From Francisella sp. (GTDB lineage: Bacteria > Pseudomonadota > Gammaproteobacteria > Francisellales > Francisellaceae), in assembly GCA_047609165.1 (NCBI GenBank), contig JBLFYO010000001.1, forward strand, positions 1 through 43,654: DNA of 43,654 bases, given 5' to 3'. Position numbers and translations under genes: made by a program. Shown here one piece after another: positions 1-43,654 of the stretch. Within the stretch, counting starts at the first letter, position 1. Each line of letters opens with the position of its first letter. The notes below the pieces were generated by a model. It searched no databases, was not told the origin of the DNA, and saw nothing but the letters and a program-made list of their open reading frames with translations.

Positions 1-135
1 GATTTAAATCCAATAGAAAAAGTTTGGGCTAATTTTAAAAATATTTTAAGAAGAATAAGGCACAAATATAGTGATTTTAAAGATGCTATAAAAGCGGCAT
101 GGAATTGGAATAAAACTCTTTCAGATTGGCTATAA
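1..135 (+). mobile_element. 3' end of an IS630-family transposase and right end of the IS (truncated by the window edge)
   Basis: Frame 1 reads DLNPIEKVWANFKNILRRIRHKYSDFKDAIKAAWNWNKTLSDWL*. (P)DLNPIExxW is the third-catalytic-residue motif of IS630/Tc1 DDE transposases. The element ends ...GATTGGCTATA, consistent with a TA target site. Confidence 0.85.
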
Positions 136-994
136 GACAATAGATTTAGCTTTGGATTTTAGGCGAGAGCTTGTGAAATTAAAAGATGAATCTAGTAGTT
201 GGTTTTTCGATGTTTGGCAACCGAGTGACATATCCTCTAAAGAGGCTTGGGCTTTGACAAAAGAGAATAATTGGCATGGCTTTAAAAAAGCAGATGAAGA
301 TTTTTTGTATTTAGATCCTCTTAAAATAACCATTTTAACACCAGGCATATCCAATAATGAAGTTGATGAAGAGGGTATCCCTGCTGATGTAGTTGCTAAA
401 TTTCTTGATGAACATAATATTGTTATTGAGAAATCAGGACCTTATTCTCTATTGTTTATATTTTCGATGGGGACTACAAGAGCTAAGTCTGTGAGACTTT
501 TGTCAGTACTTAATAAGTTCAAACAAATGTATGATGAAAATACACTTGTTGAGAAAATGCTACCAACTCTTTATGCAGAAGATCCAAAATACTATGAAGG
601 TAAAAGAATCAAAGAGGTTAGTGATCTTTTACATGGATTTATGCGTGAAGCTAACTTGCCAGAATTAATGGATCAAGCTTTCAATGTGCTTCCAGAGCAA
701 CAAATAAATCCTCATGAAGCGTATCAGAAACTTCTAAAAGGCAAGGTTAAAAAGGTTGCATTGACAGAGCTTCATGGTCATGTATCCGCTGTGATGATAC
801 TGCCTTATCCACCAGGTATACCTGTTATATTCCCAGGTGAGAAAATTATAGATCAATCTAAGGTGATATTAGAGTTCTTATTGATGCTAGAAAAAATTGG
901 CTCTATGCTACCTGGTTTTGATACCGATATCCACGGACCAGAAAGAGCGAAAGATGGTAAGCTGTATATAAAAGTTGTTGATGAAACTAAGTAG
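134..994 (+). pseudogene. C-terminal fragment of an Orn/Lys/Arg decarboxylase (lysine decarboxylase, LdcF/CadA-like), interrupted by IS630
   Basis: Contains WFFDVWQP, LDPLKITILTPG, EKSGPYSLLFIFS, ILPYPPGIPVIFPGE and PGFDTDIHG. Only about 287 codons are present from a family of about 710 aa. The frame (KTIDLALDFRREL) runs right up to the IS end. Confidence 0.88.
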
Positions 995-1011
995 TTATGG
1001 ACAGTCCCTTA
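995..1011. repeat. 17-bp terminal-inverted-repeat-like sequence, exact reverse complement of 23858-23874
   Basis: TTATGGACAGTCCCTTA versus TAAGGGACTGTCCATAA. Confidence 0.6.
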
Positions 1012-1120
1012 AACTAGACACCTCTCAAAAAGTAAAAAATAGTGAATAAAAAGCTTATAAATTGATAAAAAAAATTGTATAGTGTTTGTTATATAAAACT
1101 AATTTCTAGTAGGTTTTTCT

Positions 1121-2197
1121 ATGCTTAAAACTCCATTGTATGATTGTCATGTAGAAGCTAATGCCCGCATGGTAGATTTTTCAGGTTGGTCAATGCCGAT
1201 AAACTATGGTTCACAAATCAAAGAACATGATACTGTGCGTACTAATTGCGGTATTTTTGATGTCTCTCACATGCTTGCTGTAGATATAAAAGGCAATGGT
1301 GTTGAGAGCTTTTTGCGTCACATTTTAGCTAATGATGTCAAAAAACTACAAGAAAACCACGCTCAATATGGCTGTATGCTTAATCACGAAGCTAAAATCA
1401 TAGATGATTTGATAACCTACAAAGTTACGAGTAATCACTTTAGAGTAGTAATCAATGCAGGTAATAGAGAGTCTGATGTAGCATGGTTTAGAGAAAATTC
1501 AAAAAACTTTGATGTAATAATCACAACTTGTGAAAACTCGGCAATCATTGCAGTACAAGGACCAAATGCTAAAGACATCGTTGCAAAAACTGTAGATGCT
1601 AGTATTGCAGCTGAATTAAGCTTATTAGCACCGTTTAGTTTTAAAATTGATGGCGAGTGGATGTTTGCTCGTACAGGTTATACAGGTGAAGATGGTTTTG
1701 AGATAATTTTACCACAAGATGACGCTGTGAATTTCTGGAATGCTTTGCTAAAGAATGGAGCAGAGCTAGCTGGTTTAGGTGCTAGAGATACTCTACGACT
1801 AGAGGCAGGTATGCACTTGTATGGTCAAGATATGAACACTCAAACTACACCGTTAGAGCGTGGTCTTGGTTGGAGTGTTGATTTGTCTGATGAGACTAGA
1901 GAGTTTATTGGCAAAAAAGCATATTTAGCAAAAAAAGCTGATGGTATAAAAACTAAGTGGGCAGGTATAGTACTTTATTCAAAAGGTGTGCTAAGAGCTG
2001 GTCAAGAGATTGATTTTGATAATGGTGAAAAAGGTTATATAACAAGTGGTAGCTTTTCACCAACTTTGAAAGTTGCTATAGCTTTGGCTTATATACCGAA
2101 AGAGGGTGGAAATCCTAAGGTAAATATTCGTGGTAAAGAGCTTGAAGTAGAAGTTACTAAGCCGAGATTTGTCAAGAATGGTAAGTCATTATTATAA
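1121..2197 (+). CDS. gcvT: Glycine cleavage system aminomethyltransferase T
   Basis: [24 protein letters not shown] and [13 protein letters not shown] motifs; followed by gcvH and gcvP. Confidence 0.97.
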
Positions 2198-2232
2198 TTT
2201 AAAAATATGTTCAATTAATACGGAGAAATAAA

Positions 2233-2616
2233 ATGTCTAATATACCTAATGAATTAAAATACACAAAGAGCCATGAATGGGTAAAAGTTGATGGTGATGT
2301 GGCTACTGTAGGTATTACAGAGCATGCTCAATCACTTTTGGGTGATTTGGTGTTCGTAGAGCTACCAGAAGTTGGTGATGAGCTTTCAGCAGGCGATGAT
2401 GCTTGTGTAGTTGAATCTGTAAAAGCAGCTTCTGATGTATATACTCCTATAGATGGTGAAGTACTTGAAGTAAATAATGGTGTAGTTGAAGATCCTGCTC
2501 AAGTAAATAACGAACCGTATCAAGGTGGTTGGTTATTTAAGTTAAAAATATCTAATAGTTTACAAATTAGTGATTTGATGAGTGCTTCTGATTATTCTAG
2601 TACTATTGAAGATTAA
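2233..2616 (+). CDS. gcvH: Glycine cleavage system H protein
   Basis: YTKSHEWV and the lipoyl-lysine motif VESVKAASD; GGAG RBS upstream. Confidence 0.97.
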
Positions 2617-2634
2617 TATTTTTTAATTCGATGA

Positions 2635-2679
2635 ATTGCGGGGAATAACTAGTTATTTTCAAGATAGCTAACCCGCAAT
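2635..2679. terminator. Stem-loop after gcvH (partial terminator or mRNA-stability hairpin)
   Basis: ATTGCGGG (2635-2642) pairs with CCCGCAAT (2672-2679); inner TAGTTATTTT/AAGATAGCTA stem with G-U pairs. Confidence 0.45.
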
Positions 2680-2684
2680 AAAAG

Positions 2685-2761
2685 CGTCATGCTGAATTTA
2701 TTTTAGTATCTCGCGACAAGCATTGATTCTATTGAGATCCTGAAAAAAGTTCAGGATGACG
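2685..2761. repeat. Palindromic RPE-like element (GTCAT...ATGAC family), intergenic copy
   Basis: CGTCATGCTGAATTTATTTTAGTATCTC ... GAGATCCTGAAAAAAGTTCAGGATGACG: two inverted hairpin arms of the same family as the inserts in murE. Confidence 0.85.
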
Positions 2762-2801
2762 AAGTAGGTTTTTGTATTACTTTTAAGACATAGGAGGTTA
2801 T

Positions 2802-4184
2802 ATGTCTTTTATTCCGCATAAGCCAGAGCAAATCAAAGAGATGCTCGGTATAATTAAAGCAAATTCAGTTGATGATCTATTTGATGAGATTTTACCTGAA
2901 CTTAGAGCTGATAAACTCAAAATTGCAGATGGTATCTGTGAGATAGAATTAGCTCGTGTAGCTAAGAAAAGAGCATCAAAAAATAAAGACTTAGTAAACT
3001 TTATTGGTGCAGGTGCATATACGCATCACATTCCTGCTGCTATATGGGATATAGTTGCTAGAGGCGAGTTTTATACTGCATATACGCCGTATCAAGCAGA
3101 AGCATCGCAAGGTGGCTTACAAGTTATATATGAATACCAAACAATGATGGCATCATTAACAGGTATGGATGTTTCAAATGCATCAATGTATGATGGTGCA
3201 ACTGCTCTTGCAGAATCAGTCTTAATGGCTATTCGCTCAAATAAAAAAGTGAAATCTTTAAAAATTTTAGTTGCAGATGCACTACACCCAACTTATTTAA
3301 AAGTTGTAGATACTATAACTAAGCATCAAGGTATAGAAGTTGATGTAGTGAGTTTGGATTTGAAAGAAGGTAAAACTTCAGCTGAAAATTTAAAAGCATT
3401 TGAAGGTAATCAATACGCAGCGGTAGTTATTCAAAGCCCTAATTTCTTGGGTCAAATTCCAGATGTAGATGGCTTAACTAATTGGGCTCACAATCATGGT
3501 GCTTTGGTAGTAGCTGTAACTAATCCAGTATCATTGGCAATATTAAAATCGCCTGCAGAATGGGGTGAAACGGGGGCTGATATAGTTTGTGGCGAAGGTC
3601 AACCTTTAGGCGTGCCTGTAGCTTCTGGTGGACCATATTTTGGTTTCATGACTTGCAAGATGGTTTTCGTACGCCAAATGCCAGGTCGTATAGTTGGTAG
3701 AACTGTTGATTTAGATGGTAAGGAAGGTTTTTGCCTTACTTTGCAGGCTCGTGAGCAACATATTCGCCGTGCTAAAGCTACTTCAAATATCTGTACTAAT
3801 CAAGGTCTTATGGTTACAGCAGCTACTATTTATATGAGTCTTATGGGTGCTGAAGGTCTAGCTAGAGTTGCTGAAAACTGCCATGTAAATACTAATAGTC
3901 TTGCTAATAAACTTGCAAGTTTAGATGGTGTGAGTGAGAGATTTGATGGTGTACGCTTTCATGAAGTAGTTATTGATTTACCAATTAAAGCAAAAGATTT
4001 TATCAAAGAAATGGCTAATGAAGGCTTTGATGCTGGATTTGATTTAGGTCAGTTTGATGAGAATTTACAAAATTCAATAATGGTTTGCTCAACAGAAATT
4101 CATAATGACAGTGATCATGATGAGTATGTTGCGGCAGCTAAGAAAGTTTTAGCTAAAATAATGACAACTAAGGTAGGAGGTTAA
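2802..4184 (+). CDS. gcvPA: Glycine dehydrogenase (decarboxylating) subunit 1
   Basis: [26 protein letters not shown] and [18 protein letters not shown]; AGGAGG RBS. Confidence 0.96.
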
Positions 4185-4185
4185 A

Positions 4186-5631
4186 ATGGTAATTTTTGAA
4201 AAAACTCGTGGTCATAACTCTCCTGCAGTTATTCCTAAAAAAGCTGATGGTGTCTCAAAGATTCCAGAAAGTATGCTTCGTGCTAAAAAGCCGATCCTAC
4301 CACAGCAAGCTGAGCTTGATGTAGTAAGGCATTATACACAGCTATCTCGCAAGAACTTCTGTATAGATACAAATTTCTATCCATTAGGTTCGTGTACTAT
4401 GAAGTATAATCCTCGTGCTGCTCATAAATATGCTTCATTACCAGGGTTTTTAGATAGACACCCATACTCTGCTAATGAAAGTGTACAAGGTACGCTAGAA
4501 TGTATGTATGATCTTCAAGAGCTTATCAAAGAGCTTACAGGTATGACAGGTGTTTCACTAGCTCCTATGGCTGGTGCTCAAGGTGAGTTTGCTGGTGTTT
4601 CGATGATTAAAGCTTATCATCACAAACGCGGCGATTTTGAAAGAGATGAAATCATAGTTCCAGATGCAGCTCACGGTACAAACCCGGCTACGGCTAAAGT
4701 TTGTGGTTTAAAAGTTGTCGAAATACCTACTAAAAAATGTGGTGATATCGACATGGACGCTTTGGAGAAAGTACTTGGTCCTAAAACTGCAGGTATTATG
4801 CTTACAAATCCATCAACAGTTGGTGTATTTGAGAGAAATATTGGTACTATCGCAAAGATGGTGCATAAAGCTGGTGGATTACTTTACTATGATGGTGCAA
4901 ATCTAAATGCAATCATGGGTAAAGCTCGTCCTGGTGATATGGGATTTGATGTATTGCACATGAATCTACACAAGACATTTGCTACTCCACATGGTGGAGG
5001 TGGTCCAGGAGCAGGTCCTGTAGCTGTGAATGATAAGCTAAAAGAGTTTTTACCTATTCCAACAGTTGGTAAAAAAGATCATGGTTTTGCATGGCTTACA
5101 GAAGAAGATGTACCTAATTCTATAGGTAGATTATCTACATTTAACGGTAATATTGGCGTATTAATGCGTGCTTATATTTATGGAGCTATGCTTGGTGGTA
5201 ATGGACTAACTAAAGCATCTGAAATGGCTACGCTAAATGCTAACTATATTATGGCTCGCCTAAAAGATGAAGGCTTTACTATAGCTTATCCTGAACGAAG
5301 AGCATCGCATGAATTTATCGTAACTTTGAAGCCAGAGCTACAAAAGTATGGTGTGACAGCTACAGATTTTGCGAAATGCTTAATCGATAGAGGTGTGCAT
5401 GCTCCAACAATGTATTTCCCACTTTTAGTGCCAGAGTGCTTACTTATTGAGCCAACTGAAACTGAAAATGTAGATAGTATGGAGCAATTTATCAAAGCAA
5501 TGGTAGAAATTCGTGATATTGCGAAGACAGATCCAGAGTATCTAAAAGGTGCTCCGTATAATCTACCTGCTCGTCGCCTAGATGATGTAAAAGCCGCTAA
5601 AGAGCTTGATATTGTTTGGCAGCCTAAGTAA
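4186..5631 (+). CDS. gcvPB: Glycine dehydrogenase (decarboxylating) subunit 2
   Basis: [12 protein letters not shown] and the PLP-lysine motif [21 protein letters not shown]. Confidence 0.96.
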
Positions 5632-6589
5632 TAAATTTACTTCTCTTAGAAACAATTTCCTCAAAGAGGTAATTATGTGCAACATATCTGCCTACGGGTG
5701 ATAATGAGAAATATTGAACTGAGGTGTCACATATAAGTTCAAATATTGTGTTAAATTTTTTATTTTCAATGAGTTCATCTAGATGTTGGTGTAATTTTTT
5801 TTCTTCGCTGAATACCGAAGGATACTCTTTTGAGTACTTATGGAATAATACCAACCTATATATTCTAGAAAGAGCCTTAGCATCTACACCAGGTTTATTT
5901 AATTCGCTAGTACCGATATTTAATATTTTATCTTCAACCATATTTAGTGCAAATGGTGTATATAATATACTTGGTTGTTGACTATTAAATAAGCCTATTG
6001 ATTCTAAATAGCAATAATTATCCTCGTGGCTTTTTATAAGGTGAGAAAAAGGATCGTATGCTTTGCTTAAAAGTTCTTTTAACTCCTTGATAGTTTTAGG
6101 TTTACCTTTTGGAAAGTTTTCAAAGGAAGTATAGTTTAATGTTAAAATATCTAAATGGTCTTTAGAAAGATCTCCTAAGATCTTAAGAGCTTTATCTATA
6201 ATGATTTTCTTAAAAGAGCTTTCATCTTCAATAAATATCCTATCTTCAAGTGACTTTAGTAGTAACTTTTTGATATGTTCATTATTATTTATTACACATG
6301 TTTGTAAAGCATTAAAAATAGCTAATTGTATTTCAGGTGAGTCAAGTCTCAATAGTTTGTCAGGGTCTCTTTTTTTAATTTTTTCTACTAGTTCGTCTGT
6401 AAAGGTTTTGGATTTTGTTTCTACAATAGTTTTTGCATGACCACTAAATATAATTGAGTTTTCTTTGAAAACATCTAATATTATTTTTCTTATATTTTCT
6501 TCATCTATCTTGTTATTGATAGTGATAGTGGTATCATTACCGTTTATTTGAGTGGAGTTGTTTCCAGCTGTTTGATTAATTTTTGTCAT
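5624..6589 (-). CDS. Accessory hypothetical protein resembling the LPO_1073/Vpar_1526 family (Abi-alpha/DUF4393-like core), with an N-terminal N/Q/T-rich motif
   Basis: 321-aa ORF. The N-terminus [14 protein letters not shown] is followed by [12 protein letters not shown]...[12 protein letters not shown]...LEDRI...[15 protein letters not shown]. The family call is from recall of this pattern, not from a search. Confidence 0.65.
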
Positions 6590-6722
6590 CGTTTAGTTTA
6601 TTGGTTATAGTATTGTTATTTCCATTTATTTGTATTGAGCTATTCTCAGCCTTTTGAATAGTCTTTTGGGAGTTTATTTTGATTATTATCTTTCCGAATA
6701 GTTTTTTAAGTGTTATAAGCAT
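6576..6722 (-). CDS. Unannotated 48-aa small protein sharing a motif with the downstream gene
   Basis: Translated by hand as [48 protein letters not shown]. It overlaps the downstream start by 14 nt and shares 12/18 residues with the downstream N-terminus. Confidence 0.65.
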   Translation of the reverse strand: MLITLKKLFGKIIIKINSQKTIQKAENSSIQINGNNNTITNKLNDDKN

Positions 6723-6784
6723 TAGATGTTTTATTTTTATGAAACTGTATTCTATATGTAAGGTTTAATTATGAAAAATCAAGC

Positions 6785-7627
6785 TCATAATTTCCAAGCT
6801 TCAACAATATCTCCCTCTGTAATCTTCTTTTCTAAATTCAAATTATCAAAATATAGCATATATTGTTTTATGAGTTGAGCAATATACATACCTTCTCCAC
6901 CAATATAGAAAATATTATTTTTATCACAGTATTCTAGTAAATAGTTTTTTTTATTATCTTTCTCAGGCATAGCGTGGCAGAATACTATTTTCGCGGTTTT
7001 AGCTAGATCTATGAATTGAGTATTTTGCTCTAATTCGGGTGATGAAGATATCGGCGTTGCATCTACTACCAAATCATAAGGTCCTGCAAAATGTGGAATA
7101 TTATCAATACCTAAATCTTTTCTTTTTTGAGCTACTTTATCTGCATCCCTACCGACTATAGTGACTTGTAATCCTAAATCTTGTAGTACTTTAAAGGCAA
7201 CTCCAGAGACACCACCATTGCCATAAATGACAGCTGTTTTTATATCTTGTTTCGAGTCTTTGATACCTTTGGTTAAAGTTGTTTGTAAGCCGTGGCAATC
7301 GGTATTGTAGCCATATAGTTTGCCGTTTTTATTTATGATTGTATTTACAGCAAGAGTTTCTTTAGCTAATGGTTCGACACAGTCTAAAAAGGGTATAACT
7401 TTAGATTTTAAGCCATCGTGAGCTGTAACTGTGCCACCATTTACAAAAGGAGCCTTGATAGCATCGGTATAGGTCTTAGCACAAATTGAGTCTTTGAATG
7501 TGAAGTAACAAAGATTTAAGCCTAGTTTCTGTATAGCTGTATTATGGCGATGTATTGATGAATCACTACCAGATGTAGAAAGTAGAAGTTTAGTACTAGT
7601 ATTTAGTGAGATTGGAATGTTTTTCAT
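6785..7627 (-). CDS. aroE: Shikimate dehydrogenase-family protein
   Basis: AVNTI..NGKLYGYNTD and the Rossmann motif IYGNGGVS. The likely start is MKNIPISLN at 7627; the ORF-track extension to 7765 crosses the divergent promoter region. Confidence 0.8.
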   Translation of the reverse strand: MKNIPISLNTSTKLLLSTSGSDSSIHRHNTAIQKLGLNLCYFTFKDSICAKTYTDAIKAPFVNGGTVTAHDGLKSKVIPFLDCVEPLAKETLAVNTIINKNGKLYGYNTDCHGLQTTLTKGIKDSKQDIKTAVIYGNGGVSGVAFKVLQDLGLQVTIVGRDADKVAQKRKDLGIDNIPHFAGPYDLVVDATPISSSPELEQNTQFIDLAKTAKIVFCHAMPEKDNKKNYLLEYCDKNNIFYIGGEGMYIAQLIKQYMLYFDNLNLEKKITEGDIVEAWKL

Positions 7628-7794
7628 GTTCAATAATGTAAATATTTGAAGACAACTTAAGTTTATAAGAATGAATTTAAATAAGCAAATCATAATATTG
7701 CTCACTACAAGTATTACTGCTTTTATAGGATATTTATTGTCTTTTAAATATGTTAAAATTCTCATAATTATTTAAAGAAAATAACACTTATCAA

Positions 7795-8679
7795 ATGCTT
7801 ACATTTCAAGATATTATTTTAAAGTTACATCATTATTGGGCATCAAAAGGTTGTGCAATTATTCAACCATTGGATATGGAGGTTGGAGCTGGCACTTTTC
7901 ATCCAGCGACAGCACTTAAAGCTATAGGCCCAGAGCCTTGGACCGCAGCGTATGTACAGCCATCAAGACGCCCAACAGATGGTCGTTATGGTGAAAATCC
8001 TAATCGTACTCAGCATTACTATCAGTATCAAGTTGTGATGAAACCATCTCCTGATAATATGCAAGAGTTATATTTAGGTTCATTGAAGGAGCTAGGTGTT
8101 GATACGCTAGAAAATGATATCAGATTTGTAGAAGATAATTGGGAGTCACCAACGCTAGGTGCTTGGGGTCTTGGTTGGGAAGTTTGGTCAAATGGTATGG
8201 AGATTACACAGTTTACATATTTCCAGCAAGTCGGCGGTATGGAGTGTAAGCCTGTAATGGGTGAAATAACTTATGGTCTTGAGCGATTGGCAATGTATAT
8301 CCAAGGTGTAGATAGCATGTACGATATTCTTTGGGCAAATACTCAAAATGGTCCTTTGTATTATCGTGATGTATTTATGCAAAATGAAATAGAAATGTCT
8401 ACTTATAACTTTGAAGAAGCAAATGTCGAAGAGCTATTTAAGCAGTTTGATTTGCTTGAAAAAGAGGGTTTTAGACTAGTTGAGAAAAAGCTATCATTAC
8501 CTGCTTATGAATTTGTGCTAAAAGCTTCTCATACATTCAATCTTTTAGATGCTCGTCATGCAATATCAGTAACTGAGCGTCAAGGTTATATTTTAAGAGT
8601 CAGAAAATTAGCATTAGAAGTTGCAAAAGAATATTACAACTCTCGTAAAAAGCTTGGTTTTCCTGCGTTTAAGAAATAG
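7795..8679 (+). CDS. glyQ: Glycine--tRNA ligase alpha subunit
   Basis: [41 protein letters not shown] and EITYGLERL. Confidence 0.98.
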
Positions 8680-8695
8680 TTGTTCTTAAAATAGC

Positions 8696-8762
8696 TGTCA
8701 TACTACGGCTTGACCGTAGTATCCATAGAATGACACCATGAGGCTGGGCTACCCGATGAAAT
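8696..8762. repeat. RPE-like palindromic element between glyQ and murE
   Basis: TGTC-ATACTACGG-CTTGA-CCGTAGTAT-CCA has a perfect 9-bp stem (8700-8722). ATGACA at 8730-8735 closes with TGTCAT at 8696-8701. A degenerate second arm, TGGGCTACCCGATGAAAT, follows. Confidence 0.7.
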
Positions 8763-10354
8763 CTATATCTCAAATTCTAGAATTTTTTGAAAATTTCGAA
8801 AAACGATTCTGTCATCCTGAACTTGTTTCAGGATCTCATAATAATTCACAGATTAAGTCATTATATCTTGATAGCCGTAAATGTGATAAACAGTCGGGAT
8901 TTATTGCACTTAAAGGTTTATCTAGTGATGGGAATGATTATATAGAAGAAGTGATGGCTAAGGGCGTGAAGCTAATTTTGAGTGATAGGTTGTTTTTGAA
9001 AAGTCTATCAGGCTGTCATTCTGAACTTGTTTCAGGATCTCATAAGAATGGTAATAGCTTATATAAAGTAGATTCCGGATCGGAGTCCGGAATGACGCTA
9101 GTTGTTTGTATCAAGGATTTAAAAGATAAATTAGCAGGTTTAGCACAGTGGTTTTATGATTATAAAAAGCCTGCAAATGTAATAGGTATAACAGGTACAA
9201 ATGGTAAAACCTCTATTTCTAACTATATAGCTCAATTTTTAACATTAAATAATTCAGCTACATTACTTTTAGGTACAAATGGTAATGGTATTTATCCAAA
9301 TCTTTTAGAGAGTACTCATACTACTTTGGATGTGCTTTCATTGTATGAAACTATATCTTGTATGAATAGTGAGATTCTGAATCAAGTTCAGAATGACGGT
9401 CTGTGTATTGGAGGGGAATTTAGAAACTTAGTGATGGAGGTTTCTTCACATTCATTAGATCAAGGGCGTACAAAAGGTTTAGATTTTGATGTCGCAGTTT
9501 TTAGTAATCTCACACAAGATCACCTAGACTACCATAAAACTATGGAAAACTACTTTTTAGCAAAAGCTAAACTATTTCAAAATGACACTCTTAGATGTTC
9601 GATAATAAATATAGATGATGAGTACGGCAAAAGGCTTGTGAATTTAGCAAAAGGCAAAGTTCTGACAGTCAGTTTGAAATCAAAGAATGCTGATATTTAT
9701 TTACAAGTTTTAAGTGCTGATAATATGATTACAAGTTTTTCACTATATGACTCTTGTCAAAAAGTGGGTGAGTATAAAACTACTCTTTTAGGTGAGTTTA
9801 ATCTTATGAATCTTGCTTTGAGTATTACGGTTTTAAAAGCTAATAATAATTTTGAGAATATCTTAGAAAATATAGCAAATATTCAACCAGTAAAAGGGCG
9901 TATGGAAGTTATTTCACTTAAAAAAAATGTTCAAGTGATCATAGACTATGCACATACTCCTGATGCGTTAGAAAATGTCCTAAAAACTTTACAGCAATAC
10001 AAACCACATAAGCTATGGTGTATATTTGGTTGTGGTGGTAATAGAGATACTTCTAAGCGAGCTATAATGGCAAGTATCGCTGAGAAATATGCTGATAAAG
10101 TGGTTGTGACGGAAGACAATAATCGCTTTGAAGCAGTTCATAATATATTTGCAGATATAAAAACTGGTTTTGATAATCTAGCTAATCATACTTTTATAGA
10201 TTCTCGAGAAAAGGCTGTAAAGTATGCTATAGAGAATGCTGAAAGTGGAGATATTATCTTATTAGCAGGTAAAGGGCATGAGTGCTATTTGGATAAGAAT
10301 GGTGTTAAAGAATATTTTGATGAGAGGTTGGTTATAAGTAAGTATAACCAGTAA
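8756..10354 (+). CDS. murE: UDP-N-acetylmuramoyl-L-alanyl-D-glutamate--2,6-diaminopimelate ligase carrying three in-frame palindromic insertions
   Basis: DSRK, GITGTNGKT P-loop, MEVSSH, NLTQDHLDYH, DYAHTPD, FGCGGNRD..KR, EDNNR and AGKGHE. The start is probably ATG 8756 (MKSISQ) rather than 8738. Confidence 0.95.
   Translation: MKSISQILEFFENFEKRFCHPELVSGSHNNSQIKSLYLDSRKCDKQSGFIALKGLSSDGNDYIEEVMAKGVKLILSDRLFLKSLSGCHSELVSGSHKNGNSLYKVDSGSESGMTLVVCIKDLKDKLAGLAQWFYDYKKPANVIGITGTNGKTSISNYIAQFLTLNNSATLLLGTNGNGIYPNLLESTHTTLDVLSLYETISCMNSEILNQVQNDGLCIGGEFRNLVMEVSSHSLDQGRTKGLDFDVAVFSNLTQDHLDYHKTMENYFLAKAKLFQNDTLRCSIINIDDEYGKRLVNLAKGKVLTVSLKSKNADIYLQVLSADNMITSFSLYDSCQKVGEYKTTLLGEFNLMNLALSITVLKANNNFENILENIANIQPVKGRMEVISLKKNVQVIIDYAHTPDALENVLKTLQQYKPHKLWCIFGCGGNRDTSKRAIMASIAEKYADKVVVTEDNNRFEAVHNIFADIKTGFDNLANHTFIDSREKAVKYAIENAESGDIILLAGKGHECYLDKNGVKEYFDERLVISKYNQ
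8809..8841 (+). repeat. In-frame palindromic arm no. 1 in murE (encodes CHPELVSGSH)
   Basis: CTGTCATCCTGAACTTGTTTCAGGATCTCATAA with an 8-bp stem ATCCTGAA/TTCAGGAT; 32/33 identical to 9013-9045. Confidence 0.9.
9013..9097 (+). repeat. In-frame complete two-arm palindromic element no. 2 in murE (encodes CHSELVSGSHKNGNSLYKVDSGSESGMT)
   Basis: Left arm 9013-9045; right arm AGATTCCGGATCGGAGTCCGGAATGACG with an 8-bp stem at 9072-9093; GTCAT/ATGAC termini. Confidence 0.9.
9370..9399 (+). repeat. In-frame palindromic arm no. 3 in murE (encodes EILNQVQNDG)
   Basis: TGAGATTCTGAATCAAGTTCAGAATGACGG with an 8-bp stem ATTCTGAA/TTCAGAAT; matches the right arm at 2733-2761. Confidence 0.9.
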
Positions 10355-10432
10355 ATAAAATTAGATATTTGATATAAACTAAACTATAAAAAAGCTATAA
10401 TAATTTCAATAGATTTTATAAGTAAAAAATAA

Positions 10433-10669
10433 TGGCACAATCAATCTTCCTATACAAGTAAGTTTAGTTATTCAATAAATTTCTATGCTAAAGATGCAGA
10501 TGAATTAGGTGTTTTATTACCTATAAAAAACAATCAACCAAACTATGAGCTAATGGAAACACTAATTTCAGCAGTCCAAAAGCTAGTTATCAAAGATGTG
10601 GTTTTGTATGCTGATAAAAAGATAGATGCTACAAAAGGTATTGTAAAAAACACTACCCCGTCAGTCTAG
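10433..10669 (+). pseudogene. C-terminal remnant resembling a restriction-modification specificity (S) subunit
   Basis: Open frame with no start codon at its 5' end: WHNQSSYTSKFSYSINFYAKDADELGVLLPIKNNQPNYELMETLISAVQKLVIKDVVLYADKKIDATKGIVKNTTPSV*. The LP..N.PxYxxME..I.A.QKLVIKDVV pattern recalls S-subunit C-termini. Confidence 0.55.
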
Positions 10670-10775
10670 TGACTGCCACCCCCTTCAAGAATTTGAAGGG
10701 GAATGTACTAAGCTAAAGTAAGATCATTCCCCTTCGAGTGTCGAAGGGGTGGGCTGCGGAGCAGGTCGGGGTAGT
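10652..10775. repeat. GC-rich REP doublet (two inverted units of about 52 bp)
   Basis: Ends ACTACCCCG/CGGGGTAGT; internal 9-bp stems CCCCTTCAA-GAAT-TTGAAGGGG (10680-10701) and CCCCTTCGA-GTG-TCGAAGGGG (10729-10749). Confidence 0.85.
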
Positions 10776-10815
10776 ACTTAAAAAAAGAGTATCCTAAATA
10801 TTTGTGGAGAAAACA

Positions 10816-12180
10816 ATGATTAAATCATTAAAAAAATTAGCAATCCAAGCAGGATTTGAATATATCGGCAACGATGTAAGTATTGAAAGCATTTCTATAA
10901 ATTCAAATGCCATAAAAGCTAATAGCTTATTTGTAGCAATAGTAGCAAATCGTGATGGACATGAGTTTATACCGAGTGCAATAGCTAATGGTACTAAAGC
11001 GTTGCTTATATCAAAGAAACAAGATGATATTACTATCCCACAAATTATCTGTTCAAACACGATCAAAGCACTACGAGTATTAGCTAAAGAGTATCGTAAA
11101 AGCTTAAATATGCCGATTATTTCATTAACTGGTAGTTGTGGTAAAACCTCCGTTAAAGAAATGATAGTGACTTTATTGAGTGGTAGAAAAGTTCATTTTA
11201 CTCAAGGTAATTTAAATAATTATCTCGGTGTGCCGATGACTATACTAGAAACTCCTCAGGATGCTGAATTTACTGTGATAGAAGCAGGGACAAATGTAGG
11301 TGGCGAAATATTTGCTGCTGCTGAGATTATTCAACCAACTATAGCGATGATTACAAATGTAGGTGCTTGTCATTTAGAAAATCTCAAGACTCTTGATGGC
11401 GTGATGACAGAAAAGGGTGAGCTACTAAAAGCATTACCAAAAGATGGTGTTTGCATAGTAAATCTTGATGATGAGAAAATACCTCGTTATGCCAATAATT
11501 TAGATTGTAAAAAAATTACTTGTTCGATGAGTAATTCTAAAGCTGATATTTTTATAAAAAAATATACTATGAATAACGATAGTTACGATATTCAAATTAG
11601 TATTTTTGGTAAGGTTTATAGTTATAAAATACCTGCGATAGGTAAACATAATTTATTTAATAGTGTAATGGCAATAGCATCTATAGTTGCTGCAGGATTA
11701 GAGCCTAAAGAGTTTCTAAAAAACACTATTAATATTCAAAGTTATAAAGGGCGTTTTTCATCACAGAAAATCACGAAAAGTTTAATGCTAGTAGATGATA
11801 CCTATAACGCAAGTGCGACAGCAGTTAAAGCAGCTATTGAAGATTTGTCAGAGTTTGATGGTAAAAAAATATTGGCTATAAGCTCAATGCGAGAACTTGG
11901 TGATGAAGCTCAAAATTATCATACGCAAATGGGTCAATGGATAGCTAAAGCTAATCTTGATAGAGTGTTTTTGTTTGGAAGTGATGAAGATTTGAACTTT
12001 ACACTTTTAGCATTAAAAAATGATGCTAGAGTGAAGTTGTATAGCTCAAAAGATGCTTTAGGCAAAGATCTATTTAGTTGTATAAAGTTATTCAAAAACC
12101 AAGCTACTAAAGTAATTGTCAAAGGTGCTAGATTTTATGAGATGGAAGATTTTGTGAGGGTTATAGAAGAGAGTGCTTAA
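10816..12180 (+). CDS. murF: UDP-N-acetylmuramoyl-tripeptide--D-alanyl-D-alanine ligase
   Basis: RDGHEF, LTGSCGKT, GNLNNYLGVP, DDTYNAS and MRELG; GGAG RBS before ATG 10816. Confidence 0.95.
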   Translation: MIKSLKKLAIQAGFEYIGNDVSIESISINSNAIKANSLFVAIVANRDGHEFIPSAIANGTKALLISKKQDDITIPQIICSNTIKALRVLAKEYRKSLNMPIISLTGSCGKTSVKEMIVTLLSGRKVHFTQGNLNNYLGVPMTILETPQDAEFTVIEAGTNVGGEIFAAAEIIQPTIAMITNVGACHLENLKTLDGVMTEKGELLKALPKDGVCIVNLDDEKIPRYANNLDCKKITCSMSNSKADIFIKKYTMNNDSYDIQISIFGKVYSYKIPAIGKHNLFNSVMAIASIVAAGLEPKEFLKNTINIQSYKGRFSSQKITKSLMLVDDTYNASATAVKAAIEDLSEFDGKKILAISSMRELGDEAQNYHTQMGQWIAKANLDRVFLFGSDEDLNFTLLALKNDARVKLYSSKDALGKDLFSCIKLFKNQATKVIVKGARFYEMEDFVRVIEESA

Positions 12181-12183
12181 TTT

Positions 12184-12984
12184 CTATTTCTTACTTTGAA
12201 ATCTCGAAGATATGAATGCTCCTGCTAATACACCAATTACTATAATAACTATCATAATAGTTGCTAGAGCATTTATCTCTGGCGTAGGACCATTTTTAAC
12301 TGTTGAATATATATACATCGGTAGAGTAGGATTATCGCTTCCTGCAACAAATTCTGTAACAACCAAATCATCTATAGATAGTGTGAATGTAAGTAGGGCA
12401 GATGCTATCAATGCAGGCAATAACTGAGGCACCATTATGCTAAAGAATGTCTTGATTGGTCCAGCTCCTAAGTCCATAGCAGCTTCTTCTTGAGATATAT
12501 CAACACTAGCAATACGAGATTGCATAACTATAGTTACATAAGCTGTACACATTGTGACATGAGCAATAACTACAGTCGTAGTACCTCGTTCTGAAGGCCA
12601 GCCTATTATTTGTCCTAAAGCGGAAAACATCAGCAAAAAAGCTACACCTAAGATAATGTCTGGTAGTACCAAAGGAATAGCAACTAACCCATATAAAAAG
12701 CTACGACTTCTAAAAAAATGAAATCGAGTAATCGCATAAGCTACTATAGTTCCAAGGATTGTTGAAATGATAGCTGTTATTGATGCTATCTTTAGGCTGG
12801 TAATTGTCGCATTGATTATGTCTGTGTCATTTACAGCTTCATGATACCAGTTAAAAGTAAATCCACCCCATAAGTTAATGATTTCAGAATCACTAAATGA
12901 AAATACTACTAATACAACTAAGGGGATGTATAAAAATATCAGCCCTAAAACGAGCATGATATTACTAAATGATAATTTTTTCAT
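12184..12984 (-). CDS. potI: Putrescine/polyamine ABC transporter permease
   Basis: FLYIPLVVLVVFSF, the EAA loop EEAAMDLGA, and FTLSIDD. Confidence 0.9.
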   Translation of the reverse strand: MKKLSFSNIMLVLGLIFLYIPLVVLVVFSFSDSEIINLWGGFTFNWYHEAVNDTDIINATITSLKIASITAIISTILGTIVAYAITRFHFFRSRSFLYGLVAIPLVLPDIILGVAFLLMFSALGQIIGWPSERGTTTVVIAHVTMCTAYVTIVMQSRIASVDISQEEAAMDLGAGPIKTFFSIMVPQLLPALIASALLTFTLSIDDLVVTEFVAGSDNPTLPMYIYSTVKNGPTPEINALATIMIVIIVIGVLAGAFISSRFQSKK

Positions 12985-12997
12985 GTGTTAGTATTCC

Positions 12998-13879
12998 TTA
13001 TAAAAAAGTTTTTTTGACTTGGATTCGTTGCATCCACATAATTGGTATAGCAAGTATGATTATCAATACTACAGATATAGCCGCAGCCATACCCCAATTG
13101 TTTGAAGTGAAAAACTCTTCCCAAATAATATTACCAATCATTAGAGAATTCATTCCCCCCATGATTTGTGGTACGACAACTTCACCAACTGCTGGTATAA
13201 ATATAAGTAAACTACCCGCTATAAGCCCAGGCATAGAAAGTGGTAAGGTAATTTTGAAAAATGAGTTTATAGGCTTTGAACCTAAATCTTCGGCAGCATC
13301 GTAGAGTATAGGGTCTATCTTTATAAGCGTGCTATATAGTGGCAGTACTAAAAATGGCAAGTAGCAATAAACCATACCCAAATACATAGAAAAATCATTG
13401 TATAACAACGCCATGCTTGGAAAGCCTAAGCTCATCAAAAACTTATTAAAAGTATGATTGCCTAGTAGTGTAACCCATGCGTAAGTTCTAAGTAAAAAAG
13501 ATGTCCAATACGGAATAACTATCAAAATCAAAAATAATATCTGCACTTTTTGCTTCGCTCTTGATAGTGCCAAAGCCATTGGATAGCCAATCAATATACA
13601 TAGCAAAGTTGTAATAAAAGCCACTTTTATAGAATTAAAAAGGGCTATAAAGATGATGTTGAAATGAATAAGTTCGATGTAATTTGTAAAATATAGCGTT
13701 AGATGTAGAGTATTGTTTTGATAGTCTAAGATAGAAGATACCGGAGGTGTGCCATTTACAGGTATAGTAAAACTTATTGTAATTACAAACAAAAATGGAA
13801 TCAGTAAGAAAACTATAAACCATACAAATGGAATCAAATATACTAGCGTATGCCTAAAACTTTTCTGTAAATTTTGCAT
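12998..13879 (-). CDS. potH: Putrescine/polyamine ABC transporter permease
   Basis: PYWTSFLLRTYAW and DAAEDLGS; the likely start ATG 13879 overlaps the potG stop (TAATG). Confidence 0.9.
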   Translation of the reverse strand: MQNLQKSFRHTLVYLIPFVWFIVFLLIPFLFVITISFTIPVNGTPPVSSILDYQNNTLHLTLYFTNYIELIHFNIIFIALFNSIKVAFITTLLCILIGYPMALALSRAKQKVQILFLILIVIPYWTSFLLRTYAWVTLLGNHTFNKFLMSLGFPSMALLYNDFSMYLGMVYCYLPFLVLPLYSTLIKIDPILYDAAEDLGSKPINSFFKITLPLSMPGLIAGSLLIFIPAVGEVVVPQIMGGMNSLMIGNIIWEEFFTSNNWGMAAAISVVLIIILAIPIMWMQRIQVKKTFL

Positions 13880-15000
13880 TATGAATATAGCACCATGATG
13901 TTTTGAGATTCCCAAGTCAAGTAAACCTCATCTTTCCAGGATGGATGATCGGCATTTCTCTCTACATTAAAATCAGTAGCTTTTACAATCTGACCTTTTT
14001 CTGTACGCACATGGTAAGTAGATAATCCACCAAGATAAGCGATATCTTCAACTATACCTTTGATGCAATTTACAGGATTTTGAGGATTGTAATCTGCAGG
14101 AATTTCTTTTGAAATAGATATCTTCTCCGGTCTTATACCAACCCAAATTTCTTGATCTTCAACTGCTTCGATATTTCGCTCTAATACAAATGAAGTATTT
14201 GCCTGGTCTGATGTTATAATACTTTTTGAGTGAGATATTTCATCTACGCGACCTTCAAAGATTGCACTTTTACCGATAAAATTAGCGACAAATTTACTTT
14301 TGGGAAATTCATAAATCTCAGTAGGAGGACTAACTTGCTCAAGCCAACCATCCGACATAATTCCTATACGAGTAGACATTGTCATAGCTTCTTCTTGATC
14401 ATGTGTAACCATAATAAAAGTACTACCAGTTTGCTCTTGAATATCTACTAGTTCAAATTGCATCTGATCGCGTAAATTTTTGTCTAAAGCAGAAAGTGGT
14501 TCATCAAGTAGAATAAGTTTAGGTCGTTTAGCTAAACATCTTGCTAGTGCAACTCGTTGGCGTTGTCCACCTGATAGTTGATGAGGTTTTCGATTAGCTA
14601 AATGCTCCATTTTAATGATTTTTAAAGCAGAATCTGTAGCTGCTTCAATATCGTGTTTTGCTAAAGATTTTTCCTGCTTTAAGCCAAACATGATATTTTG
14701 CTTGATATTCATGTGAGGAAATAGAGCGTAAGACTGAAACATCATGTTTATAGGTCTTTTATATGGCGGCATATTCGACATATCTACACCGTCGATTATA
14801 ATCTTACCATCAGTAGGTTTCTCAAAGCCTGCAATCATCCTTAAAAGTGTACTTTTACCACTTCCTGAACCACCTAATAAAGAAAAAAATTCTTTCGGAT
14901 AGACATCTAAGTTAACAGAGTCAACAGCTAAGTGACCATCATCAAATTGCTTAGAAATATTCTTTATAGAAACTAAGGGCTTCTTGGATATTTTGCTCAT
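13879..15000 (-). CDS. potG: Putrescine/polyamine ABC transporter ATP-binding subunit
   Basis: Walker A GGSGSGKST, signature LSGGQRQR, Walker B ILLDEP, and a C-terminal TOBE-like region. Confidence 0.92.
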   Translation of the reverse strand: MSKISKKPLVSIKNISKQFDDGHLAVDSVNLDVYPKEFFSLLGGSGSGKSTLLRMIAGFEKPTDGKIIIDGVDMSNMPPYKRPINMMFQSYALFPHMNIKQNIMFGLKQEKSLAKHDIEAATDSALKIIKMEHLANRKPHQLSGGQRQRVALARCLAKRPKLILLDEPLSALDKNLRDQMQFELVDIQEQTGSTFIMVTHDQEEAMTMSTRIGIMSDGWLEQVSPPTEIYEFPKSKFVANFIGKSAIFEGRVDEISHSKSIITSDQANTSFVLERNIEAVEDQEIWVGIRPEKISISKEIPADYNPQNPVNCIKGIVEDIAYLGGLSTYHVRTEKGQIVKATDFNVERNADHPSWKDEVYLTWESQNIMVLYS

Positions 15001-15282
15001 TAGTAAGACCTGTATTTAAAGTATTAAAAAAAGATGTTTAATGATATGCAATTTTGAAAAATAAGAAAAGAAAATATTGATATTAATTTGGATTAATTGC
15101 TGGTGTTACGGACTTATACCAATCTTAATACATATTGCTACTTTCTTACTTTGTATTTCACACCTAATTTAACTCTTTCATATTTGGCAATAGCTATTGC
15201 TATTACCTGCACATTAAAACTTAAATCAGGCATAAACTCTTTTGTGATAATTATATCAATATGTATTAGGATTAGCCTTATT

Positions 15283-15306
15283 GTAGGGACAAGCCGTGAC
15301 TTGTCC
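15283..15306 (+). repeat. GTAG-family REP unit
   Basis: GTAG-GGACAAG-CCGTGA-CTTGTCC: a GTAG tetranucleotide followed by a 7-bp perfect stem. Confidence 0.65.
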
Positions 15307-15356
15307 ATCACAAAATGATTGCGATATTTAGAAAAAATAAAAAGTCCGTAACTTCA

Positions 15357-16811
15357 TTAATTAGTTTCAAAAACTTTGTTTAATTGCTTTGATATCAAGC
15401 AATAGATACCAACAACAATAGTAGTGACAATAGCTAAACTAATAAATAAATTCATGTATAGATGATTTGTGCCTAAAGCGGTTATTTCATGAGCATGGAG
15501 CTTGTTGCCTATGGTATAGTTTGCCATATACCCAGAAGCGACAATACCAACAGCAACACTTACAAAGAAGTAACCGGTAAATAGACCTTGATGTTTTGGA
15601 TCTATAAGTTTTCCAACTAAAGCGTAATTTGTTGCATTGATTTGTACTTCTCCACCACCAACTATTAGTAGCATGATTATTGGGAATATAAGATTTACTA
15701 TACCATTGCTATCACTAAATATTATTCCAATAGGAATTACTAAAAAAGCAATTATATAAAACGATAATCCACGAATTATGGTAATAGTAGGGTAAATAGT
15801 TTTATTAAGAGCATTTTTCTTAGCTATTATTTTAGCAAGTATTATCCCAAAAAATATGACACCTATAGTTTCAAAAGTATTTATAAATGCCGGAGAAAGG
15901 TTAATGCCTAGTAATGATTTGGTTGAGTTGTATTCTACAAAATTCTCAAGAGCTGATGTTTGCATACCAGTTACAAAAGCCATAATAATTGCAGTAGAGG
16001 ATAAAATTAAAAACACAAAGATTTTTGAACGATAAACAGAATCTTGCTTAACGGCTAAGTATATAAAACCTATTAAAGCTATAAAAAATGAAGATAAAAT
16101 TAAATCTACGCCGTACTGTGGATTTTTTATTAAAAGTAGAGAAAATATTAGACAGATTGCAATCATTAAAGGCATAACAATAAAACGAATCTTTTTCTTA
16201 GAAAAAACATTATAAAAATAAGTATCGTGGTCTTTTACATTCTTAAAGTTTTTTAGCTGTAAAATTGATGCGATTACTAATACAAATGAAGCAATGTAGA
16301 AAGCGGTGTTATAAGCTGAATAGCTTTGTAACATTCCAGATAGTGCAAAACAACAAAGAAAGCCGACATTCATAGCTGTATAGTTTACTGAAAAAGCCAT
16401 CTCTCTTCTTGTATCATCGGCTTTAAATAGTTGTGTAAGCATCATATTTAGGCAGCTAGTATTTAAACCAGCACCTGTGATAAATATAGCTAGTCCAACA
16501 ACGATAGCATCATAATCATGGGGCATTGCTATCAAAACCATACTAATAGCTTGTAGAATTAGACTTGTTAAAAATAATCCTCTAAAACTAAAGTATCGCC
16601 CACCAAGAGCACCACCTAAGAAATGCAATAAAAAGTTTAAGGCAAAAAAACTTGCAGTAAGAGTATTAGCCTCTGGTTTTGTAAAGCCAGCTTTGTTACT
16701 AAGGTAAAAATTCAGCATTCCGATCAATATGGCATAACCAGCTAAAGACATGATTTGAATAATATGTATTTGGACTACACCTTTTGGCATGGTTTTTATG
16801 TAATTAGACAT
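15357..16811 (-). CDS. Proton-dependent oligopeptide (POT/PTR, MFS) transporter
   Basis: 484 aa with many transmembrane segments; FSVNYTAMNVG; paralog of the upstream gene. Confidence 0.8.
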   Translation of the reverse strand: MSNYIKTMPKGVVQIHIIQIMSLAGYAILIGMLNFYLSNKAGFTKPEANTLTASFFALNFLLHFLGGALGGRYFSFRGLFLTSLILQAISMVLIAMPHDYDAIVVGLAIFITGAGLNTSCLNMMLTQLFKADDTRREMAFSVNYTAMNVGFLCCFALSGMLQSYSAYNTAFYIASFVLVIASILQLKNFKNVKDHDTYFYNVFSKKKIRFIVMPLMIAICLIFSLLLIKNPQYGVDLILSSFFIALIGFIYLAVKQDSVYRSKIFVFLILSSTAIIMAFVTGMQTSALENFVEYNSTKSLLGINLSPAFINTFETIGVIFFGIILAKIIAKKNALNKTIYPTITIIRGLSFYIIAFLVIPIGIIFSDSNGIVNLIFPIIMLLIVGGGEVQINATNYALVGKLIDPKHQGLFTGYFFVSVAVGIVASGYMANYTIGNKLHAHEITALGTNHLYMNLFISLAIVTTIVVGIYCLISKQLNKVFETN

Positions 16812-16902
16812 TAAACTCTTTTTATTTTTGTGTGTAAAAACATTATAAAGTAAAGAGTTATGGTTATAAATAGTATTTATTGTAAATGTGAATATATTTA
16901 AA

Positions 16903-18363
16903 TTACACCTTATGAAGACCTTTAAATACTTTATTTATTTTCTTAGAGATTAAGAAAAAAATGATAGTTAGTATAGTAGCAATAATTGCTAAACAAATAA
17001 ATATGTTTGAATACATTTGGTTTGTGCCTAAGGCAGTGATTTGTGAGGAATGAATCTTATTACTGATTGCATAGTTTGAGATGGGACCAGATATCACGAT
17101 ACCAACAGCTATGTTTACAAACATATATCCTGTAAACATACCTTGATGAATAGGTTTGATTAAGTCACCAACTAAAGCGTAGCTTGTTGCGTTTACATGT
17201 ATTTCGCCAGCAGCTACCACTATAAGTAGTAAAATTGGGAATATTACATTAACAGTGCCAGTATCTTTATTTGCAAGTAATATACCTAAAGGGATCATTA
17301 GAAATGCTACGATATATAAACTTATTCCTCGAGTAATCAAGCTTCCAGGGGATATGGTAGTGCCATTTTCTAGTCTTTTTTTAGTAAAAATAGCCAGCAA
17401 AAACCCAAATACAATTACGCCTAGAGTTTCAAACACATTGACTGTAGCTGGTTCCATTGTAATCCCAAAAAGAGATTTGTTTGTGTTATATTCTACAAAA
17501 TTCTCTAAGGCAGAGCTTTGCATACCTTGTACAAAAGCAAAAATCATACAAGCCGAACTTAGTATCATAAATGCAAATATTCGTTCACGATACTCGGGAG
17601 TTTGTTTTAAAGCTAGATAAATTAGGTATGCAACAACGATTATAAAGACACTTATAACCAAAAAGCTACCAAACTCAGGATGTTTTATTAAAAATACTGA
17701 GAAGATGAAGCATACTAAAATCACACAAGGAGCAGTGAAATATCGAGCTACTGAGTTTGAAAACTGATTGTGAAAAAATGTATTTTTGTCTTCTACATTT
17801 TTGAAGTTAAGTAAATGAAGAACTATACTAATAGCTAAGCAAGCAGCAGCCGTATAAAAGGCAATAGTATATGCACCGTAGCTTTGTATAATTCCTGATA
17901 GTAAGAAACTTCCTGCAAAACCTATGTTCATGCAACTATAGTTTATTGAAAAGGCTACTCTTCTATTATGGTCTTTTGATTTGAAAAGTTGAGTTAACAT
18001 CATATTTATACAACTAACATTTAAGCCGGCACCAGTTATAAATAATGCCATTCCATAAATTATAATTGTTTGATTATGCTCGGCAATCATAAACATACTT
18101 ATAACTTGTAATGATAGGCTGATTAAAAACAAACCTCTAAAACTAAAGAATTTGCCACCTAATGTACCACCTAGAAAATGAAGTAGGAAGTTAAGGGCAA
18201 AAAAGCTAGCTGTAAGAGTGTTGGCTTCTGTTTTGGTAAAACCACCATGATCTGTTAGATAAAAATTTAGCAATCCCATTAGTACGGCATAGCCGACAGT
18301 TGAGAAAATTTGAATTATATTTATTTGAAAAACACCTTTAGGCATTTCTTTGTAATTTACCAT
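16903..18363 (-). CDS. Proton-dependent oligopeptide (POT/PTR, MFS) transporter
   Basis: 486 aa with many transmembrane segments; RRVAFSINYSCMNIG resembles the PTR FxxxYxxxNxG motif. Confidence 0.8.
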   Translation of the reverse strand: MVNYKEMPKGVFQINIIQIFSTVGYAVLMGLLNFYLTDHGGFTKTEANTLTASFFALNFLLHFLGGTLGGKFFSFRGLFLISLSLQVISMFMIAEHNQTIIIYGMALFITGAGLNVSCINMMLTQLFKSKDHNRRVAFSINYSCMNIGFAGSFLLSGIIQSYGAYTIAFYTAAACLAISIVLHLLNFKNVEDKNTFFHNQFSNSVARYFTAPCVILVCFIFSVFLIKHPEFGSFLVISVFIIVVAYLIYLALKQTPEYRERIFAFMILSSACMIFAFVQGMQSSALENFVEYNTNKSLFGITMEPATVNVFETLGVIVFGFLLAIFTKKRLENGTTISPGSLITRGISLYIVAFLMIPLGILLANKDTGTVNVIFPILLLIVVAAGEIHVNATSYALVGDLIKPIHQGMFTGYMFVNIAVGIVISGPISNYAISNKIHSSQITALGTNQMYSNIFICLAIIATILTIIFFLISKKINKVFKGLHKV

Positions 18364-18447
18364 ACTATTATTATGCTAATAAATATTGAGAATATCCAGT
18401 ATAATATAAAAACAGTTATTTATACAAGATGATAATTACAATTGAAC

Positions 18448-19098
18448 ATGAAAAATATAATTTTTGACTTCGACTCAACCCTTATAAAAAAAGAATCTTT
18501 GGAGCTAATCTTAGAACAATTGCTTAAAGATAGACCAGAGAAATTACAGGAAATAGAAACAATTACAAACCTTGGAATGCAGGGGGATTTGAGCTTTAGA
18601 GACTCTCTAGAGCAAAGACTAGCTATAGCAAGTCCAACTAAAGCCAGTATTGAAGCATTTACTAAAGAGTATTGCCCTAGCTTATTTACAAGAGGTATCC
18701 AAGACTTTGTGAATGAGCTTCAACATAAAGGTTATAAAATCTGGATATTTAGTGGAGGCTTGACAGAAAGTATAGCTCCGTTTGCAAAAGCTTTGAAAAT
18801 ATCGCGTAAGAATATCTATGCAGTAGAAGTTGATTGGAATGATGACGGTAGTTTTAAATCCTTAAATAATACCAATGGTGCTTGTGATTCTAAACTTGCG
18901 GCTTTTGAAAAAGCTAAAGAGTTATTGCAAGGTGAAGTTATCACCGTGGGTGATGGGTTTACAGATTATCAGTTATTTGAAGCAGGTTTTGTAGATAAGT
19001 TTATCGCTTATACTGAGCATGTAGAGCGAGCAAGTGTAGTTGAGAAAGCAGAAAGCATCGCTATGGATGTAGGTGTGTTAAGGTATATATTAAAGTAA
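18448..19098 (+). CDS. serB: HAD-IB phosphoserine phosphatase-like hydrolase
   Basis: IFDFDSTL motif I, FSGG motif II and VGDGFTD motif IV. Confidence 0.8.
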   Translation: MKNIIFDFDSTLIKKESLELILEQLLKDRPEKLQEIETITNLGMQGDLSFRDSLEQRLAIASPTKASIEAFTKEYCPSLFTRGIQDFVNELQHKGYKIWIFSGGLTESIAPFAKALKISRKNIYAVEVDWNDDGSFKSLNNTNGACDSKLAAFEKAKELLQGEVITVGDGFTDYQLFEAGFVDKFIAYTEHVERASVVEKAESIAMDVGVLRYILK

Positions 19099-19113
19099 TT
19101 GGGTTTAAATTTT

Positions 19114-20520
19114 ATGAAACAAAAAGTAACAATATTTGGTTTGCTAGTGATAGTTGTTTTATCATCAGTATATTGCTACTATGCAAAAAGTAATGCTGTG
19201 GAGCTGATTGTAACCAATAAAACTATTAATATTGATGGTAAAAATGTTGAAGTTAATACCGTTGTACAGCCAGATGGTACTTGGGGGTATTATGGTACAG
19301 TGGGTGATGATTTTGATGTAAAAGTTAAAAATAATCTAAAAGAGCCAACAGTGTTGCATTGGCATGGATTATTGTTGCCAAACAAATATGATGGTACGGA
19401 GCTTAATCAGCCATATATAAAGCCAAACAATTCTTATGACTATAAATTTAAATTGACTCATAGTGGTACATTTTGGATGCATTCACACTACGGGTTTCAA
19501 GAGCAAAATTTTGTAGAAGCACCACTGATTATTTATCCAAAAGGTTATGATGCTAGCAATGATGTAGTTGTTATGTTTCAAGATTTTAGCTTTAAAAAAC
19601 CAGAAGACATTATGCATGGATTAAAGCATGGTAATGGCAGTAATCATGATATGCACGATATGCATAATATGGATATGAGTATGCCAATGGATAAGGGTAT
19701 GAAGCCAGACTTAAATGATGTTTCTTATGATGCTTTTCTCACTAACTATAAAACAGTAAAGAATCCTGAGATAAGGAAAGTTATAATAGGTCAAAAATAC
19801 CGTTTGAGATTTATAAATGGCTCATCATCGACTAATTTTTGGATAAATTTAGGAGCATTAAACGGGACAGTTATAGCTGTTGATGGTCATGATATTAAAC
19901 CTTTTGATGGTAATAAATTTCAGCTTGCTATAGCTCAAAGAATGGATGTGGAAGTCCAAATACCTAAAGATGGTATTTTCCCGATAGTAGGGCAAGTTGA
20001 GGGTGAGAAGTATCAAACAGGGATTATTCTAACTACAAATGACGATAAAGATCTGATTCTTTCTAAGAAAGCCCAAACTGACTCAAAGGCTTTTAGCTAT
20101 GCTCAATTAGAAAAACTACACCCTAAAAAAGATGACTTAAAATTAGGAAGTATAGAAAAAACTATAGATTTGAAATTGACAGGCAATATGAAAGACTATA
20201 TTTGGCAAATCAATGGACAAACTTGGCCTGATGTCTCTCCTATCGAACTTAAATATGGTAAAACTTACGAATTTAAGATTCAAAATGAAACTGGTATGTC
20301 GCATCCTATACACATTCATGGACATGTGTTTAAAGTCGTCAAGATAAATGGCAAGTCAGTCGATGATGGTGTAATAAGAGATACCATCTATGTTGAGCCT
20401 AAATCAAGTGTGACTATAGCAATGAAAGCAGACGCAAAAGGTAAGTGGTTTATACATTGTCACATGCTTTATCATATGCACTCTGGTATGATGACTTTTA
20501 TTGAGACTAAAGAGAATTAA
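19114..20520 (+). CDS. Multicopper oxidase
   Basis: All four Cu motifs are present: HWHG, WMHSH, HPIHIHGH and HCHMLYHMHSGM. Also a Met/His-rich insert and a hydrophobic N-terminal signal. Confidence 0.93.
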   Translation: MKQKVTIFGLLVIVVLSSVYCYYAKSNAVELIVTNKTINIDGKNVEVNTVVQPDGTWGYYGTVGDDFDVKVKNNLKEPTVLHWHGLLLPNKYDGTELNQPYIKPNNSYDYKFKLTHSGTFWMHSHYGFQEQNFVEAPLIIYPKGYDASNDVVVMFQDFSFKKPEDIMHGLKHGNGSNHDMHDMHNMDMSMPMDKGMKPDLNDVSYDAFLTNYKTVKNPEIRKVIIGQKYRLRFINGSSSTNFWINLGALNGTVIAVDGHDIKPFDGNKFQLAIAQRMDVEVQIPKDGIFPIVGQVEGEKYQTGIILTTNDDKDLILSKKAQTDSKAFSYAQLEKLHPKKDDLKLGSIEKTIDLKLTGNMKDYIWQINGQTWPDVSPIELKYGKTYEFKIQNETGMSHPIHIHGHVFKVVKINGKSVDDGVIRDTIYVEPKSSVTIAMKADAKGKWFIHCHMLYHMHSGMMTFIETKEN

Positions 20521-20523
20521 TGT

Positions 20524-21543
20524 TTACTTATCTTTTTTGTTATTAATCACAGAATGAATATATGAGGTAGCTAATATCAAAATACCAATAGATCCACTAA
20601 ACCATTCTGGAATATGGATAAATACTTTTAGTAATAACACACTTGCTAAAAAACCAATGGCATAATGAGCACCATGCTCAAGGTATATGTATTTGCCTAG
20701 AGTTTTTTTCTCAACAAACATAATAGTCAACGATCGCACAAACATTGCACCAATCCCAAGTCCAATCATTATGACGATAATATTTGTAGTAATAGCGAAA
20801 GCACCAACAACACCATCAAAACTAAATGAGGCATCAATTATCTCAAGGTAGATAAAGCCCATAAGCCCATTACGAGCCATAGCTCCTGTATTTATTTTTG
20901 GGTTATCGAAAAACGAGTTTAGTAAGCCAATACTTTCATGGATTATAACGCCAAGCACAAATGCTATAGCTAAATTGGCCTGTATTTCAGTATTTGCATT
21001 GTAAATGACAATAAGCCCAATAATTACAGCTATTAAAATATAACCACCGTTGTACTGGCGTATTTTTCTAACTAAAAAATTATTCTCTAAAAGTGGTAGC
21101 CAATGATGACCTTCGTTATCACTCAAGAAAAAGTTTAAAAAAACCATAAGTAGAAAACTGCCACCAAAGCTACAAATATATGGCATTGCGTTCTCTAGGA
21201 TTGCTTGATACTGCTCGGGATTATTTAATGCTAAAGTGATAACTTTGCTAAAGTCGATACCACTTGAGATACTTACCAAAAGTATTGGAAACACTAACCG
21301 CATGCCAAATACAGCAATAGGCAAACCTATAAATATAAATATCTTTTGCCAAACAGGTGTCATTTCCCCAAGTATTTTTGCGTTGATGATAGCATTGTCA
21401 AAGCTTAGAGATATCTCTAGTGTAGCTAATATGAGTATAGAGTAAGTTATAGCTATGAGATTGTCTGGGTATAAAAATGCTCCTAAAAGTATTCCAACTA
21501 TAGTTACAAAAAATGATCCGTAGAAGTATTTTAAAATTTTCAC
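20524..21543 (-). CDS. DUF475 / TerC-like membrane protein
   Basis: LEISLSFDNAIINA, DASFSFDGVVGAFAIT and YLEHGAHYAI. Confidence 0.88.
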   Translation of the reverse strand: MKILKYFYGSFFVTIVGILLGAFLYPDNLIAITYSILILATLEISLSFDNAIINAKILGEMTPVWQKIFIFIGLPIAVFGMRLVFPILLVSISSGIDFSKVITLALNNPEQYQAILENAMPYICSFGGSFLLMVFLNFFLSDNEGHHWLPLLENNFLVRKIRQYNGGYILIAVIIGLIVIYNANTEIQANLAIAFVLGVIIHESIGLLNSFFDNPKINTGAMARNGLMGFIYLEIIDASFSFDGVVGAFAITTNIIVIMIGLGIGAMFVRSLTIMFVEKKTLGKYIYLEHGAHYAIGFLASVLLLKVFIHIPEWFSGSIGILILATSYIHSVINNKKDK

Positions 21544-21622
21544 AAGTTACTCAAGCTTATGTTTATAACGAGTAGATTTTAACATATAATAATAATCAAA
21601 ATCAAAAGTTTATAGGTTACAA

Positions 21623-22015
21623 ATGTCTGTTGCTCTTTTTACACTTATATGTTTAGGTATAATGTTTTTAACATGGCGTAACTTTATGAAAAATAAAGAA
21701 TATACAATCGCTATCGCTGAACGCTTAGCAAATAAACACAATATCGAAGTTCTTGATGAGACTGTTTGCTTGCGTAAAATTCGCATAAAACGAGAGGGTG
21801 GAGCAGTTTTCTATCGTGTGTATTCATTTGACTACAATACGGCTGTTAGTGATGATAGATACCGAGCGTATATAGTTCTTAGAAATGGCAAGTTTGATGA
21901 GCTGATTATGTCGGAATTTGAGAAGGCTGATTTAGAAAGAGAAAACATAGTTTCTGAGCAATATTCTGATACCAAAAGAAATCCAGCTAATAATGTTATA
22001 AATTTTGAGGAATAA
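21623..22015 (+). CDS. DUF3301-like hypothetical membrane-anchored protein
   Basis: N-terminal transmembrane segment and an LDETV...RVYSFDY..DDRY pattern. Confidence 0.65.
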   Translation: MSVALFTLICLGIMFLTWRNFMKNKEYTIAIAERLANKHNIEVLDETVCLRKIRIKREGGAVFYRVYSFDYNTAVSDDRYRAYIVLRNGKFDELIMSEFEKADLERENIVSEQYSDTKRNPANNVINFEE

Positions 22016-22017
22016 AA

Positions 22018-22719
22018 ATGATTCATTTATACCAGTTTCCTAAACTGGCCGGTAAAGATTATAGTTGTAGCCCATTTTGTGTGAAGATGGAATTGTATCT
22101 AAAGGCGATGAATTTAAGTTATGAAAATAATTTTAGCCTAGAGCTTAATAAATCACCGACAGGTAAGTTGCCATTTATAGAAGAAGCTGGTAGAAAATTT
22201 GCAGATAGTAATCTTATAATTACTCATCTGGAAAATGAAAATGGAATGTCTTTAAACGATCATATCAGTAAAGAGCAAAATTCTATCGGCAATGCTTTTA
22301 TCCGATTGTGTGAAGACAGTCTATATTGGGTGGGTGTATATGCTCGTTGGTGTGATGGTGATAATAAATCTTGGAAAAAAGAATTTATAGAGTCTGCAAA
22401 TTTGCCAAAGCTAATGTCTGGACTTGTCTATGGTGCAGCTAAGAAAAATATAACTCGTCAACTAAAGGCTAGTGGTTTATTAGCACTTGCAAATAGTGAA
22501 ATATATTCACGAGCTGAAAAAGATTTGAAGTCTATATCAGATTATCTAAACTCAAGAGAGTATTTTTTTAACGATAAAGTATCTCTAGCTGATATCGTCG
22601 TATTTAGCTTTTTACAAATAATGTCTGACGGTAGTTGTGGGCAAAAATTACAATACCTGGTGGAACAATTAGATTTTTCAAACTTTATGACAGCAATGCG
22701 TAACAATTTTATGGAATAG
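22018..22719 (+). CDS. Glutathione S-transferase family protein (metaxin/Fax-like)
   Basis: SPFCVKMELYL, SPTGKLPFIE, ADSNLII and SLADIVVFS. Confidence 0.85.
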   Translation: MIHLYQFPKLAGKDYSCSPFCVKMELYLKAMNLSYENNFSLELNKSPTGKLPFIEEAGRKFADSNLIITHLENENGMSLNDHISKEQNSIGNAFIRLCEDSLYWVGVYARWCDGDNKSWKKEFIESANLPKLMSGLVYGAAKKNITRQLKASGLLALANSEIYSRAEKDLKSISDYLNSREYFFNDKVSLADIVVFSFLQIMSDGSCGQKLQYLVEQLDFSNFMTAMRNNFME

Positions 22720-22727
22720 ACTAGCTT

Positions 22728-23831
22728 ATGGATATCAATATTCTTGAAATAAATTCAGAAATTCTAAGAAACAATATTAAAGCGATCAAAGAGCATGCAA
22801 AGACAAAATTTTGCCTACCAGTAAAGGCAAATGCTTATGGTCATGGATTGGAGCTAGTAGTTCGTAATACTAATGATATAGTAGATTTCTACGCAGTGTC
22901 TTGTGCTACAGAAGCTTTAGAAGTTTGTAAACATAGCTTTGAAGTGCCTGTGTTGGTATTTGGAGTGGTTGAGGCTACTTATGTTAGTGAGCTAATAAAA
23001 CGAGATATTAGATTTAGTATTCATAGTATTGCAGATATTGAAAAGCTTGAATACTACGCTCAAAAAAATGACAAGAAACTCAAGGCTCATATATTTGTAA
23101 ATACAGGTATGAATATGCTTGGTGTTGATTATGTAAATGCAGAGCAAACGATAGAAAATGTTTTATTCTCAAAACACATCGAATTAGAGGGTGTATATAG
23201 TCATCTAGCTTGTGCTGATGATAAGGAGAATACTTTTAATCAGTTGCAAATTGAGCGTTTTCTTAAAGTGGCAAATTTTGCCAAAGCAAAAAAAGAAACG
23301 GTAATGTGTCACCTAGCAAATTCTTATACAAGTATAGGTCAAGATGATGTTAGTTTAGATATGATTCGTCCAGGTATATTAAGTTATGGTTTTTTGCCAG
23401 AGTTTGAAGTCGATGAAAATTTGAAACAAATCAAGCCGATAGCCAAACTTAATACGCAAGTTATTAGGATTATAACATTAAGAGATATGCTCGAAGTGGG
23501 CTACTCTATAAGCTATAAAGGTAAAGCTGATGAACAGATAGCTATTTTACCAATAGGCTATGGTGATGGCTTCCCGCGACTACTTGGTAATAAAGGCTAT
23601 GTATATATCAACGATATTAGCTATCAAATTATTGGTAGGGTAAATATGGATACTATGGCGATATCTCTTGGTGGAAATAATCACGGTATAGAAATAGGAG
23701 CTATAGTCGAGGTTATATCAGATAATCCACGCAAACAAAATAGTGTAAAAAACACAGCTAAAATCCTAGGGACTATTGAGTACGATATAATCACAAGTTT
23801 AAGTAAACGCGTAGTTAGGAAGATAGTTTGA
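22728..23831 (+). CDS. alr: Alanine racemase
   Basis: PLP-lysine motif VKANAYGHG, plus RPGI, IGYGDG and GRVNMD. Confidence 0.96.
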   Translation: MDINILEINSEILRNNIKAIKEHAKTKFCLPVKANAYGHGLELVVRNTNDIVDFYAVSCATEALEVCKHSFEVPVLVFGVVEATYVSELIKRDIRFSIHSIADIEKLEYYAQKNDKKLKAHIFVNTGMNMLGVDYVNAEQTIENVLFSKHIELEGVYSHLACADDKENTFNQLQIERFLKVANFAKAKKETVMCHLANSYTSIGQDDVSLDMIRPGILSYGFLPEFEVDENLKQIKPIAKLNTQVIRIITLRDMLEVGYSISYKGKADEQIAILPIGYGDGFPRLLGNKGYVYINDISYQIIGRVNMDTMAISLGGNNHGIEIGAIVEVISDNPRKQNSVKNTAKILGTIEYDIITSLSKRVVRKIV

Positions 23832-23857
23832 TGGGGTAAAAAACTTTACTTTAGTAC

Positions 23858-23970
23858 TAAGGGACTGTCCATAAATAAGTTGAATGATTAACTTGCTTAT
23901 TTTCCGATACTTTGCGTATATAAAATATACTATAAGCACAGCTATTCTAATAAAAATCTGCCTTGTATAT
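23858..23970. mobile_element. Degenerate MITE-like fragment
   Basis: Begins TAAGGGACTGTCCATAA, whose reverse complement is at 995-1011, then ...ATACTTTGCGT...CAGCTATT...GCCTTGTAT, an internal pattern like proteobacterial MITE repeats. No right end was found. Confidence 0.45.
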
Positions 23971-24085
23971 TATGCGTTCTTTTTGCTCAAGGTTATGTTT
24001 GGTGAGTAATATCAGTTAATAATCATTTTATAAAATTATAAAAAACTGTATTATTGTAGTTAATTAAAATTATTATTTTTTCTGT

Positions 24086-24925
24086 ATGTTGCAAATATCT
24101 TTTCAAGGTGAGCATGGAGCTTATTCTGAGCAAGCAATCACAAGCTTTTTAAAATCTAATTCTATAGAAGATTACAAGACTATTCCATGTATGTCATTTT
24201 ATGATGCGATAGTGGTAACCGTCAATCAAAAAGCTGACTTTGTAGTTATACCAGTTGAGAATTCATTAGCAGGGTCAGTGATTCCAGCGTACGATGAGCT
24301 TATAAATAGCAATCTACAAGTAAGAGCAGAGATTATCCTAAAAATAGAGCATTGTCTGATGGGATTGCCAAATGTAGATGTTACAAAAATTGAGAGTGTA
24401 ATATCACACCCTCAAGCATTATCACAATGCTCAAACAACCTAAAAAAGCTAAAGCTAGAACCGCAAGTTTTTGTAGATACTGCGGGTGCTGCGAAGTATA
24501 TATTTGAAAAAAACAAATCTAATCATCTGGCAATAGCAAGCAAGCTTGCTGCAGAAACCTATGGTCTAGAAATTATAAAAGATGCGTTTGAAGATGAGCA
24601 TTTTAACTATACTCGTTTTTTAGTCATGGGTAGAGAAGAGTTTGCACAAGATTCTGCTAAAAGCAAAAAAACAACGATAATCTTCTCTGTAAAAGATGAA
24701 GCAAATGCTTTGGTAAATATTTTAAGTATATTTGGTGAGCATCAAATAAATCTTACTAAAATAGAATCAAGACCTTCGCGAGATAGGGCTTGGGATTACT
24801 TGTTCTTTATAGATTTTGAGGGCGATGAGGATGACGAAATCGTTCAGGTTGCTTTGTTGCAAATCCTTAAAAAAAGTACTTTCTTAAAGGTATTGGGTTC
24901 ATATCAATCACATCAGTTTGGATAG
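24086..24925 (+). CDS. pheA: Prephenate dehydratase (PDT + ACT domains)
   Basis: FQGEHGAYSE, PVENS, SHPQALSQC, NYTRF and NLTKIESRPS. Confidence 0.93.
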   Translation: MLQISFQGEHGAYSEQAITSFLKSNSIEDYKTIPCMSFYDAIVVTVNQKADFVVIPVENSLAGSVIPAYDELINSNLQVRAEIILKIEHCLMGLPNVDVTKIESVISHPQALSQCSNNLKKLKLEPQVFVDTAGAAKYIFEKNKSNHLAIASKLAAETYGLEIIKDAFEDEHFNYTRFLVMGREEFAQDSAKSKKTTIIFSVKDEANALVNILSIFGEHQINLTKIESRPSRDRAWDYLFFIDFEGDEDDEIVQVALLQILKKSTFLKVLGSYQSHQFG

Positions 24926-24929
24926 TAGA

Positions 24930-26504
24930 ATGAAAAAATATTTCAACATTATAATACTCTGTTTATTAAGCTTTCAAATATATGCTTATGACGATATGAC
25001 GATTTTATCTTTAAATGATTTTCATGGTCAAGTAGAAGCTAATAAAGATATGGTGGGAGCAGCCAAAATTGCTAGTTTTATTACAGAATATCGTAAAACT
25101 CACCCAAATATAATGATAGTTGCTGCAGGTGATAATTATCAAGGTACAGCTATCTCCAATATTTCACACGGTGCTGTTGTTAATGACTTTTTTGATTATA
25201 TAGGTTTGAAGTATTCGGCAGTAGGTAATCATGATTTTGATTATGGTCAGCAATGGTTTAAGTATTGGTATAATAATAGTGATGTAAGATATTTATCTGC
25301 AAACATAAGTTATAAAAATGATTCTATCTTATATGGTTTTAAGAATTGGTTTAGCGGGAGTAATATTTTGAAATATGTTAAGCCGTACGGTTACCAAACT
25401 TTTGATAATGGTAAGACGGTATATTTTATTGGACTATCGACTCTTGAGACTCCAGATACAACGGCAACGAAAAATATTTCTAATCTTAGTTTCAACAACC
25501 CTATAGCTAGTGCAAACAAGTGGGTTGGTTATATAAATGATTATCAAAGGAATGGTTTGCCCAAACCTGATGCAATAGTTTTGTTGACACATATTCCTAC
25601 AGAGCAAGAAAATTCAGTAGTCGGATATTCTAATAAAATCAAATCGTTAGATAATCAATCAGAAATTGAAAGTGTTACAGCTGAAGTTAAGGGTGCATCA
25701 GGGGTGTTTTCGGGACATAGTCATCAGTTCGTTGATGGATTTTTAAATAGTACTGCGGTTGTACAAGGTGCTAGTCAAGGCAAGGATATAAGTATATTGC
25801 ATTATGATTGTCATACAGCTGCTGATAAGTGCATAGTTACTCCAGAGGTTGTGAATCTAGCAGAAGCAACAAAAGATTTACCTGCAGATAAAAATGTTGT
25901 AAAAATAATCAGCAAATATAAAGACTCTATCAAAGATGAGCTAAATAAGGTTATTTCAAAGGCATCTGAACCATTGTCAAATCAGCCTCAAGATGGTAGC
26001 TATAACATTCCTTTAACATATACTCTAGCGGATATTCTTAAAAATATTACTTCAAGTAATGTTGCTCTGTTAAATAGCCATGGAGTTAGAAGTTCTTTAC
26101 CTAGTGGTGATATAACTTATAGTATGATTTATGGAGTTATGCCATTTGATAATATGGTTGTAACACTAGATATATCAGGCAAGAAGCTTTTAGCGTTAAT
26201 CAAGCACAGTTTGTCGTTGAAAGAAGGTGGGCAAATAGGTGTTTTTGCAGGTGCAGAAATATCTGTTGATGACAATGGTCGCATCAAGCAAGTTTTGATA
26301 AATAATAAACCTTTGAATCTTAAGAAGACTTATAAAATAGCTACCATTGATTTTTTAATCACAGGTGGAGATGGTTTTATATTTAAAGATATAAAAAATT
26401 ATAAAGATAGTAGTGTCCCAGTTAGGGAGTTTATCGTAAATTATTGGAGTACGCACCCTGTAAATATTGCTAAAGGTTGGCAAGATATAAAGATCGAAAA
26501 ATAA
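24930..26504 (+). CDS. Exported bifunctional metallophosphatase/5'-nucleotidase
   Basis: Signal peptide; NDFHG, AGD, GNHDFD and GHSH motifs; C-terminal MPFDN and DFLITGGDG. Confidence 0.9.
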   Translation: MKKYFNIIILCLLSFQIYAYDDMTILSLNDFHGQVEANKDMVGAAKIASFITEYRKTHPNIMIVAAGDNYQGTAISNISHGAVVNDFFDYIGLKYSAVGNHDFDYGQQWFKYWYNNSDVRYLSANISYKNDSILYGFKNWFSGSNILKYVKPYGYQTFDNGKTVYFIGLSTLETPDTTATKNISNLSFNNPIASANKWVGYINDYQRNGLPKPDAIVLLTHIPTEQENSVVGYSNKIKSLDNQSEIESVTAEVKGASGVFSGHSHQFVDGFLNSTAVVQGASQGKDISILHYDCHTAADKCIVTPEVVNLAEATKDLPADKNVVKIISKYKDSIKDELNKVISKASEPLSNQPQDGSYNIPLTYTLADILKNITSSNVALLNSHGVRSSLPSGDITYSMIYGVMPFDNMVVTLDISGKKLLALIKHSLSLKEGGQIGVFAGAEISVDDNGRIKQVLINNKPLNLKKTYKIATIDFLITGGDGFIFKDIKNYKDSSVPVREFIVNYWSTHPVNIAKGWQDIKIEK

Positions 26505-27172
26505 TGTTTGATAATATAAACATCACATATAAAAAGGTCAAAAATATAAAACTATCTATCTCTCGTGATGGTGAAATAAACATTACTTCGCCAATAGGGG
26601 TTTCTCAAAAAGAAATTCATAATCTACTAGAGTCAAAAAAAAAATGGATACAAAAACATCAACATAAAATATCTGCAAATCAAAAATTTAATTATGAAAA
26701 ATATAGTTTAGACCATAATAGTTATGTATATTTCTTGGGTAGAGCGTGCACCGTACAATTAGTTGAATCAAAGCAAAATATAGTTACAGAATCTGATGAT
26801 GTTGTTTCGTTTTATATTAATCAAAGTGTGATTAATAATCAGGAATTTAAACTACTTCTTTTAGAAGAGTTTTATCGTGATAGGGCAGATATTATCCTCA
26901 ATAATCTTGTAGCAAAATATCTTAAAATAACCAATCAAGAAATTGAACGAGTAACTATCAAGAAGACCAAAACTCGTTGGGGTTCGTGTAATTATGTCAA
27001 AAAAACAATCAACTTAAATTTCAATCTAGTCTTGAGAGATATCGATGCGATAGAATATGTAGTCTTGCATGAGATAGCTCATCTAACACATCCAAATCAT
27101 TCCAGAGAGTTTTATATTTATATACATAGCTATATGCCTGATTGGAAGGCTAGAGAGAAGAAGTTGAAGTAG
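26504..27172 (+). CDS. DUF45/YgjP-like zinc metallohydrolase
   Basis: KTRWGSC and YVVLHEIAHLTHPNHS (HExxH); ATG 26504 overlaps the upstream stop. Confidence 0.88.
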   Translation: MFDNINITYKKVKNIKLSISRDGEINITSPIGVSQKEIHNLLESKKKWIQKHQHKISANQKFNYEKYSLDHNSYVYFLGRACTVQLVESKQNIVTESDDVVSFYINQSVINNQEFKLLLLEEFYRDRADIILNNLVAKYLKITNQEIERVTIKKTKTRWGSCNYVKKTINLNFNLVLRDIDAIEYVVLHEIAHLTHPNHSREFYIYIHSYMPDWKAREKKLK

Positions 27173-27271
27173 AGTGAAATTTGGTGTTTCTACAATTTCA
27201 AAGTTTATATTTATTTCCACAACAAATTAGTTATAATGAGTTTGTAAACATATATATCTTTGGAGCGTATT

Positions 27272-28645
27272 ATGGAAAGCACATTTGAACTTTTTTCTAT
27301 CGGAGTTGGACCATCATCATCACATACAATAGGGCCGATGCGAGCAGGTTGTAATTTTGTAAATATTAATGAGCATCTGTTAAGTCAAACAACTCGTGTA
27401 CAGATAGATTTGTACGGCTCTCTAGCCCTTACAGGGAAGGGACATAAAACTGATTATGCAGTAGTGCTTGGTGTGATGGGGTTTTTACCTGAATCTGTAG
27501 ATATCGAACTAGCAAAGAAGTTATATGGTAATTGCCTTACTAATGAAAAGCTAGATTTAAATCATGAGTACAATATTGCATTTAACTACAATAATGACTT
27601 GATATTTCACTATGATGAGTTTCTACCTGAACATGCAAACGGTATGAGATTTTCTATTTTTAATGAAGATAAGCTTTTAGCTAGTAAAGAATATTTCTCG
27701 ATCGGAGGTGGGTTTATAGTAGATAAAAAGCATATCAACAAAGATGAGATACTTACGGAAGCTCTTTGCAATAAGCCATTTAAATTTAAGAGCATGGAAG
27801 ATTTGCGTAATATCTGTATGCAGACAAATATGGGTATTGATCAGATAATGTTTGAGAATGAAAAGGTAGTCTATGGTGAACGAGAGTCATTGGAAAAACT
27901 TGCAGAACTATGGCAAGTGATGGAAACTTCTATAGATAAAGGTTTAAATTGTCCAGAAGCGATATTACCTGGTGGATTAAAAGTTCGCAAAAGAGCTCCT
28001 AGCATGCTTAGGAAGTTAAAAGATAAAGGTTATGATAAAAGTGATTTCAACTACCTAAACGCTTATGCAATTGCTGTGAATGAGCAGAATGCCTGTGGCG
28101 AAAGAGTTGTTACAGCACCTACTAATGGTGCCGCGGGAGTTATTCCTGCTGTTTTGAAATATTATTTGGAAAATAATGAGTTTTGTAATGACTCTGAGAG
28201 AACTAAAACCATCAATAAGTATCTTTTAATATCAGCAGCTATTGGGATACTCTACAAATCTGGAGCATCAATATCAGCAGCTGAAGTAGGTTGCCAAGGT
28301 GAAGTAGGAGTAGCTTGTTCAATGGCAGCAGGTGCTTATTGTGCTTTACTTGGTGGTGATCTTGATTCTATCGAGTCTGCTGCTGAGATAGGTATGGAGC
28401 ATAATTTAGGCCTTACTTGTGACCCTATTGGTGGATTGGTGCAGATACCGTGTATCGAACGCAATGCTATGGGTGCGGTGCAAGCTATAAATGCTGCAAA
28501 ACTTGCTTACTTAGATAGTGGCGAGAAACGATTTGTAGGCTTAGACTATGTAATCAAGGTTATGTTTCAAACAGGAAAAGATATGAGTAGCAAGTACAAA
28601 GAAACATCGCTTGGTGGATTAGCACTAAATGCACCAGTTTGTTAG
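27272..28645 (+). CDS. sdaA: L-serine ammonia-lyase (Fe-S dependent)
   Basis: [31 protein letters not shown] and [18 protein letters not shown]; GGAG RBS before ATG 27272. Confidence 0.96.
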
Positions 28646-28778
28646 TAGTCCTTATTTTAAATAGTTTGTGTATATGAAAAAGATTATATGCTTCCGCATA
28701 AATATACTTATTGATAATTACTCTTCTCTACTGTAAACTTTCGGGGTCTAAAATTTAAAAAAATCTTACGGGAAAAAA

Positions 28779-29138
28779 ATGAAAAAAATAATTATATCTT
28801 TGCTATCTATCGTTTTACTAAGTACTAGTGCCTTTGCTGAAGGTTCTGCTGCTGCATCATCGGGTAATCCAATGAGCTCAATTTTGATGCTTGTAGTTTT
28901 CTTTGCTATATTTTGGTTCTTGCTTATTAGACCACAGCAAAAGAAAAACAAAGAGTTACGCAAAATGCTTTCAGAGCTTTCAAAAGGTGATGAAGTCGTT
29001 ACTAATGGTGGCGTAATCGGTAAAATATCTAAAATCGACGATACTTTTGTTGATTTGGAAGTCGCTGAGAATGTAACTATCAAAGTTCAAAGAAATGCTG
29101 TATCAAATATCTTGCCTAAAGGCGCTACAAAAGCATAA
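28779..29138 (+). CDS. yajC: Preprotein translocase subunit YajC
   Basis: FLLIRPQQKK and KGDEVVTNGG; lies upstream of secDF. Confidence 0.96.
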   Translation: MKKIIISLLSIVLLSTSAFAEGSAAASSGNPMSSILMLVVFFAIFWFLLIRPQQKKNKELRKMLSELSKGDEVVTNGGVIGKISKIDDTFVDLEVAENVTIKVQRNAVSNILPKGATKA

Positions 29139-29190
29139 CCTCAAGATAGAGGTCTTTAAATACTCTTCTTTTTAATAAAGGAATCTTTCA

Positions 29191-31128
29191 ATGAGTCATA
29201 ATAAAAACCTTTCTATTAATCAATTTCCATTATGGAAAAATCTATTAATAGTTTGTATTCTAGTTCTAGCGTTGTTTTATGCTTTACCTAATATTTTTGG
29301 TAAAAGTCCAGCTTTGCAGATATCTGAAAAAGATAATGATGTAACAGAGCAAACTCTTACTACAATAGAGTCAACGCTTAACGAGCAGCACATTATCTAC
29401 AGAAAAGCTGAATTGTCTGACAATAAAGGTAATATCTCAGTTACATTTGCAGATATAGAAGAACAACTAAAAGCTAAAAAAGCACTAAAAGAAGATTTAG
29501 GTAATGATTTTATAATTGCGATGAACATGCTTTCAAATGCTCCTGCGTGGATGTCTGCTTTAGGTGCAAACCCAATGAACTTAGGTCTTGACTTGCGTGG
29601 CGGTATGTATCTTATGCTTGAGGCTGATACAAATTCAGCTATAGATGCTCAGCTTGACAACACTCTAGGTGTGGTAGTCAGTGCAGCAAAAGAGCAGGGT
29701 GTAAATATACAAAGCTCAACTAAAGCAGAAGACAAAGTCATTGCAAATGCTCCACAAAAATATAAAGATGCAGGTTTTGTGTCTATTACCTTAGCAAGTC
29801 AAGCAGATACACAGAAAGTTACGCAATACTTAAACACTGATTTCAAGAAAACTCAAGATGCAGACATTTTGTATACTGTAAATGGCAATACTATATTTGT
29901 ATCTTATACAAGTGCTAAGATGTTGCAGTTAGAGCAGGGTGCTATCTCTCAAGTAGTTACAGTTATGCGTAATCGTATCAATGCTTTAGGTGTAGCGGAA
30001 GCTTCAGTTGCTCAAGCTGGTACAAATCGTGTAGTTATCGAAATACCAGGTATGCGGGATGCTGCACAAGCTAAGCAGATTTTAGGAGGTACATCCACAG
30101 CTAGTTTCTATATGGTCAATCCTGTCACAGACAGGTTAGCTACAGAAGAGCAAGGCTATAAAGTATATTCACTTGATAATAGTAGAGGCTATCAAAGTTA
30201 CTATAGCTTAAAAGGAGCTGCTGTTGCTGGTGGTGCTGATATTATTGGAGCTAACCCTTCTATCGATCAGCAAACAGGTACGCCAATCGTAGCAGTAGAG
30301 TTAAGTAGAAGTGCTGCTAGTAGTTTTAGAAAAGTTACAACTAAGAATGTCGGAAACCCAATAGGTGTGATGCTTGTAAATACTACTTACGAGAAAGTAA
30401 AAGACAAAGACGGCAATACTAAGAATGTTGTAAGCAAAGTTGAGAAACTTATCAATGTGGCAACAGTTCAGTCAGCACTTGGTTCACATTTTCAGATTAC
30501 AGGTCTAAGCCAAAAAGAAGCAAACAATCTAGCATTGATGATTAAATCTGGTGCGTTACAAGTGCCTGTTCACATCGTACAAGAGAATCAAATAGGACCA
30601 AGCTTAGGTAAGGACAATATTGACAAAGGTGTACTTTCTATAGTTATAGCTTTGATTGCTGTTATGGTTTTTATACTTGCGTACTATAGAGTATTTGGTA
30701 TTATAGCGAATGCAGCTTTGATTATGAATTTACTTCTGATTGTGGCTGTGATGTCTATTATTCCAGGAGCAACGCTTACTCTACCAGGTATAGCTGGTAT
30801 TGTGCTTAATCTCGGTATGTCGATAGATGGTAATGTACTTATTTTTGAGAGAATTCGTGAAGAAATACGAGCAGGTATGCCGCGTCAAAGTGCTATCCAT
30901 GTTGGTTATGAAAAAGCATTCGCAACGATTGTCGATTCAAACATCACTACGCTGATAGTTGCGGTTATATTATTTTTTGTAGGTAGTGGAGCTGTGAAAG
31001 GTTTCGCTATTACGCTGATGATAGGTATCATAACATCTATGTTTACAGCTGTTACAGTGTCACGCGCTATGACAAATTTTGTTTATGGTAAGAAAAAGAA
31101 ATTAGACAAAATTTCTATAGGAATATAA
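29191..31128 (+). CDS. secD: Protein translocase subunit SecD
   Basis: LGLDLRGG, RNRINALGVAE, IGPSLG and LTLPGIAG..GMSIDGNVLIFERIREE. Confidence 0.97.
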   Translation: MSHNKNLSINQFPLWKNLLIVCILVLALFYALPNIFGKSPALQISEKDNDVTEQTLTTIESTLNEQHIIYRKAELSDNKGNISVTFADIEEQLKAKKALKEDLGNDFIIAMNMLSNAPAWMSALGANPMNLGLDLRGGMYLMLEADTNSAIDAQLDNTLGVVVSAAKEQGVNIQSSTKAEDKVIANAPQKYKDAGFVSITLASQADTQKVTQYLNTDFKKTQDADILYTVNGNTIFVSYTSAKMLQLEQGAISQVVTVMRNRINALGVAEASVAQAGTNRVVIEIPGMRDAAQAKQILGGTSTASFYMVNPVTDRLATEEQGYKVYSLDNSRGYQSYYSLKGAAVAGGADIIGANPSIDQQTGTPIVAVELSRSAASSFRKVTTKNVGNPIGVMLVNTTYEKVKDKDGNTKNVVSKVEKLINVATVQSALGSHFQITGLSQKEANNLALMIKSGALQVPVHIVQENQIGPSLGKDNIDKGVLSIVIALIAVMVFILAYYRVFGIIANAALIMNLLLIVAVMSIIPGATLTLPGIAGIVLNLGMSIDGNVLIFERIREEIRAGMPRQSAIHVGYEKAFATIVDSNITTLIVAVILFFVGSGAVKGFAITLMIGIITSMFTAVTVSRAMTNFVYGKKKKLDKISIGI

Positions 31129-31131
31129 GCA

Positions 31132-32073
31132 ATGGAATTTTTTAAACAAAAAACACAAATAGATTTTTTAGGTATTAAAAAATATACGACGATCTTTTCA
31201 GTATTGATGATTGTTATATCGTTATTTTTTATATTCACAAAAGGTTTAAATCTTGGCTTGGATTTTACTGGTGGTTACCAAGTGCAGATTCATACTTCAG
31301 AGCCTGCTGATTCGCAAGAATTAGAAAACAAGCTTGCGACTGTAGGCTTTAAGCATACAAGCATCACAACTTTTGGTGAGAATAACAACTATCTTATCAA
31401 ATTTGCTCCTGATGAAGTAAATGCAAAAGCTGAAAATCTTGATGAAGCACAGCAACTACTTCAAAAAGATGTTGAACAAACGCTAAAAGCAGAAGTGCAA
31501 CAGGTAAACTACATTGGGCCACAAGTTGGTAAAGAGCTAGCTAGTAATGGTATCTTGGCTATCATCATTGCACTTGTATGTATATTGATATATATATCTG
31601 CAAGATTTGAGATGAAGTTTGGTATAAGCGCTTGTTTGGCTCTTTTGCACGATCCTATAGTTATCCTTGGTGTATTTGCGGTATTTCAGCTAGAGTTTGA
31701 CCTTACGGTGCTTGCGGCGGTGCTTGCGGTAATTGGTTATTCACTAAATGATACCGTTGTAATCTACGATAGAGTTCGTGAAAACTTTAGAAAGATGCGT
31801 AAAGCTAGTGTGACAGAAGTTGTAAATAGAGGTATCAACGATACGCTATCAAGAACAATCCTTACTTCTGGTTTGACAATGATCGTAGTTGTAGTGCTAT
31901 TCTTCTTCGGGGGTAGTTCAGTACACAACTTCTCACTTGCGTTGATACTAGGTATTATCGTGGGTACTTATTCTTCTATATATGTGGCTGGTGTACTAGC
32001 TGTAACTCTTGGTCTAAACAGAGAGTCGCTACTACCTAAGCAAATCCCTTCTGATGATATTCCGCTTCTTTAG
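31132..32073 (+). CDS. secF: Protein translocase subunit SecF
   Basis: GLDFTGG, GYSLNDTVVIYDRVREN and GTYSSIYVA. Confidence 0.97.
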   Translation: MEFFKQKTQIDFLGIKKYTTIFSVLMIVISLFFIFTKGLNLGLDFTGGYQVQIHTSEPADSQELENKLATVGFKHTSITTFGENNNYLIKFAPDEVNAKAENLDEAQQLLQKDVEQTLKAEVQQVNYIGPQVGKELASNGILAIIIALVCILIYISARFEMKFGISACLALLHDPIVILGVFAVFQLEFDLTVLAAVLAVIGYSLNDTVVIYDRVRENFRKMRKASVTEVVNRGINDTLSRTILTSGLTMIVVVVLFFFGGSSVHNFSLALILGIIVGTYSSIYVAGVLAVTLGLNRESLLPKQIPSDDIPLL

Positions 32074-32156
32074 GTTTCATGGTCGATAGACTACAATTTT
32101 TTCTACTATTTTTGTTTAAATGAACTAAATATCTTAGTTTATCTATTAATTCTGGC

Positions 32157-32264
32157 GCTTACTTTTGCATTGCATAAAAAGTAAGCAAAATGCTAGCACT
32201 TCGCTATCGCAGTTAAGATAAATGGAAAATAAAAAACTTGCTATGCTCAGGCAGTTTTATTTTC
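32157..32264. repeat. Double-hairpin MITE-like or terminator-like element
   Basis: 10-bp stem GCTTACTTTT/AAAAGTAAGC (32157-32186) and a second stem GAAAATAAAA/TTTTATTTTC (32225-32264). Confidence 0.5.
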
Positions 32265-32411
32265 TGATCAGTTATTCATAAGCAACCATTTTTTTAACAA
32301 AAAACCACAAACATATAACATTGTTAATAGTGTTGATTAACTTAACAATAGTTAATAGTCGTTACCATCAAAATAGTATATAATCCTCTTTGTAACTTTT
32401 TAGGAGATAAA

Positions 32412-32933
32412 ATGAAAAAAATAATATTAGTTTTAGGAATGTCTGTTGCTGCGTTTGGTCAATCTGTAGCAATGTCTAGTGATAAAGTAGATACTAAAGC
32501 AAATGCCCAAGTGAAAGCTAAATCATGTTCGGCTCATGGTAGGCATCATAAATCAGGCTATATACATAAGTTTGTAGATATATATGCAACTGATAATTCA
32601 TCTGCAGACAAAGTCGGTATGATAAAGTTCAAAGAGCGTGGTAATTACAATATTTTTTATTGTAAAGAAAGTGACTGGTGTCAGGTGGTCAATCAAAAAG
32701 ATGGTAATACTGGTTGGGTGGACCTTGAAGAGCTTAAAAAATCACAAAAACAATATGCTAAAGTTATGCAAAAAAAAAGAGGCTTTGATGAGCTTTCTCA
32801 ATATGTACAGTTGCAAGATCAAAAGATAGTAGAGCTTCAAACTGTGATTATGCAAATGCAAAAAGAGCTTGGTAGAGTTTTGCAAAATCAACAAACTCAA
32901 ATAAATCAATTACAACAATCTAACTATTATTAA
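32412..32933 (+). CDS. Exported hypothetical protein with an SH3b-like segment and a C-terminal coiled coil
   Basis: Signal peptide; DWCQV...GNTGWV motif; Q/L-rich helical tail; AGGAG RBS. Confidence 0.75.
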   Translation: MKKIILVLGMSVAAFGQSVAMSSDKVDTKANAQVKAKSCSAHGRHHKSGYIHKFVDIYATDNSSADKVGMIKFKERGNYNIFYCKESDWCQVVNQKDGNTGWVDLEELKKSQKQYAKVMQKKRGFDELSQYVQLQDQKIVELQTVIMQMQKELGRVLQNQQTQINQLQQSNYY

Positions 32934-32946
32934 AAATAGGAGTCTC

Positions 32947-33828
32947 ATGGCTAAAAAAGATTATTTACCTATATCTACAAAATCAAAAACCCTACCTGTT
33001 GTCTCAGATAACAATATTAATTCGTATCTAAGCTTTGTAAATAGCTTGCCAATTTTAACTTTAGAAGAAGAACAAAGTTTAGCCAATAACTATAAACACA
33101 AAAAAGATCTTGATGCAGCTCAAAAGCTGGTACTTGCCCATTTGCGTTTTGTGACCAAAATTGCAAGAAATTTTTCCGGTTATGGATTATCAATAGCGGA
33201 TCTTATCCAGGAGGGAAATATTGGTCTTATGAAAGCGGTAAGTAAATTTGACCCTGATCAAGGTGTACGATTGGTATCGTTTGCAGTGCATTGGATAAAA
33301 GCAGAAATGCATGATTTTGTACTTAAGAACTGGAAGATAGTTAAAGTAGCAACTACAAAATCTCAAAGAAAATTGTTCTTTAATCTTAGAAGTAGTAAAA
33401 CCACTAGTGGCTGGCTCACTCATGAAGAAGTCAAGCAGATAGCTCAAGAGCTAGATGTAAAAGAAGAAACTGTCATTGAGATGGAAAAAAGGATGTGTCA
33501 AGGTGATGCAAGCTTAGATTTGCCGTATAAAGATGGTGAAGGTGAAGATACTTCTGCACAAAGTTTATATCTGATAGATAAAACTTCAAGTATTGAGAAT
33601 CAGGTTATTAAGCAGGATTATTATGATAACTTCAAAGACATAATAAAAGATGTAATGAGTAAGTTTGATACTCGTACCAAAGATATTATCTTATCAAGAT
33701 ACCTTCTTGAGAAAAAAGTTACACTTCATGATTTGGCGGCTAAATATAAAATCTCCGCGGAGAGAGTTCGTCAAATAGAAGAAGAAGCTCTGCTTAAGCT
33801 TAAAAAAGCTGTTAAAAATAGAGGTTGA
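32947..33828 (+). CDS. rpoH: RNA polymerase sigma factor RpoH (sigma-32)
   Basis: DLIQEGNIGLMKAV, the RpoH box QRKLFFNLR, and SAERVRQIE. Confidence 0.97.
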   Translation: MAKKDYLPISTKSKTLPVVSDNNINSYLSFVNSLPILTLEEEQSLANNYKHKKDLDAAQKLVLAHLRFVTKIARNFSGYGLSIADLIQEGNIGLMKAVSKFDPDQGVRLVSFAVHWIKAEMHDFVLKNWKIVKVATTKSQRKLFFNLRSSKTTSGWLTHEEVKQIAQELDVKEETVIEMEKRMCQGDASLDLPYKDGEGEDTSAQSLYLIDKTSSIENQVIKQDYYDNFKDIIKDVMSKFDTRTKDIILSRYLLEKKVTLHDLAAKYKISAERVRQIEEEALLKLKKAVKNRG

Positions 33829-33836
33829 AGAGTCCC

Positions 33837-34217
33837 TTATTTTTCGTAGATGGTAAAATACCAATCATCGTTATTTGCTTCGATAAGACGGTTATCTGGG
33901 TCTTCGGCATTCAATGTTATGATAAGATTCTTCATTTGAGTATATGTATTATAATCTAAATTATTGAATGTATAATTACACATATTTATTTTCGCGATTA
34001 TGTATATTTTTCCCTTAGCATCACTGACTGTACCACCTTTGAGGATTGTACTTTCAGCTGGGATAAAGTCAATTTCATTGACTTTTATAGTATTTAATGC
34101 GCTTGATGTATGTAATTCTTGATTACCTGGGTTCATCTTTATTATGAAGTCATAAGAGTAAGAATCAGAGACACTTACGATTATTGTTAATATTGCTATT
34201 AATTATTTAATTTTCAT
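33837..34217 (-). pseudogene. Small exported protein with a nonsense codon at position 5
   Basis: In frame with the 99-aa ORF: MKIK*LIAILTIIVSVSDSYSYDFIIKMNPG..., a signal-peptide-like N-terminus broken by TAA at 34203-34205. Confidence 0.65.
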
Positions 34218-34367
34218 TTTTTTAATTTAAATCTATGTTTCTTTTTAAGAACACATCACTTATTTTAAATAAGGTAAACAAAAATGATAGAAAAATGATT
34301 TAGTATATGAAATTAATAAAATTGCTATGTTAATATAACTGCTATTATCCGATTAATAATTAGAGCA

Positions 34368-35645
34368 ATGAAAAATTTTGTACCTAAGCTAAAATCAAGG
34401 TTGGACGAGAATATTTATCTCGATGGCTCAAAAAGTATAGCTAATAGAGTTTTGATAATTGCTGCTATAGCAAAAGGTGAGACTAAATTTAGTAATTTAC
34501 CAAATAGTGCAGATGTGCTAACTTGTGTAGAAGCTTTAAAGAAGCTTGGCTGTGAAGTTGAGCATGATCAACAAACTAAATCGTTGACTATACAAGGCTG
34601 TGATGGAGTATTTCCAAACCAGCAAGCTAAAATTTTCTGTAATGAATCTGGTACCTTGACAAGATTTATAATTCCGATGTGTGCAGTTCAATGCAATGCT
34701 AAATACCATATAAATGCAACGCAACGCATGATGGAGAGACCGATAGCAGATCTTTTAGAGCCACTTGAAACTTTGGGTTTGAAAGTATCTTACCATGAAA
34801 AAAATTACTCAATGCCGCTTACCATAAGTACAGGCTCACTAGCTGGCTGTAATGTAAATGTAGATGGTAAAAAGAGTTCACAGTTTGCTTCGGGTTTGCT
34901 TATGGCAGCACCGTATATGCAAAATGGTTTAACACTGCAATCAATAACAAATCACAAGCAGCCATATTTAGAGATGACAGCAAAGGTTATGGTAGAATTT
35001 GGCGTACAAGTAACTACTGATGGTAATGCTTATAAAGTCTCAAAGACAAGCTATATATCTCCAAGTGAATATACTGTAGAGCCAGATGTATCAACAGCTT
35101 CGTATTTTTGGGCATTGGCTGCGATTACTAATTCTAGCATCAAAGTTATGAATATCACAAAAGACTCTAAGCAGGGCGATATTAAGTTTTTAGATGTGTT
35201 AGAGCAAATTGGCTGTACTGTGAATTACTATGATGATGGCATTGAAGTGGTTGGAGCGAAGAGTCTAAAAGGTATAACCGTAAATATGCGTAACTTTTCT
35301 GATACATTTATGACTCTAGCGGCTATCGCTTGCTTTGCCAATGGAGATACTCATATATCTGGACTTACACATACGCGAGGTCAAGAATCAGATAGAGTTG
35401 ATGCAATGGCAGAGGGGCTTACTAAACTCGGTGTATATGTTGAGACAACAGAAGATACTATTTTAATTTCTCCTGTAAAAAGTAATTTACATGCTGCTGA
35501 AGTTGATAGTCACAATGATCATCGTATCGCAATGTCTTTGGCATTACTAGGTTTAAGACAAGATGGGGTTATTATAAACAATGCTCAAGCTGTGAATAAA
35601 ACTTGCCCTGATTATTTTGAAAGAATGAATGCTATTGTGAGTTGA
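34368..35645 (+). CDS. aroA: 3-phosphoshikimate 1-carboxyvinyltransferase (EPSP synthase)
   Basis: GSKSIANR, NESGTLTRF, SSQFASGLLM, QESDR and DHRIAM. Confidence 0.96.
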   Translation: MKNFVPKLKSRLDENIYLDGSKSIANRVLIIAAIAKGETKFSNLPNSADVLTCVEALKKLGCEVEHDQQTKSLTIQGCDGVFPNQQAKIFCNESGTLTRFIIPMCAVQCNAKYHINATQRMMERPIADLLEPLETLGLKVSYHEKNYSMPLTISTGSLAGCNVNVDGKKSSQFASGLLMAAPYMQNGLTLQSITNHKQPYLEMTAKVMVEFGVQVTTDGNAYKVSKTSYISPSEYTVEPDVSTASYFWALAAITNSSIKVMNITKDSKQGDIKFLDVLEQIGCTVNYYDDGIEVVGAKSLKGITVNMRNFSDTFMTLAAIACFANGDTHISGLTHTRGQESDRVDAMAEGLTKLGVYVETTEDTILISPVKSNLHAAEVDSHNDHRIAMSLALLGLRQDGVIINNAQAVNKTCPDYFERMNAIVS

Positions 35646-35647
35646 TT

Positions 35648-36229
35648 ATGCAAACAAAAGAAAGGATTATCGTTAAGTATTTGTACAATAGGTGGTATAA
35701 AAAAGCATTGATTATAAGTGATGTTGAACAAACATACCAAAATAAAATCAACTCTCTAAAGATGGTTGCTTGCAGTGGGTACTTGACTACAGATACTAAA
35801 AAAGGGTGTGTTTTTGATGTCCGAGCATGGCCTTTTTATAGTGATTATTTTGATTTGATAATTCTTGATCATGCTTTCCTGCAAGATAAGGCTGATATAA
35901 AAATACTGCTGAATCAGCTACACTTTTGCCTAAGTGATGATGGTGAGATAATAGTTGCAGGTTCACAAAATATACGCGCGTACAAACTATTTTCAAAGTT
36001 TTTGACTAATGGTTTTTTGAATAAAAAAATTGAGTTGATTAATGCTACGGAAAATATTTTTATAGATTTTTTTAAAAGGATATTGAGTAAGAATTTTGTA
36101 GCATTTTTTAAAAAAGATAGTTTTTTTAAGCTAGATCCATTAGAGATTTATAGTTTGGTAAAAAAAGAAATAAACTACAAAGTGTGTAGTAGCATAAGTA
36201 TAAAAAAATCGGTGAGAGAAGAAAAATGA
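35648..36229 (+). CDS. Divergent class I methyltransferase-like (YafS-like) protein
   Basis: WPFYSDYFDLIILDH and LSDDGEIIVAG patterns; position upstream of rnhA. No clear SAM-binding glycine motif. Confidence 0.55.
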   Translation: MQTKERIIVKYLYNRWYKKALIISDVEQTYQNKINSLKMVACSGYLTTDTKKGCVFDVRAWPFYSDYFDLIILDHAFLQDKADIKILLNQLHFCLSDDGEIIVAGSQNIRAYKLFSKFLTNGFLNKKIELINATENIFIDFFKRILSKNFVAFFKKDSFFKLDPLEIYSLVKKEINYKVCSSISIKKSVREEK

Positions 36230-36675
36230 GTGATAGTAAATTAATTGCATACACAGATGGTGCGTGCAAAGGTAATCCTGGTATTGGTGGTTGGGGTGCG
36301 GTGCTAAATTACAATGGTGTTGTAAAAGAGATTTATGGTGCTGAAAAAGATACTACAAATAATCGTATGGAGCTTATGGCGGCAATAGAAACTTTAAAAA
36401 CCCTCAAAAAGACACACCCTATAAAAATTTATACAGACTCAAAATATCTACAAAACGGTATTAAATCGTGGTTAGCTAACTGGAAAGCAAATGGCTGGAA
36501 AACAGCAGCTAAAAAAGATGTAAAGAATAAAGACTTATGGCAACAGCTAGACACTCTTTCTCAAAAATACACTATAACTTGGGCTTGGGTCAAAGGACAT
36601 AGTGGTAATGCTGGCAATGACAAGGCAGATGAGCTAGCAAATAAAGGCATAACTGAATTGATGGGAAATAGTTAA
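36226..36675 (+). CDS. rnhA: Ribonuclease HI
   Basis: YTDGACKGNPG, TTNNRMELMA, VKNKDLW and WVKGHSG..GNDKAD. Confidence 0.98.
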   Translation: MSDSKLIAYTDGACKGNPGIGGWGAVLNYNGVVKEIYGAEKDTTNNRMELMAAIETLKTLKKTHPIKIYTDSKYLQNGIKSWLANWKANGWKTAAKKDVKNKDLWQQLDTLSQKYTITWAWVKGHSGNAGNDKADELANKGITELMGNS

Positions 36676-37712
36676 TGGAAAATCTAAGTCATAAAAAAAT
36701 ATTAGTTATCTATACGGGAGGCACTATCGGTATGGTAGCTACTGAACAAGGATATGATGTGGAGGTAGGATATTTATCAAAAAAAATAGCTGGAATAAGA
36801 GATTTTTATCACCTTGATATGCCAAGGTTTGAAGTTATCGAGTATGATGATTTGATAGATTCTTCTAATATAAAGCCTGAGCGATGGTTATCTTTAGCAA
36901 AAGATGTGATTAAAAACTATGATAACTATGATGGTTTTGTGATTTTGCACGGTACAGATACTTTGGCTTATACTTCATCGGTATTGTCTTTTATGCTTGG
37001 AGATATTCAAAAACCTGTGATAGTAACCGGTTCACAAATCCCACTATCAAAAGTTCGCTCTGATGGCATATCAAATGTTATGAATAGTTTAATATTTGCT
37101 TGTAGTGACAAGATAAAAGAAGTCTGTGTTTACTTTAATCAGGAGCTTCGCCGTGGTAATAGAATCACAAAAGTCTCTGCTACTGATTTTGATGCTTTTA
37201 TATCGCCTAATTATTCAAGCTTAGCTTATGTTGGTGTTAATATTGATTTAAAAAAGAAAAGGCTTTGGAAGCGAGACGGTGATGCAACCTTAGTATCTCT
37301 TGAAAATTGTAAAATACCTAAAATTGCAATTTTGAGTATATTCCCTGGTATGGATATTGATATTTTAGATGCGATCTTAAAGCCACAATTGCAGGGTCTA
37401 ATTCTTAAAACTTACGGAGCTGGCAATATCCCTAATGATGAAAATATCTTTCGAAGCCTAGCAAAAGCTAATGAAAGAGGGGTTGTGATAGTCAACTGTA
37501 CTCAATGCCTATATGGAACTGTGAAGATGGGAGCCTATAAGACTGCTAGCGGTTTGGCAGATATTGGTGTGATTTCTGGGTTTGATATGACTGATGAAGC
37601 AGCTTTGGGTAAACTTTTTTATCTTTTAAGCCAACCTAGCTTATCGCAAGATGATGTTAAGAAAGCATTTATGGTATCGTTGCAAGGTGAAGTGACTATA
37701 TCTAATAATTAA
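36675..37712 (+). CDS. ansA: Type I L-asparaginase
   Basis: YTGGTIGM, HGTDTLAY, VTGSQIP and TYGAGN. Confidence 0.95.
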   Translation: MENLSHKKILVIYTGGTIGMVATEQGYDVEVGYLSKKIAGIRDFYHLDMPRFEVIEYDDLIDSSNIKPERWLSLAKDVIKNYDNYDGFVILHGTDTLAYTSSVLSFMLGDIQKPVIVTGSQIPLSKVRSDGISNVMNSLIFACSDKIKEVCVYFNQELRRGNRITKVSATDFDAFISPNYSSLAYVGVNIDLKKKRLWKRDGDATLVSLENCKIPKIAILSIFPGMDIDILDAILKPQLQGLILKTYGAGNIPNDENIFRSLAKANERGVVIVNCTQCLYGTVKMGAYKTASGLADIGVISGFDMTDEAALGKLFYLLSQPSLSQDDVKKAFMVSLQGEVTISNN

Positions 37713-37804
37713 AAGTAGGAAGTTAAATACACGAAAAAAACTTCTTGTTTTGTGATGTTTTGTGTAGTATATTCTAATTGAATTAATTTTAAAAAAGAGA
37801 GATT

Positions 37805-38491
37805 ATGAGCAACATTAGCGAATTGATAAAGGGTAATAGAGAGTGGGCAGAAAACATTAAGAAAACTAACCCAGATTTTTTTGAGACTCTTTCAAAAGGA
37901 CAGGCTCCGGAGTATCTATGGATTGGTTGTTCTGATAGTAGAGTACCTGCAAACCAAGTGTGTGGTTTGGTACCTGGTGAAGTATTTGTACATCGTAATG
38001 TTGCTAATGTTGTGTCTCTTACTGATTTGAATTGTCTTTCAGTTTTGCAGTTTGCTATAGAAGTACTAAAGGTCAAAAAAATTATAGTATGTGGTCACTA
38101 TGCTTGTGGTGGTGTTGAGACTGTAGTTAGAAATAAAAGCTATGGCTTGATTGACAACTGGCTAACTTCTGTCCATGAAGTAAAAGAACATAATGCTGAT
38201 TTTATAGCAAAAACACTAGCTCATTATAAGAATGATGAAGAGCTATATATGAGTAAAAAAGTAGATATTATGTGTGAGCTTAACGCTTTACATCAAGCAC
38301 TAAATCTTTGTAAAACTACTGTAGTTAAGTCTGCATGGGAAAAGAATTTAGACTTCACTATACATGCTGCCATTTACGGTATTGGCGATGGTAAGCTTTA
38401 TGAGATCGGTGGCGGTGTTGGCTCAAGAAAAGAGATGGATATCATCTACGGTGAAGCTCTAGAGTCTATTAGCTCTCGTTATGCGAAATAA
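37805..38491 (+). CDS. can: Beta-class carbonic anhydrase
   Basis: WIGCSDSRVP, HRNVAN and CGHYACGG zinc ligands. Confidence 0.93.
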   Translation: MSNISELIKGNREWAENIKKTNPDFFETLSKGQAPEYLWIGCSDSRVPANQVCGLVPGEVFVHRNVANVVSLTDLNCLSVLQFAIEVLKVKKIIVCGHYACGGVETVVRNKSYGLIDNWLTSVHEVKEHNADFIAKTLAHYKNDEELYMSKKVDIMCELNALHQALNLCKTTVVKSAWEKNLDFTIHAAIYGIGDGKLYEIGGGVGSRKEMDIIYGEALESISSRYAK

Positions 38492-38625
38492 TATTCATTC
38501 AAATAAAAAATCTTTTATTTCTCTTATAGAAAACTAACCTCTTATCTCTTATAATTACATCAAACTTAATGTCTTCACTACTAGTGAATGATATAACAGA
38601 AATCACTACAAGAGAGATTAGTCCG

Positions 38626-39362
<737 letters not shown>

Positions 39363-39521
39363 TAACTAAGTTCAGTTGGACTGATTTATATTTTTGTATT
39401 GAAAAAACTTGAAAGTTTTGTTTAAGTGATATATTGTAATGATAAATGTTTTGGTCACTAATTGCTGAATCTTATAATTACACGAACTAATTTCATAAAA
39501 AAGTAAAGGAAAATTATTAAA

Positions 39522-40736
39522 ATGAAACTAAAAAATATTGTTGTTGCTACATCTGTACTATTGGGTACTTTTACAGCTTCATTTGCAGCTGATGCTGTAG
39601 ATGCAGATACTACTAATGTAAATGCTGATACAGTAGCTATAACTCAAGAAAGTTCTGCACCAGTAGATACTAACTTAGATTCAAATTATTTCCTTACTCC
39701 TTTTGCTAGCACTTGGAGTTCGGTTACAAATAGTGACAACACTTGGGGTCCTCAAGATAGAACTGGTCAATGGTACTTAGGTATTGGAGTTAGTGGTTTT
39801 GCTGATTATTTAAATTCTAAAGGTTCTAACTCTGGTTGGAATGGTATTGTTGGTTACAATATAAATAAATATTTTGCTGTTCAATATAATCAGTTTGCTA
39901 CATATAATGGTATGTTTGGTGGTTTAGCAGAGGGTGTTATTAATCTTTCTAACGATACTATGTATACTCCTTATGCTGTCGGTGGTGCAGGTTGGGCAAA
40001 TCTTGCTGGTCAAGCTACAGGTGCTTGGGATGTGGGTGGTGGTCTTAAGTTTGAACTATCTCGCCATGTACAAGCTAGTGTCGATTATAGATATATTCAA
40101 ACAATGGCTCCTAATCCAACGGCAGGTCTAGGTCAGCAAGAAAATGCAAGAGCAGGTACTAATATGATTGGTGCTGGTCTTACTTGGTTCTTTGGTGGTG
40201 ATGATGCAAATACTTCAACTGCTAATATTCAGGATAGTGGAGCTACAACGGCTGCTGAAACTCAATCAACTGTTGACGAAGCTAAGTATGTTTTGCCAAA
40301 AGGCATACAGCAATGTGAAGGAAACTATAACCTAACTAAAGATGGTGTAGCTTGCTATACTGTAGATGGTGATGATGTTACTGTTTATTTAGATACTAAA
40401 TTTGCTTACAATAATATAGATTTGAATTCTAAAGGTAAAGATGCGATAGCTTCTTTTGTAAACTTTGTAAAAGATAGCGATATAGAATCTGTTACAGTAA
40501 AAGGTTATGCTTCTCAAGGTCAAACCGGTGATGAATTTGAAGTTTATAATCAAAATCTTTCTAAAAAAAGAGCTGAATCAGTAGCTGCTTATATGCAACA
40601 CTTAGGTGTTGATGCGGATAAGATTGATACTAAAGGTTTTGGCTATTATGAAAACCTTGAAGGTGTAGCTGCTAACGACACTGCTAATCAGCGTGTACAA
40701 GCAAGTGCTTCTGCTCCTTTAAAAGAAGAGAAATAA
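39522..40736 (+). CDS. fopA: OmpA-family outer membrane protein FopA
   Basis: Signal peptide, beta-barrel region (WGPQDRTGQWYLG, GAGLTWFFG) and a C-terminal OmpA domain (GYAS...YNQNLSKKRA...NQRV); resembles Francisella FopA. Confidence 0.9.
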   Translation: MKLKNIVVATSVLLGTFTASFAADAVDADTTNVNADTVAITQESSAPVDTNLDSNYFLTPFASTWSSVTNSDNTWGPQDRTGQWYLGIGVSGFADYLNSKGSNSGWNGIVGYNINKYFAVQYNQFATYNGMFGGLAEGVINLSNDTMYTPYAVGGAGWANLAGQATGAWDVGGGLKFELSRHVQASVDYRYIQTMAPNPTAGLGQQENARAGTNMIGAGLTWFFGGDDANTSTANIQDSGATTAAETQSTVDEAKYVLPKGIQQCEGNYNLTKDGVACYTVDGDDVTVYLDTKFAYNNIDLNSKGKDAIASFVNFVKDSDIESVTVKGYASQGQTGDEFEVYNQNLSKKRAESVAAYMQHLGVDADKIDTKGFGYYENLEGVAANDTANQRVQASASAPLKEEK

Positions 40737-40896
40737 CCTCCTTTTAAACTTTTTTCTATATTCCATATATATTCCTAAATAAACTCATTTAAAAATACTT
40801 AGATATAATTTAGGTATTTTCAACTAGTTTGAGTATGAAAAAATATAAGCTTATTGTATAATTTCATTATTCGAACGATAATTTTTTTATAACTAA

Positions 40897-42300
40897 ATGA
40901 CAAATCATTATTCTAATAAAAAACTCTTTAATTCATCAGAGCTAATAGGACAAACTGTAACTATAAAAGGATGGATTCGTAGCCGAAGAGATTCTAAGGC
41001 AGGATTTTCTTTTATAGCATTACATGATGGTTCAAGTTTTGATTCTATTCAAGCAATTATTCCAAATACTATAAGTAACTACAATAATGAAGTTTTAAAG
41101 CTAACAAAAGATTGCTCTATTTCTGTTACAGGTAAGCTAATTGCATCACAAGGTAAAGGACAAAAAGTAGAGGTTCAAGCTCAAACGGTAGAAGTGTATG
41201 GTTGGGTTGATAGTCCTGAAACATATCCGGTGTCATCTAAACGCCACACAATGGAGCATTTGCGTGAAGTAGCACATCTTCGAGCTAGGACAAATATCAT
41301 AGGAGCAATAGCAAGAGTTAGAAATCAATTGGCTAATGCAATTCATAATTTCTTGTGTGAAAAAGAATTTATCTGGGTGAATACCCCTATTTTAACTTCA
41401 AATGACTGTGAGGGTGCTGGCGAGCTTTTTAGAGTCTCTACGCTAGATAGCCTTAATCCTCCTTTGAATGAGCAAGGTAAAGTTGACTTTAAAAAAGATT
41501 TTTTTGGTAGTGAAACATTTCTAACTGTATCTGGTCAATTGAATGTAGAGAGTTATTGTTGTGCATTATCAAAAGTTTATACTTTTGGGCCTACTTTTCG
41601 TGCAGAAAATTCTAATACGAGCAGGCATTTAGCTGAGTTTTGGATGGTTGAGCCTGAGATAGCATTCGCTGATTTGAATGAGGATGCTGATTTAGCAGAA
41701 GAAATGTTAAAGTCAGTTATTCAAACAGTAGTAGAAAAATGTAGTGATGATTTAGACTTTTTTGATCAATTTATACAAAAAGGTCTGTTAGATAAGTTAC
41801 AGAGCGTTGTTGATAAAGGGTTTGTTCGAGTTCAATACACCGAAGCAGTTGAAATACTAAAGCAATCTGGACAACAATTTGAATACCCAGTTGAGTGGGG
41901 AGTAGATTTGCAATCTGAGCACGAACGATTCTTGTGTGAAAAATATTTTAATGCTCCAGTTGTTATTATGAACTATCCAAAGGATATAAAAGCATTCTAT
42001 ATGCGTCTTAATGATGATGGTAAGACTGTTGCGGCTATGGATGTTCTTGTACCTGGAATTGGTGAGATTATCGGCGGTAGCCAACGAGAAGAGCGTTTAG
42101 ATGTTTTAGATCAGCGTATAGCAGAAATGAATATCGATGCTAGTGGTCTGAGCTGGTATCGTGATTTACGCCGCTATGGATCTGTTCCTCACAGTGGTTT
42201 TGGATTAGGGTTTGAAAGATTGTTGGGTTATATTACAGGAGTGCCTAATATTCGTGAGCTTATACCTTTCCCTCGCACACCTGGTAATGCTAAGTTTTAG
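40897..42300 (+). CDS. asnS: Asparagine--tRNA ligase
   Basis: [44 protein letters not shown] and [12 protein letters not shown]. Confidence 0.97.
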
Positions 42301-42400
42301 GCTTTAGGCAACTGTTCTTTTTAAAACCACCCAAAAACACTATTACAAGAGTGCAGATGATTTAAAATATATCCATTTGAAATTAATTTTATAATCATGC

Positions 42401-42650
42401 ATGAATATTGCACATAATCTAGTTAAGATACTTAAGAGTAGAGCAAACAAACTAAATGGTTTTTAAAAAAGACAATTTATGGCTGAAGTCTCTAATGAGT
42501 TGGGCTTTGGAGGGCAAAGAGCCTATGAATAACAACTCGGATGGTGCCGAAATACAATTGGAAAAGGACAGCATGAGATAAAATCATCAGTTACATGTAT
42601 TGATTATTATGCTGGTGGAGGACGAAAGAAAGCTGAAGAAAAGAATCCCA
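42401..42650 (+). pseudogene. Decayed N-terminus of an ISAzo13-like transposase
   Basis: MNIAHNLVKILKSRANKLNGF*KRQFMAEVSNELGFGGQRAYE*QLGWCRNTIGKGQHEIKSSVTCIDYYAGGGRKKAEEKNP, with in-frame stops at 42464 and 42530. Confidence 0.7.
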
Positions 42651-42847
42651 TTCCATCACAAGAAACCAAATACTTACCTTAATAATATTGATAAACCTCT
42701 AGCTTTTTAGATCTTTGCACTTGAGCTATAACTTTATTGAATAACTTTCGCAATAACTTAGGATCCGCATCTATCGAGCTTTTCAAAGCACGATGATACT
42801 GTAGATAAAAGTCCCAAATACGATAAATGCTTAGATATTGGCAGCAT
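42648..42847 (-). pseudogene. Decayed, internally deleted ISNCY-like DDE transposase fragment
   Basis: MLPISKHLSYLGLLSTVSSCFEKL, then after a frameshift DPKLLRKLFNKVIAQVQRSKKLEVYQYY*GKYLVSCDG. This resembles the N-terminus and the first catalytic-Asp region (YLxxxDG) of this family. Confidence 0.6.
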
Positions 42848-43149
42848 AGGTAGAAAAATTTACGATCAAATATTTATAAAATACTTTAAAACCCTTTGTT
42901 TGAAAGCTTTTTGTTTCTTAGCGATAACTGCTGTCCGGAGTATTGTGCTTTGTAATATAGATATATATCTAAACATGTTTCAATGGCAATTTTATAGTAA
43001 ATCTCTTTTAAATTGGTTAATAAGAAAGTTCCATTCTTTGAAATCTAAAATATAATTTTCTGACAATTGACTAGTTATATTTGGTAGCCCCTCGATAGAG
43101 CGGGGTAATTTGAAATTAACAAATGATTATTATTTTATGTATCATAGAA

Positions 43150-43422
43150 GAATTATGTTTGGCGGGTTACGGATATGTCACAAACACCTTAACATAAAGC
43201 CTCTAATAATAGGAATACAAATCTAGTAGCTATTAATTTAAATGGTAACGGCTTTGATACATTAGAATTAATTTGTATCCTAGAGGAAATTCTCCTATAG
43301 TTGCTCATGACAGTGCTAAAAATGGTTATTTTGTGGATTTAGAATCTGACACGGAACCAGGTGTTGATTTCACATGCGTACCATTATCTTTATCTACAGA
43401 TGCACAGTGGGCAGGTAACTAA
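43150..43422 (+). pseudogene. Possible frameshifted remnant of an unknown protein
   Basis: Protein-like text switches from frame 2 (ASNNRNTNLVAINLNGNGFDT) to frame 1 (NLYPRGNSPIVAHDSAKNGYFVDLESDTEPGVDFTCVPLSLSTDAQWAGN*) near 43258. Confidence 0.3.
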
Positions 43423-43654
43423 TATCCTTCTGCTCCTATATTTTTTGCATATATATTTTAAAAACACTCTGTTTATCAAAATTCTCATACTCCCTCTAAT
43501 TTTCATAAATTATTTCAAGAGTTGTTATTTTTGGAGTATTTTTTATCAAAATCTAATAAGAATTAGGTAGTTTATAGAAAACTTGAAATAAAAAGTAAAA
43601 AGATGAAGAAAGGTGTTGCGTTATGAGAAAGTGATGTGTATTATATGTCTTCAC

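Follow-up and report, generated by a model that had tools for sequence, protein, structure and literature searches.

Organization of the locus

The window, the whole stretch of 43,654 nucleotides analyzed here, carries a two-gene cassette on the reverse strand at a site flanked by gcvPB and aroE. The features of the locus are as follows.

4186..5631, forward strand: the ORF that we take to be gcvPB, which borders a variable insertion site on the left
5624..6589, reverse strand: predicted sensor, the 321-aa protein of the LPO_1073/Vpar_1526 family (NF045477, PF28206)
5666..6499, reverse strand: Vpar_1526 domain, residues 31-308, mostly helical
6521..6574, reverse strand: sensor-side motif, residues 6-23 of the 321-aa protein
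6576..6722, reverse strand: predicted effector ORF of 48 aa, with a cationic amphipathic N-terminus, a linker, and a C-terminal motif
6603..6656, reverse strand: effector-side motif, residues 23-40 of the 48-aa protein
6669..6722, reverse strand: amphipathic cationic segment, residues 1-18 of the 48-aa protein
6749..6777, reverse strand: weak sigma-70-like consensus (9/12) in the gap that separates aroE from the 48-aa ORF, with no evidence of function
6785..7765, reverse strand: the presumably aroE-like gene, which borders the variable site on the right

The 48-aa ORF overlapped the 321-aa gene by 14 nt, and the cassette lay between gcvPB and aroE, as the first-pass annotation had described. 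The G+C content was 26-30% across the cassette, compared with 35-40% in gcvPB. Much of the cassette was covered, piecewise and with high identity, by contigs from three further public runs (X3, X4, and X10), so that it is no assembly artefact; no single contig piece of these runs spanned the whole cassette.

The two proteins shared a motif, located near the C-terminus of the small protein and at the N-terminus of the large one, in which 12 of 18 residues and 37 of 54 nucleotides were identical. Six of the 12 identical residues were encoded by different codons, which were exactly those listed in the first-pass annotation. The last 34 residues of the 48-aa protein aligned with the first 28 residues of its partner with a score of 63, which was reached by one of 20,000 shuffles, while the best score of the same C-terminus against the N-termini of 134 other large proteins of the family was 41. 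The profile-profile match between the alignments of the small and the large proteins had a probability of 96.8 and an E-value of 2e-10. The earlier description of the motif as RHIM-like did not hold. The window motif reads IQING and therefore lacks the RHIM core (I/V)Q(I/V)G; the signature G-phi-Q-phi-G was also absent from it, and in the family this signature occurred in 20 of 135 small-protein motifs and in none of the 135 large-protein motifs.

The large protein and its family

The 321-aa protein matched NF045477 with 118.4 bits (E 4e-34; curated cut-off 45), which upheld its assignment as LPO_1073/Vpar_1526-like, and its close homologues matched PF28206 (Vpar_1526). Neither window protein matched an entry of Pfam or PADLOC. 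A search of 1.84 billion representatives returned 612 at E<=0.001. P0004 (66% identity) was the one full-length close relative, the other matches having 22-36%. Among the 150 matches listed, nearly all started with a motif of the type Q..GD.S.N.Q, and G9, S12, and Q16 were at least 90% conserved in an alignment of 118 sequences.

The AlphaFold models were mostly helical, with a pLDDT of 90.8 for the family member P0007 and 81.1 for the window protein, in which the sensor-side motif was modeled with low confidence (pLDDT about 59) as three short β-strands. Comparison of the P0007 model with the PDB gave no clear match (best Z 7.0, generic helical bundles), and no clear fold match was found among viral models; the missing match does not show a new fold. 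Prediction of a complex of three copies of residues 1-60 with the 48-aa protein scored 0.02 against a mark of 0.32 and gave no answer either way. No catalytic site and no sensing ligand were recognized in the Vpar_1526 protein. In a quick tree of 141 domains, the window protein and P0004 sat together on a very long branch, the position of which was unsure.

Pairing with small membrane proteins

For the family-wide comparison, we assembled two sets of viral loci (13 and 6), 80 loci each from genomes and metagenomes, which were the best of 92 and 349, respectively, and L001, L004, and L024. Collapsing at 90% identity gave 146 clusters, of which 143 had at least 150 nt of upstream sequence. These loci are distant from the window protein because the search patterns came from central members of the family. 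The motif profile was built only from 80 N-termini of large proteins and was applied with a cut-off of 5 bits. The motif was found upstream of the large gene in 116 of the 143 non-redundant loci, 112 times in another frame and 4 times in a separate ORF of the same frame, while the controls gave 0/143 on the opposite strand and 0/113 one kb upstream. Downstream hits at 3 of 129 loci were real partner genes at loci where the upstream partner was missing, and about 13 further loci had a second motif subtype that scored below the profile cut-off. When the results of the motif-profile, partner-ORF, co-variation, and motif analyses were taken together, the 143 loci comprised 130 with an upstream partner (one of them, L075, broken), 8 fusions, 3 with a downstream partner, and 2 without a partner; no partner gene was found at L130 and L024.

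The motif-bearing partners were unannotated micro-proteins with 1, 2, or 4 membrane helices. They were mostly 57-115 aa long, and in 98 of 135 cases their overlap with the large gene was 8, 11, or 14 nt. Classified by pattern (n=129), 70 were 1TM, 43 were 2TM, and 16 were of other types, counts that are biased toward transmembrane proteins by the choice of the most hydrophobic candidate ORF at each locus. None of the 22 small proteins scanned had an NCBIfam name, and 9 of the 22, all 1TM partners, matched the first 45-60 positions of the PADLOC candidate PDC-M43A. The 1TM module is thus also the N-terminus of PDC-M43A, a candidate defence protein of 203 positions, and therefore may serve other systems. 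The motifs were rich in G, Q, N, S, and I, with 0.1% proline.

Two departures from the usual order were observed. At L009 (6058-6294, +), a 2TM-motif partner followed the large gene. In Treponema (L090:7043-7620 and L092:7046-7615, both +), a TM-coiled-coil protein of about 190 aa lay downstream of the large gene, and no upstream partner was present; the N-terminal motif of this protein matched the variant of its own large protein at both loci.

Co-variation of the two motifs

Removal of the fusions and partnerless loci reduced the co-variation set from 135 to 129 loci. In 84% of 7,735 locus pairs with less than 60% identity, the cognate motifs scored higher than the swapped ones, with a mean difference of +10.2, compared with 55-61% for shuffled motifs and 44% for a non-motif segment. 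With each of 24 clusters represented by a single locus, the mean cognate score was 50.6 against 40.4±1.5, and the maximum was 47.1 in 20,000 permutations, a figure that overstates independence because the clusters still share ancestry. The small ORF upstream (or downstream) of the homologous genes, with a motif co-varying with the N-terminus of its partner, was thus found, which answers the check put forward in the first-pass annotation.

The codon was shared at 609 of 1,305 identical residues (46.7%), compared with 48.7% expected from codon usage. A cognate preference with no excess of shared codons indicates that the motif match is kept at the protein level, in agreement with the selection on protein sequence that had been proposed from the window pair. 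A recent duplication of the DNA and gene conversion were both rejected as origins of the match, and composition alone accounted for only a small part of the co-variation.

Fusions and interchangeable modules

The 1TM, 2TM, 4TM, and fused forms were interspersed on the quick tree, and 1TM, 2TM, 4TM, HNH, and amphipathic modules were interchangeable before the Vpar_1526 domain. In the HNH fusions (L029, L148, and P0090), which had PADLOC endonuclease effector matches, the motif was gone or degenerate, and the 2TM fusions (L049 and L151) had no intact motif. One or two motif copies were kept in the 1TM fusions (L107, L124, and L184). Since an HNH nuclease can occupy the slot of the membrane module, this slot would hold the effector, and the motif would stand in for a covalent link. 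The sensor/effector polarity assigned by the first-pass annotation was thus supported by those fusions in which the HNH nuclease or the 2TM module replaces the motif. A fused amphipathic-Vpar_1526 gene was present at L001 (1489-3485, −); its neighbors are presumably a Fic-like gene 5 nt ahead of it and an integrase remnant nearby.

These arrangements bear on how the shared motif would act. A minor possibility, which we consider unlikely, is that the two motifs pair as a small heterotypic β-sheet, by which the small protein would anchor the Vpar_1526 protein at the membrane; defence or some other membrane function would then ensue with no templated polymerization. With a TM module fused to the large domain, a tether is as plausible as an effector, but the HNH nuclease that replaces the TM module fits an effector slot and not an anchor. 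The Treponema partners, which bear the motif at the N-terminus of the TM-coiled-coil protein, are compatible with such docking, and so is the listing of Vpar_1526 from Veillonella among the whole-cell, surface, and outer-membrane fractions of a contaminant-rich data set, as given in the available part of the source (PMC5491611). A plain β-strand docking tag would also co-vary in the way a motif of about 20 residues did here. In contrast, near-identical motifs on both partners would be typical of in-register stacking and not of complementary docking. Amyloid-type stacking of the motifs is the reading that we prefer.

The small protein of the window

The cationic amphipathic nature of the N-terminal segment of the 48-aa protein was reproduced, with a net charge of +3 to +4 and a hydrophobic moment of 0.39-0.48. 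This segment resembled the N-terminus fused to the Vpar_1526 protein in G026 (locus L001), a genome that shares its order with the genome of the window but belongs to another family. The score was 49, which was reached by none of 20,000 shuffles, and the best of 1,380 ORF starts of the window's own genome scored 29. The 48-aa ORF agrees in position with the partner ORFs of related loci, and its overlap of 14 nt belongs to their overlap class (-8, -11, or -14 nt). The gap from aroE to the start of the 48-aa ORF was 63 nt and an in-frame stop lay 14 codons upstream, which leaves no space ahead of the ORF for a lost TM helix. The usual predicted effector of the family is a true transmembrane micro-protein, the amphipathic peptide of the window being a rare variant.

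On the family motif profile, the window small protein scored -0.4 bits, and it was the least hydrophobic partner of the set (1.1). Because of these two values and the very long branch, the window copy could be specialized or decaying. In the latter sense, the family module would be real and the window copy either a relic in decay or the product of a chance event that duplicated the 5' end of the large gene, which we regard as highly improbable. The partner is indeed short and weakly hydrophobic, but both window motifs had shifted from the family consensus together, with synonymous differences between them. The 48-aa protein (P0002) had no relatives beyond one 98% copy; the intact copy P0154 had 47 of 48 residues identical, and the frames of P0154 and P0003 were intact. 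No locus for P0004, the closest homologue, or for other close relatives turned up among the viral and metagenome contigs, which would suit a relic, whereas P0004 carries a similar motif variant and the amphipathic segment is conserved in G026. In one metatranscriptome run a contig covered 5586-5836 only and none covered the small ORF, which likewise agrees with a relic, though contigs cannot show expression.

Distribution and genomic context

The family was rare and its distribution patchy, extending across more than ten phyla. It was found in 2 of 400 genomes of the class and in 3 of 65 genomes of the order, including that of the window, and the full pair in 6 of 5,426 E. coli genomes. The E. 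coli pair (L004) lay in a P2-like prophage, between the replication and portal genes, and adjoined 3HP. The P2 interval of this pair is a hotspot described in the available text of Rousset et al. (PMC9122126). The complete 3HP defence system (Hp1-3) occupied L004:2690-5440 (−) in the P2 hotspot. In the genus of the window, the distance between gcvPB and aroE varied from about 0.5 to 26 kb (window 5631-6785, L210-L224), which marks a variable site. A type IIG restriction enzyme was present in 4 of the 15 fetched gcvPB-aroE intervals, and most other cargo was metabolic.

Among the nearest genes, a PADLOC match was found at 8 of 38 genome loci, 7 of them credible, with 150 of 171 neighbors scanned and no background rate for comparison. 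The Pfam neighbors included PIN, HNH, nucleotidyltransferase, integrase, and transposase along with many housekeeping genes. With regard to the defence islands, which had been put forward as a check, some loci had a defence context, but a credible PADLOC neighbor was present in 7 of 38 loci only. The defence context of the family is thus real but moderate.

attC-like sites followed 14 of 128 loci, compared with 3 of 497 in-gene windows, a control that was not matched for stop codons. Such sites were observed on both sides of the pair at L025, L058, L167, and L168, which suggests that these pairs are single integron cassettes. At L035 an integrase lay directly upstream of the pair.

Two overlapping genes, a small membrane peptide, a patchy and mobile distribution, and attC-like sites would also be expected of a toxin-antitoxin or addiction module, in which the large protein keeps a small membrane toxin inactive via the shared motif. 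This is very unlikely in our judgment, since fusions in which the motif is lost and a nuclease takes its place make better sense as a sensor joined to an effector, and an antitoxin would need no copy of the toxin's own motif.

Relationship to known systems

One experimentally supported amyloid-signalling anti-phage system was found in the accessible literature, the abortive infection system Bab/Agp (BASS11) of E. coli (Ibarlosa et al., 10.1101/2024.11.07.622273; Nat Microbiol 2025). According to the available text, the Vpar_1526 pairs resemble it in their adjacent genes, in their occurrence at prophage defence sites, and in the placement of the motif, which lies C-terminally in a small membrane-targeting protein and N-terminally in its non-NLR partner. 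They differ in the effector, which is a TM or amphipathic peptide of 48-170 aa and not a folded Bell/Babybell domain, and in the partner, a domain of about 280-350 aa where the same text describes a 1,094-aa TPR-GreA/B-PIN protein. TPR-GreA/B-PIN and Babybell domains were absent from the 321-aa and 48-aa proteins. The spacing of Q92, D99, and N100 of BASS11, compared by the residues named in the text alone, occurred in 0 of 135 motif pairs.

The two-gene layout and the higher similarity within pairs are shared with the Bell/NLR pairs BASS1-10 and with fungal HET-S/NWD2, as far as these are covered in the accessible text of Dyrka et al. 2020 (10.1101/2020.01.06.895854), which also reports a G/N/Q-type, proline-poor bias of BASS motifs. 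As in BASS1-10 there, the motif has about 20-25 residues and is proline-poor and rich in G, N, Q, I, and V. Unlike BASS1-10 as described there, the Vpar_1526 pairs have no Bell domain and no G-phi-Q-phi-G on the sensor side (0/135), and they occur in many unicellular lineages, whereas Bell/NLR pairs are found mainly in multicellular bacteria. No NB-ARC/NACHT sensor or Bell effector was matched in Pfam, NCBIfam, or PADLOC.

The E. coli member has been listed before. System 141 of Table S5B in Rousset 2022 (PMC9122126), labeled DUF6358 and Abi_alpha, was reported in the P2 hotspot with 14 occurrences; it is identical to L004, and 2 TM were noted in its protein 1. In that table it is a candidate only, and its row gives no shared motif; the window partner is amphipathic instead. 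Its sequences were absent from the cloned-system tables and the other supplementary files of that paper (file 6 in part). Rst_2TM_1TM_TIR was also considered and, by its listed sequences, is a different system.

Abi-alpha (DUF4393/PF14337; Lossouarn 2019) and Belisama (DUF2806; Darracq 2024) are, in the available descriptions, helical Abi proteins of similar size, to which the N-terminal half of Vpar_1526 is possibly distantly related. Both are described there as single genes in contrast to the Vpar_1526 pair, and inspection by eye of the sequence upstream of 10 Abi_alpha-domain loci revealed no comparable partner. This resemblance bears on a reversal of roles, which we hold to be quite unlikely, whereby the small membrane protein would sense a membrane event of infection and activate an Abi-alpha-like Vpar_1526 killer. 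Abi-alpha alone causes premature lysis, according to the accessible text of PMC6356687, there were weak Abi_alpha signals, among them an Atlas value of 0.78, and the E. coli protein bears the label Abi_alpha in Table S5B. However, the homology was unconfirmed: an Abi_alpha domain was found in 1 of 118 Vpar_1526 members (E 0.007), and hhalign gave a probability below 3% (E 0.015-0.019, compared with 0.037 for the reversed control). Moreover, three unrelated types of small protein and an HNH domain swap before a constant large domain, which speaks against the reversal.

Literature searches on the family names, accessions, PDC-M43, and Abi-alpha with amyloid, mostly outside subscription papers, found no description of such a pairing, and no experiment with a family member was found. 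No link between the family and the motif was found in the accessible parts of reports including DefensePredictor, Mordret 2025, PMC12261475, PMC13506858, PMC12254948, PMC13601566, and 10.64898/2026.10.19.760177.

Proposed mechanism

The genes of this family are paired, both partners carry the motif, the two motifs co-vary at the protein level, the modules are interchangeable, and the motif is lost in the 2TM and HNH fusions. On this basis, and by analogy with Bab/Agp, the two genes probably make up a single conserved module; a co-evolving motif is common to their products, which would act in amyloid-type anti-phage signalling. In such a mechanism, the Vpar_1526 protein would sense phage infection and oligomerize, whereby its N-terminal motifs would nucleate a β-stacked (amyloid-type) fold. 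This fold would serve as a template for the counterpart motif on the small protein, and the clustered membrane segments of the small proteins would damage the membrane and abort the infection. Physical contact between the partners, the cross-β fold, the polarity, the phage trigger, and the membrane damage are all presumed parts of this scheme. The motif of the Vpar_1526 pairs is in all probability not a RHIM, and we expect the sensor and the effectors to be new to amyloid signalling. A broader proposition, which we consider evenly balanced, is that these pairs would constitute an overlooked, widespread, minimal amyloid immune family, in which the Vpar_1526 sensor fires swappable membrane micro-proteins via a new class of motif; the window peptide would then be one helix plus a switch, and the fusions would show the motif replacing a covalent link.

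If true, amyloid signalling would gain a sensor domain and a motif class that are both new, along with effectors of only 48-80 residues, overlooked by annotation, in more than ten phyla. The reading also offers a function hypothesis for Vpar_1526, an uncharacterized family of Pfam and NCBIfam. The two-gene forms, the loci with swapped order, the fusions devoid of the motif, and the motif subtypes provide natural controls, and the E. coli member lends itself to direct experiment.

Elsewhere in the window, an ORF of 538 aa at 8738-10354 (+), which we take to be murE-like, contained extra segments including two near-identical stretches of 10 residues; to us these segments resemble short palindromic repeats inserted in frame.
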